This document shows, one piece after another, positions 1 to 64,000 of a stretch of DNA of 64,000 nt (position 1 is the stretch's first letter; every line of letters begins with the position of its first letter). The translations under genes and the position numbers were made by a program. The notes below the pieces were generated by a model. The model saw only the letters and a list, made by a program, of their open reading frames with translations, had not been told where the DNA came from and ran no database searches. The stretch lies in assembly GCA_036675035.1 (NCBI GenBank), contig JAKFFO010000119.1, positions 16,002 to 80,001 of the forward strand, read 5' to 3'. Source of the DNA: Oxalobacteraceae bacterium. Lineage in GTDB: Bacteria; Pseudomonadota; Gammaproteobacteria; Burkholderiales; Burkholderiaceae_D.

Positions 1-76
1 GAGGATTTGACCACCTTCTCTGATTTCGATTCAATCCCGGGTATTTTCTCAACAGCAATTGACCGGAACAGTTCGC

Positions 77-463
77 ATGCAAAAACCACCAAGCCGTATT
101 GCCGGTGCATTCCTCTTGTCATGGGTAGTCGGCATTGGCTGCTTATTCATCGCATTGCAATTCAGTCCGCCGCGCTGGTCGATAGAGGCGATGGGCGGTG
201 CGCTGATCGCCGCAGCCGAGTCGAGCCTGCTGTATGTCGTGCCGCCGCTGCTGTTTCTGATGATATGGACAGTTCGGCGCGGAAGCGTTTCCGTGCCTGT
301 TTCATGCGTCGCGGCCTTCGTCTGGGTCACGCTGACAGTCGCATGGTGGGCATCGGCTTTCAGTCCGGTGCCGTGGTCAGGCGCGTTGCGAAACCTTGTT
401 ATTCTGTTGCCGGGTTCGCTGGTGCCGTGCATCGTTTTTTATCTGCTGGGCCGGCGGCCATAG
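77..463 (+). CDS. hypothetical polytopic membrane protein
   Basis: ORF 59..463 (TTG) has an in-frame ATG at 77. The translation has four hydrophobic stretches (AFLLSWVVGIGCLFIAL, LLYVVPPLLFLMIW, VAAFVWVTLTVAWW, LVILLPGSLVPCIVFYLL). No family motif recognised. Confidence 0.4.
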   Translation: MQKPPSRIAGAFLLSWVVGIGCLFIALQFSPPRWSIEAMGGALIAAAESSLLYVVPPLLFLMIWTVRRGSVSVPVSCVAAFVWVTLTVAWWASAFSPVPWSGALRNLVILLPGSLVPCIVFYLLGRRP

Positions 464-504
464 CCTCGGCGTCACGGGAATGCGGCGGGGCGGCGGGCTG
501 GGTA

Positions 505-1482
505 TTACGCTGATTTAAGCACCGGCGCCATTGTCGGTTCGATGGCGGTGGTGAGAATTTCTTCAATTACACATTTCTGGATCGCAGGATGAAATCCGAG
601 GGCGACGTGTCCTATGCCGCTGAATTCGATGTTGGTTGCACCTCTCAGGTGGGATGATGTCTGCGGCGACACGATATTGTCGTGATGCGAATAGATCGAT
701 ACGAACAGGGAACGAATCGCATCGGTTTCGGATTTCGCCAATTTCTGCAGCCATTCGCTTGGCATTCCAGTGGCTGCGTTTCGGCCGGCCCAGCGCATCT
801 GTTTGGAGTTCGGTCCCGCACCGAAGTTGGCCAGGCCGGTTCCTCGGTGGGGAGTGCCAAGTGTTATTGCCTTGGCGACATGCCTTGCGCCATGATCGCG
901 CAGATATGCCCGTGTCGCCAATCCCCCCATGCTATGGCTGACGATGATAATTCGCTGGTGCCCGGTTTCCGCGCACATTGTCTCCACTGCGCGCTGTATC
1001 AGCGCAACATAACCGTCGATGTCATGGAGTATCGGTTCCAGGTCAACCGCATAATGGGTAATTCTTGCAGCGGTAAGTGCCTTGCTCATGGGATGCCAGT
1101 AGCCGCTGTTGCAGCCATAGCCGTGGACCAGCAGAACCGGCAATCCGACCGCGTTTTCCGATCGGCGCTTGTCGAATCGATGGAACGCCATGGTCCATGT
1201 CGAGCTGAGCATCGTGGCCCGGAATTCGCCAAAAAACAGGCGCAATGCCTGGCGCCAGGTGATCCGCATCCGTTCGGGCGTCTCGCTACGGTAGAGCCAG
1301 GTAATGAAGAAATTATTTGCCGTGATGAGCAAGCGAAGCAGAAGCACTACGCCGATGCCGAGCAACAGTGCCGGCACAAGATTTTGACCGTGCCAAGCGT
1401 AGGCGGCGAGCGCAAAGATGGCGAGAATGGTCAGCAGGTGCAGGCCGAGCAAGATGCGAGTAATTCGGACAACCATGTACAA
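505..1482 (-). CDS. alpha/beta-fold hydrolase, lipase-like, with N-terminal membrane anchor
   Basis: 325 aa. Two N-terminal hydrophobic helices, then the oxyanion region PVLLVHGYGCNSGYW and the nucleophile elbow IIIVSHSMGGLATRAYL (GxSxG-type, as in class 2 lipases/PGAP1-like hydrolases). Confidence 0.75.
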   Translation of the reverse strand: MYMVVRITRILLGLHLLTILAIFALAAYAWHGQNLVPALLLGIGVVLLLRLLITANNFFITWLYRSETPERMRITWRQALRLFFGEFRATMLSSTWTMAFHRFDKRRSENAVGLPVLLVHGYGCNSGYWHPMSKALTAARITHYAVDLEPILHDIDGYVALIQRAVETMCAETGHQRIIIVSHSMGGLATRAYLRDHGARHVAKAITLGTPHRGTGLANFGAGPNSKQMRWAGRNAATGMPSEWLQKLAKSETDAIRSLFVSIYSHHDNIVSPQTSSHLRGATNIEFSGIGHVALGFHPAIQKCVIEEILTTAIEPTMAPVLKSA

Positions 1483-1594
1483 CTTTCGTTTCAGGATATT
1501 GAAGAATCACAGGCCAGCCCCGCCAAAACCCCACGCGGATCAGAGCGCGCAAGTCCGAATTTCATCACGCGATTCGTGTCTTGATTCCGTCATT

Positions 1595-3241
1595 TCACAA
1601 TGTCGGCGCCGATTTTCCAGTCATTTCCTCAGCCAGTCCGCTCGCGAGCCGCGCAGTAATGCCGTATATCGACAATTGTGGATTGGCACCGACAGCCGTC
1701 GGAAACAGGGAGCCGTCGTGTACCGATAAATTCGCTACGCCGCGATAACGTCCCAATTCGGATACGATACCCGACTTTGCATCGCCCGACATGGTGCAGC
1801 CTCCCATTACATGCGCCGACACCACGCGAGTGAGCAGCGGTTTGAAGGGCAGTGCGTTGATCGCTTTTTTTGCGCTCGACCAACTGGTATATCCATCGGC
1901 CATTTCATGCACCGGATACACGCTCTTGGCACCTGCCGCAAACTGAATTTCCGCCATCGACAAAAATGCCCTCCTGGCCCCGTCCCATAAAAAATCGGTC
2001 AATGGATAGTCGAGTACCGGCGATCCATTGTCATTCAATTGCACCGTGCCGCCTGGCGAATCAGCACTGAAGCCGTCGCGCAACAACGCAATCAGCGCAT
2101 GCGCGTGCGGGAATTTTTTCATCGTTTCTGCATGTTGGGCGCCGAAGCCTTGCATCGTTGTTGAAAACAGCACGGGATGCAGCGGAGGCGCTTCCAGCTT
2201 GTAACCGATCGGCCCATCGATGGCTTGAGAATTCAGGAAGTGATCCGAATATATCGACTGTGGCGCGCCGGAGAATCCATTGACTTCCTGATCGAACAGT
2301 CCGGACGAAACCAGTGTCGGATGAAGAAAGGTGCGCTTTCCGAGCAGGCCGTTAGGGTCTGGCGCGCCAGATCGCATCAGCAATGCAGGCGAATTGATCG
2401 CTCCTGCGGCGACCACGAAGTGCCGTGCACGTATCGTTATTGTTTTTCCAGTGGCGGCAAGGCCGCTTCGATCCAGTGCCACGCAGGCCAGGGTTTCCAC
2501 CTTGTCACCGCAGAATGCCAGTTTTTCCGCACGCGCTCCGGTGATCAGCGTCGCGCCGTTGGTCAATGCCGCCGGTATGGTGGTCACCAGCATCGATTGT
2601 TTTGCATTGGTCGGGCATCCCATACCGCAATAACCGAGATTCCAGCAGCCTTTCACGTTGCGCATCATCGCCCCGGTTGAAATGCCGAGCCGGGTCGCTC
2701 CTCGCCGCAGCAAGTCATTATTTTCGTTCGGTGCGGTATGCCAAGGGCTTATGCTCAGGCGCCGTTCCATCATCGCAAACCACGGCGTCAAGGCTTCCGC
2801 CGTGTAGCTTTCAAGCCTGAAATTCTTTTGCCAATAGGCGAGGGTATCGGTCGGCGTGCGGAAACTCGATGTCCAGTTGACCGTGGTGGAACCGCCGACC
2901 GCGCGGCCCTGCAGGATATTGATCGCCTTATCTTTGGTTTTGCGGGAAGCGGATTCCTGATACAGGGCCGGATAAGCCTGCGCCTCGCGCATCTTGAAAT
3001 CCCGTGATGATTTAAGCGGTCCTTCTTCAATCAGCACCACCTTCAATCCGGCCAAGCTCAGAATTTCAGCCGTCACACCGCCTCCGGCGCCGGTGCCGAT
3101 GATCGCAACATCGGCTTCGAACACGCGATTGTCGCTCAGGGCCGTCGCGTCGATTATCTTCCAGCCGGCCGCAATGCCTGCCTGGATCGGATCCGCAATC
3201 GGATTCTGGCTCTGACTTGCTGCCACGGTTATGTTCGTCAT
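1595..3241 (-). CDS. GMC-family FAD-dependent oxidoreductase (large subunit)
   Basis: 548 aa. N-terminal Rossmann motif DVAIIGTGAGGGVTAEIL...LIEEG. C-terminal GMC signature region HVMGGCTMSG...VHDGSLFPTAVGANPQLSIYGIT. The start lies 3 nt after the stop of the upstream small-subunit gene. Confidence 0.85.
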   Translation of the reverse strand: MTNITVAASQSQNPIADPIQAGIAAGWKIIDATALSDNRVFEADVAIIGTGAGGGVTAEILSLAGLKVVLIEEGPLKSSRDFKMREAQAYPALYQESASRKTKDKAINILQGRAVGGSTTVNWTSSFRTPTDTLAYWQKNFRLESYTAEALTPWFAMMERRLSISPWHTAPNENNDLLRRGATRLGISTGAMMRNVKGCWNLGYCGMGCPTNAKQSMLVTTIPAALTNGATLITGARAEKLAFCGDKVETLACVALDRSGLAATGKTITIRARHFVVAAGAINSPALLMRSGAPDPNGLLGKRTFLHPTLVSSGLFDQEVNGFSGAPQSIYSDHFLNSQAIDGPIGYKLEAPPLHPVLFSTTMQGFGAQHAETMKKFPHAHALIALLRDGFSADSPGGTVQLNDNGSPVLDYPLTDFLWDGARRAFLSMAEIQFAAGAKSVYPVHEMADGYTSWSSAKKAINALPFKPLLTRVVSAHVMGGCTMSGDAKSGIVSELGRYRGVANLSVHDGSLFPTAVGANPQLSIYGITARLASGLAEEMTGKSAPTL

Positions 3242-3244
3242 AGG

Positions 3245-3763
3245 TCAGCTCAGCATTTTTAACGGTCCGGGATAACCGATTGCAGCCCAGGTCGATTCAT
3301 CGGCATACCATCCGCCGAAAATCAGGTCGTGCAGCGCATGGTAGGCGGTTTGCAGCATCGCGAAACGATGCATGCGCCAGCCTTGGAGGAAGGCGGCCAC
3401 CTCATCCGGTGCGGCTTCGGCCCACGGCTTCGATACGCCTGCGAGAAATCGACGGGTTGGTGCGAAGACAAGCAGGCCGAACAGGTCTTGGATTTCCTTC
3501 TGTGTCGACAGCGGCAATCCTGCGATCGTGTCTTGTACGCGCGCAATCGCCATGTCGACGGCTTGAGGATTGCCCGGGATCGTGCCCAGCAATACGGCTG
3601 AGGTAATAGCTCGCAGTGCCGCTCTGCCTTCTTCGTCAAGCGTGAACCGGCCCGGAGCAGCAGGGCCTTTCGTGATACGGTACACGCCGCCGGCGGCCGC
3701 GAGCACGATTGCGCCCGCCAGGCCGGTTTTCAGAAAGGTGCGGCGCGTTGGTATGCTTGCCAT
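3245..3763 (-). CDS. Tat-signal small subunit of flavoprotein dehydrogenase (gluconate 2-dehydrogenase subunit 3-like)
   Basis: 172 aa. Twin-arginine signal MASIPTRRTFLKTGLAGAIVLAAAGG. Tightly coupled to the GMC gene, the usual arrangement for Tat hitch-hiker export of the FAD subunit. Confidence 0.7.
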   Translation of the reverse strand: MASIPTRRTFLKTGLAGAIVLAAAGGVYRITKGPAAPGRFTLDEEGRAALRAITSAVLLGTIPGNPQAVDMAIARVQDTIAGLPLSTQKEIQDLFGLLVFAPTRRFLAGVSKPWAEAAPDEVAAFLQGWRMHRFAMLQTAYHALHDLIFGGWYADESTWAAIGYPGPLKMLS

Positions 3764-3906
3764 CTTCTTGTTCCTTTCACTTGCGGTACACTTCGCACAA
3801 TCCGTACGCTTTGTATAGCAAAGCGACAGCGAAGAGTTTTAGCGGAACAACGCTGATCATTAATAAACGCGTTAGCCGATATTCGTAGCAGTGTCGAGCT
3901 CGATAT

Positions 3907-5538
3907 TCAAGCGCCGGACCCTATAATATCGGCTTCATCTACTTCGTCGATCTGTTCCGGGCGCAGGAATTCACGCGCATACTGAAGATACACTTTGCTC
4001 CGGACAAAAATATCGAATAACTCCGGATCGATATGTCCATTGAGGCAAAATTTCTTCATGATCCGCAGAGAGTCCGACAGCGTTTTCCCAGATTTGTACG
4101 GGCGATCGCTCGCCGTAAGGGCCTCGAAAATATCCGCGATACCCATGATCCGTGCCTGGACCGACATTTGGGCACGGGTCAGGCCGCGAGGATAACCTTT
4201 CCCATCCATGCGCTCATGATGTCCGCCGGCGAACTCGGGCACGCGCTTGAGATGCTTGACCCACGGAAGGCTTTCAAGCATCTTGATCGTGACGACGATA
4301 TGATTGTTGATGATGTCGCGCTCTGCCTTGGTCAGGGTGCCGGATCGAATCGTCAGGTTTTCGATTTCATTGGTGGTCAGAAAATCGATGCTGTCGCCAT
4401 CCGGGTTTTTCCAGTTGCGCTTGGTACCGATGACGCGTACCGCTTGCTGATCTTTTTCATCCATCGCCTCGCTGCCGGCATTGGCACGTCTTAAAAATTC
4501 CCGGTCCTGCTCCAAGGCATCGAGTTGTTTGTTGAATCGTGTTTCCAGAAATCGCTCGGCTCGCGGATCGGGCGGTGGACGCAGAGCCAGTCTCGCTTTC
4601 AGCATGTCGATCTCGGCATCGCGCTTCAATACTTCAAAGCGGGTATCGATCAGGTCGATGCGGTCGTAGATGGTTTCCAGCTTGGTCGCTTTGTCGACGA
4701 CATGAACCGGAGTGGTTATCTTGCCGCAATCATGCAGCAACCCCGCGATTTTGAGTTCGTAGCGATCCTGATCGGTCATCGTGAATGATGCGAACGGCCC
4801 ATGTTCCGCATTGGCCACCGCGTCGGCGAGCATCATGGTCAATGCCGGTACGCGCTGACAATGTCCGCCGGTATACGCCGATTTGTCATCGATCGCAAAA
4901 TTGATCATGCCGATGAATGCTTCGAACAACTTTTCCTGTTGCACGATCAACTGGCGGTTCGACACCGCGATCGATGCCTGTGACGCCAGCGATTCGACCA
5001 GCCGCTGTGATTCGGCAGAAAAGGGAATTACATCACCGGTATCGTGATCAAGAGCATTGATCAGCTGGACGACACCGATGAGTTCGTTCTCGTGATTTTT
5101 CATCGGAACCGTAAGAAATGATTTCGAGCGATATCCGGTTTGTGTGTCGAACGTCCGGGTTCCGGAAAAATCAAAATTTTCCGCGACATAGGCATCGGGA
5201 ATATTAATAGTACGCCTGTGCAGCGCACAGCAAACCGCAACCATTGATTCGTTCGGCGTGCCGTCCGGCCTGGCCAGCGGTAACGGCGGGAACGGAATCG
5301 GTTTTCCAGAAATGCCGCCCAGCGTGATATCGAGGCTGTCGTTGCGCAGAATCTCGAATTTGAGGTGGGTTCCGCTTTCGTCGATAGAGTAAAGCGTGCC
5401 TCCATCGGCACCGGTAATCTGCTTTGCGGCGATCAGGATTCTTTCCAGCAGGCGGTCGATATTCCGCTCGCTCGATAGTGCCGCGCCGATCTCGTTAAGT
5501 TGTTCAAACCGGAGCAAAAGATCGCTTACTGTACTCAT
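3907..5538 (-). CDS. GAF domain-containing HD-GYP phosphohydrolase (putative c-di-GMP phosphodiesterase)
   Basis: 543 aa. N-terminal GAF (TGYRSKSFLTVPMKNHENELIGVVQLIN). HD motif LLHDCGK and HHERMDGKGYPRGL (HD-GYP signature). The start lies 12 nt after the stop of the upstream ATPase gene. Confidence 0.9.
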   Translation of the reverse strand: MSTVSDLLLRFEQLNEIGAALSSERNIDRLLERILIAAKQITGADGGTLYSIDESGTHLKFEILRNDSLDITLGGISGKPIPFPPLPLARPDGTPNESMVAVCCALHRRTINIPDAYVAENFDFSGTRTFDTQTGYRSKSFLTVPMKNHENELIGVVQLINALDHDTGDVIPFSAESQRLVESLASQASIAVSNRQLIVQQEKLFEAFIGMINFAIDDKSAYTGGHCQRVPALTMMLADAVANAEHGPFASFTMTDQDRYELKIAGLLHDCGKITTPVHVVDKATKLETIYDRIDLIDTRFEVLKRDAEIDMLKARLALRPPPDPRAERFLETRFNKQLDALEQDREFLRRANAGSEAMDEKDQQAVRVIGTKRNWKNPDGDSIDFLTTNEIENLTIRSGTLTKAERDIINNHIVVTIKMLESLPWVKHLKRVPEFAGGHHERMDGKGYPRGLTRAQMSVQARIMGIADIFEALTASDRPYKSGKTLSDSLRIMKKFCLNGHIDPELFDIFVRSKVYLQYAREFLRPEQIDEVDEADIIGSGA

Positions 5539-5550
5539 CGAGCCATCCGC

Positions 5551-7917
5551 CTATTTAATGCAGACCTGGCGCACTTGTTTGATATCGGTCGCGCCGGAAA
5601 GCACTTTTTCGATACCGTCCATTTTCAGGGTAAGCATGCCGTCTTCAAGCGCGGCTGCCAGCAGCTGTGCGACACGCGCGTGTTCCTGCAGTAGGCGTTT
5701 GACCTTGTCCGATCCGACCATGAGTTCGTGCAGGCCGACGCGCCCCTTGTAGCCTTTTCCGCATTGATCGCATCCGACCGCGCGGTAAAGCGTGAACTGA
5801 CCCTTGTCGTCTGCATATCTTTTTTTCCACGTATCCCGAACCGCATCTTTTCCCGCTTGCGGGTCCTTGATGAAGGTTTCGGTATTCAAAAGCTCTTCGC
5901 AATATTCGGTCAGAAGCCGGTCGATTTCTTCCGGAGAAGGGTGATAAGCCATTTTGCACTTCGAGCATAAGCGCTTGGCCAGCCGTTGCGCCAGCACGCC
6001 CAGCAACGCGTCGGCAAAGTTGAACGGGTCCATGCCCATGTCCAGCAGGCGGACGATCGACTCCGGCGCACTGTTGGTGTGCAGGGTTGCGAACACCAGG
6101 TGGCCGGTCAGCGATGCCTCAAGCCCGATCGATACGGTTTCCTTGTCGCGCATCTCGCCGACCATGATGATATCCGGGTCGGCACGCAGGAATGCCCGCA
6201 TTACGGTGGCGAAATCGAGACCGGCCTTGCGGTTGACCTGAACCTGCCGCAATCCTTTTTGCGTGATTTCGACCGGATCTTCCGCGGTCCATATTTTCGT
6301 GTCAGGCGTGTTGAGGAAGCTGAGCACCGAGTGCAATGTCGTGGTTTTTCCGGAGCCGGTCGGGCCGCAAACGAAAAAGATGCCGTATGGCTTGCTGACC
6401 GTCTCCTTGAGCCGGTCCAGGTTGTAGGGCAACACCCCGAGTTTATCGAGGGGAATCGGCTCGCCTGCGGCAAGAATGCGCATCACGACATCCTCGACCC
6501 CACCGGCGGACGGAATCGTCGCTACCCGCAACTCGATATCGAGCGGCCCGTATTTCTTGAACTTGATTTTTCCGTCCTGCGGTTTGCGCCGTTCCGAAAT
6601 ATCAAGGTCGCACATGATCTTGATCCGCGCCAGGATCGCATTGCGGTAACTTGCCGGGATCTCGATGTAGTTTTCGAGCGAGCCGTCCTTGCGAAACCGG
6701 ATGACGGTTTTGTTCTTGCCCGGACTCGGCTCTATATGGATATCGGATGCGCCTTGCCGGTACGCGTCGACTATGATCTTGTTGACCAGCTTGACCAGTT
6801 CATTTTCGGCGGCGGCGGAAATGTCGGTCGCCGATACGTCGTTGTTTTCCTCGTCGCTATCTTCCATGCCCATCAGCAATTCACCGACGGAGGTCGGGTC
6901 GTCGACGATCCCGAAGAATTGATCGATGGTCTGCTTGAATTCGGAATTGGTGGTGACGTTATAGACGACTCTTGCCTTGGGAAAGACATTGTTGACGACA
7001 CGAGCGCTTTTCACCTGCTCCGGGTCCGTCGTCAGGATGACCAAGCCGTCCTTGCCGTCTTCGATCGGCAGCCAGCGATTTTGCTCGACGTACTCCCGCT
7101 TCATGTTTTTCAACAGGTCGAGCGGTTTGATGCGCTCCGCCTTGTATGGGGTATACGGCACACCGAAAAACTTGCCCAGCGCTTCGCCGACGGACGCACG
7201 CTTCACCTGGAATTCGTTGATAAGCACTTCTTCGACATCGATATTCTGCCGTCTCGCAGACCGCGTCGCGAGTTCGAACTCGGGTGCCGACAGCACCGCG
7301 TCGGCGATCAACAGATCGTATTTTGACCGGACCCGCGGGAGCGGCTTGAGCCTCTGGTTGAATGCGATGGCTAGCGTCGCGCACAGCTCTCTCAGGCCAT
7401 CTTCGGCAATTTGATCGAACGGGCCGCCCAGACGATTATTGATGAGCTGAACTACGCCGAGCAACTCGTTGGTCTGGGCATTGATCAGTGGTGCTACCAG
7501 CATTTCCCTGGTGCGGTAACCGGTACGCTTGTCGACTTCCTTCAAAAAATGAAGGTCGGGTGAATGAACCTTCAGTTCGGCGTCGTCGTAGACGTCTTTT
7601 ACATTGACGGTACGTTTGAACAGCGCGACATAACCCGCGACGCTTTGTTCGGACACCGGCAGCTTCAAATCGGTAAAGGAGTTAAGTCCGGTTTTAACTT
7701 TCGAGACAATGAAATCCCGCGCATCGCTCAACACGTAAATGGTGAGCCGATCACAATGGAACAGGTTGCTGATGTCCTGTGACAGATCAAGCATGATCTC
7801 GTCGATGTTGGCGGTAGCATGGATCTTGTTGGTGACTCCCTGCAGTTTCTTGAAAAATTCCAGCCGACTGTTGATGTCGATTCCGCTTCCTTGTTCTTTT
7901 CCTAAAACTGCACTCAT
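5551..7917 (-). CDS. GAF domain-fused GspE/PilB-family (type II/IV secretion) ATPase
   Basis: 788 aa. N-terminal GAF (TGYRTREMLVAPLINAQTNELLGVVQLIN). Central T2SSE_N-like region. Walker A GPTGSGKTTT (nt 6337-6366). Asp/His boxes (IMVGEMRD, ATLHTN). Tetracysteine CSKC...CDQC typical of GspE/PilB rather than PilT. Confidence 0.9.
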   Translation of the reverse strand: MSAVLGKEQGSGIDINSRLEFFKKLQGVTNKIHATANIDEIMLDLSQDISNLFHCDRLTIYVLSDARDFIVSKVKTGLNSFTDLKLPVSEQSVAGYVALFKRTVNVKDVYDDAELKVHSPDLHFLKEVDKRTGYRTREMLVAPLINAQTNELLGVVQLINNRLGGPFDQIAEDGLRELCATLAIAFNQRLKPLPRVRSKYDLLIADAVLSAPEFELATRSARRQNIDVEEVLINEFQVKRASVGEALGKFFGVPYTPYKAERIKPLDLLKNMKREYVEQNRWLPIEDGKDGLVILTTDPEQVKSARVVNNVFPKARVVYNVTTNSEFKQTIDQFFGIVDDPTSVGELLMGMEDSDEENNDVSATDISAAAENELVKLVNKIIVDAYRQGASDIHIEPSPGKNKTVIRFRKDGSLENYIEIPASYRNAILARIKIMCDLDISERRKPQDGKIKFKKYGPLDIELRVATIPSAGGVEDVVMRILAAGEPIPLDKLGVLPYNLDRLKETVSKPYGIFFVCGPTGSGKTTTLHSVLSFLNTPDTKIWTAEDPVEITQKGLRQVQVNRKAGLDFATVMRAFLRADPDIIMVGEMRDKETVSIGLEASLTGHLVFATLHTNSAPESIVRLLDMGMDPFNFADALLGVLAQRLAKRLCSKCKMAYHPSPEEIDRLLTEYCEELLNTETFIKDPQAGKDAVRDTWKKRYADDKGQFTLYRAVGCDQCGKGYKGRVGLHELMVGSDKVKRLLQEHARVAQLLAAALEDGMLTLKMDGIEKVLSGATDIKQVRQVCIK

Positions 7918-8126
7918 GTCATGTCATCCGTTCTTCAGTGATATTGGTGATGCCTTTAAATCGCGGCCATGCCAAATTTGAAAGAGTAAATAATGTACCT
8001 GCGGCAGCAACTTGACGTGAAAATATTTTGATTCATATCGGCGGCACTTGCGTTCTGACTTGCCGACTCGGTATCGTGGCTGCCGGAGCGCTGCCGCGGA
8101 CTGCGTCGACAGTGAATCTCCATCTT

Positions 8127-8894
8127 TCAAAGTTCAAATACCTGATTGTTTTGCAGCATTCCGGGCGTGCGTCCTTGGATATTTTCTCGTACTTCCCGCA
8201 TTGTTATTTCACTTCTCCCCGGCTTCAAGTGAGTAATGAACACCTCCGGGTCGCCTCGCATTTTCTGAAGCTCTGTCGCCAGCATGGTCGGACATAAATG
8301 CTTGGACACAAGAGCAAGCGGCCTTTCGCTTTCGGAAAAAGCGGTTTCGATGATGAGATAGCGCAAGTTCGATATCTTGTTCAACTCTTGCCAAAAGTCG
8401 TCGCTGGTGGTCGTGTCGCCGGTGAATGCCAGGCTCGCGCGTCCGGAATCAAGTCGATAGCCAACCGCGGGAACGGTATGCGTAGCGGGCAACGCGGTAA
8501 TCCTGCGTTCTCCAAGCTGCACGGTTTCGCCTAGTTGTATGGTCTGAAAGCGCAGGTACGGATTATTGGAATCGGGAATTTGACTGAAATCCGGCCAGAT
8601 CGACCAGTTGAAGATGTGCGTTCTGATGATGTCTTGCGTCGCCTGGGTGGCGTACATCGTCAGCGGATTGGTGCGCAGATCGCCTACCGCGTCAAGAATG
8701 AACGGCAAAAAGGCGATATGGTCCAGATGCGAGTGCGTGACGAACACATGGTCGATCGTTGCCAGTTCGGTGATGCCGAGTTCACCGACGCCGGTGCCCG
8801 CGTCGATCAAAATGTCATGATCGACCAGTATCGAGGTCGTACGCAGCTGGCTTCCGCCGATTCCGCCGCTGCAGCCAAGGATCTTTACCTTCAT
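8127..8894 (-). CDS. class II 3',5'-cyclic-nucleotide phosphodiesterase (MBL fold)
   Basis: I place the start at the internal ATG (MKVKILGCSGGIGG), 10 nt after the cyclase stop, because the longer ORF would overlap the cyclase. Class II PDE signature VTHSHLDHIAFLPF. Confidence 0.8.
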   Translation of the reverse strand: MKVKILGCSGGIGGSQLRTTSILVDHDILIDAGTGVGELGITELATIDHVFVTHSHLDHIAFLPFILDAVGDLRTNPLTMYATQATQDIIRTHIFNWSIWPDFSQIPDSNNPYLRFQTIQLGETVQLGERRITALPATHTVPAVGYRLDSGRASLAFTGDTTTSDDFWQELNKISNLRYLIIETAFSESERPLALVSKHLCPTMLATELQKMRGDPEVFITHLKPGRSEITMREVRENIQGRTPGMLQNNQVFEL

Positions 8895-8904
8895 TATTTT
8901 CGAC

Positions 8905-11136
8905 CTATTTTGTATCGAATCGGGTAACCCCGGTCCATGCCGCATCCAGAGGTTCCTTGCTCAATCTGGCAATGCGTTCCTTGTAAAGTGCATACAGCCG
9001 GAAATCCGGCTGCATTCGTGCCAGTTCATCAAGCACTGCCTCCGCCTCTTGCCAGTTCTGCTGTCGATAATATTGCAGCATCTTGTTCCACAGTTCCAGT
9101 TCCTGGACAACCGGCCCGGTCAGCTGCCCGTCAATGCCGACCGGTTCGAAAATTGCGACCGGCTTGTCTTTCCCCACGACCTGTACCAGATCAAGCTCTC
9201 TGAACTGAATGTCGCTGACAGCATGCCTGGTGGCTTCGCCCACGATGATACCGACACCATACTGCTTGGTAATGCTTTCCAGGCGTGACCCCAGGTTGAC
9301 TGCATCGCCCATCACCGTATAGGCCTTGCGCACTACCGACCCCATGTCGCCGACGGTCATGGTTCCGGTGTTGATTCCGATTCCGATTTTCATTTCCTGT
9401 ATCCCGCGTGCCGCCAAGGTACGGTTCAGGTCTTCCAGTGCATTCTGCATTTCCAACGCGGTAATTATTGCGTTGCGTGCATGGTCGGAATCGCTTACCG
9501 GAGCACCCCAGAATGCCATGATCGCATCGCCGATATACTTGTCGAGAGTTCCCCGGTGTTCGCGGATCACCAGCGTCATCGCGCTGAGATACTCGTTCAT
9601 CAAATGCGCCAGCTGATCCGGCTCCATGCCTTCCGACATGCTTGTGAATCCCCGGACGTCCGAAAACAATACCGTCAGCTCCGCCTTTCGACCTTCCATG
9701 CTGTAACTCTGGGGATTGCGGCTCATTTCTTCGACCAGTTTGGGGGGCACGTATTGGCCGAACAATTCCGTAAACTGGCGCTTCGTCCTGGATTCGAAAA
9801 AATAACCGTAGGACATGTTCAATACATACAATCCGCCCAGGAGCAGCAGACTGGGCGCAAGAGGCTGCACCCAGTTTGCGTATTCCCATAAGCTGAGATT
9901 GGTGCCGATGATCGCGGCCAGCATCAGAAGTGTAGTGAGCGTGGCGCGTAGTGGTGAGCGCCAGGGGAACAGAAAAATCATCACCCCGCCGACCAGCAAC
10001 AGAAAAATGAACTCGACCGCTACTGCATATTGCGGCTTGAGTTTGATACTGCCGTCCAGCATGCCGGTGATGAGATTCGCATGGACCTCGACTCCGGGAT
10101 AGACAGGACTCACCGGGGTCGTGCGCTGATCCTTCAAGCCGGGCGCGGTGGTACCGATGAGCGCAATCCGCCCTCGGAGTTGCTCCGGTTTGATGCGGTC
10201 GGCCAATATGTCCGCGATCGAGTAATACCGATAACTTTTTTCATAGCCGCGATAAGGCACAAGTGCTGCCAGATTTTCATCGACCGGAATTCGCAATGTA
10301 CCCTGCGCGGTCGGCAGGTCCAGCCAGTCGACCGCGCCGTATTCGCCGGCAGTAGTGTCATCGCTTGCCTCGAAGCCGGGAACAATATCAGGACTGCCCA
10401 GCAATGCACGCACCATCGCAAGCGACAAGGTTTCGTAGTAACTACCATCGTGCTTCATCATCAGCGGTACGCGACGCACGCTGCCATCCGGGTCGGTAAT
10501 CGGATTGACATAGCCCGCACCAAAGGCCGCTTGCTGGAACACCTGAAGATTACCGCCATAATTTGGCCAGGAAAGTACCTTGGCATCCCGGTCCTTGAGC
10601 GCCGAAGCCGGCAATACGGGCGATGGGATGACGCCGCTGCTTCTTCCTTCATCCGCAAAGTAATAACCCAGGATGACCGGTTTGCCGTTGAGGGATTTGA
10701 CGAACAGTCCGTCGTAGTCGAGTTGCGGGCGAAGCTGATTGACTACCGCCAGATACTGCTGATCGTGTCTGAGTTCTGCTTGTGCCAGACCGTCGAGAAC
10801 CTTCAGCCCGGAGCTGTGGTCCGCTTCTGCGAGAAAGACGTCAAAGCCCAGTAGTCGAATTCCATATTGATCGAACAGCTTGTCAACCAGCTTTGCCATC
10901 CGGTCGCGACCCCAAGGCCACCGGCCGACTTCGGCCAGGCTTTTTTCGTCGATATCGAGAATTACCAGCCGGTCGTCTACCGTCTGCGGCATGGTCAGCC
11001 GTATTTTCGTATCGTATAAAAGATTATCGAGGGAATTGATAAACGATATCTGGTATGCCGAACTCGTGTGAAGAAGAAGCACAAGCAGGAGCAATAGCCC
11101 GAATACATAGCGGATTGCATGTTGTCTCAAAAGCAA
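8905..11136 (-). CDS. CHASE2 sensor domain-containing class III adenylate/guanylate cyclase
   Basis: 743 aa. N-terminal TM helix plus a large periplasmic-type region, then three or four TM helices. Catalytic domain LTVLFSDVRGFTSMSE ... LDKYIGDAIMAFWGAP ... YTVMGDAVNLGSRLE. C-terminal helical tail. Confidence 0.9.
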   Translation of the reverse strand: MLLRQHAIRYVFGLLLLLVLLLHTSSAYQISFINSLDNLLYDTKIRLTMPQTVDDRLVILDIDEKSLAEVGRWPWGRDRMAKLVDKLFDQYGIRLLGFDVFLAEADHSSGLKVLDGLAQAELRHDQQYLAVVNQLRPQLDYDGLFVKSLNGKPVILGYYFADEGRSSGVIPSPVLPASALKDRDAKVLSWPNYGGNLQVFQQAAFGAGYVNPITDPDGSVRRVPLMMKHDGSYYETLSLAMVRALLGSPDIVPGFEASDDTTAGEYGAVDWLDLPTAQGTLRIPVDENLAALVPYRGYEKSYRYYSIADILADRIKPEQLRGRIALIGTTAPGLKDQRTTPVSPVYPGVEVHANLITGMLDGSIKLKPQYAVAVEFIFLLLVGGVMIFLFPWRSPLRATLTTLLMLAAIIGTNLSLWEYANWVQPLAPSLLLLGGLYVLNMSYGYFFESRTKRQFTELFGQYVPPKLVEEMSRNPQSYSMEGRKAELTVLFSDVRGFTSMSEGMEPDQLAHLMNEYLSAMTLVIREHRGTLDKYIGDAIMAFWGAPVSDSDHARNAIITALEMQNALEDLNRTLAARGIQEMKIGIGINTGTMTVGDMGSVVRKAYTVMGDAVNLGSRLESITKQYGVGIIVGEATRHAVSDIQFRELDLVQVVGKDKPVAIFEPVGIDGQLTGPVVQELELWNKMLQYYRQQNWQEAEAVLDELARMQPDFRLYALYKERIARLSKEPLDAAWTGVTRFDTK

Positions 11137-11344
11137 ACTCCCGTTGCTTGTGGTTTTCTATTATTTTGTGCGCTGAACCGGCTGGCGGCGGTAATCGTTT
11201 TTTTATATCGCAGCCCCGCGTTATTTTATTTTCGAATATCACGCATCTGGCTGGAATCGTACACTGTTTTTTGTGTATTTAATTCAGTTATTTGCTATAA
11301 AAACACGGTCGTTGCGCCAGAAAAATGCCCTTTTCGAGATCGAA

Positions 11345-11863
11345 TTAACGAGAGGGCGAATTGTTGTCCAAGTAATCGTCGGTGCTGGTCAGGCGCGTGC
11401 CTGCCAATCGGTCATGAAGAAATTGGCGTTCCCGGTCCAGGTAAGTGGCTATCGCCCAGATCGCGACGTTGGCGAACGGGATTAAAAGCAACATTCCTTT
11501 TTCTGCTTCGACCAACCATGCCAGCGCGAGGCCCGGGAAAATCGATAGCCATGCGAGCAAGTATCTGGCAATCGCGCGCCACACCGTCACCTGCTTCCCA
11601 TCGATATCGGTTACCCGGATTTTCCAGGTCTTCATCGCGAGTGTCTGACCGCCATGAGTCCAGAACCAGACAAAATAAATACCAAGTACGAGAAAAAGCC
11701 AGTCCTGCAAGGCGCTGCGCAAATATAGCGCGTGACGTTGCTCCATGAGGGTGGAAAATATCCATACCGCCGCAAACAGGACGGCAAACACCAGAATCGA
11801 TTCGTATAACATGCTGGCGAGGCGGCGCTTCAGCGATGGCGTTGCGATGAGTTTCGAGGTCAA
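11345..11863 (-). CDS. RDD family membrane protein
   Basis: 172 aa with a TTG start. PSLKRRLASMLYESILVFAV, three TM segments, and the C-terminal YLDRERQFLHDRLAGTRL typical of RDD proteins. Confidence 0.75.
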   Translation of the reverse strand: MTSKLIATPSLKRRLASMLYESILVFAVLFAAVWIFSTLMEQRHALYLRSALQDWLFLVLGIYFVWFWTHGGQTLAMKTWKIRVTDIDGKQVTVWRAIARYLLAWLSIFPGLALAWLVEAEKGMLLLIPFANVAIWAIATYLDRERQFLHDRLAGTRLTSTDDYLDNNSPSR

Positions 11864-12708
11864 GTGGAAAATGAATTCTGTCTAAGGTTGTCGGGGTAGC
11901 GGATTTGATGCCGCCGTCGAAATATTCGATGGATGCAGCCTTTCCCGCACGCTCCATATCCTGCTGCGAGCAGTAATGCGGCTGATTGACGAGGAGGGGT
12001 TCTTGAACCTCTTCATCGACTGCAGCAAAGGCCTGATTGCGTTTTGGCTTGATCCGTACTTGTTTCAGCGGCGTTGCAGCGACGGCCTGATTCAGAGGTA
12101 TCGAGCCAATCGCCTTCGAGATTTCCCGAATATTTGGTCAGACTCGAATCGTGAACCGTGTGCGGCAATAAGCGCCGGATCAGTGCCAGCCCTTTGGCAG
12201 CACTCCCGTCTTCGTGCTGGGACGGGGAAAGCGGACGGATGTTGCCCAATGCGTCAGCGGGCAAATTCAAAACTTTGCGCATGCTAGCAAAAAAGGCTGC
12301 ATTTGTGCGGGTTTTTAGCGCAAAAACGCTTGATTTTAAAGCGATTTCGAAGAATTTGACTTGACCAAAATGGTGCAACGCATTAACGTATCACTCCCTT
12401 CGCCATCTCGAAGGGGCATTATGTTCTTTTCGAACGCGGCGCATGATGCCGCCACTCGACGAGACGCGCTTTATTAGAAAGCTGTTTGCTCTAACCCGCG
12501 CCACAAGCGTGAAAAATTTGCATCGGTACTTTGGAATCTCCGGCTGAACGAGTCGCGTCAAGCGTCGGTTTGAACCACATTCACGAATGTGCAACGAAAC
12601 GGCGCAACCCGCACAACCAAGGGAAGCCTCTGATCCATCGATACTCTGCGATTTTGCCAGGAGAGAGCATCCGATCAATTTCCAATGGACCTTGAAAGGA
12701 CTTGTAAC

Positions 12709-14433
12709 ATGAACTCAGAAATAACCGGCGCAGAAATTGTCGTGCGCTGCCTGGCCGACGAAGGCGTTGAGCACGTATTCGGCTATCCCGGCGGAGCAGT
12801 GCTTTACATTTACGACGCAATCTTCAATCAGGAAAAATTCCAGCATATTCTGGTGCGCCACGAGCAGGCTGCGGTGCACGCTGCAGATGCCTATTCGCGA
12901 AGCTCGAACAAGGTCGGCGTTGCGCTCGTGACTTCGGGGCCCGGCGTAACCAACGCGGTGACCGGTCTGGCGACCGCTTACATGGATTCGATTCCGATGG
13001 TAGTCATTTCGGGCCAGGTTCCGTCGCATGCAATCGGCCAGGACGCATTCCAGGAATGCGACACAGTCGGAATCACCCGTCCCTGCGTCAAGCACAACTT
13101 CCTCGTCAAGGACGTCAAGGACCTGGCGGCGACGATGAAAAAAGCATTCTATATCGCGACCACTGGACGTCCCGGACCGGTGCTGGTCGATATTCCAAAA
13201 GACATCACGATGCACAAGTGCGCGTACGAGTATCCGAAGGAGCTCGATATGCGTTCTTATAAACCGGTCGACAAAGGCCATTCCGGACAGATCCGCAAGG
13301 CGCTGCAATTGCTGTTGCAGGCCGAACGTCCGATGATTTATACCGGTGGCGGCGTTATCCTTGCCAATGCGGCTCCGGAATTGAACAAGCTGGTCGACAG
13401 GCTGGGCTTCCCTTGCACAAATACATTGATGGGTTTGGGCGCGTACAGGGCGTCCAGCGACAAGTTCGTCGGCATGCCGGGCATGCACGGTACTTACGAA
13501 GCCAATATGGCGATGCAGCACTGCGATGTCCTGATCGCCATCGGCGCGCGTTTCGATGATCGGGTGATCGGCAATCCAAAGCATTTTGCATCGCATCCGC
13601 GCAAGATCATCCATATCGACATCGATCCATCGTCGATTTCAAAGCGCGTCAAGGTTGATATTCCGATTGTCGGCAACGTGAAAGACGTTCTGCAGGAGTT
13701 GCTGTCACAGCTCGATGCGGTCGAATCCGCAGCTTCAAAGGCGTCTGCTGGCACACTTGCCAACTGGTGGAAACAAATCAACGAATGGCGTGAGCGCAAC
13801 TGCCTGAAATATCCGACCTCGAAAGAAGTCATCAAACCGCAGTCGGTCGTGGAAAAAGTATGGGAAGTCACCAACGGCGATGCGTTCATCACATCGGATG
13901 TCGGACAGCATCAAATGTGGGCTGCGCAATACTATCGCTTCGACAAGCCACGCCGCTGGATCAATTCGGGTGGACTGGGCACAATGGGCGTAGGGCTCCC
14001 GTATGCGATGGGCGTGCAAATGGCAAATCCTGGCTCTACGGTTGCCTGTATTACCGGCGAGGCATCGATCCAGATGTGCATTCAAGAGCTGGCAACCTGC
14101 AAGCAGTATCACCTGACGCCGAAGATCATCCTGTTGAACAACCGTTTCCTCGGCATGGTGCGCCAGTGGCAGCAGATCGATTACGGATCACGCTATTCCG
14201 AGTCGTACATGGATTCGCTGCCGGACTTCACGATGCTGGCTGAATCTTTCGGACACGTCGGAATGAAAATCGAAAATCCGAATGACGTTGACGGTGCGTT
14301 GAAAGAGGCGTTCGGCATGAAAGACCGGTTGGTTTTCATGAATTTCATTACCGATCAGACCGAGAATGTTTGGCCGATGGTCAAGGCTGGAAAAGGGCTG
14401 ACTGAAATGCTCCTTGGTTCGGAGGATCTGTAA
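12709..14433 (+). CDS. ilvI: acetolactate synthase (acetohydroxyacid synthase) large subunit
   Basis: Start chosen at ATG 12709 (MNSEITGAEIVV), with aaagga 8 nt upstream. GYPGGAVLYIYDA. TPP-binding GLGTMGVGLPYAMG ... GEASIQMCIQEL ... LNN. Confidence 0.95.
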   Translation: MNSEITGAEIVVRCLADEGVEHVFGYPGGAVLYIYDAIFNQEKFQHILVRHEQAAVHAADAYSRSSNKVGVALVTSGPGVTNAVTGLATAYMDSIPMVVISGQVPSHAIGQDAFQECDTVGITRPCVKHNFLVKDVKDLAATMKKAFYIATTGRPGPVLVDIPKDITMHKCAYEYPKELDMRSYKPVDKGHSGQIRKALQLLLQAERPMIYTGGGVILANAAPELNKLVDRLGFPCTNTLMGLGAYRASSDKFVGMPGMHGTYEANMAMQHCDVLIAIGARFDDRVIGNPKHFASHPRKIIHIDIDPSSISKRVKVDIPIVGNVKDVLQELLSQLDAVESAASKASAGTLANWWKQINEWRERNCLKYPTSKEVIKPQSVVEKVWEVTNGDAFITSDVGQHQMWAAQYYRFDKPRRWINSGGLGTMGVGLPYAMGVQMANPGSTVACITGEASIQMCIQELATCKQYHLTPKIILLNNRFLGMVRQWQQIDYGSRYSESYMDSLPDFTMLAESFGHVGMKIENPNDVDGALKEAFGMKDRLVFMNFITDQTENVWPMVKAGKGLTEMLLGSEDL

Positions 14434-14435
14434 TC

Positions 14436-14927
14436 ATGCGACATATCATTTCTGTTTTGCTTGAAAATGAAGCTGGCGCATTGTCGCGTGTGGTCGGATT
14501 GTTCTCGGCACGAGGTTACAATATCGAAACATTGACGGTGGCTCCAACCGAAGATCCGACGCTATCCCGCATGACCATCGTCACCTCCGGTTCGGACGAC
14601 GTGATTGAACAAATCACCAAGCACTTGAACCGCCTGATCGAAGTCGTCAAGGTGGTTGACCTCACGGAGGGCGCGCACATTGAACGCGAACTGATGCTGA
14701 TCAAGGTGCGGGCGGTCGGCAAGGAGCGCGAAGAAATGAAGCGGACCGCGGATATTTTCCGTGGCCGCATCATCGACGTTACCGACAAGACCTATACGAT
14801 CGAACTGACCGGCAACAAGACCAAGCTCGATGCATTCATCGATTCGATCGACAAGGCTGCAATCCTGGAAACCGTGCGCACCGGCGGTTCGGGCATCGGC
14901 CGCGGCGAGCGTATTCTCAAGGTTTAG
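14436..14927 (+). CDS. ilvH: acetolactate synthase small (regulatory) subunit
   Basis: 163 aa. ACT domain MRHIISVLLENEAGALSRVVGLFSARGYNIETLTV. Starts 2 nt after the ilvI stop. Confidence 0.95.
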   Translation: MRHIISVLLENEAGALSRVVGLFSARGYNIETLTVAPTEDPTLSRMTIVTSGSDDVIEQITKHLNRLIEVVKVVDLTEGAHIERELMLIKVRAVGKEREEMKRTADIFRGRIIDVTDKTYTIELTGNKTKLDAFIDSIDKAAILETVRTGGSGIGRGERILKV

Positions 14928-14942
14928 TATTTTCAAAGTTAA

Positions 14943-16004
<1,062 letters not shown>

Positions 16005-16190
16005 CGACGTAAAGGCGTCGGCATCATGCGATCATGCGCTTGTCGGCGCATGGATGCCGCGCCTGTAGATTTTCTGGCGTTGCATGTCTTGGGCCGGCAA
16101 GCTCGGGCGATGGATCGTGGCGGCAGGCGAAGCGAACCTCGACAGTCAATAACTGATTGTTGAATTCTTTAGGTTTACGGTGACTAATCA

Positions 16191-16222
16191 AGGGGCGTGC
16201 ATTGAGTACCGCCCCTTTTTTA
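16191..16222 (+). terminator. rho-independent terminator downstream of ilvC
   Basis: Stem aggggcg (16191-16197) / cgcccct (16210-16216), followed by a T-run. Confidence 0.6.
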
Positions 16223-16235
16223 TTGGAGAAACCTC

Positions 16236-16988
16236 ATGTTGAAAATCATAAGCGTATGTCTATTTTCTGTTCTTTTTAGCACGGTGTTGAATGGGTACGC
16301 GCAACCGGCAATACAAACCGGCGGCGCGCTGATTATTGTTCCGGCCTATGGCGAAGTGCGGCATCCTAATGACGAAGCACGGGTCCTGCTGATGATCGAA
16401 GAACAGGATAAGGACAAGACCGCTGCGGCGTCCAGGGTCAATCAGAAAATGAAGCAGGGGACTGCTATCGTAAAGCGAGAAGATCCGACAGCCACCTTGA
16501 AAACATACGGTTATTACACGTATCCGGTATATGCGGACGACCAGCCAAAACCTGATCGCAAGCCGCGGACGCCTGTTGCGTGGCGCGTTGGACAGTATCT
16601 GGAGGTGATCACCACGAACCTGTCCGACCTTCCGGCAACGGTCGCGGCAGCGCAGCAGCTACTGGCGCTTAATGGTTTGCAGTTCAGCTTGACCGAAGCG
16701 ACCCGCAAACAACTGGACGAGCAACGTATTGCAGCAACGTACAAGGATTTGACCGACCGCATTGCGGCGATTGCAAAAACGATGGGACGCAACATAGCAG
16801 ACGCTACGCTGGAGACCGTGGACTTTGAGGGATCCGGGGATTATGTGCAAACACAAAGTAAAGGGGTTTCCGCCATGGCAATGCGTACATCGAGAATGCA
16901 GGAAGCAGCGCCGGTGGAAGAGCCCAACTTTGAGCCGGGCGAAACAATTCTGCAAATGCGCGTAGTTGGGAAAGTCAAATTCAAGTGA
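16236..16988 (+). CDS. periplasmic SIMPL (DUF541) domain protein
   Basis: 250 aa with a signal peptide (MLKIISVCLFSVLFSTVLNGYAQ). By eye, overall colinearity with YggE-like SIMPL proteins, including the C-terminal FEPGETILQMRVVGKVKF. Confidence 0.6.
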   Translation: MLKIISVCLFSVLFSTVLNGYAQPAIQTGGALIIVPAYGEVRHPNDEARVLLMIEEQDKDKTAAASRVNQKMKQGTAIVKREDPTATLKTYGYYTYPVYADDQPKPDRKPRTPVAWRVGQYLEVITTNLSDLPATVAAAQQLLALNGLQFSLTEATRKQLDEQRIAATYKDLTDRIAAIAKTMGRNIADATLETVDFEGSGDYVQTQSKGVSAMAMRTSRMQEAAPVEEPNFEPGETILQMRVVGKVKFK

Positions 16989-17276
16989 ACCGGCACTGAC
17001 GGGTATTGAAAGCTGCATGGTCTGCTCGCCTTATCCAATATCATATTGACGGAATCGGCCCGGCGGCCTTGCTGGTCATGTGTGATATCAAGACAAATGA
17101 TATGCTGACGTGAAAGAAGCGCTACGGATATATCAGAATCGATGTGCAAAACCCTCGCCGTTTTGCCGCTAAAGCCCAAGTCGAAAAATGGTAACGAGCA
17201 AGGTGTCGCACTGGAGATGCGCTTGCCGGGACCCTGATCCGGCGTCGTACACTCGATATCGAAAAACAGGATACAT

Positions 17277-18155
17277 ATGGCAACTTTCAATCGTCGCAAA
17301 TCAAAAAAAGCAAATGTGACGCAGTTCCCTAAAATTCCCCGGCCTTACAAGCATAGTCTTCGCCGCCCGCAATTGGAGGATGGGGAACCGGCTCAACCGT
17401 CGTTGCGCAGGCGAAGCATCTACTTGTTGCCGAACGCGTTTACGACGGCAGGATTGTTCTGCGGCTTCTACGCCGTCGTGATGGCGATGAATTTGAAATT
17501 CGACTATGCATCGATCGCGATATTTGCGGCGATGGTACTGGATGCGATCGACGGACGCGTGGCACGATTGACGAATACCCAAAGCGAATTCGGCGCACAA
17601 TATGATAGCTTGGCAGACATGGTGTCCTTTGGGGCTGCGCCGGCATTAATTGTCTATGAATGGTCACTGCGCGGTTTTGGCAAGTGGGGCTGGCTTGCGG
17701 CTTTCGTTTATTGTGCTGGCGCTGCGCTGCGTCTGGCGCGCTTCAATACCAACATCACGGTAGTCGACAAACGTTATTTTCAGGGCTTGCCGAGTCCGGC
17801 GGCGGCGGCACTGGTTGCCGGCTTCATCTGGCTCATGGATGACTTGGGCTTCGCCGGGACCGATCTCACGCTGGCAGCCTGGGTCATCACTCTGTATGCA
17901 GGATTGACCATGGTGACCAATGTACCGTTTTACAGTTTCAAGGACGTGAATTTTCGCAAGTCGGTTCCCTTCATTGCGATTTTTCTGATTGTTCTCGTGT
18001 TTGTCGCTGTTTCTAGTGACCCGCCCAAAGTGCTGTTCGGTTTGTTCGTACTGTATGGATTATCGGGCTATGGCGTATATTTCTGGCGCTTGTTCAAGGG
18101 AAAACCAGTCAGCATCATCCAGACGGAGAGAGAGCAGTCGGAAGAAAAGGAATGA
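17277..18155 (+). CDS. pssA: CDP-diacylglycerol--serine O-phosphatidyltransferase
   Basis: 292 aa. CDP-alcohol phosphatidyltransferase motif DAIDGRVARLTNTQSEFGAQYDSLADMV, with multiple TM helices. Confidence 0.9.
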   Translation: MATFNRRKSKKANVTQFPKIPRPYKHSLRRPQLEDGEPAQPSLRRRSIYLLPNAFTTAGLFCGFYAVVMAMNLKFDYASIAIFAAMVLDAIDGRVARLTNTQSEFGAQYDSLADMVSFGAAPALIVYEWSLRGFGKWGWLAAFVYCAGAALRLARFNTNITVVDKRYFQGLPSPAAAALVAGFIWLMDDLGFAGTDLTLAAWVITLYAGLTMVTNVPFYSFKDVNFRKSVPFIAIFLIVLVFVAVSSDPPKVLFGLFVLYGLSGYGVYFWRLFKGKPVSIIQTEREQSEEKE

Positions 18156-18551
18156 AGTACAACCCCGCGGGTAAAAGTCGAACGAAGAATGCATGCATCG
18201 TCGGGGCGGAAAAGAACTATCCGGAAATTGGACAGTACCATTGCAGCCAGTCTCTGCTGGGCGCTTTTCCTGTGCATAAAACCGTCGAGAATCCATATGG
18301 CTTATCAAAAAGTTGCGCTTTTTCAGGAATCCGCTTATAGTTTTCGCATGTCACGCGAAATTCAATTCTCTTTTTCCGCTTTGCCAGGCAGCCTGCTTCC
18401 AGGTCTGCTGCTACCGTATTTCCTGCTGCGCTAACGCGCACATTCCCATACCCCCACAATCTGTGCAGTCTCGTGCTCATGCTGAAATTGGCAAGGGCAG
18501 GCGAAAAACCATTCAACGTCGTAATTCCAGAAATTTCCTAAGGAGCAAAGC

Positions 18552-20102
18552 ATGGCCGCTAATTCATCAAACAAGTTGATCATATTCGACACTACGTTAC
18601 GGGATGGCGAACAATCCCCGGGCGCGTCGATGACCAAGGATGAAAAAATCCGCATCGCAAAACAGCTGGAGCGGCTCAAGGTGGATGTGATCGAAGCCGG
18701 TTTTGCTGCGTCATCCCAAGGGGACTTCGAGTCGATCAAGGCAATCGCCGGCCTGATCAAGGATTCGACGGTTTGTTCGCTGTCACGCGCCAACGATCGC
18801 GATATTTCTCGTGCAGCCGAAGCGCTTGCCCCGGCGGCCAGAAAGCGGATTCATACTTTCATTGCGACGTCGCCTTTGCACATGGAAAAGAAATTGCGCA
18901 TGACTCCGGATCAGGTGTTTGAGCAAGCAAAGTTGGCGGTGCGCTTTGCGCGCCAGTTCACCGACGACGTGGAATTCAGCCCGGAAGACGGCAGCAGGTC
19001 TGACATGGATTTCCTGTGCCGTGTGATCGAAGCGGTGATCGCGGAAGGCGCCAGCACGATTAATTTTGCTGACACGGTTGGATATGGAGTCCCTGGACTG
19101 TATGGCAACATGATCAAGACGCTGCGGGAGCGTGTGCCCAACTCCGATAAGGCAGTCTGGTCGGTGCATTGTCACAACGATCTTGGCATGGCAGTCGCGA
19201 ACTCACTTGCCGGCGTAATGATCGGCGGTGCGCGCCAGGTCGAATGCACGATCAATGGATTGGGTGAACGTGCCGGGAATACCGCATTGGAAGAAATCGT
19301 AATGGCGGTGCGCACCCGCAAAGATCATTTCAATCTTGAAGTGGCGATTGATTCCACCCAGATTGTACCAACCTCGAAACTGGTGTCGCAGATCACCGGA
19401 TTTGCGGTGCAGCCTAACAAGGCCGTGGTCGGTGCCAACGCTTTTGCTCATGCATCTGGAATTCATCAGGACGGTATTTTAAAAGCACGCGATACCTACG
19501 AAATCATGCGCGCGGAGGATGTGGGCTGGGCGGCAAATAAAATCGTTCTGGGTAAATTGTCCGGTAGAAATGCATTCAAGCAGCGCCTGGAAGAGCTCGG
19601 CATAGAGCTTGACTCGGAGACCGAGGTCAACGCGGCGTTTACGCGGTTCAAGGAGCTCGCAGACCGTAAGTCGGAAATTTTTGATGAAGACATCATGGCG
19701 TTGGTTTCGGATGAGCAGCAGTCGCACGATAATGAACACTATCGTTTTGTTTCCTTGTCCCAGCACTCGGAAACCGGAGAGAAACCGTCTGCAAGAGTCG
19801 TCTTTTCAATTGATGGCAAGGAAACGGCTTGCGAAGGTGAAGGCAACGGCCCGGTGGACGCCATTGTCAATGCGATCGAATCGAGGACGGCAAGTGGCGC
19901 GGAGCTGCTGCTGTTTTCGGTTAACGCGATCACTACCGGCACGCAATCGCAAGGCGAAGTAACGATGCGCTTGTCGAAGGCGGGCCGCATCGTCAATGGC
20001 GTAGGCGCCGATCTCGACATCGTCGTCGCGTCTGCGAAGGCATACCTGTCGGCCCTGAACAAGCTGCATTCAAAATCGGAGAAGCTCAATCCACAGCTAT
20101 AG
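18552..20102 (+). CDS. leuA: 2-isopropylmalate synthase
   Basis: 516 aa. [30 protein letters not shown], and a C-terminal LeuA dimerisation/regulatory domain. Confidence 0.95.
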
Positions 20103-20142
20103 GAAGAGCTTTTTGGGTGTCGCACGGGCTGCCTTGAATGCG

Positions 20143-20658
20143 TTATAAACGCATCAACCCACCCGGCCAGCGCGAGTCTGGATCGTATCGACGGTCCGGG
20201 CCGCCTTGCATTCTTTCAACGATTCCGCGCTTGTCGAAATGGACGTGCATGACCGAATTCCACACATTGGCTTCCTTGTAGGGATAAGACCATACTTCCA
20301 ATTCTGAAAGTGAAAGATAAGTCGTATCGCTGGGTGCGCCTATCGCCTTAAGCACATCATCCTTGGTCGCTTGGCCCACTTTGAGGCTGGCAAATTTTTC
20401 AAGCGTGAGAACTTGCTCATAAGATACCAGTCTTCCATCGCGACCGATCCGCGCCATATGGGTTTGCTGGCCCCACGGTCCGGTCATGTATTCGAGCAAG
20501 TGTTCTTCGCCATCCTGATACCTGTGGGTTGGAGCTCCCAATTTTGATATGACCGCAGATTCCGTTTCGCCAGGCATGACCGATTGACCGCCCAGACTTG
20601 CGCAGGCGCCCATGAACAAGACGATTGCTGCCAATGAAATATAGCGAAGGAGTTTCAT
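20143..20658 (-). CDS. lipoprotein with BamE/SmpA_OmlA-like repeats
   Basis: Start chosen at the internal ATG (MKLLRYISLAAIVLFMGAC), which gives the lipobox FMGAC. Segments such as LKVGQATKDDVLKAIGAP resemble the BamE fold signature. Confidence 0.6.
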   Translation of the reverse strand: MKLLRYISLAAIVLFMGACASLGGQSVMPGETESAVISKLGAPTHRYQDGEEHLLEYMTGPWGQQTHMARIGRDGRLVSYEQVLTLEKFASLKVGQATKDDVLKAIGAPSDTTYLSLSELEVWSYPYKEANVWNSVMHVHFDKRGIVERMQGGPDRRYDPDSRWPGGLMRL

Positions 20659-20697
20659 AGGATCATCCGAAAGAATATTAAAAATCAAGCTAAGTGT

Positions 20698-20726
20698 TTG
20701 AATCGTCATGGGAAGTCCGCTATACT
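20698..20726 (+). promoter_or_regulatory. candidate sigma70 promoter upstream of rpsO
   Basis: ttgaat (20698-20703), 17-nt spacer, tatact (20721-20726), about 90 nt upstream of the rpsO ATG. Confidence 0.4.
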
Positions 20727-20816
20727 GCCGGTCTGGTCGATTTGACCGGTTTTTTTAATCGTTTGTTCACGGTGGATGGGGTTACGACTCTGTGCACCGC
20801 ATGTGAAAGGTAAGTC

Positions 20817-21086
20817 ATGTCAGTAGAGAAGAGCAGTAAAGCCGCGATTATCGCGGATAACGCACGTGGTCAAAACGATACCGGATCTCCGGAAGTACAA
20901 GTTGCATTGCTGACCGCCCGTATCAATGAACTGAATGGCCATTTCAAGGCTCACGCTAAGGATCACCACTCCCGCCGCGGCTTGATCATGATGGTCAATC
21001 GTCGTAAAAGCCTGCTTTCGTATCTTAAGGGCAAAGACGCAACTCGTTACCGCGCCCTGATTGAAAAACTCGGTCTGCGTAAATAA
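20817..21086 (+). CDS. rpsO: 30S ribosomal protein S15
   Basis: 89 aa. [34 protein letters not shown]. Confidence 0.97.
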
Positions 21087-21121
21087 TCTCGTTGCGATAT
21101 CCTGTCTGGGTTTTATAGCGG

Positions 21122-21163
21122 AATGCCTGCGTCAGCGTGCTGATGCGGGCATTTTGTCTTTTT
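21122..21163 (+). terminator. rho-independent terminator/attenuator between rpsO and pnp
   Basis: 14-bp stem aatgcctgcgtcag / ctgatgcgggcatt (2 G-U pairs), loop cgtg, then ttttgtcttttt. Confidence 0.6.
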
Positions 21164-21295
21164 GTGGTTTGCAATTTGAACGCATGACTTGTCATTGTCA
21201 TGCAATAAGGCTGTACATCATTCACTTGGTGCCGCCTGTGGTGAGGTGAACGACAGCGCCTGAAAATCTGTCGGCAAAAATAGAAAGGAAACACC

Positions 21296-23431
21296 ATGTT
21301 TAATAAAGTTACCAAGACCTTCCAGTACGGCCAGCACCAAGTTACCCTTGAAACCGGTGAAATCGCCCGTCAGGCGTCTGGCGCCGTACTGGTGTCGATC
21401 GAAGATACCGTTGTGCTCGCGACCGTCGTGGCACGCAAGGATGCCAAACCGGGCCAGGATTTTTTCCCGCTGACCGTCGATTATGTTGAAAAGACCTATG
21501 CTGCCGGCCGTATTCCGGGCGGCTTTTTCAAGCGCGAAGGCCGTCCGTCCGAAAAAGAAACGCTGACTTCGCGCCTGATCGATCGACCGATCCGCCCGTT
21601 GTTTCCGGAGGGTTACCTGAATGAAGTTCAGGTCATCATTCACGTACTGTCGGTGAATCCTGAAATCGATCCGGACATTGCTGCGATGATCGGCGCATCC
21701 GCCGCTCTGAGCGTTGCAGGCATTCCGTTCAACGGTCCGGTCGGCGCTGCACGTGTCGGTTATATCGACGGACAGTACGTTCTCAACCCGACCGTGTCGC
21801 AATTGGCCACATCGAGCCTGGACCTGGTGGTTGCCGGCACCGAGATCGCCGTGCTGATGGTCGAATCCGAAGCCAAGCAATTGTCTGAAGAAATCATGCT
21901 TGGCGCAGTGGTATTCGGGCACGAGCAAATGAAAGCCGTGATCAACGCGATTCACGATCTGGTTCGTGACGGCGGCAAGCCTGAAGTCGAATGGAATCCG
22001 GCGCCGAAGAACGACGCGCTGATTGCACGGGTTACCCATTTTGCAGAAGCGAAATTGCGCGAAGCCTATCAGACCAAAGACAAGCAGGCACGTACCGCCA
22101 AGCTCAAGGATGCGGTTGCGGAAGTCAATGCCGCGCTTGCTGCGGAAGCGGCTTCGAACGGTGGCGCAACGCCGGATTCTTCAGAGGTGGGCAATATCCT
22201 GTTCGACCTGGAAGCCAGAATCGTTCGTTCACAGATCCTCGACGGTGAGCCGCGTATTGATGGTCGCGATACGCGCACCGTGCGTCCGATCTCGATTCGT
22301 ACCGGTGTTCTTCCTCGCACGCATGGTTCCGCACTGTTCACCCGGGGTGAAACCCAGGCGCTGGTAGTGGCTACTTTGGGCACCGCTCGCGACGAGCAGA
22401 AAATCGATGCATTGATGGGCGAGTACAGCGATCGCTTCATGCTTCACTACAACATGCCTCCATTCGCTACCGGCGAGACAGGGCGCGTCGGTACGCCGAA
22501 GCGTCGTGAAATCGGTCATGGACGCCTGGCCAAGCGGGCGCTGGTTGCGGCTTTGCCGGCACCGGAAGATTTCAGCTACTCGGTCCGCCTGGTATCCGAG
22601 ATTACCGAATCCAATGGCTCGTCGTCGATGGCGTCCGTTTGCGGCGGTTGCCTGGCGTTGATGGATGCAGGCGTGCCGATGCAGGCACACGTCGCCGGTA
22701 TCGCAATGGGCCTGATCAAGGATGGCAGCAAGTTCGCGGTATTGAGCGACATTCTTGGTGACGAAGATCATTTGGGCGACATGGATTTCAAGGTGGCCGG
22801 CACTGCAAACGGCATCACTGCGCTGCAGATGGATATCAAGATCCAGGGCATTACCAAGGAAATCATGCAAGTCGCGTTGGCGCAAGCCAAAGAGGGGCGC
22901 ATGCACATTCTTGGAAAAATGCAGGAAGCGGTTCCGCATGGCCGGACCGAGCTTTCCAATTTCGCTCCGCGCTTGCTAACGATCAAGATCAATCCGGAAA
23001 AAATTCGTGACGTGATCGGAAAGGGTGGCGCAGTGATTCGTGCCCTCACCGAAGAAACCGGCACTCAGATCGATATCAGTGACGAAGGTGTGGTCACAAT
23101 CGCGTCGGTGGACGCCGCCGCGGGTCAGGAAGCAAAACGCCGCATTGAAGAGTTGACCGCATCGGTTGAAGTTGGAAAAGTTTATGATGGCGTGGTGCTC
23201 AAGCTGCTCGACTTCGGAGCGATTGTTCAAGTGATACCGGGCAAGGACGGATTGCTGCATATCAGCCAGATTGCCAACGAGCGCGTCAATGCAGTTGCCG
23301 ATTATCTGAAGGAAGGGCAGCAAGTACGTGTCAAGGTCCTGGAAACCGACGATCGTGGCCGTCTCAAGCTTTCAATGAAAGCGGCGGTTGCTGATTCGGG
23401 TGCCGAGTCAGTGCAGGAAGTACAGCAATAA
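21296..23431 (+). CDS. pnp: polyribonucleotide nucleotidyltransferase (PNPase)
   Basis: 711 aa. Two RNase PH domains ([16 protein letters not shown]), KH ([15 protein letters not shown]) and S1 ([18 protein letters not shown]). Confidence 0.97.
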
Positions 23432-23468
23432 AATTGAGCCGGATCGTTTCGCGCTCGCGATAAAGAAG

Positions 23469-23502
23469 AGCCGCCTGAGGTATTTGCCCAGGCGGCTTTT
23501 TC
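23469..23502 (+). terminator. rho-independent terminator after pnp
   Basis: Stem agccgcctg (23469-23477) / caggcggct (23489-23497), followed by tttt. Confidence 0.65.
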
Positions 23503-23642
23503 ATGCGGCGGCGGGACGAACCTTCGGTTGCCGATCATTGAAGGCAGGAGTTCAAGGTGCAACTGGTGAAAGTTCCTGATCCGGCGACGAAACTTTTTCG
23601 CCGGCTCCCATACAATGATTCACTTTTCAAGAGAGGCTCATC

Positions 23643-24623
23643 ATGCGTGCAATTGAAATTACACAGCCCGGCGCTCCAGATGTATTGAAAGTCTGTGAGC
23701 GCCCGATGCCGGTACCCAAGGCCGGAGAGATATTAATCAAGGTTCATGCTGCTGGAATCAACCGTCCCGACTTGCTGCAGCGGACTGGCAATTATCCGGT
23801 ACCGCCTGGTGCATCCGATCTGCCCGGACTGGAGATAGCGGGCGAAGTCGTTGATGGCGAGTGTACGGGGCGTTCTTTTAAAAAGGGTGATCTGGTTTGC
23901 GCATTGGTTCAGGGCGGCGGATATGCCGAATACTGCACGGCCCCGGTTGAACAGGTTTTACCGGTTCCGAAAGGATTGAGTGCAATCGAGGCAGCCTCGC
24001 TGCCGGAGACATTTTTCACGGTGTGGAGCAATGTATTTGATCGGGCCAGATTATCCGGCTCCGAGACCTTGCTGGTACAGGGCGGGACGTCAGGTATTGG
24101 CGTGACGGCGATCCAGTTGGCCGTGGCGCTCGGGCATCGGGTATTCGCAACAGCCGGATCGGACGAAAAGTGCCGGGCTTGCGAGGAGCTGGGCGCAGAA
24201 CGCGGAATCAACTATCGTTCCGAAGATTTTGTCGAAGTCGTAAAATCGGCAACCGGCGGTAAAGGCGTCGATGTCATCCTCGACATGGTCGGTGGCGATT
24301 ACTTGCAACGCGAAATTAATTGCCTGGCGGACGACGGGCGCCTGGTGCTTATCGCGCTGCTGGGCGGGGCCAAGGCGACGGTCGATCTGGCTCAGATACT
24401 GCGGCGTCGTTTGACGGTAACCGGATCGACATTGCGCCCGCGCCCCGTGGCGTTCAAGGCGGCGATTGCAGCGAATTTGCAGAAGCAGGTATGGCCTTTG
24501 CTGGAATCCGGAAAAATCAAACCGGTTATTTACAAAGTTTTTCCGATCGAGCAAGCGGCAGCGGCGCATGCATTGATGGAAACAAGTATGCATACCGGCA
24601 AGATCATGCTGAGAGTGGACTGA
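23643..24623 (+). CDS. NAD(P)H:quinone oxidoreductase (medium-chain dehydrogenase, PIG3/Qor-like)
   Basis: 326 aa. PGASDLPGLEIAGEVV and the nucleotide-binding LVQGGTSGIGVTAIQLA. Confidence 0.85.
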   Translation: MRAIEITQPGAPDVLKVCERPMPVPKAGEILIKVHAAGINRPDLLQRTGNYPVPPGASDLPGLEIAGEVVDGECTGRSFKKGDLVCALVQGGGYAEYCTAPVEQVLPVPKGLSAIEAASLPETFFTVWSNVFDRARLSGSETLLVQGGTSGIGVTAIQLAVALGHRVFATAGSDEKCRACEELGAERGINYRSEDFVEVVKSATGGKGVDVILDMVGGDYLQREINCLADDGRLVLIALLGGAKATVDLAQILRRRLTVTGSTLRPRPVAFKAAIAANLQKQVWPLLESGKIKPVIYKVFPIEQAAAAHALMETSMHTGKIMLRVD

Positions 24624-24804
24624 GCGCTCCCATTCCTGGCTGAGAAACTGACCAGTTGCATGCGGAGAGAATGCAGTAGCAGCGGGATGAGGGGCCTCCA
24701 AAGTGGAAATGTTTTCGTCAGGCGCCAGTACAATGCAACTGGCGGTTTGACCATGCTGGCTGGGGCGCGCTAAAATACCGGGTTGTTGAAAATTCTGGAT
24801 TCTT

Positions 24805-25551
24805 ATGCGTCGTAAGCTAATCGCCGGTAATTGGAAAATGAATGCGAGCGTCGCGGTCAGCGCCGCTCTGCTCACCGGTATCAAATCCGGATTGAAACTG
24901 CCTGCATGTGATGTGGTGGTATGCGTGCCCGCACCTTATTTTGCACAGTGCCGGTCTGAATTGGCCGGTAGTCCCATTGCATGGGGCGGACAGGATATGT
25001 CCGAACACGAAGCTGGAGCGTATACCGGTGAAGTATCGGCTGCGATGCTTCTGGATTTCGAATGCCGGTACGTGATTCTCGGCCATTCCGAGCGCCGCTC
25101 CTACCATGCCGAAAATAATGAGCTGGTTGCAAAAAAAACGTTGCGCGCTCTGAAGTCCGGTTTGACTCCAATCGTATGCGTGGGCGAGACTTTAGGCGAG
25201 CGAGAAGCAGGGCATACCGACAAGATCGTGGGACAGCAAATTGATACTGTGCTTGCGGCCATCGATTCGAATGATGTGGCAAATCTCGTGATCGCCTATG
25301 AACCGGTGTGGGCGATCGGCACGGGGAAGACTGCGACGCCGCAAATGGCGCAAGATGTGCACGCAATGCTGCGCGCAAAAATCGCGAAGAAAAACGCTGC
25401 AGCGGCGTCACAGGTCAGGATACTGTACGGCGGAAGCATGAAGCCCGAGAACGCAAAAGAACTGCTGTCGATGCCCGATATTGATGGGGGCCTGATTGGC
25501 GGTGCTGCATTGAAGGCATCAGATTTTCTTGCGATCATCCAAGCCGCGTGA
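24805..25551 (+). CDS. tpiA: triose-phosphate isomerase
   Basis: 248 aa. [29 protein letters not shown]. Confidence 0.95.
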
Positions 25552-25610
25552 GTAGCAATTATCGAAGTATTGAGCATTCCATTGTGGATGACAGCCAGAA
25601 CGCTCAATCC

Positions 25611-25677
25611 CGCACCCCCGACCCTTTCCCCAAGGGAGAGGGTGAGAACAGCCGTAATTCGCCACAGCGAATTACGG
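25611..25677. repeat. REP-like extragenic palindromes in the tpiA-secG spacer
   Basis: 10-bp hairpin accctttccc-caa-gggagagggt (25621-25643), followed by a perfect 11-bp hairpin ccgtaattcgc-caca-gcgaattacgg (25652-25677). Shares the box cacccccgRccc ... gagaggg..gtga with the element at 30931-30997. Confidence 0.5.
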
Positions 25678-25709
25678 GAGATCAATAACCCAACACTGGA
25701 ATTTATTAA

Positions 25710-26114
25710 ATGAACACTATGCTCACTCTCATCATTGTCGTACAGGTGCTGTCGGCCTTGACGATTATCGCTCTGGTGCTGCTGCAGCACGGCAAAGGTG
25801 CCGACATGGGAGCTGCTTTCGGTTCCGGTGCATCCGGCAGTCTTTTCGGTGCAAGCGGATCGTCCAATTTCCTGTCCAAGTCGACAGGGGTTGCGGCTGC
25901 GATATTTTTCGCGGCTACACTGGCGCTGGCATTCTTTGGCAACCGTCCGACATCCGATGCGGGCGTGATGGACAGGTTGCCTGCCACTACAGTTCCGGCG
26001 CCTGCTGGCGAAGCAGCTCCTGCAACATCAGCTGATCCTGCACCGACGACTGCACCGACAACCCCTGCTCCTGCCCCAGCTCCGGCGGGCCAGTCAAATC
26101 AGATTCCCAAGTAA
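25710..26114 (+). CDS. secG: preprotein translocase subunit SecG
   Basis: 134 aa. LLQHGKGADMGAAFGSGASGSLFGASGSSNFL core, plus a Pro/Ala/Thr-rich C-terminal tail. Confidence 0.9.
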   Translation: MNTMLTLIIVVQVLSALTIIALVLLQHGKGADMGAAFGSGASGSLFGASGSSNFLSKSTGVAAAIFFAATLALAFFGNRPTSDAGVMDRLPATTVPAPAGEAAPATSADPAPTTAPTTPAPAPAPAGQSNQIPK

Positions 26115-26151
26115 ATCGATAGTCGACTGCCGTTTGATCGCCAATTGTGCA

Positions 26152-26181
26152 TTGAACAAAGGTACTAAAGCAGGTTAAAAT
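26152..26181 (+). promoter_or_regulatory. candidate promoter for tRNA-Leu
   Basis: ttgaac (26152-26157), 18-nt spacer, taaaat (26176-26181), about 12 nt before the mature tRNA 5' end. Confidence 0.4.
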
Positions 26182-26192
26182 ATTGAGCTAAT

Positions 26193-26277
26193 GCCGACGT
26201 GGTGAAATTGGTAGACACGCTATCTTGAGGGGGTAGTGGCGAAAGCTGTGCGAGTTCGAGTCTCGCCGTCGGCACCA
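26193..26277 (+). tRNA. tRNA-Leu (anticodon GAG)
   Basis: 85 nt. Acceptor gccgacg/cgtcggc, long variable arm, T-loop ttcgagt, anticodon loop ttGAGgg, encoded CCA end. Confidence 0.95.
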
Positions 26278-26287
26278 AATAATAAGA

Positions 26288-26323
26288 AAGCCAGCGAAGG
26301 AGAACACCTAAGCTGGCTTTTTA
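26288..26323 (+). terminator. terminator after tRNA-Leu
   Basis: Stem aagccagc (26288-26295) / gctggctt (26312-26319), followed by tttat. Confidence 0.55.
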
Positions 26324-26388
26324 TCGAGAAGTTGCTAAATGATGAAGAAAATTATTTGGCTGGTTGTTAAAACATACTGTGCCCAATC

Positions 26389-26748
26389 GTGAACCTCGAA
26401 AATTATCTTCCTGTCCTTCTTTTTATTCTCGTAGGCATAGGCGTCGGAGTTGCGCCGCAAGTGCTGGGCCGTTTGCTGGGGCCGCATAAGCCGAATGCAG
26501 AGAAAATTTCTCCTTACGAATGCGGCTTTGAAGCGTTCGAGGATGCGCGCATGAAGTTCGACGTGCGATATTACCTTGTGGCCATTCTATTCATCCTGTT
26601 TGATCTGGAGGTCGCCTTCCTGGTGCCATGGGCAGTGGCAATGCGCGATATCGGGGTAATCGGTTTCTGGGCAATGATGATTTTTCTTGCGATTCTCGTT
26701 GCTGGTCTCATATTCGAATGGAAGAAGGGTGCCCTTGATTGGGAGTGA
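26389..26748 (+). CDS. nuoA: NADH-quinone oxidoreductase subunit A
   Basis: 119 aa with a GTG start, 3 TM helices and a PYECGF motif. Confidence 0.93.
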
Positions 26749-26751
26749 TTT

Positions 26752-27228
26752 ATGGCAATTGAAGGCGTATTGAACGAAGGTTTCGTCACTACCACGGCGG
26801 ACAAGCTGATTAACTGGACGCGCACCGGTTCAATGTGGCCTATGACGTTTGGATTGGCTTGCTGTGCCGTGGAAATGATGCACGCCGGCGCGTCGCGTTA
26901 CGATCTCGACCGTTTTGGCGTCATGTTTCGCCCGTCGCCGCGCCAATCCGATGTAATGATCGTGGCCGGCACCTTGTGCAACAAGATGGCACCGGCGCTT
27001 CGCAAGGTGTACGACCAGATGGCCGAGCCGCGCTGGGTGATCTCGATGGGTTCTTGCGCCAATGGTGGCGGTTACTACCATTACTCTTACTCAGTGGTTC
27101 GCGGGTGCGATCGCATCGTACCGGTCGATGTTTATGTGCCGGGATGTCCGCCGACTGCTGAAGCGCTGCTTTACGGGATCATGCAGTTGCAGAACAAGAT
27201 CAAGCGCACCAACACAATTGCACGTTAA
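26752..27228 (+). CDS. nuoB: NADH-quinone oxidoreductase subunit B
   Basis: 158 aa. Cluster N2 cysteines: [25 protein letters not shown]. Confidence 0.96.
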
Positions 27229-27245
27229 GAGAGCTACCCGATAAG

Positions 27246-27848
27246 ATGACCAGGAAACTTGAGGCCCTTGAGGCTGCCCTGCAAAATTCGCTTGGGGATC
27301 ATCTTCAAAGCTTGAGCACTGCTTTGGACGAGATTACTGTCGTGATCAAGGCCGAGAATTATTTGCCGGCCATGCGCGTGCTTCGGGATCATGCCGACCT
27401 GCGCTTCGAAGAACTGATCGATTTGTGCGGCGTTGATTATTCGCTCTACGGCGATGGCATATGGGATGGTCCGAAGTTTGCCGTCGTCGCGCATCTCCTG
27501 TCGATGACGCATAACCGGCGTTTGCGCGTCCGGGTATTCGCACCGGATGATGAGCTTCCGATGGTGTCGTCCGTGACCGAAATCTGGTCATGCGCGGACT
27601 GGTACGAGCGGGAAGCGTTCGATTTGTTCGGCATCCTGTTCGATGGTCACGATGATCTGCGCCGGATCCTTACCGATTACGGCTTCATAGGCCATCCGTT
27701 CCGCAAGGATTTCCCTGTAACCGGCTATGTCGAGATGCGTTACGATTCCGAACAAAGGCGCGTGATTTATCAGCCGGTCACGATCGAACCTCGCGAAAAT
27801 GTGGCACGCGTGATTCGCGAAGAAAAATACGGGATGGACAATGGCTGA
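27246..27848 (+). CDS. nuoC: NADH-quinone oxidoreductase subunit C
   Basis: 200 aa. [24 protein letters not shown], the 30-kDa subunit signature. Confidence 0.95.
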
Positions 27849-29094
27849 GATCAAGAATTACACGCTGAATTTCGGTCCGCAGCATCCGGCGGCCCATGGT
27901 GTCTTGCGCCTGGTGCTGGAACTGGACGGTGAGGTCATTCAGCGTGCCGACCCGCACATCGGCCTGCTGCATCGCGCGACGGAAAAACTGGCCGAGCAAA
28001 AAACCTACCTGCAATCGGTACCGTACATGGATCGCCTCGACTACGTGTCGATGATGTGCAATGAGCACGCGTACGTGATGGCGATCGAAAAGATGCTGGG
28101 TCTCGAAGTGCCGTTGCGCGCGCAGTACATTCGCGTGATGTTCGACGAGATTACCCGATTGCTGAACCATTTGTTGTGGCTGGGCGCGCATGCGCTCGAC
28201 GTCGGCGCGATGGGCGTTCTTCTGTATACGTTCCGCGAGCGCGAAGACCTGATGGACTGTTACGAAGCAGTCTCCGGCGCCCGCATGCATGCCGCTTACT
28301 ATCGTCCGGGCGGTGTATACCGTGATTTGCCGGACGCGATGCCGCAGCACAAAGCTTCGCTGGTACGTAATGCCAAAGCGATCAAGCGCCTTAACGAAAA
28401 CCGCCAGGGTTCGCTGCTTGATTTCATTGAAGATTTTACTAACCGGTTTCCCGGCCACGTCGATGAATACGAAACGCTGCTGACCGATAACCGCATCTGG
28501 AAGCAGCGCCTGGTCGGTATTGGCGTGGTTTCTCCGGAGCGGGCCAAGGCGATGGGCTTCACTGGGCCGATGTTGCGTGGCTCTGGTATCGAATGGGATT
28601 TGCGCAAGAAGCAGCCTTACGAGGTCTACGATCTCGTCGATTTTGATATTCCGGTCGGCGTGAATGGCGATTGCTACGACCGCTATCTGGTGCGGATCGA
28701 GGAAATGCGTCAGTCGAACCGCATCATCAAGCAATGCATTGACTGGTTGCGCAACAATCCAGGGCCGGTGATTACCGACAACCATAAGGTTGCGCCGCCG
28801 TCGCGCGTCGAGATGAAATCGAACATGGAAGAGCTGATTCACCACTTCAAGCTCTTTACCGAAGGTTTTCATGTGCCGGCAGGAGAGGCGTACGCGGCGG
28901 TCGAACATCCCAAAGGCGAATTCGGCATCTACATAATTTCCGATGGCGCGAATAAACCTTACCGCTTGAAGATTCGTGCGCCGGGCTTTCCGCATCTGCA
29001 GGGGTTGAACGAGATGGCGAAGGGCCACATGATTGCGGATGCGGTGACGATCATCGGCACGCAGGATATCGTGTTCGGCGAAATTGATAGATAA
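27841..29094 (+). CDS. nuoD: NADH-quinone oxidoreductase subunit D
   Basis: 417 aa. [15 protein letters not shown]. Overlaps the nuoC end by 8 nt. Confidence 0.96.
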
Positions 29095-29134
29095 GTTGAC
29101 CGCTGATTGCGGATCGATATTTGAGGCATAAACA

Positions 29135-29626
29135 ATGCTGTTATCAGAGCAAGCGTATAAAAGAATCGATCGCGAGATCGCCAAGTTTCCGCCAGACCAG
29201 AAGCAGTCGGCGGTGATGGCTGCGCTCGCGATTGCCCAGGACGAAAAAGGCTGGCTCGCGCCAGAGGTGATGCAAGACATTGCCGGTTATCTGGGCATGC
29301 CTGCAATCGCAGTGCAGGAGGTCGCGACCTTTTATGCAATGTATAACCTGAAGCCGGTTGGCAAAAACAAAATTACAATTTGTACCAATTTGCCATGCGC
29401 ACTGTCAGGCGGAGAGAAAGCGGCGCACCACTTGAAGCAAAGGCTGGGCATCGATTACAAGGAGACTACGCCAGACGGACAGTTCACCTTGCTAGAAGGC
29501 GAGTGCATGGGTGCTTGTGGAGATGCACCGGTCCTGCTGGTAAACAACAAGCGCATGTGCAGCTGGATGTCGAACGACAAGATCGATGCGCTGGTAGAAG
29601 AACTTAGCGAGGCGCCCCCGAAATGA
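29135..29626 (+). CDS. nuoE: NADH-quinone oxidoreductase subunit E
   Basis: 163 aa. [2Fe-2S] cysteines in [11 protein letters not shown] and CMGACGDAP. Confidence 0.95.
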
Positions 29627-30918
29627 CCAGTCTGCATAATCGCCACATCAATCCACTTATCCTGGCCGGTCTCGACGGTCAAAACTGGCATTTGGCCGAT
29701 TACGTCAAGCGCGGTGGCTATGAATCGCTGAAACGTATTCTGGCCGACAAGATCCCGCCCGAGCAGGTCGTCGCCGAATTGAAAGCATCTTCGTTGCGCG
29801 GGCGCGGCGGCGCCGGCTTTCCGACCGGATTGAAGTGGAGCTTCATGCCGCGCCAGTTCCCCGGGCAGAAATATCTGGTCTGTAATACGGACGAGGGCGA
29901 GCCAGGCACATTCAAGGATCGCGACATTATCCGTTACAACCCGCATGCACTAATCGAGGGTATGGCAATCGGCGCGTATGCAATGGGCATCACGGTCGGC
30001 TACAACTATATTCACGGCGAAATCTGGGCCGATTACGAACGGTTTGAAGATGCGCTGGAAGAGGCGCGTGCGGCCGGATTCCTCGGCGATAAAATCATGG
30101 GCAGCGAATTCAATTTTCAGCTGCATGCATTCCATGGATTCGGCGCTTACATCTGCGGCGAAGAAACTGCGCTGCTCGAATCGCTGGAAGGTAAAAAAGG
30201 TCAGCCGCGATTCAAGCCGCCGTTCCCGGCCAGTTTCGGCTTATACGGAAAGCCGACCACGATCAATAACACTGAAACCTTCGCCGCGGTTCCATTCGTT
30301 TTCAAGATGGGCGGCGAAGCATATGCGGCACTCGGGAAGCCGAACAACGGCGGCACCAAGATCTTTTCAGTATCCGGCGACGTTGCGATGCCGGGTAACT
30401 ATGAAGTGCCGCTCGGAACGCCGTTTGCAAAACTGCTTGAATTGGCGGGCGGCATGCGCGACGGGAAAAAGATCAAGGCGGTGATTCCAGGCGGTTCGTC
30501 GATGCCGGTGCTGACCGGTGACGTGATGATGGCAACCGACATGGATTACGATTCGATCGCGAAAGCCGGTTCCATGCTTGGATCGGGCGCTGTGATCGTG
30601 ATGGATGAAACGCGATGCATGGTCCGATCGCTGCTGCGGCTTTCGTATTTTTATTATGAAGAGTCATGCGGGCAATGCACGCCGTGCCGCGAAGGTACCG
30701 GATGGCTTTACCGCATGGTGCACCGGATCGAGCACGGCCAGGGCCGGCCGGATGATCTGGATCTGCTGAATTCGGTAGCCGACAACATCCAGGGCCGCAC
30801 GATATGCGCGCTCGGTGATGCGGCTGCAATGCCGGTGCGTGCAATGATCAAGAACTTCACCAAAGAGTTTGAATATCACATCGAGCACAAGCGCTGCCTG
30901 GTGCCCGCTTACGTTTAA
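29623..30918 (+). CDS. nuoF: NADH-quinone oxidoreductase subunit F
   Basis: 431 aa. [13 protein letters not shown] (FMN/NADH site) and [12 protein letters not shown] (cluster N3). ATGA overlap with nuoE. Confidence 0.96.
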
Positions 30919-30930
30919 CAAGCAGATCGT

Positions 30931-30997
30931 GTGACGGTTACGTTTACCGTCACCCTCACCCCCGGCCCCTCTGTCATCCGTGAGAGAGGGGAGTGAA
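30931..30997. repeat. REP-like extragenic palindromes in the nuoF-nuoG spacer
   Basis: 8-bp hairpin gtgacggt-tacgttt-accgtcac (30931-30953), then caccctcacccccggcccctct...agaggggagtgaag with a 7-bp core stem cccctct/agagggg (30966-30972/30985-30991). Same family as 25611-25649. Confidence 0.5.
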
Positions 30998-31012
30998 GTG
31001 AAAAACAAAGCT

Positions 31013-33352
31013 ATGATCGAAATCGAAATAGACGGCAAGAAGGTTGAAGTGCAGGAAGGCAGCATGGTAATGGATGCGGCCAACAAGATCGGCACTTACA
31101 TTCCGCATTTTTGCTATCACAAGAAATTGTCCATTGCGGCCAACTGCCGCATGTGCCTGGTCGAAGTCGAAAAGGCGCCGAAGCCGCTGCCGGCGTGCGC
31201 GACCCCGGTTACTCCGGGCATGATCGTGCGCTCGCACAGCGACAAAGCAGTCAAGGCGCAAAAAGGGGTGATGGAATTCCTGCTGATCAATCATCCGCTG
31301 GATTGCCCGATCTGCGATCAGGGCGGCGAATGCCAATTGCAGGATCTGGCGGTCGGCTACGGTGCGTCATCGTCGCGTTATGCCGAAGAAAAGCGCGTTG
31401 TTGTCCCAAAGGATGCAGGCCCCTTGATCTCGATGAAAGAGATGACCCGCTGCATTCATTGCACGCGTTGCGTCCGCTTTGGACAGGAAATTGCCGGTGT
31501 GATGGAATTCGGCATGCTTGGCCGCGGCGAGCACGCCGAGATCACCTCGTTCGTCGGCAAAACAGTGGATTCCGAATTGTCGGGCAACATGATCGATTTG
31601 TGTCCTGTCGGCGCACTTTTGTCGAAACCGTTCCGGTACACCGCCCGTACCTGGGAATTATCCCGACGCAAATCCGTCAGCCCTCATGACGGCCTGGGAT
31701 CGAATCTGATGGTGCAGGTAAAGGCAGCCAAGGTAATGCGGGTGCTGCCGCTGGAAAACGAAGCGATCAATGAATGCTGGCTGTCCGACAAGGACCGGTT
31801 TTCGTACGAGGCACTGGACAGCGACGAGCGTTTGACCTCACCGATGCTCAAACAGGATGGACAGTGGCGTGAAGTCGACTGGCAAACCGCACTTGAGTAC
31901 ATCGCACACGGACTTCGCAACATCAAGCATGAACATGGCGCAGATGCGCTGGCTGCGTTGGCAACGCCGGGTTCAACGCTGGAAGAACTGTCGTTGCTGC
32001 AAAAAGTGATGCGTGGCCTCGGCTCCGAGAATGTCGATTTCCGCTTGCGTCAATCGGATTTCGCGCTGGACGGGCAGGTCAAACCGTGGCTGGGCATGTC
32101 GATCGCTGAATTCGGACTATTGAAACGCACGTTCGTAATCGGATCGTTCCTGCGCAAGGATCATCCGTTGCTGGCGGCACGCATGCGTAATGCAGTCAAG
32201 AATGGCGGCAGTCTCAGCATTCTGAACGCCACCGATGACGATTTGCTGATCCCTGTCGCCAACAAAATGATCAAGGCGCCGTCCGAATGGCTGTCAGCGC
32301 TCGGCGAAGTGGTAGTTGCGGTCGCAAATGAAAAGAATATTGCGGTGCCAGCAGGGTTTGAAGCGGTTCAGGCATCGGTCGAAGCGAAGCAAATCGCGGC
32401 CAGCCTGCTGTCCGGGGAACCCGGGGCGATCCTGCTTGGAAACGCGGCGGCACAACACCCGCAAGCGTCCGAATTACATGCAGCCGCGCAATGGCTTGCG
32501 CAAAATACGAATGCCAATTTCGGTTATCTGACCGAAGGCGCCAACACTGTAGGCGGCTACCTCGCCAATGCGCTCCCTTCAAATGGGTCGAACGCATTGC
32601 AATTCTTCGAGCAGGCGCGCAAGGCCTATCTGTTGCTGAACGTAGAACCGGAACTCGACTGCTACGATCCGCAAGGCGCCCGCGCAGCACTGGATGCCGC
32701 CGAAATGGTGGTTGTGATGTCGTCGTATCGGCACGGGATGGACTTTGCCGATGTACTGCTGCCGGTCTCGCCATTTACGGAGACCGCAGGCACGTTCGTT
32801 AATTGCGAAGGACGCGCGCAAAGCTTCAACGGCACGGTCAAGCCGCTTGGCGACACGCGCCCGGCGTGGAAAGTGCTGCGCGTACTTGGCAACTTGCTCG
32901 AAATTCCGGGTTTCGACTACGAGTCTTCGGAGGCAGTCCGTAACGAAATTCTGGGAATGGAGACAGGCAGCAATGCCGACGTTTCGGCACGATTGAACAA
33001 TATCGTCCAGTTGCAACCGCAGTTGTTGCGTGGCGAAGGCGCCGGCCAGCACCTGGAACGTATCGCGGACGTGCCGATTTACTTTACCGACGCGATCGTG
33101 CGGCGCTCGCCTCCGCTCCAGAAAACCAATGATGCCGCGACCCCGCGGGCATGGATTTCAACTGCATTGTCGCAACGACTCGACATATCCGACGGTGTCC
33201 GTGTACGGGTAACCCAGGGCGGCGGAAGCGCGGTGCTGAATGCCGCTATTGATACCGGCCTGCCGGCGAATGTCGTACGCGTATCGGCTGCGCATTCGGC
33301 GACCAGCACGCTTGGACCCATGTTCGGTCCTGTCACGTTGGAGAAAGCGTGA
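31013..33352 (+). CDS. nuoG: NADH-quinone oxidoreductase subunit G
   Basis: Start chosen at ATG 31013 ([13 protein letters not shown]). 2Fe-2S and 4Fe-4S motifs [43 protein letters not shown]. Confidence 0.95.
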
Positions 33353-34425
33353 TGGATCAAATTCTGACTTCCGTTCATGCTGCCGGCCAAGGGGCTCTAG
33401 GCGCTCTATGGCCTGTGGTTTGGAATCTCGTGAAAATTGTGGCGGTGGTGTTGCCTCTGTTGGGATGCGTTGCATATTTAACGCTATGGGAGCGCAAATT
33501 GATTGGCTGGATGCACGTGCGCATCGGCCCGAATCGGACCGGCCCCGCGGGCTTGTTGCAGCCGATTGCCGACGCACTGAAGCTGCTGCTCAAGGAAATC
33601 ATCGTTCCGGCGAAGGCGAGCAAAGCGCTTTTCGTGATCGCACCTATCATGACGATCATGCCCGCGCTCGCTGCCTGGGCTGTCGTTCCGTTCGGCCCGG
33701 AAATCGCATTGGCCAATGTCAATGCCGGACTGTTGCTGATCATGGCGATCACATCGATGGAAGTGTATGGCGTGATCATCGCCGGCTGGGCATCCAATTC
33801 GAAGTACGCTTTTCTGGGCGCGATGCGCGCATCGGCACAAATGGTGTCATATGAAATCGCGATGGGCTTTGTTCTCGTGATCGTGCTGATGGTATCCGGC
33901 AGCCTGAACATGACCGAAATCGTGATGGGCCAAACCGTCGGGTATTTTGCGGACATGGGTCTCAACTTCCTTTCGTGGAACTGGCTGCCTCTGTTCCCGA
34001 TGTTTGTCGTGTATGTCATTTCGGGAATTGCCGAAACCAATCGGCATCCATTTGACGTGGTCGAAGGCGAATCCGAAATTGTTGCCGGTCATATGGTGGA
34101 ATATTCCGGAATGTCTTTCGCAATGTTCTTTCTGGCCGAATATGCCAACATGATTCTGATTTCGGCGCTTGCGGCGCTGCTGTTTCTCGGCGGATGGAAT
34201 GCACCCGTTGATACGGTATTGCTGAACTGGGTGCCGGGCTGGATCTGGCTGGGGATCAAGACTTTCTTCGTCGTTTCGCTATTCATCTGGGGGCGCGCGT
34301 CGTTTCCGCGCTATCGCTACGATCAAATCATGCGCCTGGGTTGGAAGGTATTCATTCCGCTGACGGTCGTCTACTTGGTGATCGTGGCAGTATGGATGCA
34401 GACTTCGTGGAATATTTGGAAGTAA
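33349..34425 (+). CDS. nuoH: NADH-quinone oxidoreductase subunit H
   Basis: 358 aa polytopic protein. [13 protein letters not shown] and [16 protein letters not shown], the ND1 signatures. 4-nt overlap with nuoG. Confidence 0.95.
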
Positions 34426-34488
34426 CGCGACGGTGCGATTGATGACACGTCGCATCGTACTAATACGGAATGTAAAAGGCTGAATGCA

Positions 34489-34989
34489 ATGGTAGCCAAA
34501 TTAGATGCAATTAAAGATTTTTTCGGAAGCCTGATGCTTCACGAGTTGCTGAAAGGACTCGCGCTGACTGGACGATACATGTTTTCCCGAAAAATCACGG
34601 TCCAGTTCCCTGAAGAGAAAACGCCGATGTCGCCGCGCTTTCGCGGCTTGCATGCATTGCGCCGATACCCGAACGGGGAAGAGCGTTGCATCGCATGCAA
34701 ACTGTGCGAAGCAGTATGTCCGGCGCTAGCGATTTCTATCGATTCGGAAGAGCGCGAAGATGGGTCGCGCCGCACCACTCGTTACGATATCGATCTTACA
34801 AAATGCATCTTTTGCGGTTTTTGCGAAGAGTCATGCCCGGTCGATTCAATCGTCGAAACGAATATTCTGGAATACCACGGCGAAAAGCGCGGCGATCTTT
34901 ATTACACCAAGGAGATGCTGCTCGCGATCGGTGACCGCTATGAAAAAGAAATTGCCGCCGATCGCGCCGCCGATGCGCCGTATCGCTGA
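34489..34989 (+). CDS. nuoI: NADH-quinone oxidoreductase subunit I
   Basis: 166 aa. Two ferredoxin motifs, [12 protein letters not shown] and [12 protein letters not shown]. Confidence 0.96.
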
Positions 34990-35032
34990 TTTAACCAAAC
35001 TGACCGGCGTTTAACCGGATACCTCGTCCACT

Positions 35033-35677
35033 ATGGAATTTACCACTGCACTGTTCTATGCGTTTTCCGCGATCCTGATTTTCGCTGCGATGCGAGTCAT
35101 CACTGACCGCAACCCGGTTCATGCGGCGTTGTATCTGGTGTTGTCATTTTTCTCCGCCGCGGCAATCTGGATGTTGCTGAAGGCAGAATTCCTCGCCATC
35201 GTACTGGTGCTCGTGTATGTCGGTGCGGTCATGGTCTTGTTCCTGTTCGTCGTGATGATGTTGGATATTAATATCGGCAAGATGCGCGAAGGCTTCTGGA
35301 GATATTTTCCATTTGCCGGCACGATCGGGGTTGTGATCGTGCTTGAAATGGTGGCCGTATTGTTTCGCAGCTTCTGGACTCAGGACATTCAGCCGCCTGC
35401 AGCAGGAGCGATGATCGGCGACACCCGCGAGTTGGGCAAGCTTATCTATACCGAATATATCTATGCGTTTGAAATTGCGGCAATGCTATTGCTGGTCGCG
35501 ATGGTTGCGGCCGTCGCATTGACATTGCGCCGTCGCAAGGACACCAAATATTTCAATCCGGGGGCTGCAGTGAAGGTCAATCGGGCCGACCGCATCCGGA
35601 TCGTCAGCATGAAATCCGAATCCAGCCGTGCTACGGGCGCGACGCCGGCAGCCGCCTCGACCACAGAAAAGAATTAA
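35033..35677 (+). CDS. nuoJ: NADH-quinone oxidoreductase subunit J
   Basis: 214 aa. ND6-like hydrophobic protein in the conserved operon position. Confidence 0.9.
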
Positions 35678-35687
35678 CGAGAGCACT

Positions 35688-35996
35688 ATGGCCTTATCAC
35701 TCGCTCACTTCCTGATCCTCGGCGCAATTCTTTTTGCGATTTCGATCGTCGGTATTTTCATGAACCGAAAGAACATCATCATTCTGTTGATGGCAATCGA
35801 ACTGATGCTATTGGCGGTCAACATGAATTTTGTCGCGTTCTCCCATTATCTCGGTGATGCGGCAGGGCAGATTTTCGTTTTCTTCATCTTAACTGTGGCT
35901 GCCGCGGAATCTGCGATCGGTCTTGCCATCCTGGTGGTGTTGTTCCGTAATCTGGACACCATCAATGTGGAAGATCTCGACAGTCTCAAAGGTTAA
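35688..35996 (+). CDS. nuoK: NADH-quinone oxidoreductase subunit K
   Basis: Start chosen at ATG 35688 ([12 protein letters not shown]). 102 aa with 3 TM helices, ND4L-like; [13 protein letters not shown]. Confidence 0.93.
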
Positions 35997-36016
35997 TCAC
36001 AAAAACAACGATAAGG

Positions 36017-38065
36017 TTGAATATGGCGGGGCAACTTAACCCTAACCTCTTGCTGGTCGTACCAATGGCGCCGCTTGTCGGCGCATTGATTGCAGGCCTG
36101 TTCGGTACCAAATTTTTCGGCAATAAGATCGGGCGCACCGCCTCCCATACGGTCACCATCCTGGGCGTACTGATCGCATTCATCGTCTCGGTCCAAACTC
36201 TGATGGCGGTGATGGACGGCGCCTCGTTCAACGGCACCATCTATAACTGGATGACCGTCGCGGGACTCAAGCTGGAAATCGGATTCTTGATCGACAGCCT
36301 GACCGCAATGATGATGTGCGTCGTGACGTCGGTGTCGCTGATGGTGCACATTTATACGGTCGGGTACATGAAGGACGACGAGGGCTATAACCGTTTCTTT
36401 GCTTATATCTCACTGTTCACGTTCTCGATGCTGATGCTCGTAATGAGCAACAACTTCCTGCAGCTGTTCTTCGGTTGGGAGGCGGTCGGCTTGGTGTCCT
36501 ACCTGCTGATCGGCTTTTGGTACACCAGGCCGACTGCGATTTACGCCAACATGAAAGCGTTTTTAGTCAATCGCGTTGGCGATTTTGGATTCATTCTCGG
36601 TATCGGATTGCTGCTCGCGTATGCCGGCTCCTTGAATTACGCACAGGTCTTCGCCAAAAGCGAGGCGCTCGCGCAATTGACCTTGCCGGGAACCGACTGG
36701 ATGCTGCTGACGGTTGCGTGCATTTGTCTGTTCATCGGTGCGATGGGCAAGTCAGCGCAATTTCCCTTGCATGTCTGGCTGCCGGACTCGATGGAAGGCC
36801 CGACTCCGATTTCAGCGCTGATTCACGCGGCCACGATGGTAACCGCCGGTATCTTCATGGTGGCCCGGATGTCGCCGTTATTTGAATTGTCGGATACCGC
36901 TCTGTCCTTCGTGATGATCATCGGCGCAATTACCGCGCTGTTCATGGGTTTTCTCGGCATTATCCAGAACGACATCAAGCGGGTGGTGGCATATTCGACG
37001 CTGTCACAACTCGGATACATGACGGTCGCGCTGGGTGCGTCGGCCTATTCGGTCGCGGTATTCCATTTGATGACGCACGCGTTCTTCAAGGCGCTTCTGT
37101 TCCTCGGTGCCGGTGCAGTCATCATCGGCATGCACCACGACCAGGACATTCGCAACATGGGCGGATTGCGCAAGTACATGCCGATCACCTGGATTACTTC
37201 ATTGCTGGGATCGCTAGCGCTGATCGGAACACCTTTCTTCGCCGGCTTTTATTCGAAAGAGAGCATCATCGAAGCGGCCCATCATGCCAATATCCCCGGT
37301 GCCGGATTTGCTTATTTTGCTGTAATGGCAGGCGTGTTCGTGACGGCGTTTTATTCATTCCGCATGTATTTCCTGGTGTTTCATGGCGAAGAGCGTTTCG
37401 GAAAGCCGCATCACGGCCATCAGGATCATGCGCATGACGAGCACTCGGATGAACCTCATCATGGACTGGCACCCGGCGAAAAGCCGCATGAAGCGCCCTG
37501 GGTCGTTACGCTGCCGCTGATCCTGCTGGCAATTCCTTCCGTCATCATCGGGTATCTCGCAATCGGGCCGATTTTTCACGGCGACTTCTTTGACGGCGCG
37601 ATTTTTGTCAGTGATGCGCATCCCGCAATGGAGGAACTCGTCAATGCCTTCCACGGTGCATCGGCGATGGGCCTGCATGGGTTTGTGACCTTGCCGTTCG
37701 CATTAATGCTGGCCGGCGTCGTATCGGCGTATTACTGCTATCTGGTCAATCCAAAAGTGCCTGCGTGGTTCCATGCCAGGTTCCGCGCGCTGTACACGCT
37801 TCTGGACAACAAGTACTACATGGACAAGATCAATGAAGTGGTCTTTTCCGGTGGTGCGCGCTTGCTTGGTCGCGGATTGTGGAATGTCGGCGACAAGGCT
37901 TTGATTGATGGTTTGGTCGTGAATGGAAGCGCCAGGTTTGTCGGGTGGTTTGCTGTCATTACCAGGACGTTCCAGTCCGGCTACATCTATCACTATGCCT
38001 TCACGATGATTTTTGCCATTGCGCTGTACCTTGGCTATTTGTTGCTGCTCCCTTACATGAAATAG
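36017..38065 (+). CDS. nuoL: NADH-quinone oxidoreductase subunit L
   Basis: 682 aa (TTG at 36017; alternative ATG at 36023). ND5 antiporter-like signatures WEAVGLVSYLLIGFW and KSAQFPLHVWLPDSMEGPTP. Confidence 0.94.
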   Translation: MNMAGQLNPNLLLVVPMAPLVGALIAGLFGTKFFGNKIGRTASHTVTILGVLIAFIVSVQTLMAVMDGASFNGTIYNWMTVAGLKLEIGFLIDSLTAMMMCVVTSVSLMVHIYTVGYMKDDEGYNRFFAYISLFTFSMLMLVMSNNFLQLFFGWEAVGLVSYLLIGFWYTRPTAIYANMKAFLVNRVGDFGFILGIGLLLAYAGSLNYAQVFAKSEALAQLTLPGTDWMLLTVACICLFIGAMGKSAQFPLHVWLPDSMEGPTPISALIHAATMVTAGIFMVARMSPLFELSDTALSFVMIIGAITALFMGFLGIIQNDIKRVVAYSTLSQLGYMTVALGASAYSVAVFHLMTHAFFKALLFLGAGAVIIGMHHDQDIRNMGGLRKYMPITWITSLLGSLALIGTPFFAGFYSKESIIEAAHHANIPGAGFAYFAVMAGVFVTAFYSFRMYFLVFHGEERFGKPHHGHQDHAHDEHSDEPHHGLAPGEKPHEAPWVVTLPLILLAIPSVIIGYLAIGPIFHGDFFDGAIFVSDAHPAMEELVNAFHGASAMGLHGFVTLPFALMLAGVVSAYYCYLVNPKVPAWFHARFRALYTLLDNKYYMDKINEVVFSGGARLLGRGLWNVGDKALIDGLVVNGSARFVGWFAVITRTFQSGYIYHYAFTMIFAIALYLGYLLLLPYMK

Positions 38066-38089
38066 CGGCGGGTTTCTAAAAGAAAAAAC

Positions 38090-39577
38090 ATGATGCAGTC
38101 AACTTTTCCTCTACTAAGCCTGGCAATCTGGCTTCCGATTCTGTTTGGCGTGCTGGTGCTGGCCGTTGGCCGCGACAGTAATCCCGGTCTGGTTCGCGGC
38201 ATATCTCTGGTTGGCGCTATCGTCAGCCTGCTGGCTACCGTGCCGCTGATTCAGCAGTTCGACAATGCCGCGCACGGCATGCAGTTCGTTGAAAAATTCG
38301 CCTGGATTGAGCAATTCGATATTTTTTACTCGCTGGGTATCGATGGGATCTCGCTCTGGTTCATTCCGCTGACGGCATTTATCACCGTGATCGTGGTGAT
38401 CTCGGCGTGGGAAGTGATTCAGACCAAGGTAGCCCAGTATATGGGTGCATTCCTGATCCTGTCGGGTTTGATGATCGGCGTATTCTGCTCGCTCGACGGC
38501 GTGCTGTTCTATGTCTTCTTCGAGGCGACACTGATTCCGATGTTCATTATCATCGGCGTCTGGGGCGGTGCAAATCGCGTTTATGCGGCAGTGAAATTCT
38601 TCCTCTATACCTTCATGGGGTCGCTGCTGATGCTGATTGCGATTCTCTATCTGTATTTGAAATCCGGCAGCTTCGACATTCTGGTCTGGCACACGCTGCC
38701 GATCCCGCTTTCGGCGCAGATACTGGTGTTCCTGTCATTCCTTATGGCTTTTGCCGTGAAGGTGCCGATGTGGCCGGTGCATACATGGTTGCCGGATGCG
38801 CACGTCGAAGCACCGACCGGCGGCTCGGTGGTGCTGGCCGCGATCATGCTGAAACTGGGCGGATACGGCTTCCTGCGCTTTTCGCTGCCGATTACGCCTG
38901 ACGCCAGCCACTATCTGTCCGGTTTTATCATTACCTTGTCGCTGATCGCAGTGATCTATATCGGCCTGGTCGCAATGGTTCAGGCCGACATGAAAAAACT
39001 GGTTGCGTACTCATCGATCGCACACATGGGCTTCGTGACGCTTGGATTTTTCCTGTTCAACGACATGGCGGTGCAGGGCGGCGTGGTCCAGATGATTTCG
39101 CATGGTTTCGTATCGGGTGCAATGTTCCTGTGCATAGGTGTGCTGTACGACCGCATGCATTCACGCCAGATTGCCGACTACGGCGGTGTGGTCAACACGA
39201 TGCCCAAATTCGCCGCATTTTTCGTGTTGTTTTCGCTGGCCAATTCAGGCCTGCCGGCCACATCCGGGTTTGTCGGTGAATTCATGGTGATTCTCGGCGC
39301 GGTGCAGTTTGATTTCTGGATCGGTCTGCTGGCGGCGACCGCGTTGATTCTTGGCGCAGCCTATTCGCTGTGGCTGGTGAAGCGCGTGATTTTTGGTGCG
39401 GTCGGCAATCAACAGGTTGCTCAAATGCCGGATCTGAACAAACGCGAATTCTTCATGCTTGGATTGCTGGCACTTGCGGTAATCGGCATGGGCGTATATC
39501 CGGCGCCGTTTACCGACGCGATGCAGGTTTCGGTGACAGATCTGCTGGCACATGTCGCGATCTCAAAAGCCCAATGA
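38090..39577 (+). CDS. nuoM: NADH-quinone oxidoreductase subunit M
   Basis: 495 aa. ND4-like; FAVKVPMWPVHTWLPDAHVEAPTGGSV. Confidence 0.95.
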   Translation: MMQSTFPLLSLAIWLPILFGVLVLAVGRDSNPGLVRGISLVGAIVSLLATVPLIQQFDNAAHGMQFVEKFAWIEQFDIFYSLGIDGISLWFIPLTAFITVIVVISAWEVIQTKVAQYMGAFLILSGLMIGVFCSLDGVLFYVFFEATLIPMFIIIGVWGGANRVYAAVKFFLYTFMGSLLMLIAILYLYLKSGSFDILVWHTLPIPLSAQILVFLSFLMAFAVKVPMWPVHTWLPDAHVEAPTGGSVVLAAIMLKLGGYGFLRFSLPITPDASHYLSGFIITLSLIAVIYIGLVAMVQADMKKLVAYSSIAHMGFVTLGFFLFNDMAVQGGVVQMISHGFVSGAMFLCIGVLYDRMHSRQIADYGGVVNTMPKFAAFFVLFSLANSGLPATSGFVGEFMVILGAVQFDFWIGLLAATALILGAAYSLWLVKRVIFGAVGNQQVAQMPDLNKREFFMLGLLALAVIGMGVYPAPFTDAMQVSVTDLLAHVAISKAQ

Positions 39578-39629
39578 TGAAAACAATCGTAGTTGCACCA
39601 CGTGCGAACGCAAATAAAGCGGCGATGAA

Positions 39630-41117
39630 ATGAATAATCTGAATCTGATTCCAGCGTACCCTGAAATATTTCTGGCAATTGCGGCCCTGGCAATACTGTT
39701 GGTCGACATGTTCCTGTCGGATGCGAAGCGCAATGTCACCTATCTGTTGTCGATCGCCGCACTGGTTGTTTGCGCGGTGCTTACCATCGTTGATTTCAAC
39801 ACCGGTACCACGAATTACACGTTCTACAACATGTTCGTCTCGGACCCGATGTCGAACATCCTGAAGCTGTTTGCATATATCGCAGTCGGATTGACATTGA
39901 TCTATTCGCGCCAGTACGTGACTGCACGAGGCATGCTCGGGGGCCATCTCGGCGGTGAATTCTACGTGCTGGCACTGTTCACGCTGCTCGGTCAGATGAT
40001 CATGATTTCCGGGAATAATTTCCTGATCATCTACCTTGGCCTCGAATTGATGTCGCTGTCACTGTATGCGCTGGTTGCTTTGCGGCGCGACAATACGATG
40101 TCGACCGAAGCGGCAATGAAGTATTTTATTTTGGGTGCGCTGGCTTCCGGCTTCCTGCTTTACGGCATATCGATGCTGTATGGAGCAACCGGATCGCTAG
40201 ATCTTAGCGAAGTGGCCAAGGCAACGGCATCCGGAACGGTTAATAAAACGGTGCTGGTGTTCGGACTGGTATTCCTTGTGTCGGGGCTTGCATTCAAACT
40301 CGGCGCTGTTCCGTTTCATATGTGGGTTCCAGACGTCTACCAAGGGGCACCTACTGCAGTCACTTTGCTGCTGGGTGGTGCGCCGAAGCTGGCCGCTTTC
40401 GCGATTTGCATTCGCCTGCTCATAGAAGGGTTGGGATCGCTCGCGGTCGACTGGCAGCAAATGCTGATCGTACTCGCGGTGCTGTCGATGGCGATCGGCA
40501 ATATCACCGCGATTGCACAGACCAATCTGAAGCGGATGCTTGCGTATTCGACCATCTCGCAGATGGGTTTCATGCTGCTTGGCTTGCTGTCGGGCGTTTT
40601 CGCCGGCAGCAATCCGGACTCCGCCGCCAATGCATACAGTGCCGCGATGTTTTATTCAATCACCTATGTTTTGACCACGCTGGGAACCTTCGGCATCATT
40701 CTGCTGCTTGCAAGATCGGGTTTCGAAGCTGAAAACCTGGACGATTTCAAAGGCTTGAATCAGCGCAGCCCATGGTTCGCTGCAGTCATGATGATATTGC
40801 TGCTTTCCTTGGCCGGTGTACCGCCGATGATGGGCTTTTACGCAAAACTGTCGGTTCTTCAGGCGGTAGTCAACGCCGGACAGATATGGCTTGCGGTGGT
40901 GGCAGTGATGTTCTCGCTGATCGGTGCGTTTTACTACTTGCGCGTCATTAAGCTGATGTACTTCGACGATGCAGTCGACACATCGGAAATTGTGGCCGGC
41001 AACGACATGCGCGCAGCACTCAGCGTAAATGGCGTAGCCATTGTCGTACTGGGTCTGATACCCGGCCCGTTGATGACCGCATGCGCTGCGGCTATTGCCA
41101 AGACGCTTGCGTCCTGA
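39630..41117 (+). CDS. nuoN: NADH-quinone oxidoreductase subunit N
   Basis: 495 aa. ND2-like; [21 protein letters not shown]. Confidence 0.95.
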
Positions 41118-41132
41118 TCCGGGCGCGTACCG

Positions 41133-41438
41133 GTGGACGTTTCTCTTTCAAGCTGGTTTGTAATTCTGTTGGCCGTACTTGGAGCCAATCTGCCGTTTCT
41201 AAACGAACGTCTGTTCGCGATCTTTCCGATCGGCGCAAAGCCAAAATCGTTCTGGCTGCGCCTGTTGGAGCTCTTAGTGCTGTATTTGGCCGTCGGCGTA
41301 ATTGCGTACCTGCTCGAATCCCGGATTGGCAACGCGTTTTCCCAGAACTGGGAGTTTTACGCCGTTACCGGATGCCTGTTCATCGTACTGGCTTTTCCAG
41401 GATTCGTATTTCGCTATTTGCGAAAGCGGCGCGGCTGA
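41133..41438 (+). CDS. small membrane protein trailing the nuo operon (DUF2818-like)
   Basis: 101 aa with a GTG start 15 nt after the nuoN stop and 3 predicted TM helices. The family assignment comes from remembered synteny in Burkholderiales, not from a search. Confidence 0.6.
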   Translation: MDVSLSSWFVILLAVLGANLPFLNERLFAIFPIGAKPKSFWLRLLELLVLYLAVGVIAYLLESRIGNAFSQNWEFYAVTGCLFIVLAFPGFVFRYLRKRRG

Positions 41439-41503
41439 TTCCCATCAATCACGGTGGCCTCGGTTGCCGCTATGGTCAATTTTCACGAAGCTGGAGCAGG
41501 TGA

Positions 41504-42061
41504 ATGGACATCGATTTGACAGAGACCAAGCTTGACGGTGCGTTAGCATACGACGGCGATTTTTTGAAAGTTCAGCGCGATTCGATACGTCTGCCGGATG
41601 GTAAAACAAGCATCCGCGAATATATAAAACATCCAGGCGCCGTAGTCGTGCTTCCGCTATTCGACGATGACACCGTGCTGTTGGAGCGCCAGTTTCGTTA
41701 TCCGCTAGACCGCACGTTCATCGAATTCCCCGCTGGAAAGATCGATTCCGACGAAGATCCTCTCGATTGCGCGAAGCGCGAGCTGCAGGAAGAGACCGGG
41801 TATTGCGCGCGCGAATGGCAGTTCGTATGCACGATTCACAATGCGATTGCCTATTCGGACGAGCATCTTGAGATTTATCTGGCGCGTGGATTGACGGCCG
41901 GTGAATGCAAGCTCGATGACGGCGAGTTTCTCGAAACATTCCGCGCGCCCGTCAGCGACGTGCTTGGCTGGATTCGACAAGGAAAAATCACCGACGTTAA
42001 AACTATCATCGGCGGTTTCTGGCTTGAGAAAATCGTATCCGGCCTTTGGCATTGTCGATAA
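41504..42061 (+). CDS. NUDIX hydrolase (ADP-ribose pyrophosphatase-like)
   Basis: 185 aa. Nudix box GKIDSDEDPLDCAKRELQEETGY. Confidence 0.88.
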   Translation: MDIDLTETKLDGALAYDGDFLKVQRDSIRLPDGKTSIREYIKHPGAVVVLPLFDDDTVLLERQFRYPLDRTFIEFPAGKIDSDEDPLDCAKRELQEETGYCAREWQFVCTIHNAIAYSDEHLEIYLARGLTAGECKLDDGEFLETFRAPVSDVLGWIRQGKITDVKTIIGGFWLEKIVSGLWHCR

Positions 42062-42336
42062 GAGACTCTATTGCCGGTTCGAGCGTCAATCTGCCTGTGT
42101 AGGGCGGGCCCCGATCAAATCGACCCGATGCATATGGTGCTCAGCCGTTCCTGGTAAGGCACCAGTCAATTTCATCATCAGGTGCGTAAACCACTCATTG
42201 CGGCGCCGAGGGAGGCCATGCCGGACGCTTGTTCTGCCGTAATGCTAACCGCTAGCAGCAGCGTCCATTTACGCATTTCCGAACCGCTGCGAAAGCCGTC
42301 CTGCATCCACTTACCGGACGGCTCGTGGTCTATCAC

Positions 42337-44016
42337 CTACATATTCGGATAATTGGGACCACCACCGCCTTCCGGCGTTACCCAGACAATGTTCTGGGTT
42401 GGATCCTTGATGTCGCAGGTCTTGCAATGCACGCAGTTTTGCGCGTTGATTTGCAATCGCTCCGCGCCGGCATCGGTTTTCACAAACTCGTAAACACCGG
42501 CCGGGCAGTAACGCGATTCCGGGCCGGCATAGGTCGCAAGGTTGATATCAACCGGTACCGTCGCATCTTTCAGCGTCAGATGCACCGGCTGGTCTTCCGC
42601 ATGATTGGTGTTGGAGATGAATACCGACGACAGTCGATCGAAAGTCAGCTTGCCGTCCGGTTTGGGATAAATGATCGGCTTGAATTGCGACGCCGGCTTC
42701 AGGCATTCATGGTCCGCCTTGGTGTGGTGCAGAGTCCACGGTGCTTTTCCGCGTAGCACCACCTGATCGAGCCAGACCAGCGGCGATCCGTAGGTTCCTT
42801 TTTTCAGCAATGGCTTGACGTTGCGCGCCGTGTGCAGTTCTTCGTGCAGCCAGGATTTTTCAAACGCTTGCGGAAAGCTTGTCAGTTCGTCGTGCTGCCG
42901 TCCGGCGCCAAGCGCGTCGAACGCAGCCTCTGCCGCCAGCATGCCGGTTTTCATCGCGGTATGACTGCCCTTGATACGTGGCATGTTCAAAAAGCCGGCA
43001 TCGCAACCAATCAGAGCGCCGCCCGGGAAGGTGAGCTTGGGTAACGATTGCAGGCCGCCAGCCGTGATGGCGCGTGCGCCGTACGAGATCCGTTTGGCGC
43101 CTTCAAAGAAGGTGCGAATGGCCGGATGCGTTTTGAAGCGCTGAAATTCTTCGTAGGGAGACAGGTACGGATTTTCATAAGCGAGTCCGACCACGTAGCC
43201 GACTGCAACCTGATTGTTTTCCAGATGATAGAGAAACGAGCCGCTGTATTGATCCATCAGTGGCCAACCAGTGGTGTGGATTACCAGCCCGGGCTTGTGC
43301 AGCTTGGGATCGATTTCCCAAAGCTCCTTGATGCCGATACCGTAGGACTGTGGATCCTTGCCCTTGTTGAGGTCGAATCTGGCCATCAGTTGCTTGCCGA
43401 GATGGCCGCGCGAGCCTTCTGCAAACAGCGTGTATTTCGCATGCAATTCCATGCCGAGCTGGAATGCATCCGTTGGCTGACCATGCCGATCAACGCCCAT
43501 ATTGCCGGTCGCCACACCCTTGACCGATCCATCCTCATTGGTCAGTATTTCTGCCGCAGGGAATCCGGGGAATACTTCGACGCCGAGCGCTTCGGCCTGC
43601 TGGCCGAGCCAACGTACCACGTTGGCAAGCGAGATTACATAATTGCCGTCGTTGTGGAACACTGCGGGAAGTAGCCAGTTGGGGGTTTTGAATGCCCTGG
43701 TTTCGGTCAGGACCAGGATGCGGTCTTCGGTTACCGGAGTATTCAGTGGCGCACCCAGGTCTTTCCAGTTCGGGAACAGCTCATTCATCGAAATTGGGTC
43801 CATCACTGCGCCGGAAAGAATATGCGCGCCGACCTCGCCGCCTTTTTCCAGGACACAAACGGAAACTTCACTGCCTTTTTCCGCCGCCAGCTGTTTGAGT
43901 CGAATTGCGGCGGACAAGCCTGCCGGACCGCCGCCGACAATAACAACGTCGTATTCCATCGCTTCGCGCGGGCCGAATTGTTCAAGGAGACTTGCTTGGG
44001 TTTGGCTTTGCGTCAT
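42337..44016 (-). CDS. electron-transfer flavoprotein:ubiquinone oxidoreductase
   Basis: Start chosen at ATG 44016 (MTQSQTQASLLEQFG), giving 559 aa. YDVVIVGGGPAGLSAAIRL FAD site. C-terminal 4Fe-4S CPAGVYEF...NAQNCVHCKTCDIKDP. The 856-aa ORF in the track is an upstream read-through overlapping the divergent SDR gene. Confidence 0.92.
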   Translation of the reverse strand: MTQSQTQASLLEQFGPREAMEYDVVIVGGGPAGLSAAIRLKQLAAEKGSEVSVCVLEKGGEVGAHILSGAVMDPISMNELFPNWKDLGAPLNTPVTEDRILVLTETRAFKTPNWLLPAVFHNDGNYVISLANVVRWLGQQAEALGVEVFPGFPAAEILTNEDGSVKGVATGNMGVDRHGQPTDAFQLGMELHAKYTLFAEGSRGHLGKQLMARFDLNKGKDPQSYGIGIKELWEIDPKLHKPGLVIHTTGWPLMDQYSGSFLYHLENNQVAVGYVVGLAYENPYLSPYEEFQRFKTHPAIRTFFEGAKRISYGARAITAGGLQSLPKLTFPGGALIGCDAGFLNMPRIKGSHTAMKTGMLAAEAAFDALGAGRQHDELTSFPQAFEKSWLHEELHTARNVKPLLKKGTYGSPLVWLDQVVLRGKAPWTLHHTKADHECLKPASQFKPIIYPKPDGKLTFDRLSSVFISNTNHAEDQPVHLTLKDATVPVDINLATYAGPESRYCPAGVYEFVKTDAGAERLQINAQNCVHCKTCDIKDPTQNIVWVTPEGGGGPNYPNM

Positions 44017-44181
44017 GGTTTTGGCACCGTAAATGTTATTATCGAACGAGTGTGCTAATTGTCCGGGATTTTGCGGCAGAATGCTAGTGCAGGGCCTTGC
44101 AATATCGGCCCTTTCGTATAATCGCGGCGGTATATGGGGCGGCCCGGTCGCTCGGCGCAAGAACAGAACAGGAGAAATTTC

Positions 44182-44958
44182 GTGGGTATTGAAGTCAATT
44201 TTGAAGGCAAGATCGCGCTGATTACGGGCGCGTCCAGCGGATTGGGTGCGCGTTTCGCGAAAGTGCTGGCGCAGGCGGGAGCACAGGTGGTGCTGGCATC
44301 GCGCCGGGTAGATCGCCTCAAGGAGTTGCGTGCCGAAATCGAATCGGGTGGCGGGGCTGCGCATGTGGTCGAACTCGATGTAACCGATTACACCAGCATC
44401 AAATCTGCCATCGCTCATGCGGAGACGGAAGCCGGACCGATCGACATCCTGGTCAATAATTCCGGTGTTTCGACCACGCAGCGTCTGGTGGACGTCACAC
44501 CGGAAGACTATGCATATGTGATGGATACCAACCAGCGCGGTGCATTCTTTGTTGCGCAAGAAGTCGCCAAACGCATGATTGCCCGTGCCAAAGGCGATCC
44601 CACCAAGCAGCATCGCATCATCAATATTGCTTCTGTCGCCGGCCTGAAGGTGTTGCCGCAGATAGGCATTTATTGCATGAGCAAGGCAGCCGTCGTCCAT
44701 ATGACCAAGTCGATGGCTATCGAATGGGGCCGGTACGGAATCAATGTGAATGCAATCTGTCCCGGATACATCGGCACCGAGATCAATGCAGAGCATTTCG
44801 GAAGCGAACAAGGCAAGACGCTGATCAACATGCTGCCTCGCAAGCGCGTTGGCAAGCCAGAGGATCTGGATGGCTTGCTGCTGCTGCTCGCAGGCGATGA
44901 ATCGCATTTCATGAACGGCGCGATCGTAACAGCTGACGACGGCTTGAGCGCGGCTTGA
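44182..44958 (+). CDS. SDR-family oxidoreductase
   Basis: Start chosen at GTG 44182, with aggag 8 nt upstream. ALITGASSGLG cofactor motif, NNSG, catalytic YCMSKAAV. Confidence 0.85.
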   Translation: MGIEVNFEGKIALITGASSGLGARFAKVLAQAGAQVVLASRRVDRLKELRAEIESGGGAAHVVELDVTDYTSIKSAIAHAETEAGPIDILVNNSGVSTTQRLVDVTPEDYAYVMDTNQRGAFFVAQEVAKRMIARAKGDPTKQHRIINIASVAGLKVLPQIGIYCMSKAAVVHMTKSMAIEWGRYGINVNAICPGYIGTEINAEHFGSEQGKTLINMLPRKRVGKPEDLDGLLLLLAGDESHFMNGAIVTADDGLSAA

Positions 44959-45025
44959 TCGATGCGTTATTCATTGTGGCATCACTTTCGCTGCAAATCC
45001 AACCGACAATTCTGGTGTTCTGAAA

Positions 45026-45442
45026 ATGACTGTTAAACGACTTGTCCATGTCACGCGAATGCCGATTCGATGGGGTGATATGGATGCGATGGGCCATGTC
45101 AACAATACGGTTTATTTCCGTTACCTGGAACAGGCGCGTATCGAATGGTTCTCGCAGATGAACTGCGACCCGGATCCGAAGGGTGAAGGGCCGGTAATCA
45201 TCAATGCGCGCTGCACTTTTTTGCGGCAATTGAAATATCCCGGCGATATCGAGGTACTTACGTTTGTCGGCGAACTGGGTCGATCGAGTTTTGAGACCAT
45301 GCAGGAGATCCGCCGCGTTGATGATCCGGAGACGCTGGCGGCCGAGGGCGGTGCAAAGGTGGTATGGGTGAATTTTCCGATGGAAAAATCAATGCCGCTG
45401 CCGAACGAAATCCGGCATCTGCTCACTGGCGAAAAAATTTAA
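45026..45442 (+). CDS. acyl-CoA thioesterase (hotdog fold, YbgC/4HBT-like)
   Basis: 138 aa. IRWGDMDAMGHVNNTVYFRYLEQARIEW. Confidence 0.8.
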   Translation: MTVKRLVHVTRMPIRWGDMDAMGHVNNTVYFRYLEQARIEWFSQMNCDPDPKGEGPVIINARCTFLRQLKYPGDIEVLTFVGELGRSSFETMQEIRRVDDPETLAAEGGAKVVWVNFPMEKSMPLPNEIRHLLTGEKI

Positions 45443-46032
45443 GGTACTGCGCTGCCGGCGGTACTCTGCGTTTGCAACGGTACACCCAGCAGCCGGTTCA
45501 CCAATTCGCCGGATGTGGTGGCCGCGAATTTTTTCATTAGCTTGGCGCGGTGCATTTCCACGGTGCGTGGGCTCAAGCCGATTTGGCGCGCGATCAGCTT
45601 GCTGGTTTTTCCTTCCACCAGCAATGCCGCAATTTCGCGCTCGCGCGGCGTCAGTTCTGCCGTTACCGGACGCTTTGCACTCAGATCCTCGAACGTCCAG
45701 ATGCCAGCCGCATGCGGATCGTTCGGGACCAGAGAGCCGCCGCTGACCCGACACCAGAACAATTCCTGATTGGCGCGTTTCATGATCCTCTCATCGGAAT
45801 AGTGTCCCTTGGCGTTCATGATGGGAACAATGCGCGCACCAGTGCGCTCGAACTCGTCCGGCGTCGGATAAAGTATCGAAAACGACTGTCCTACCAAGGC
45901 TTCCGATTTATAACTGAACATTTCGGTCAATGCCTGGTTGCATGCTTTGATGACTCGGTTCTGCGAGACGCACATGCCGACCGGAGCGTTGAGAAAAATT
46001 GTTTCGTAATTGATAATATGAGATGCGTTCAT
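45439..46032 (-). CDS. PAS domain-containing LuxR-family transcriptional regulator
   Basis: 197 aa. N-terminal PAS-like region (NAPVGMCVSQNRVIKACNQALTEMFSY). C-terminal HTH LTPREREIAALLVEGKTSKLIARQIGLSPRTVEMHRAKLMKKF. Confidence 0.85.
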   Translation of the reverse strand: MNASHIINYETIFLNAPVGMCVSQNRVIKACNQALTEMFSYKSEALVGQSFSILYPTPDEFERTGARIVPIMNAKGHYSDERIMKRANQELFWCRVSGGSLVPNDPHAAGIWTFEDLSAKRPVTAELTPREREIAALLVEGKTSKLIARQIGLSPRTVEMHRAKLMKKFAATTSGELVNRLLGVPLQTQSTAGSAVP

Positions 46033-46179
46033 GGATTTGTGATGTCCGCTCTATAAACTGGAGTTGGTACTTCTACGGTATTGTGGTGTTTCGCCTCGCA
46101 TCATATGCTGGTGCGCCTGTCGAATATAGCCGTACTAATACTGGAACTAGCTACACTTTACACAAAGAAAAGGGTTGGT

Positions 46180-46878
46180 ATGAAGAAAGTTTTTCCCAAT
46201 GCAGCCGCCGCACTTGCCGACATTGTTAAAGACGGCCAGACAATTGCTGTCGGCGGCTTCGGATTGTGTGGCATTCCCGAGGCATTGATTGCCGCGCTAC
46301 GCGATTCCGGCGTACAAAACCTGACTGCGATTTCCAACAATGCCGGTGTCGACGGGTTCGGCCTCGGCCAACTGCTGGCGACACGTCAGATCAAGAAAAT
46401 GATCGCGTCCTATGTCGGAGAAAACAAGGAATTCGAACGTCAGTTTCTTGCAGGTGAGCTTGAACTGGAGTTCACGCCACAGGGTACTTTGGCTGAAAAA
46501 CTGCGTGCAGGCGGTGCTGGAATCCCGGCTTTCTTTACCAAGACAGGCGTCGGCACCATTGTTGCCGAGGGCAAGGAAGTGCGTGAATTCGATGGTGAAA
46601 AATACGTGATGGAGCGTTCGCTGGTGGCCGACGTGGCCCTGGTCAAGGCGTACATCGCGGACAAGGCCGGAAACCTGGTGTTCAACAAGACCGCCCGCAA
46701 TTTCAATCCGAATGTTGCAATGTCCGGCAAGATCACCGTCGTCGAAGTGGAGAAGCTGGTCGAGGTTGGCGAAATCGATCCCGACCAGGTTCACACTCCC
46801 AGCATTTTCGTGCATCGGATTGTGGTCAACGCGAATCCGGAAAAACGCATCGAACAACGCACGACTCGTACAAAGTAA
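46180..46878 (+). CDS. scoA: 3-oxoacid CoA-transferase subunit A
   Basis: Start chosen at ATG 46180 (MKKVFPNAAAAL), giving 232 aa. AVGGFGLCGIPEALI. Confidence 0.9.
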   Translation: MKKVFPNAAAALADIVKDGQTIAVGGFGLCGIPEALIAALRDSGVQNLTAISNNAGVDGFGLGQLLATRQIKKMIASYVGENKEFERQFLAGELELEFTPQGTLAEKLRAGGAGIPAFFTKTGVGTIVAEGKEVREFDGEKYVMERSLVADVALVKAYIADKAGNLVFNKTARNFNPNVAMSGKITVVEVEKLVEVGEIDPDQVHTPSIFVHRIVVNANPEKRIEQRTTRTK

Positions 46879-46893
46879 AGCGGAGAACACAAC

Positions 46894-47547
46894 ATGTCAT
46901 GGACTCGTGAAGAAATGGCCGCGCGCGCGGCGACGGAATTGCAAGACGGTTTTTATGTCAATCTCGGGATTGGTTTGCCGACGATGGTGGCGAACTATGT
47001 ACCCAAGGATATCGAAGTATGGCTCCAGTCCGAAAACGGTTTGCTCGGCATTGGCCCGTTTCCTACCGACGACCAGGTTGATGCGGATCTGATCAATGCC
47101 GGGAAGCAAACGGTGACTGCACTGCCGGGTTCATCCTATTTCAGCTCGGCGGATTCATTTGCAATGATCCGCGGCGGCAAGATCAATATTGCCATTCTCG
47201 GTGCCATGCAGGTTTCGGAGCAGGGTGATCTCGCCAACTGGATGATCCCCGGGAAAATGGTCAAGGGCATGGGCGGTGCAATGGATCTGGTGGCTGGTGT
47301 CAAGAAGGTCGTCGTGTTGATGGAACATGTTGCCAGGGCCAAAGACGGTTCGACCTCGCACAAGATTCTGAAAAAATGCGATTTGCCGCTGACCGGCGTT
47401 GGCGTGGTAAATCGCATCATCACCGACCTGGGTGTAATTGACGTTACCGATCAAGGATTGAAGTTGGTTGAGCTGGCCCCGGGCGTCACTACGCAGGAAC
47501 TAATCGAAAAAACCGGCGCAGAAATCGATACCCGCGCAATCCAGTGA
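46894..47547 (+). CDS. scoB: 3-oxoacid CoA-transferase subunit B
   Basis: 217 aa. Active-site glutamate region [14 protein letters not shown]. Confidence 0.9.
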
Positions 47548-47565
47548 CTGAAATTGCACCAACTT

Positions 47566-47596
47566 AAAACGGCGCTTGAAACAAGCGCCGTTTTTT
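47566..47596. terminator. bidirectional terminator between convergent scoB and bdhA
   Basis: Perfect 10-bp stem acggcgcttg/caagcgccgt (47569-47578/47582-47591), flanked by aaaa on the left and tttttt on the right. Confidence 0.7.
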
Positions 47597-47626
47597 ATTG
47601 CAGATGGTGGACGGGCAGGCAGGGCG

Positions 47627-48421
47627 TTACTGCGCGACCCAGCCGCCATCCATATTCCACGCCACGCCACGAACCTGGCTTGCAGCATCGCTGCACAAGA
47701 ACGCTGCAAGCGCCCCCAGCTGCTCGGGGGTGACAAATTCACCGGACGGTTGCTTTTCTGCAAGCAAGCTTTTCTTGGCTTCCTCGACCGAAATTTTTTG
47801 CTGGGTTGCGCGGGCATCGACCTGCTTCTGCACCAGTGGTGTCAATACCCACCCCGGACAAATCGCATTGCAGGTGATGCCCGACGGCGCGGTCTCCAGC
47901 GCAGTTACCTTGGTGAAGCCGACGATACCGTGTTTGGATGCGACATAGGCGGATTTTTGTGCAGAGCCGACCAGCCCGTGTGCCGATGCGACATTCACGA
48001 TGCGCCCCCAATTCTTTGCCTTCATGTGCGGTAATGCAAGACGCGTAGTATGAAATGCGGACGAGAGATTGATCGCAATAATCGCGTCCCACTTCTCGAC
48101 CGGGAAGTCCTCGATATTGGCAACGTGTTGAATCCCGGCATTGTTGACAAGAATATCCACGCCGCCAAAACGTTCGGCCGCGGCTTGCATCATGGTTTCT
48201 ATCTCGGTCGGTTTAGACATATCAGCATTGTGATATAAGGTCTGCACATCGAATTCATTTTCCATATCGGATTGAAGTTTCGCAATTTCATTTGCGTCGC
48301 CGAAGCCGTTGATAACGATGTTTGCGCCCTGCGCCGACAATGTTCTGGCAATGCCCAAACCGATGCCGGACGTGGAGCCGGTGACCAATGCGGTCTTTCC
48401 TTTGAGACTAGTGTTTTGCAT
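47627..48421 (-). CDS. bdhA: 3-hydroxybutyrate dehydrogenase
   Basis: 264 aa SDR. ALVTGSTSGIGLGIA, NNAG, YVASKHGIVGFTK. C-terminal WNMDGGWVAQ is typical of BdhA. Confidence 0.88.
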   Translation of the reverse strand: MQNTSLKGKTALVTGSTSGIGLGIARTLSAQGANIVINGFGDANEIAKLQSDMENEFDVQTLYHNADMSKPTEIETMMQAAAERFGGVDILVNNAGIQHVANIEDFPVEKWDAIIAINLSSAFHTTRLALPHMKAKNWGRIVNVASAHGLVGSAQKSAYVASKHGIVGFTKVTALETAPSGITCNAICPGWVLTPLVQKQVDARATQQKISVEEAKKSLLAEKQPSGEFVTPEQLGALAAFLCSDAASQVRGVAWNMDGGWVAQ

Positions 48422-48538
48422 GGTGCCCTCTATGGAAAAATAAACGTGGAATCAAATCGCCTTGTACGATTTTAAGCGCAACCGACAGTAAAATGTTGGC
48501 TTTGCTTCCAGTACTTTTACTAGCTTGTTGGCGGAAAC

Positions 48539-49405
48539 ATGATCAGTCCGAAAATCCGAAACGTTCAATGCCTATCTCCGGCCGGCTTGCATTCGATGGC
48601 GTACAAGGAATGGGGTGATCCTCGCAATTCGCACGTGCTGATATGCGTGCATGGAGTTACGCGGGTCTCGGATGATTTCGATCACATGGCGCTGGCGCTT
48701 TGCGATCAATATCGGGTTATCTGTCCTGACGTCGCGGGACGTGGTCGCTCAAGTCGGCTGCGGGATCCGTCTTGTTATCAACTGCCGCAATATGTCAGCG
48801 ATATGGTGACGCTGTTGGCACGGCTCGACACTGAAAACGTACACTGGTTCGGAACATCGATGGGCGGATTGATCGGCCTGGCTCTCGCATCATTGACGGA
48901 CAGTCCGATAAATAAGCTGGTCCTGAACGATATCGGCCCGACATTGAATTTTGCGGCGATCTCGCGCATCAGCGAGTATATCGGACAGGATATGCGATTC
49001 GGCACGTTTGAAGAGGCGGAGAAGTATATCCAGAACATTTCGGCCGGCTTCGGGCCGCATACGGATGAGCAATGGCGGAAAATCGCATCAGATGTCCTTC
49101 GGCAAAATCCGCAAGGCGAGTGGATACGCCATTACGATTTGAGTCTCGCGGTTCCATTCAAGGCGGAAACGGCTGAGAGTACCAAGCGTGCGCAAGCCAT
49201 GTTGTGGGCTGCGTATGATGCAATCAAGTGCCCGACCTTGCTGGTGCGCGGCGCGGAATCCGATTTGCTGACACGCGATGTCGCGGAGGAGATGACCAGG
49301 CGCGGACCAAAAGCCAGACTAATCGAAATTGACGGAGTTGGACATGCGCCGACTTTCATGAGTGCAGATCAGATCGCAATAGCGAAGGAATTCTTGCTCG
49401 GGTAA
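48539..49405 (+). CDS. alpha/beta-fold hydrolase
   Basis: 288 aa. ICVHGVTRVSDDF and nucleophile elbow WFGTSMGGLIGL. Substrate unknown. Confidence 0.75.
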   Translation: MISPKIRNVQCLSPAGLHSMAYKEWGDPRNSHVLICVHGVTRVSDDFDHMALALCDQYRVICPDVAGRGRSSRLRDPSCYQLPQYVSDMVTLLARLDTENVHWFGTSMGGLIGLALASLTDSPINKLVLNDIGPTLNFAAISRISEYIGQDMRFGTFEEAEKYIQNISAGFGPHTDEQWRKIASDVLRQNPQGEWIRHYDLSLAVPFKAETAESTKRAQAMLWAAYDAIKCPTLLVRGAESDLLTRDVAEEMTRRGPKARLIEIDGVGHAPTFMSADQIAIAKEFLLG

Positions 49406-49448
49406 CGGATTCAGTGATCGCATTCATTTATTAATCTGCTGAAATATT

Positions 49449-49799
49449 ATGGATATCAAACGACTGCATGTCGGGAAAACGCTTTCGGAAGCGGCTATTC
49501 ATCAAGGCACGGTCTATCTTGCCGGCCAGATCGCCGAAGATACCACCCAGAATATAGAAGGCCAGACGCGTGAAGTGCTGGGGCATGTCGATCGTCTGCT
49601 GAACGAGGCCGGCAGCGACAAGTCCCGAATCCTGATGTGCCAGATCTATATTTCGGATATCAAGGATTTCAACGCTATGAATCAGATCTGGAACGAGTGG
49701 GTCGCCGATGGGAACAGTCCTCCGCGTGCTACTGTTGAAGCCAAGCTCGTCAAACCGGAAATACTGGTCGAGATGGTTGTGACGGCGGCACAAAAATAA
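49449..49799 (+). CDS. RidA/YjgF-family protein
   Basis: 116 aa. GTVYLAGQIAEDT...PPRATVEAKL, with typical YjgF size and C-terminus. Confidence 0.8.
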   Translation: MDIKRLHVGKTLSEAAIHQGTVYLAGQIAEDTTQNIEGQTREVLGHVDRLLNEAGSDKSRILMCQIYISDIKDFNAMNQIWNEWVADGNSPPRATVEAKLVKPEILVEMVVTAAQK

Positions 49800-49815
49800 C
49801 GGGCACCGGAACGCC

Positions 49816-52077
49816 ATGGTTTCAATAGCTGCCGCACACAATGAAACGCAGGAGCATTTGTCTGCCGGCCTCGGTGACGTGGATTCTGCGCGCGTGATGA
49901 ATGCGCTTGAGCTCGTGAAGCCGACATATGCAGCTGCGACTGTTTCGTCGGGACAGAACACCTTTGAGTTCTCGATGGGAGTGGCAGCTACGCTTGCGTT
50001 GCTGGAAGCTGATGCGGAAACTCGAATCGCGGGGTTGCTGTTTGAACTGCCGGTGATTGACTCAGCAGCCGCGGCAACGATCGAATCACGCTTCGGAACG
50101 GAAGTCGCGGAACTTGTGATTGATATTCGCAAATTGATGCGATTGCATGAAGTCACCTTCAGTCAGCATGAAATCACCGATCGCAAGAGCGCACCCCAGC
50201 AAGCTGCAGCGCAAGCGGAAACCTTGCGCAAAATGCTGTTGGCGATGGCGTCGGATATGAGGGTGGTGTTGGTTCGTCTGGCCTCGCGCGTGACGACCTT
50301 GAGATATTTTGCCGATCAGAAGATGCAAAATGAGAGAACGCGAAGATATGCTCAGGCTACTTTCGATTTATATGCACCATTGGCGAATCGGCTTGGAATC
50401 TGGCAGCTCAAATGGGAGCTGGAGGATCTCTCGTTTCGCTTTATAGAGCCGGAAGCGTATAAGCGCATTGCCCGCATGCTTGAAGAAAAGCGCATGGAGC
50501 GTGAAGGATTCGTCAGCTCCGCAATTGCACGATTGCGCTCAGAGCTCAAGAGCGCCGGAGTCGACGCGGAGGTATCCGGACGACCTAAGCATATTTACAG
50601 CATCTGGACCAAGATGCATGGAAAGGAACTGGAATTTTCGGAACTGTATGACGTCCGTGCTTTTCGCGTGATCGTCGATGAAGTCAAGACTTGCTATTCC
50701 GTGCTCGGGATCGTCCACAATATCTGGACCCCGATTCCGGAAGAGTTCGACGATTACATTTCACGTCCGAAACCGAACGGATATCGATCGCTGCATACCG
50801 TGGTCGTCGCCGACGACGGCCGCCCGCTGGAAGTGCAGATACGTACTCGCGACATGCATCATTTTGCGGAGTATGGCGTCGCCGCACACTGGCGTTATAA
50901 AGAAGGCGGAGGCGCGCAAGCGGCCGGCCAGAAATATGACGAGAAAATCGCATGGCTGCGACAATTGCTGGCATGGAAAAATGAAGTTGTCGACGCTGTC
51001 GCCAGCCAGGAAGAGAGTCATCGCGAATGGGTTGAGAAACTCAAGTCCGCGACGCTCGATGACCGCATATACATATTGACCCCGCAGGCACGTGTCATCG
51101 AACTGCCGAACGGCGCGACGCCAATCGATTTTGCTTACCATCTGCACAGCGATGTCGGCCATCGCTGCCGCGGTGCGCGCGTCGACGGCGCGATGGTGCC
51201 TCTCAATACGCCATTGAAGAACGGTCAAACGGTCGAGATCATTACCGCCAAGGGAGGAGCCACAGCCGCTGGCCCGTCGCGTGACTGGCTCAGCGCGGGC
51301 TTCACTGCCAGCCCCCGCACGCGATCGAAAGTGCGGGCCTGGTTCAATGCGATTGATAAGCAGGAGACCCTCGCCACCGGCCGCAGCCTGATTGATAAAA
51401 CGTTGCAGCGTGAGGGCAAGACCGCGGTCAATCTGGAGGAATTGGCGCATAAGCTCGGCTTTGCAAAGCTCGACGATTTGTTGCTGGCGGTTGGCAAGGA
51501 ACAGTTCAGCTTGCGTCATGTCGAGCATGCGCTGCATGAGGGGGAGGCGCCGAAGGAGGGGGGCGCCCAAATCAACCCCGATGACGCCCTCATCCCGCGA
51601 AAAAGCCGCGCGTCGAGCGTCGTGCATGGTGCAAAATCGGGCGTGCTGGTTGTCGGCACCGACGGTTTGATGACCCAGCTGGCAAGATGCTGCAAGCCGG
51701 CACCGCCCGACGAAATCGTCGGATTCATTACCCGCGGCCGAGGCGTGTCGATTCACCGCGCGAGCTGCAAAAATTTTATGGAAATGCGTATTCGGGCTCC
51801 CGAGCGTGTGATCGAAACGGAATGGGGCGGCGCTGGTTCGGAAACCGTTTATCCGGTCGATATTTTCGTTCTTGCAAGCGATCGCCAGGGATTGTTGCGC
51901 GATATTTCCGAGATTTTTCTGCGCGAGAAAATCAACGTGATCGGTGTAAGCACGCAAAGCGCAAAAGGGCATGCAAGAATGGCATTTACCGCTGAAATTT
52001 CGTCAACCGCACAACTGCTCAAGGCGCTGGGCGTCATACGTGAAGTGGACGGTGTGCAGGAAGTTCGTCGCCAGTAA
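49816..52077 (+). CDS. relA: GTP pyrophosphokinase, RelA-type long RSH
   Basis: 753 aa. Synthetase core HIYSIWTKMHGKELEFSELYDVRAFRVIV...YRSLHTVV, with TGS and C-terminal ACT regions. No HD dyad visible in the N-terminal pseudo-hydrolase region. Confidence 0.88.
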   Translation: MVSIAAAHNETQEHLSAGLGDVDSARVMNALELVKPTYAAATVSSGQNTFEFSMGVAATLALLEADAETRIAGLLFELPVIDSAAAATIESRFGTEVAELVIDIRKLMRLHEVTFSQHEITDRKSAPQQAAAQAETLRKMLLAMASDMRVVLVRLASRVTTLRYFADQKMQNERTRRYAQATFDLYAPLANRLGIWQLKWELEDLSFRFIEPEAYKRIARMLEEKRMEREGFVSSAIARLRSELKSAGVDAEVSGRPKHIYSIWTKMHGKELEFSELYDVRAFRVIVDEVKTCYSVLGIVHNIWTPIPEEFDDYISRPKPNGYRSLHTVVVADDGRPLEVQIRTRDMHHFAEYGVAAHWRYKEGGGAQAAGQKYDEKIAWLRQLLAWKNEVVDAVASQEESHREWVEKLKSATLDDRIYILTPQARVIELPNGATPIDFAYHLHSDVGHRCRGARVDGAMVPLNTPLKNGQTVEIITAKGGATAAGPSRDWLSAGFTASPRTRSKVRAWFNAIDKQETLATGRSLIDKTLQREGKTAVNLEELAHKLGFAKLDDLLLAVGKEQFSLRHVEHALHEGEAPKEGGAQINPDDALIPRKSRASSVVHGAKSGVLVVGTDGLMTQLARCCKPAPPDEIVGFITRGRGVSIHRASCKNFMEMRIRAPERVIETEWGGAGSETVYPVDIFVLASDRQGLLRDISEIFLREKINVIGVSTQSAKGHARMAFTAEISSTAQLLKALGVIREVDGVQEVRRQ

Positions 52078-52186
52078 CCGGCAAAGCGCATATGCACCGC
52101 TGAAACAATGCCAGGCAGGGATCAATGCAAGCCATGAAATGTGGCACTAGCGGAAATGCAGGATTGTCGTTATAATTTCGCTTCTT

Positions 52187-52263
52187 TAGGCGCGTAGCTC
52201 AGCTGGTTAGAGCACTACCTTGACATGGTAGGGGTCGTTGGTTCGAGTCCAATCGTGCCTACC
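52187..52263 (+). tRNA. tRNA-Val (anticodon GAC)
   Basis: 77 nt. Acceptor aggcgcg/cgtgcct, D-loop agctcagctggttagagc, anticodon loop ttGACat, T-loop ggttcgagtcc, encoded CCA. tataat at 52170-52175 is a possible -10. Confidence 0.93.
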
Positions 52264-52390
52264 AACGAAAATTGGTAATCACATCCTGTAAGAGCGAGAA
52301 AGGCAACCCGGTTATGACACCGCGAACGAGTACCATCATGGTTTCGGAGCGACGCTAGTCGGGATCTTTTTCGTCATTGCAACTTGAAAA

Positions 52391-52417
52391 AGCGCGGCTG
52401 GTCCGCGTTTTTTTTCG
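52391..52417 (+). terminator. terminator between tRNA-Val and thrS
   Basis: Stem agcgcgg/ccgcgtt (7 bp, 1 G-U) with loop ctggt, followed by a T-run of 8. Confidence 0.55.
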
Positions 52418-52480
52418 TCCGTATTTTTTGCTGTCTTGTATATTTCTAGCCTGGCAATCCACGCCGGCATGGAGAAGAAA

Positions 52481-54388
52481 ATGATTTCAGTCCGCCTTCC
52501 CGATGGTTCACAACGTCAATTCGATAATCCGGTCACGGTCGGCCAGGTTGCAGCCAGCATTGGCAGCGGCCTTGCAAAGGCAGCGCTTGCCGGAAAGGTA
52601 GATGGAAAACTGGTTGACACTTCTTTTCTGATAGATCGCGATGCCGATTTGGCGATTGTGACCGACAAGGATGCCGATGGACTGGAAGTGATCCGTCATT
52701 CAACAGCGCATTTGCTTGCATACGCTGTCAAGGAGCTTTTTCCGGATGCGCAAGTCACGATCGGTCCGGTCATCGACAACGGTTTTTATTACGATTTTTC
52801 ATACAAGCGCCCATTCACGCCGGAAGACCTGACGGCAATCGAAAAGAAAATGGCGGAGCTCGCCAAAAAGGACGAGCCGGTTACCCGTACCGTATTGCCG
52901 CGCGATGAGGCTGTTGCCTATTTCAAGTCGATCGGCGAAGCATACAAGGCGGAGATCATCGAATCGATTCCGGCCGATCAGGACGTGTCGCTGTATGCGG
53001 AAGGCAAGTTCACCGACCTGTGCCGCGGTCCGCATGTCCCGTCTACCGGCAGGCTGAAAGTTTTCAAGCTGATGAAACTGGCCGGTGCCTACTGGCGCGG
53101 CGATTCCAAAAACGAAATGCTGCAGCGGATCTACGGCACCGCGTGGGCGAAAAAGGAAGAGCAGGAAGCGTATCTGCACATGCTCGAAGAAGCGGAAAAG
53201 CGCGACCACCGCAAGCTCGGCCGCGCACTGGACCTGTTCCATTTCCAAGATGAGGCGCCGGGCTTGATTTTCTGGCATCCGAAGGGGTGGATCGTCTGGC
53301 AGCAAGTTGAACAGTACATGCGGCGCGTGTATCAGGATAACGGGTACCAGGAAGTCAAGGCGCCGCAGATTCTTGACCGCAGCCTTTGGGAAAAATCCGG
53401 CCATTGGGAGAACTACAAGGAAAACATGTTCACCACCGAATCGGAGAATCGCTCTTATGCGCTGAAGCCGATGAATTGCCCCGGGCATGTGCAGATTTTC
53501 CGTTCCAACATGCATTCATATCGCGAGTTGCCGCTGCGCTATGGAGAATTCGGTCAATGCCACCGGAATGAGCCGTCCGGGTCACTGCACGGCATGATGC
53601 GCGTGCGCGGGTTTACGCAGGACGACGGCCATATTTTTTGTACCGAAGACCAGATCCTCGATGAGTGCGTGGCATTCACCGCGCTGCTGCAGAAGGTGTA
53701 TCGCGATTTTGGTTTTACCGATGTCATTTACAAGGTGGCAACTCGGCCGGAGAAGCGTGTCGGATCCGACGAAGCGTGGGATAAAGCTGAAAATGCATTG
53801 ATTGAATCCCTTAAGCGCTCTGGGTACGAATTCGAGATTTCGCCGGGAGAGGGCGCATTCTATGGACCGAAAATCGAATACACGCTGAAAGATGCGATTG
53901 GCCGAATGTGGCAATGCGGTACGATGCAGGTCGACTTTTCGATGCCGGTACGCCTGGAGGCAGAGTATGTGGCTGAGGACAACACTCGCAAAATTCCAGT
54001 CATGCTGCATCGTGCGATTCTCGGGTCGTTGGAGCGCTTTATCGGGATGCTCATAGAGAACTATTCTGGCGCATTGCCGTTATGGCTGGCGCCGGTACAG
54101 GTTGTCGTATTGAATATATCGGATGCCCAGGCTGATTATGCGCAAAGCGTCGCACAAAACCTGAAAAAACAAGGGTTTAGAGTACATGCCGATTTGCGTA
54201 ACGAGAAAATAACCTATAAAATACGCGAACATTCCGTCCAGAAGGTGCCTTATATCGTCGTTGTGGGCGACAAAGAGCGGGACGCGAACACAGTGGCCGT
54301 GCGAGCGCGGGGCAATGTCGATCTAGGTGTGATGCCTGTCGATACGTTGGTGGAACGCCTGAAAAAAGAGGCCGATACCAAAGCCTGA
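52481..54388 (+). CDS. thrS: threonine--tRNA ligase
   Basis: Start chosen at ATG 52481 ([14 protein letters not shown]), with ggagaag upstream, giving 635 aa. TGS domain, [13 protein letters not shown], class II motifs [30 protein letters not shown]. Confidence 0.95.
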
Positions 54389-54407
54389 AGGGAAACCTGA
54401 GCGCCGT

Positions 54408-54525
54408 GCAGAGTCTCACGAATAAGCGAGCAAACGAAAGCAGACTTGTACTGATGGCTTTTAAAAGGCCGTCGGAGCAGGGCAGGTTTTCAAGTTCGGT
54501 TATTCGTGAGACTTTGCATTTTTGT
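54408..54525 (+). promoter_or_regulatory. long-range inverted repeat (possible terminator/attenuator) between thrS and infC
   Basis: gcagagtctcacgaataa (54408-54425) pairs with ttattcgtgagactttgc (54500-54517). The 18 bp include 1 G-U. Followed by atttttgt. Confidence 0.35.
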
Positions 54526-54560
54526 ACTGCTTGATTATTTGATTTTTAAAGGAAACGACA

Positions 54561-55082
54561 ATAGCTACTGACAAGTCGCATCGCCTCAATGGTGAAATCA
54601 CTGCACCGGAGGTGCGGTTAAGTGGAGTTGAAAACGAACCGCTCGGTATCGTGAGTTTGGCTGAAGCTTTTCGCATGGCTGAAGAGGCAAACGTGGATCT
54701 GGTGGAAATTGCACCAACCGCGCAGCCACCGGTCTGCCGCCTGATGGACTATGGAAAGTTCAAATATCAGGAGCAAAAGAAGGCACATGAGGCCAAACTC
54801 AAACAGAAAATTATCCTGGTCAAGGAAGTGAAATTCCGACCCGGCACTGATGAAGGCGATTACAACATCAAGTTGCGCAATCTCATCAAGTTTCTGGAAG
54901 ATGGCGACAAGACCAAGATCACTCTGCGTTACCGTGGTCGCGAAATGGCGCATCAGGATATCGGCATGCGCATGCTGGAGCGACTCAAAGGCGACCTGGA
55001 GCCGTATGGACAAGTCGAGCAGTGGCCGAAAATGGAAGGCCGCCAGATGATCATGATTCTGTCGCCGAAGAAGAAGAAATAG
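54561..55082 (+). CDS. infC: translation initiation factor IF-3
   Basis: The conserved N-terminus [16 protein letters not shown] lies upstream of the first GTG (54612). The frame opens after TGA at 54540-54542. The only plausible initiator is ATA at 54561, with aaagga 8 nt upstream. 173 aa. Confidence 0.85.
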
Positions 55083-55254
55083 TACGTTTCAGGAATAGAG
55101 TTTCGTGCAAATCGTTTCGAACAAAACGGTTTGCACAAATAGCGGCAGACTCGATTCTGCCGCATGACAAGTGAGAGCAGGCACCCAAGCGTAACGTAGT
55201 GTTGCCACCTGCAATCATGTTAAATATGGAGCTGTCCACAGGACAGTTATTGTT

Positions 55255-55452
55255 ATGCCTAAAATGAAAACGAAGAGCAGCGCCAAAAAGCGCTTTCGCG
55301 TCCGTCCGGGTGGCACCGTCAAATGCGGCCATGCGTTCAAGCGTCATATTCTGACCAAAAAAACGACCAAGAATAAACGCCAGTTGCGCGGTATTACCAA
55401 TGTCAATGCAAATGACGTCGTCTCCGTCATGCGCATGATGCCGAACGCTTAA
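55255..55452 (+). CDS. rpmI: 50S ribosomal protein L35
   Basis: 65 aa. [16 protein letters not shown]. Confidence 0.96.
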
Positions 55453-55479
55453 CCTCATACTCAACACTAAGGAGTTACC

Positions 55480-55839
55480 ATGCCTAGAGTAAAACGTGGG
55501 GTTACAGCGAGAGCCCGTCACAAGAAAGTCCTCGATCAGGCCAAAGGCTATCGTGGCCGTCGCAGTAAAGTCTATCGGATTGCCAAGCAAGCGGTCATGC
55601 GCGCAGGTCAATATGCCTATCGCGACCGTCGCAACAAGAAACGCGTTTTCCGCGCCTTGTGGATTACCCGTATCAATGCCGCATCGCGTGAGCATGGCAT
55701 GACCTACAGCGTATTCATGAACGGCCTCAAGAAAGCGTCAATCGGACTGGACCGCAAAGTTCTGGCCGATATGGCAGTGATGGACAAGCCGGCATTTGCC
55801 GCGATTGTCAATCAGGTGAAGGCCAACATCGCTGCTTAA
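55480..55839 (+). CDS. rplT: 50S ribosomal protein L20
   Basis: 119 aa. [18 protein letters not shown]...[22 protein letters not shown]. Confidence 0.97.
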
Positions 55840-55879
55840 GTACTTGTACACATCGCTTCGGTGATGCTGCACTACCCTG

Positions 55880-55919
55880 GCGGGGCAAGGTCCACACCTG
55901 TGCCCCGCTTTATTTTTTG
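55880..55919 (+). terminator. rho-independent terminator after rplT
   Basis: Stem gcggggca (55880-55887) / tgccccgc (55901-55908), then tttattttttg. Confidence 0.65.
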
Positions 55920-55960
55920 AGCTTCTTTTCGGCTTCCTTTGAAGGAGCGGGAAACATCGC

Positions 55961-56977
55961 ATGAATCCCCTAGAACAACTTGTAATTCAGGCACAGGCCG
56001 ACTTCGCCGCTGCGCAGGATGCGGCCGCGCTCGAAAACGCGAAAGCACAGTACCTTGGCAAGACCGGGAAGATCACCGAGCAAATGAAAGGTCTTGGCAA
56101 GCTCGGTCCGGACGAGCGCAAGGTGCAGGGCGCGGTGATCAATGTAGCCAAGGAAAAAATCGAAGCGGCGCTTACCGCCCGTCGCGATGCGCTTACAAAT
56201 GCGCAGATGCAGGTTCGCCTGAATGCGGAAGCGATCGACGTGACATTGCCGGGCAGAGGCCGCGGAATGGGCGGCATCCATCCGGTGATGCGCACCTGGC
56301 AACGGATCGAGGAGATTTTCGGATCGATCGGATTCGATGTCGCGGACGGTCCGGAAATCGAAACCGACTGGACCAACTTCACGGCACTGAACAGCCCAGA
56401 AAATCATCCGGCGCGCTCTATGCAGGATACCTTCTACATTGAAGGCAACGACACCCAAGGCAAACCGCTGCTGCTGCGCACCCACACCAGCCCGATGCAG
56501 GTGCGCTATGCGCGCATGAACAAGCCTCCAATCAAGGTGATCGCACCTGGGCGTACCTACCGCGTCGATAGCGATGCGACCCATTCACCGATGTTTCACC
56601 AGGTAGAGGGCTTGTGGATTGCGGAAGACATCAGCTTCGCCGATTTGAAAGGCGTCTACCTGAATTTCGTTCGCGCGTTTTTTGAAACCGACGATTTGCA
56701 GGTCCGCTTTCGGCCCTCTTATTTTCCATTCACCGAGCCATCGGCTGAAATCGATATTGCTTTCGGCAGCGGCCCGCTCAAGGGGCGCTGGCTGGAAGTG
56801 TCCGGTGCCGGGCAGGTACATCCGACGGTGGTGCGCAACATGGGGCTGGATCCGGATCAGTACATCGGCTTCGCGTTTGGATCGGGCATCGAGCGCCTGA
56901 CCATGCTGCGCTACGGTATCAGCGATTTGCGCCTGTTTTATGAAGGCGATTTGCGTTTCCTGAAACAATTCAATTAA
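55961..56977 (+). CDS. pheS: phenylalanine--tRNA ligase alpha subunit
   Basis: 338 aa. class II motifs [38 protein letters not shown]. Confidence 0.96.
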
Positions 56978-57047
56978 CCATGCGCCGCAGGGCTTGACGC
57001 ACCGAGCGAATTGCCCTGCGATGCATTGCAACTGTCACGGCTGAATT

Positions 57048-59477
57048 ATGCAATTTTCTGAAAACTGGCTTCGCACCATGGTCGATCCGAAAATGACGTC
57101 GGATGAGCTGGCGCATTTGCTCACCATGTCAGGGCTGGAAGTCGAAGAGGTCGAGCCTGTCGCACCGCCATTTTCCAATGTGGTCGTTGCCAAGGTACTG
57201 GAAATCGCCAAGCATCCGAACGCGGATCGACTCAATGTATGCCAGGTCGATGCGGGTACCGGCACATTGCTGAATATCGTTTGCGGTGCGCCGAATGTGC
57301 GGACTGGAATGAAAGTTGTTTGTGCGATGGCAGGAGCGGTCCTGCCTCCGGGCGATAACGGCAAACCGTTTGAAATCAAGGTCGGCCAGCTGCGCGGCGT
57401 CGAGTCGCAGGGAATGCTGTGTTCTGCACGCGAACTGCACTTGTCCGACGATCATGGCGGCCTGATCGATTTGCCGGATGATGCACCGGTGGGCCAGAAT
57501 TTCCGCGACTACTATCAGCTCAACGATCTTAAATTCACAATCAAGCTGACGCCGAACAAGGCGGACTGCCTGTCGGTACTCGGTGTCGCGCGCGAGGTGT
57601 CTGCACTGACCGGAGCGCCGCTCAAGGCACCGTCGTACCAAACGGCCGCTGTAACGATCGACGACAAGTTGCCGGTAAAGATTTCCGCCACCGATTTGTG
57701 CGGACGCTTTTCCGGGCGGATTATTCGCGGCCTTAACGCCAGAGCCGCAACGCCGGACTGGATGAAGCGCCGTCTGGAACGTAGCGGACAGCGTTCGATT
57801 TCTGCGCTGGTCGATATTTCGAACTATGTGATGCTTGAACTGGGCCGTCCGACCCACGTGTTCGATCTTGAAAAGATCCATGGCGGACTGGATATTCGTT
57901 GGGGCAGGCAAGGCGAATCCCTGAAGCTGTTGAACGGAAACACGGTTGAGGTGGATGACTGGATCGGCGTGATTGCGGATGAGCGTGAGATCGAATCGCT
58001 CGCCGGCATCATGGGGGGAGATGCGACTGCCGTGTCGCTCGATACGCAGAATATTTATCTTGAAGCCGCATTCTGGTGGCCGCAGGCGATCCAGGGGCGT
58101 GCGCGCCGATACAATTTCTCTACCGATGCGGCACACCGTTTTGAGCGCGGCGTCGATTATGCAACGACGGTCGACCATATCGAACGCATCACCGCGCTGA
58201 TCGTGGAAATTTGCGGGCAAAAGGGAAAAACCGAAATCGGGCCGGTCGACGATCACATTGCCAACCTGCCGCAACGGAATCCGGTCCGAGTGCGCACCGC
58301 ACGTGCCGCGAAGGTAATCGGCGTGTCCTTTTCCGATGGACAGATTGCAGACATCTTCTCGCGCCTGGGCCTGGCTTTTACGCAGGAGCCTGGTGTGTTT
58401 GCGGTGACGCCGCCATCGTTTCGCTTCGATATCGAAATCGAGGAAGACCTGATCGAAGAGATTGCGCGCGTCTACGGTTTTGAAAACATCCCGGCGCTGC
58501 CGCCGGTTGCGCCGAATGCGATGCATATTGCACCAGAAAACCGGCGCTCGTTGTTCACCGTTCGCCGTCAGCTGGCCGATCTGGATTATCAGGAAGTGAT
58601 CAACTTCAGCTTTGTCGAAGAAGCATGGGAAGCCGACTTTGCCGGGAATCGCAATCCGATCAAACTGCTGAATCCGATTGCCAGCCAGATGAGCGTGATG
58701 CGCTCATCGCTGGTCGGCAGCCTGATTGCCAATGTGCGATACAACCTGAATCGCAAGGCGAACCGGGTGCGCATATTCGAAACCGGCGCAGTATACCTCC
58801 GCAATCCGCACATTCAGGACGGGCCCTTGTCGGTAGCCGGATACGATCAGCCGAAAAGGGTGGCTGCACTTGCTTATGGCCCGGTCACCGACGAGCAATG
58901 GGGGCAGTCCGCACGCAATGTCGATTATTTCGATATCAAGGCGGATCTGGAAGCGCTGTTCACTCCCAAAGCGCTGCGCTTTGCGCGGCTCGAACACCCG
59001 GCGCTGCACCCGGGGCGTTCGGCGGAGATTTTGCTGGATGATCGCCCAATCGGATTCATCGGAGAATTGCATCCGCGTTGGCAGCAAAAATATGACTTGC
59101 CATTGGCGCCTGTCCTTTTTGAAGTGAGCGCCGATGCGCTTCAGATGCGGGAAATACCGGTGTATCAAGAAATTTCCAGATTTCCGGCAGTGACGCGCGA
59201 TATTGCACTAGTGGTGCGGCAGACGGTTGCAGCACAAGATATGATCGACACTTTTATTGCAACAAAACAAGAAACGGATGCATGTCGTATTCTGCAAGCC
59301 GTTGTTTTATTTGATGAATATCGGGGAAAAGGTTTGGAAGCGAACGAAAAAAGCCTTGCGTTCCGACTGACCTTGCAAGATACTCAAACTACCCTGCAGG
59401 ACGACGCCGTAGACACGGCAATCGCAGCCTTTGTTGAGGCGGCGAATAAAAAACATGGCGCGAAATTACGCGCCTGA
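57048..59477 (+). CDS. pheT: phenylalanine--tRNA ligase beta subunit
   Basis: 809 aa. N-terminal tRNA-binding domain [25 protein letters not shown]3/4 and B5 domains, C-terminal FDX-ACB. Confidence 0.96.
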
Positions 59478-59497
59478 TGCAGGCAGGGATGACAATC

Positions 59498-59911
59498 ATG
59501 AATGACGTGAACTCAGCCGAATTCCAATCCGTTCTCGCAGCAGATCTCAACCGGGCGGTACAGGAGGCGCAAGCGCGTACCCAAGCCGCGAAGGATCTGC
59601 CGACGCTGACCAAGGCTGAACTGGCTGAACTGCTGTTCGAGCAAGTCGGATTGAACAAGCGCGAAGCGAAGGATATGGTCGAGACGTTTTTCGACGAAAT
59701 CCGTAACGCGCTTGAACGTGGCGAATCGGTGAAACTTTCCGGCTTCGGCAACTTTCAGTTGCGCGACAAACCACAACGTCCCGGTCGTAATCCCAAGACC
59801 GGCGAAGAAATTCCAATCACCGCACGGCGCGTAGTCACTTTCCATGCCAGCCAAAAACTGAAGAGCATGGTCGAGTCGACTGACAAAACGCTCGATTTGC
59901 AGACTCTCTGA
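59498..59911 (+). CDS. ihfA: integration host factor alpha subunit (N-terminally extended form)
   Basis: [29 protein letters not shown]...[26 protein letters not shown]. The start is uncertain (in-frame ATGs at 59477, 59489, 59498). About 30 aa of extension precede the canonical IHF fold. Confidence 0.88.
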
Positions 59912-59922
59912 TTCCATATTAG

Positions 59923-60309
59923 ATGACCGACCGCACCAGCAAGCCAGAGTTGATCGTTTTGCCTCCGATTCCGGCAAAACGCTATTTCACGATCGGTGAA
60001 GTCAGTGAGCTATGCGGCGTAAAACCGCATGTGCTTCGTTACTGGGAACAGGAGTTCACGCAGTTGAAGCCGGTCAAGCGACGTGGCAACCGGCGCTATT
60101 ATCAGCATCACGAGGTCCTGCTGATCCGCCGCATTCGCGAGCTGCTGTACGAGCAGGGTTTCACGATCAGCGGCGCCCGCAACAGGCTCGACAGCCGCAT
60201 GGTCGGCAACGGCGAACCGGAGGCAGACGTCGCGCTGCCGCCGCTGGATGTCGACACGATTGCGATTCGTAACGAGCTATCGGAAATTCTGCAGCTTCTG
60301 GAACGATAA
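59923..60309 (+). CDS. MerR-family transcriptional regulator
   Basis: 128 aa. HTH YFTIGEVSELCGVKPHVLRYWEQEF...RRGNRRYY. Confidence 0.85.
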   Translation: MTDRTSKPELIVLPPIPAKRYFTIGEVSELCGVKPHVLRYWEQEFTQLKPVKRRGNRRYYQHHEVLLIRRIRELLYEQGFTISGARNRLDSRMVGNGEPEADVALPPLDVDTIAIRNELSEILQLLER

Positions 60310-60871
60310 ACAGATTGGCGGCGCACGGCATCGCCGATCTAATTGGAAGCCTTGGCATTCGGTAGAGAGTAATTTCCGGATACCTGAAACCGTTGGACGA
60401 TGCGCTACGTTCCTTCGGATAGATTGGTCTTTCGACTTCGCATCATCATCGCTCCCATCTAGTGACGAGCCAAAAGCAGGCGCTGTATCTGAAAAATTCC
60501 GTTGTGCTTGTCCAGCCAGCCAACTCCTCAAGTGGCCGATAGCTTTTGATATACCTCCGATCGTCGCTTCGCTTCGTCTCGAGAACTCAAACACAAGCAC
60601 ATTTATTAACGAATCCGTATCGATAAAGGTGGAAACCTCGGCTCTTTTCCTTCATAACAACCCGGTTCGTCGCGGCACGCGAAGCAGCCTCTGTTTGCTA
60701 TTAATCAGGTGCGATTAAATACAGGTTGCGCATCATGAAACTCTAATGTAAATTGTTTCCTAGCGTCGGGATAAGGCGCAACGAACTGATTTACGCGCCG
60801 TGCAGAGTATTGGGAGAAGTTCAAATGCTCACTGCCGGCATTGCTCACTGAATTCATGGAGGAGACACGTC

Positions 60872-61936
60872 ATGAAAAGTATTGCGCAGCGATATTGGAA
60901 GCAAATCTTTTGGTCAATGGGAGCGGGAATTCTGCTTTTTGGTAATGTGGCAGCAGCAGCGGACGCACCGGTTCGCTGGAAAATGCAAAGCTGGTTTCCT
61001 ACCAAACTTCAGCATGTGGGCACCCAGGCAGTAGATATCTCGAAAAAAATCAAGGCGATATCCGGTGGCAATATCCAGATTCAAGTGTTCGAGCCGGGAG
61101 CGCTGATTCCGCCAGCCGAATGCTTCGATGCTGTTTCCAATGGTGCCGTTAATGTCTGCTGGGGCGTGTCCGGCTACTACTATGGGAAAAATCCGGCGCT
61201 TGCGGTGTTCTCCGCTGTTCCCTTTGGTCCCAAGTGGCCAGAAATGCTCGCCTATTTTTACTATGGCGGCGGCAAGGAACAGTATGAGGAAATATACGCA
61301 CGAAACAATATCAAGGGAATCATGTGCGGCGGTACGGTCGCCGAAGCATCCGGCTGGTTCCGCAAGGAGATCAAGTCGGTAGAAGACTTCAAGGGCATGA
61401 AAATGCGGATCTTCGGTCTGGGTGCCAAGGTCCTGGAGAAAATGGGTGTGTCTCCACAACTGCTTCCCGCCGGCGATATTTTCCCCGCGCTTGAATTGGG
61501 CACCATTGATGCCGCCGAATTCGCAATGCCGGCCGTCGATCTCAAATTGGGATTTCATCAGGTAGCCAAACATTACTATTTCCCGGGCTGGCATCAGCCG
61601 GCGACGTTGTACGAACTGATCATCAACATGGACAAATGGAAAGCGCTGTCCAAGACTCAGCAAGCGCAAGTCGAGATGATGTGTGGTGATAATGTGCGGC
61701 AAGCGATTGCCGAAGGCGAAGCCAAGCAGTTCGCGGCGATGCGCGAGATCCAGAAAAAGGGCGTCACGCTGCATGAGTGGTCGCCGGAAATCATCAGCGC
61801 CATGCGCAAAGCCTGGGATCAAGTAGTCGTTGAAGAGTCTGCAAAATCAGCTGATTTCAAGAAGGTCTATGCGGATTTCACTGCATTCCGCAAGGACTAC
61901 AAAGTATGGAATGACCTCAGCTCAGTGAAAGATTGA
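60872..61936 (+). CDS. TRAP transporter substrate-binding protein
   Basis: Start chosen at ATG 60872 (MKSIAQRYWK), with ggaggag upstream, giving 354 aa. Signal peptide ...NVAAAADAPVRWKMQSWFP. Followed by TRAP small and large permease genes. Confidence 0.85.
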   Translation: MKSIAQRYWKQIFWSMGAGILLFGNVAAAADAPVRWKMQSWFPTKLQHVGTQAVDISKKIKAISGGNIQIQVFEPGALIPPAECFDAVSNGAVNVCWGVSGYYYGKNPALAVFSAVPFGPKWPEMLAYFYYGGGKEQYEEIYARNNIKGIMCGGTVAEASGWFRKEIKSVEDFKGMKMRIFGLGAKVLEKMGVSPQLLPAGDIFPALELGTIDAAEFAMPAVDLKLGFHQVAKHYYFPGWHQPATLYELIINMDKWKALSKTQQAQVEMMCGDNVRQAIAEGEAKQFAAMREIQKKGVTLHEWSPEIISAMRKAWDQVVVEESAKSADFKKVYADFTAFRKDYKVWNDLSSVKD

Positions 61937-61953
61937 CGCGACGCAATCAGAAA

Positions 61954-61978
61954 AGTCCCGCGGCTTTGCCGCGGGACT
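61954..61978 (+). other. perfect 10-bp stem-loop after the TRAP binding-protein gene
   Basis: agtcccgcgg-ctttg-ccgcgggact. There is no T-run after it, so it is more likely a partial terminator or mRNA stabiliser than a full terminator. Confidence 0.5.
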
Positions 61979-62226
61979 TCCTCCGCTTAACCCACCGACG
62001 AACAAGATAGTCCATGCCCTGGCACTTCAGGGCCGGATTCCTGTCGGTCGCAAAATGAACGAGCAAAGCGGTTGAATCAGGCATGTTGCAAGTACTGCCT
62101 GTAGGGTTTGCTAAACGAAGCTGTTTCTATTGATCACCTGAACTCATGCTTATCGTAGAGCGTCGTTCCAACTGAAGGCCGACAGAACAGTACGCGGCCA
62201 AGATCGAATAAGGAGAGAGTTGCGAT

Positions 62227-62793
62227 ATGCGCCACCTATTGAGAATCTCCGATGCACTCGGAAATTTCGTTGAAAGAATCGGCCGCTGGGCCGCTTGGGC
62301 CTTCTTCGTTTTGGTCGGCGTGATTATGGTTGACGTGATCGGACGGCATTTTTTCTCCGTCGGTTCTTCGCAGCTGCAGGAACTGGAATGGCATCTGCAT
62401 ACGGTGCTGATCATGTTTTGCATCGGCTTCGGCTATGTGACTGACAGTCATGTGCGCATTGACATTATTCGCGAGCGCCTGGGACGGCGCACTCAATGCT
62501 GGATCGAGATTATCGGATGCGTCCTTTTTCTGATCCCATTCTGCCTTGTGGTCATCTACTACGGCATGGAACTGACCGGTCGCTCATGGGACAAGGGTGA
62601 GATATCTTCTTCCGCCGCTGGCCTGCCTTATCGATGGTTCATCAAGTCGGCAATTCCTATCGGCATGTCGATCCTGATGCTCGGCGGTATCAGCGTACTG
62701 TTACGCCGTATCGTGATGCTGATCCGGCCCGACCTGTGCGAGCCGGACCCACGCCAACAGGCGGACATGACATTGCCCAACGGCGCCAAGTAG
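62227..62793 (+). CDS. TRAP transporter small permease
   Basis: 188 aa with 4 TM helices, positioned between the binding-protein and large-permease genes. Confidence 0.85.
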   Translation: MRHLLRISDALGNFVERIGRWAAWAFFVLVGVIMVDVIGRHFFSVGSSQLQELEWHLHTVLIMFCIGFGYVTDSHVRIDIIRERLGRRTQCWIEIIGCVLFLIPFCLVVIYYGMELTGRSWDKGEISSSAAGLPYRWFIKSAIPIGMSILMLGGISVLLRRIVMLIRPDLCEPDPRQQADMTLPNGAK

Positions 62794-62805
62794 AGGGAAA
62801 CACGA

Positions 62806-64000
62806 ATGGATATCTTCGAAAAACTTCCTCTGTTCATGTTCCTGGCGTTGGCGATCCTTATGTTCACCGGCTATCCGGTGGCCTTTGTGCTGGGCGGTAC
62901 CGCGCTCGCGTTCGGAATGATTGGCTATTATCTTGATGTCTTCGCTTTCATCGAGTTCTACAATATCACCGCACGCATCTGGGGCAGCGTGGCCGAAAAC
63001 CCCGTCTTCGTCGCGATTCCAATGTTTATTTTCATGGGAACGATGCTGGAAAAAAGCGGCATCGCGACCGACCTGCTGCATTGTCTTCAGGTCTTGTTAC
63101 GGCGCGTGCCGGGCGGCCTTGCGATTTCGGTTACGCTGCTGGGAACCATTCTTGCAGCCACCACCGGTATCGTCGGTGCATCCGTCATCATGATGACCCT
63201 GCTGGCTTTGCCGGTGATGCTGGCTCGGGGCTATCAGACCGAACTGGCGACAGGCACCATCGCGGCGTCCGGGACTCTCGGCATTCTCATTCCACCCAGC
63301 ATCATGCTGGTGATACTTGCCGACCTGCTCGCAGTGTCGGTCGGCGATCTGTTCATGGCGGCGCTTATCCCCGGCCTTGTTCTGTCCGGCCTTTACGTTA
63401 CCTACATTCTGATCCTTTGCACGATCAAGCCGAAACTGGCTCCGCCGCTCGGAAAAGATGAAGGCCCATCGAATCTGCGCGAATTGGCAATGCTGATATT
63501 GCGTGGTTTTCTGCCGCCGGTGTTTCTGATTGTGCTGGTACTCGGCTCGATCTTCTTCGGCTGGGCTACGCCGACCGAGGCCGGCGGGGTCGGGGCATTC
63601 GGCGCGATAGTGCTGGCGTACGTCAAGGGCAACCTGAAGTACCCGATCGTCAAAGTGGTGCTGGAGGATTCCGCCAAAACCAACGCGATGATCTTCATGA
63701 TTTTTCTCGGTGCGACCGCTTTTTCCTACGTGTTCCGCTCTCTTGGCGGCGATGACGTGATCGCGACCTTCTTCGAGGAACTGGGAATCGGTCCGGCCGG
63801 TATCATCTTTGTGATGATGCTCGTCATCTTCCTGATGGGATTTTTCTTTGACTGGGTCGAAATCATTCTCATCATCCTGCCGGTGTTCGTGCCGATCCTG
63901 GAAACGCTGGATCTCGGAACTCATGTGGCGCAAGAGGACTTCCTGGTATGGTTTGCGATTCTGCTCGCGGTCAATCTGCAGACCTCGTACCTGACGCCGC
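62806..64000 (+). CDS. TRAP transporter large permease (3' end truncated by the window)
   Basis: Not in the ORF track because no stop is reached. I translated from ATG 62806: MDIFEKLPLFMFLALAILMFTGYPVAFVLGGTALAFG...IPMFIFMGTMLEKSGIA...GTILAATTGIVGASV... The frame stays open to nt 64000. DctM-type polytopic protein. Confidence 0.88.
   Translation, partial: MDIFEKLPLFMFLALAILMFTGYPVAFVLGGTALAFGMIGYYLDVFAFIEFYNITARIWGSVAENPVFVAIPMFIFMGTMLEKSGIATDLLHCLQVLLRRVPGGLAISVTLLGTILAATTGIVGASVIMMTLLALPVMLARGYQTELATGTIAASGTLGILIPPSIMLVILADLLAVSVGDLFMAALIPGLVLSGLYVTYILILCTIKPKLAPPLGKDEGPSNLRELAMLILRGFLPPVFLIVLVLGSIFFGWATPTEAGGVGAFGAIVLAYVKGNLKYPIVKVVLEDSAKTNAMIFMIFLGATAFSYVFRSLGGDDVIATFFEELGIGPAGIIFVMMLVIFLMGFFFDWVEIILIILPVFVPILETLDLGTHVAQEDFLVWFAILLAVNLQTSYLTP

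What the first reader, a model, noticed from the sequence alone, without database searches (positions are those of the whole stretch)
3907..11136. Four-gene cyclic-nucleotide island: sensor cyclase and cNMP phosphodiesterase upstream of two GAF-gated outputs, an orphan PilB/GspE-type ATPase and an HD-GYP
Four consecutive minus-strand genes form two tightly coupled pairs. The first pair is the CHASE2 class III cyclase and the class II cNMP phosphodiesterase (10-nt gap). After a 209-nt spacer comes the GAF-GspE/PilB ATPase and the GAF-HD-GYP (12-nt gap). The island therefore encodes a cNMP writer, a cNMP eraser and two proteins whose N-termini are GAF domains, a fold known to bind cAMP/cGMP in cyanobacterial CyaB1/2 and mammalian PDE2/5/6. 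The outputs are a c-di-GMP-type phosphodiesterase and a hexameric secretion/pilus motor ATPase. No platform protein (GspF/PilC), pilin or pseudopilin, secretin, PilMNOPQ or prepilin peptidase occurs anywhere in the 64 kb, so the ATPase is orphan here. Working hypothesis (inference): an extracytoplasmic signal sensed by CHASE2 is converted to cAMP, and both GAF modules read that cAMP. This would couple it to c-di-GMP turnover and to an ATPase acting on a distant pilus/secretion machine or on something not yet recognised. I cannot tell from the sequence whether this module has been characterised.
Basis: partly seen in the sequence, partly recalled or inferred. Interest (0 to 1): 0.75.

Follow-up and report, generated by a model that had tools for sequence, protein, structure and literature searches.

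The report
cAMP island gating a pilus-type ATPase
Four adjacent genes, kept together across many betaproteobacteria, encode a maker and a breaker of cyclic AMP plus two probable cAMP-sensing outputs (a pilus-motor-type ATPase and a c-di-GMP-type phosphodiesterase); direct cAMP control of a pilus motor has not been described.

Summary
Four minus-strand ORFs at 3907-11136 encode a CHASE2 class III cyclase, an MBL/class II cNMP phosphodiesterase, a GAF-MshEN-like-T2SSE ATPase and a GAF-HD-GYP. The gaps are 10, 209 and 12 nt. No pilus or secretion gene was found in the 64 kb.

The adjacency is not chance. Of 57 betaproteobacterial species loci with full flanks, 54 have the HD-GYP next to the ATPase and 51 have the cyclase. 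Two different gene orders occur.

The cyclase and its orthologues carry the Lys/Thr adenylate signature. Both GAFs match only cyclic-nucleotide GAFs among solved structures, best the cAMP-binding CyaB2. The ATPase family lacks the MshEN c-di-GMP motif (0 of 268 members).

Outside Oxalobacteraceae the island is longer. It adds a CHASE2 kinase, PP2C, an FHA protein and a cNMP-binding-rhodanese protein. In 22 of 31 loci a type IVa pilin gene lies downstream.

Best reading: a self-contained cAMP circuit that gates a PilB-like motor and an HD-GYP. The HD-GYP half has a precedent (Tlr0485). I found no description of the GAF-ATPase half. Ligand binding is inferred, not shown. I rate it a new variant of a known kind, of moderate to good interest.

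The parts
8905..11136 (-). CHASE2 sensor fused to a class III (IIIb-like) adenylate cyclase, 743 aa. It has an N-terminal TM helix, a periplasmic CHASE2 domain (res 17-384), three TM helices and a cyclase domain (res 483-659). The true start is probably TTG 11130.
   Evidence: Pfam. PDB phmmer: best matches are Cya2, CyaB and CyaC, with 'LDKYIGD' (Lys) and 'AYTVMGDAVNLGSR' (Thr, Asn, Arg). Orthologue motifs. Start context.
8127..8897 (-). Metallo-beta-lactamase-fold cyclic-nucleotide phosphodiesterase (class II PDE / Apyc1-like), 256 aa, with an HSHLDH motif.
   Evidence: Pfam Lactamase_B_2 and PDEase_II (45.4 bits, cut-off 23.7). Orthologues carry precomputed PF23023 Anti-Pycsar_Apyc1 and PF02112. 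HxHxDH is present in 41/41 orthologues. Weak PDB hits to YhfI-like 6KNS and yeast PDE1 4OJV.
7918..8126 (-). 209-nt spacer between the phosphodiesterase and the ATPase. In many relatives this position holds a cNMP_binding-rhodanese gene.
   Evidence: Sequence. cNMP-rhodanese gene in L035 and at least 16 other loci. No Rfam match. No promoter-like or terminator-like site on the minus strand.
5551..7917 (-). GAF-MshEN-like-T2SSE ATPase (PilB/GspE superfamily), 788 aa.
   Evidence: Pfam. NCBIfam scores are below the PilB and GspE equivalog cut-offs. Walker A, the Asp and His boxes and four Cys are invariant. Foldseek: 37-40% identity to PilB/PilF and 31-33% to GspE.
7363..7809 (-). GAF domain of the ATPase (about res 37-185), of the cNMP-binding type.
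   Evidence: All 20 PDB hits are cNMP-type GAFs or PmGH. The best is CyaB2 (1YKD), 1.3e-24. pLDDT is about 80-89. T59, D129, T136 and Q157 are invariant.
6910..7326 (-). [quoted passage not shown]
   Evidence: Pfam MshEN. Weak match to the M. xanthus PilB N-terminus. The relaxed 24-residue motif of Wang et al. 2016 (PMC5013675) is absent in the window protein and in 0/268 family members.
5572..6807 (-). T2SSE ATPase core (res 371-782), with CxxC...CxxC.
   Evidence: Pfam T2SSE 4.4e-115. Invariant motifs.
3907..5538 (-). GAF-HD-GYP phosphodiesterase, 543 aa.
   Evidence: Pfam. PDB: V-cGAP3 (5Z7C) 1.3e-21 and PmGH (4MCW) 4.9e-15. HHE..DG.GYP is present in 45/45 orthologues.
4957..5466 (-). GAF domain of the HD-GYP protein (res 25-194), of the cNMP-binding type.
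   Evidence: All 17 PDB hits are cNMP-type GAFs or PmGH. CyaB2 GAF-B scores 62 bits in one stretch. It is 34% identical to the ATPase GAF over 106 aa.
4348..4671 (-). Insertion of about 105 aa inside the HD-GYP domain (about res 290-397), between 'VDKATKLE' and 'RSGTLTKAE'.
   Evidence: Alignment to 5Z7C and 4MCW. The HD-to-HHE distance is 159-208 aa in 40 orthologues. It resembles the HD-GYP insertion domain described for LIC_11189 (PMC12943098). Homology to that domain was not tested.

Best explanation
The four genes form a self-contained cyclic-AMP signalling circuit that is inherited as a unit in Betaproteobacteria.

Proposed chain:
1. An extracytoplasmic cue acts on the CHASE2 domain.
2. 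The class III cyclase makes cAMP.
3. The MBL/class II phosphodiesterase removes it.
4. Two cytoplasmic proteins read cAMP through N-terminal cNMP-type GAF domains.

Its MshEN-like domain has lost the c-di-GMP pocket, so cAMP, not c-di-GMP, would gate the motor. The second reader is an HD-GYP phosphodiesterase that would lower c-di-GMP or a related dinucleotide when cAMP rises. The likely output is extension of a type IVa pilus built by machinery encoded elsewhere in the genome, coordinated with a drop in c-di-GMP.

Shown here: the gene content, the motifs, the synteny and the pilin linkage in relatives.

Inferred: the CHASE2 input, cAMP as the product, cAMP binding by both GAFs, the direction of regulation, and the pilus as the target.
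For: Synteny:
- The genome scan confirmed 547 relatives of the ATPase N-terminus; the best 80 loci are all Betaproteobacteria.
- Of 57 loci with full flanks, 54 have the HD-GYP, 51 the cyclase, and 42 all four gene types. There are 24 same-strand loci and 24 divergent loci.

Cyclase: the catalytic Asp, Lys, Thr, Asn and Arg are present, as in CyaB and CyaC, and are conserved in orthologues.

GAF domains:
- PDB hits for both are restricted to cNMP GAFs plus PmGH. The best single-domain scores are to cAMP-binding CyaB2. Foldseek agrees.
- Residues aligned to the cNMP-contact positions of PDE2A GAF-B are kept and are invariant down to 42% overall identity.

Further cNMP readers in the longer island: a cNMP_binding-rhodanese protein and a cNMP_binding Ser/Thr kinase.

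Pilus link:
- A type IVa pilin gene lies downstream of the HD-GYP in 22 of 31 same-strand loci with at least 2.5 kb of downstream flank.
- In a separate clade the pilin gene follows the ATPase directly.
- The ATPase core is closest to PilB/PilF.

The MshEN c-di-GMP motif is absent (PMC5013675).

Precedents: the cAMP-activated GAF-HD-GYP Tlr0485, the GAF-GGDEF Lcd1 and the cNMP-EAL Bd1971 (PMC8846402).
Against: - No ligand binding, enzyme activity or phenotype is known for any member.
- The NKFDE signature is imperfect in the window ATPase (F167-x3-A-E), and the HD-GYP GAF of divergent-order loci varies at the position equivalent to T488.
- Nucleotide preference cannot be read from sequence.
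- Outside Betaproteobacteria the GAF-ATPase stands alone, with no cyclase, PDE or HD-GYP nearby. The GAF ligand there need not come from a dedicated cyclase.
- No pilin or platform gene is linked in the window or in any Oxalobacteraceae locus.
- The best solved match of the HD-GYP is a 3'3'-cGAMP phosphodiesterase, so its substrate is open.
- The AlphaFold model is poor for the ATPase core (pTM 0.31).
Confidence: 0.55

Rival explanations
1. The gene set is the same, but the messenger or the wiring differs. The GAFs might bind cGMP or another small molecule. They might act only as dimerisation or regulatory modules. The neighbouring cyclase might signal instead through CRP-type or cNMP_binding proteins. 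On this view the linkage reflects co-expression rather than a direct chain from cyclase to GAF.
For: GAF ligands vary widely, and the ligand of PmGH is unknown (bioRxiv 10.1101/2021.11.05.467447). Dedicated cNMP_binding proteins exist in the longer island. Orphan GAF-ATPases in Nitrospinota and other clades have no adjacent cyclase. The NKFDE motif is imperfect in the window protein.
Against: The PDB hits of both GAFs are exclusively cNMP-type. The pocket positions are invariant. The adenylate signature is conserved in the linked cyclase. The linkage survives rearrangement of gene order, which argues for functional rather than merely transcriptional coupling.
Confidence: 0.22
2. The ATPase is not a pilus extension motor. 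It might power a type II-like secretion step, for example for the TPS/ShlB adhesin genes found beside it in Oxalobacteraceae. Alternatively it might act as a nucleotide-sensing regulator or scaffold without a filament.
For: No pilin or platform gene is near it in the window or in any Oxalobacteraceae locus. ShlB, TPS and FecR genes are adjacent in Noviherbaspirillum, Janthinobacterium and Massilia. Its scores fall below both the PilB and the GspE equivalog cut-offs.
Against: Pilin genes are adjacent in 22 of 31 same-strand loci and in an independent clade. It is more similar to PilB/PilF (37-40%) than to GspE (31-33%). From general knowledge, two-partner secretion needs no cytoplasmic ATPase.
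Confidence: 0.13
3. The island is an anti-phage defence or counter-defence module of the Pycsar type: a cyclase plus effectors, with an Apyc1-like phosphodiesterase.
For: The cyclase domain matches PADLOC PycC models (best 2e-29). Orthologues of the phosphodiesterase carry the Pfam Anti-Pycsar_Apyc1 family.
Against: Any class III cyclase matches PycC. No effector model matches. The Lys/Thr pair predicts ATP as substrate. The island sits between housekeeping genes in a conserved chromosomal context and is kept across families of Betaproteobacteria. That pattern is unlike patchy defence islands.
Confidence: 0.03

Closest known systems
Tlr0485 of Thermosynechococcus vulcanus, a cAMP-activated GAF-HD-GYP c-di-GMP phosphodiesterase (Enomoto et al. 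2020, cited in PMC8846402 and bioRxiv 10.1101/2021.11.05.467447)
   Same: GAF followed by HD-GYP. The GAF is of the cNMP type, and cAMP-to-c-di-GMP cross-talk is the proposed logic.
   Different: The window protein has an insertion of about 105 aa inside the HD-GYP domain. It is encoded beside its presumed cyclase, a phosphodiesterase and a GAF-ATPase. Its substrate and activation are untested.
MshE / PilB-type ATPases gated by c-di-GMP through the MshEN domain (V. cholerae MshE, P. aeruginosa PA14_29490; PMC5013675, PMC4624772)
   Same: A PilB/GspE-family hexameric ATPase with an N-terminal nucleotide-messenger sensor. The MshEN-fold domain is present.
   Different: Both 24-residue c-di-GMP motifs are absent (0/268 family members). 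A cNMP-type GAF is added in front. The ATPase is not encoded in an msh, pil or gsp operon.
Tandem GAF domains of Anabaena CyaB2 (1YKD) and of mammalian PDE2/5/6/10
   Same: These are the best sequence and fold matches of both GAFs. The 'D..TGYRT...GV.QL.N' core is conserved.
   Different: Here the GAF is single and is fused to an ATPase or an HD-GYP rather than to a cyclase or a class I PDE. Ligand binding has not been measured.
P. aeruginosa CyaB (3R5G), with cAMP-Vfr control of type IV pili, and Xanthomonas FimX-PilZ-PilB / RpfG (HD-GYP) control of pili
   Same: The cyclase catalytic domain is similar to CyaB and has the same Lys/Thr pair. The theme of linking cAMP, an HD-GYP and PilB to pilus output is shared.
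   Different: From general knowledge, those systems act through transcription (Vfr) or adaptor proteins (PilZ, FimX). Here the sensor is fused to the motor itself.
Threonine-phosphorylation switch of the H1-T6SS (PpkA kinase, PppA PP2C, Fha1), from general knowledge
   Same: In the longer island of relatives, a membrane Ser/Thr kinase, a PP2C and an FHA protein are encoded beside a machine ATPase.
   Different: The kinase sensor is CHASE2 and the machine is pilus-type. These three genes are absent from the window.

Membership tests
Class III adenylate cyclase (CHASE2-linked receptor cyclase) | Guanylate_cyc catalytic domain with two metal-binding Asp and the transition-state Asn and Arg | tested here: met
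   Pfam 1.2e-22. 'FSDVRGFT', 'IGDA' and 'VNLGSR' align with CyaB and CyaC.
Class III adenylate cyclase (CHASE2-linked receptor cyclase) | Adenine-specifying Lys plus Asp/Thr pair (versus Glu plus Cys/Gly/Ser in guanylate cyclases) | tested here: met
   Lys in 'LDKYIGD' and Thr in 'AYTVMGD'. Cya2 (2W01) has Glu and Gly at the same columns. Lys is kept in 53/53 and Thr in 47/53 orthologues.
Class III adenylate cyclase (CHASE2-linked receptor cyclase) | cAMP synthesis in vitro | not testable with these tools
   Needs an enzyme assay.
Class II (MBL-fold) cyclic-nucleotide phosphodiesterase / Apyc1-like | MBL fold with the HxHxDH metal motif and a PDEase_II profile match above the gathering score | tested here: met
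   HSHLDH is present. PDEase_II scores 45.4 bits against a cut-off of 23.7, but covers only profile positions 83-175 of 340.
Class II (MBL-fold) cyclic-nucleotide phosphodiesterase / Apyc1-like | NCBIfam equivalog NF041851 (cyclic nucleotide-degrading phosphodiesterase) | tested here: not met
   44.9 bits against a cut-off of 400. It is a relative, not an equivalog.
PilB (type IVa pilus extension ATPase) | T2SSE core with Walker A and B, Asp box, His box and a tetracysteine Zn site | tested here: met
   These are invariant columns in A3. Foldseek gives 37-40% identity to Thermus and Geobacter PilB.
PilB (type IVa pilus extension ATPase) | Equivalog-level score (TIGR02538) and a gene position in a pilB-pilC-pilD or pilus operon | tested here: not met
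   483 bits against a cut-off of 675. There is no platform, peptidase or pilin gene in the window. A pilin gene is adjacent only in relatives.
GspE (T2SS ATPase) | Equivalog-level score (TIGR02533) and a position in a gsp operon | tested here: not met
   445 bits against a cut-off of 630. No gsp genes are nearby.
MshE-type c-di-GMP receptor (MshEN) | Two 24-residue motifs RLGxxLLxxGLLxxxxLxxxLxxQ (relaxed form in PMC5013675) | tested here: not met
   Regex scan: no hit in the window protein and 0/268 in homologues, while a control built from the published consensus is found. The aligned positions read SKY... and DVE....
cNMP-binding GAF domains (CyaB1/2, PDE2/5/6/10) | GAF fold, closest to cNMP-binding members | tested here: met
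   All PDB sequence hits of both GAFs belong to this group or to PmGH. Foldseek finds 1YKD, 1MC0, 3LFV and 2ZMF.
cNMP-binding GAF domains (CyaB1/2, PDE2/5/6/10) | NKFDE signature and conserved ligand-contact residues | tested here: inconclusive
   Most of the family has N-[KR]...F-x3-D-E. The window ATPase has N160-N-R...F167-DQI-A-E. Contact positions of PDE2A GAF-B (residue list recalled from Martinez et al. 2002) map as follows: S424 to T59, I458/A459 to V93/A94, D485 to D129, T488 to T132, T492 to T136 and E512 to Q157.
cNMP-binding GAF domains (CyaB1/2, PDE2/5/6/10) | Measured binding of cAMP or cGMP | not testable with these tools
   Needs ITC, DRaCALA or DSF.
HD-GYP c-di-GMP phosphodiesterase | HD and HHExxDGxGYP motifs with the metal ligands | tested here: met
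   'LLHDCGK' and 'HHERMDGKGYP' are present. They align to V-cGAP3 and PmGH and are kept in orthologues.
HD-GYP c-di-GMP phosphodiesterase | Substrate is c-di-GMP rather than 3'3'-cGAMP | not testable with these tools
   The best solved match is the cGAMP-specific V-cGAP3 (80.5 bits), ahead of PmGH (58.9 bits). This does not decide the substrate.
Pycsar anti-phage system | A PycC cyclase next to a cNMP-activated effector (TM or TIR) | tested here: not met
   Only generic PycC matches for the cyclase. No effector model matches.

The most novel reading that the evidence does not exclude
A messenger swap in pilus-motor control. In this widespread ATPase family the ancestral c-di-GMP pocket of the MshEN domain has been lost, and a cAMP-binding GAF has been placed in front of it. 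A PilB-type motor would then be switched directly by cAMP. In Betaproteobacteria that cAMP would be made, degraded and also used to clear c-di-GMP by genes in the same island. In most lineages a CHASE2 kinase / PP2C / FHA phospho-switch would add further control.
Probability: 0.35. Interest if true: 0.72.

Novelty: new variant of a known kind. Interest (0 to 1): 0.58.

Why it matters
Type IV pili drive surface motility, adhesion, DNA uptake and biofilm entry. From general knowledge, their motors are known to be tuned by c-di-GMP directly (MshE, some PilB) or through adaptor proteins, and by cAMP only through transcription (Vfr/CRP).

A GAF-fused PilB-like ATPase with its own cyclase and phosphodiesterase would be the first case of direct cAMP gating of such a motor. 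It would also provide a compact, genetically linked example of cAMP-to-c-di-GMP cross-talk.

The island is found in many environmental Betaproteobacteria, including iron oxidisers, denitrifiers and soil Oxalobacteraceae. All parts are soluble domains that can be tested in vitro, so the hypothesis is directly testable.

It also gives a handle on the still unknown ligand of CHASE2 domains. Two CHASE2 receptors, a kinase and a cyclase, sit in the same island in most lineages.

Tried and rejected
- An exact look-up of the window ATPase found no record. The window genome is not in the collection. The nearest match is 92% identical, and the nearest named genome is a Herminiimonas MAG at 83%.
- A 16-sequence N-terminal alignment was too diverse for the locus scan. 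A 5-sequence alignment worked.
- I tested whether the linkage extends beyond Betaproteobacteria. It does not. GAF-ATPases of Nitrospinota and other clades stand alone among housekeeping genes. One clade has a pilin, an ankyrin protein and a PilZ protein downstream.
- An MSHA-like secretin cluster lies near the island in one Herminiimonas MAG. It is absent from the other loci, and the window ends before that point. I rejected it as a general partner.
- The defence-system reading was rejected after the PADLOC scan.
- Rfam found nothing across 3500-12700, including the 209-nt spacer.
- The promoter and terminator consensus scan shows nothing in the spacer on the coding strand and is near background overall. 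It is uninformative on co-transcription.
- The AlphaFold model of the ATPase is good only for the GAF and MshEN-like parts (pLDDT about 75-89). It is poor for the ATPase core (pTM 0.31), so I used no inter-domain geometry.
- Eight literature searches for GAF-fused PilB/GspE/T2SSE ATPases or for this gene set found no description. The library covers open-access papers only.

Full report
**1. The observation**

| Gene | Coordinates | Size | Pfam result |
|---|---|---|---|
| Cyclase | 8905-11136 | 743 aa | CHASE2 6.9e-56 (res 17-384); Guanylate_cyc 1.2e-22 (res 483-659) |
| Phosphodiesterase | 8127-8897 | 256 aa from the ATG | Lactamase_B_2 3.7e-19; PDEase_II 7.6e-12 |
| ATPase | 5551-7917 | 788 aa | GAF 9.6e-10; MshEN 2e-08; T2SSE 4.4e-115 |
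| HD-GYP protein | 3907-5538 | 543 aa | GAF 3e-14; HD 7e-11 (res 224-296); HD_5 6.5e-41 (res 390-507) |

- The gaps are 10 nt, 209 nt and 12 nt.
- The cyclase most likely starts at the TTG at 11130, six bases after a GGGAG, rather than at 11136.
- The rest of the window encodes ilvBNC, SIMPL, pssA, leuA, pnp, tpiA, the nuo operon, ETF-QO, CoA transferase, relA/spoT, thrS and pheST.
- There is no second T2SSE gene and no ORF with a pilin-type leader.
- So the ATPase is orphan within these 64 kb.

**2. Is it more than chance?**

The ATPase is about 75% identical through Oxalobacteraceae. The nearest named genome is a Herminiimonas MAG at 83%.

A scan of one genome per species with the GAF-MshEN region confirmed 547 relatives. 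It returned the best 80 loci, all from Betaproteobacteria: Oxalobacteraceae, Rhodocyclaceae, Gallionellaceae, Nitrosomonadales, Sulfuricella and Pelomicrobium.

I ran tblastn with the four window proteins against these loci. Among the 57 loci with full flanks:
- 54 have the HD-GYP gene next to the ATPase.
- 51 have the cyclase.
- 42 have cyclase, an MBL phosphodiesterase and HD-GYP together.

Two arrangements occur.
- **Type A** (24 loci) has the window's order, cyclase > PDE > ATPase > HD-GYP, all on one strand. It occurs in Herminiimonas and in the non-Oxalobacteraceae families.
- **Type B** (24 loci) has the ATPase divergent from a PDE > HD-GYP > cyclase operon. It occurs in Noviherbaspirillum, Janthinobacterium, Duganella, Massilia and Undibacterium.

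Linkage that survives such a rearrangement is strong evidence of a functional unit.

**3. The longer island**

In Gallionella (L035) the gene order is as follows:
- CHASE2 Ser/Thr kinase
- PP2C
- FHA protein
- CHASE2 cyclase
- PDE
- cNMP_binding-rhodanese protein
- GAF-ATPase
- GAF-HD-GYP
- type IVa pilin (N_methyl + Pilin)
- TPR protein
- further on, a Ser/Thr kinase with a cNMP_binding domain

The kinase, PP2C and FHA trio recurs in most non-Oxalobacteraceae loci. The cNMP-rhodanese gene recurs in at least 16 loci. It sits exactly where the window has its 209-nt spacer.

A pilin gene lies downstream of the HD-GYP in 22 of 31 type A-like loci with at least 2.5 kb of flank, and usually within 0.5 kb. 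No type B locus has one, and neither does the window.

The window therefore carries the reduced four-gene core.

**4. The parts**

*Cyclase.* The best solved relatives are Cya2, P. aeruginosa CyaB and Spirulina CyaC.
- The substrate-specifying pair is Lys ('LDKYIGD') and Thr ('AYTVMGD'), as in the adenylate cyclases CyaB and CyaC.
- The guanylate cyclase Cya2 has Glu and Gly at these columns.
- The metal-binding Asp residues and the Asn and Arg are present.
- The Lys is kept in 53/53 orthologues and the Thr in 47/53.

*Phosphodiesterase.*
- The HSHLDH motif is kept as HxHxDH in 41/41 orthologues.
- Orthologues carry the class II PDE and Apyc1 Pfam families.
- Solved relatives are weak: RNase Z, a YhfI-like hydrolase and yeast PDE1.

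*GAF domains.*
- All 20 PDB hits of the ATPase GAF, and all 17 of the HD-GYP GAF, are cNMP-binding GAFs (CyaB2, PDE2A, PDE5, PDE6, PDE10) or the GAF of the HD-GYP protein PmGH.
- The best single-domain scores are to cAMP-binding CyaB2: 45 and 43 bits for the ATPase GAF, and 62 bits for the HD-GYP GAF.
- Using the HMMER alignment to PDE2A GAF-B, and the contact list as I recall it from Martinez et al. 2002, the contact positions map as follows: S424 to T59, I458/A459 to V93/A94, D485 to D129, T488 to T132, T492 to T136, and E512 to Q157 (Gln, as in CyaB2).
- T59, D129, T136 and Q157 are invariant in an alignment that reaches 42% overall identity.
- The two GAFs of the island are 34% identical to each other.

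*MshEN-like domain.* It aligns only weakly with the N-terminus of M. xanthus PilB.
- The relaxed c-di-GMP motif published by Wang et al. (PMC5013675) is found in none of 268 family members.
- A control built from the published consensus is found.
- The canonical c-di-GMP pocket is therefore absent.

*ATPase core.*
- Walker A, the Asp box, Walker B, the His box and the four Cys are invariant.
- NCBIfam puts the protein nearest PilB (483 bits) and GspE (445 bits), but below both cut-offs.
- Foldseek gives 37-40% identity to PilB/PilF and 31-33% to GspE.
- The model is reliable only for the GAF and MshEN-like parts.

*HD-GYP.*
- All motifs are present.
- An insertion of about 105 residues lies between 'VDKATKLE' and 'RSGTLTKAE'. 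It is conserved: the HD-to-HHE distance is 159-208 aa in 40 orthologues.
- It resembles the HD-GYP insertion domain recently named in Leptospira LIC_11189 (PMC12943098). I did not test homology.
- The best solved match is the cGAMP-specific V-cGAP3, followed by PmGH. The substrate is open.

**5. Beyond Betaproteobacteria**

The N-terminal GAF-MshEN region has 232 relatives at E <= 1e-30 among 50%-identity cluster representatives.

- In Nitrospinota, often with two GAFs, and in two other clades, the ATPase stands alone among housekeeping genes. No cyclase, PDE, HD-GYP or pilin gene is nearby.
- In one metagenomic clade the gene is followed directly by a pilin, an ankyrin protein and a PilZ protein.

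The ATPase family is therefore broad and usually orphan. The cAMP island is a betaproteobacterial elaboration. The recurring pilin neighbour points to a type IV pilus.

**6. Mechanism**

Most likely (confidence about 0.55), the chain runs as follows:
- The CHASE2 domain senses an outside cue.
- The cyclase makes cAMP.
- The MBL phosphodiesterase resets it.
- cAMP binds the GAF of the PilB-like ATPase and the GAF of the HD-GYP.

Motor activity and dinucleotide hydrolysis would then change together.

Precedents exist for GAF or cNMP domains that pass cAMP on to c-di-GMP enzymes: Tlr0485, Lcd1 and Bd1971 (PMC8846402). Precedents also exist for messenger-gated MshE/PilB ATPases (PMC5013675).

Eight literature searches found no description of a GAF-fused PilB/GspE ATPase or of this gene set.

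Rivals:
- Another GAF ligand, or only transcriptional coupling (0.22).
- A non-pilus role for the ATPase (0.13).
- A Pycsar-like defence module (0.03).

**7. Verdict**

It is sharpened in two ways: the likely target is a type IV pilus, and the four genes are the core of a longer signalling island.

The HD-GYP half is a new member of a known kind. The GAF-gated PilB-like ATPase and the conserved island are a new variant of a known kind. Interest is 0.58.

Noticed in passing
L001 12380-18275; L003 12380-18564; L029 42-6337; L031 2990-4576: In divergent-order (type B) Oxalobacteraceae loci, a FecR-domain gene, a very large TPS-domain (haemagglutinin-like) gene and a ShlB/POTRA transporter gene lie directly beside the CHASE2 cyclase or the GAF-ATPase. 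They may relate to the unknown CHASE2 input.
   Followed up: partly
L001 530-4387 and 20466-22373; L003 666-4376 and 19882-22146: In Noviherbaspirillum and in Janthinobacterium sp. 17J80-10 the island is flanked by flhDC-motAB on one side and relA/spoT on the other. In the window relA/spoT lies 40 kb away (49816-52077).
   Followed up: no
L029 14383-16188; L024 8816-10069: A second ATPase paralogue of the same family lies 2 kb from the GAF-ATPase. In Massilia frigida (L029) it is 601 aa, has MshEN and T2SSE but no GAF, and is 76% identical in the core. No PilC-like gene follows it there.
   Followed up: partly
L032 9051-9953; L029 8991-9959: In Duganella, Massilia and Pseudoduganella the class II PDE is replaced by a different MBL-fold gene (about 24% identical). 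It lies directly upstream of the ATPase on the same strand.
   Followed up: partly
L087 896-5547; L088 495-5146: A metagenomic clade has the order GAF-ATPase > type IV pilin (186 aa) > ankyrin-repeat protein > PilZ-domain protein, with no cyclase or HD-GYP.
   Followed up: partly
L002 18551-22370: The Herminiimonas MAG has MSHA-like genes (secretin with Secretin_N_2, AAA_22, TPR) 4.5-8 kb downstream of the HD-GYP, with no mshE or mshG next to them. This is not seen in other loci, and the window ends before the equivalent point.
   Followed up: partly
window 11345-11863 (-): An RDD-family membrane protein gene (65% identical to its counterpart in L002) lies upstream of the cyclase, separated by an AT-rich stretch of about 200 nt. 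The ECF sigma, DUF3619 and DUF3106 genes present in L002 are absent here.
   Followed up: partly
window 1595-3763 (-): A GMC oxidoreductase (548 aa) and a small subunit with a twin-arginine signal (172 aa) lie between the HD-GYP and the alpha/beta hydrolase (505-1482). The Herminiimonas MAG has no genes at that position.
   Followed up: no
window 5986-7326 (+): A 446-aa antisense ORF lies inside the ATPase gene. It is an artefact of the G+C-rich reverse frame, not a gene.
   Followed up: no
L085 10001-12844 and proteins P0289-P0389: The Nitrospinota versions of the ATPase carry two tandem GAF domains (about 910-1020 aa) and are encoded alone, next to genes such as gyrAB or topA.
   Followed up: partly
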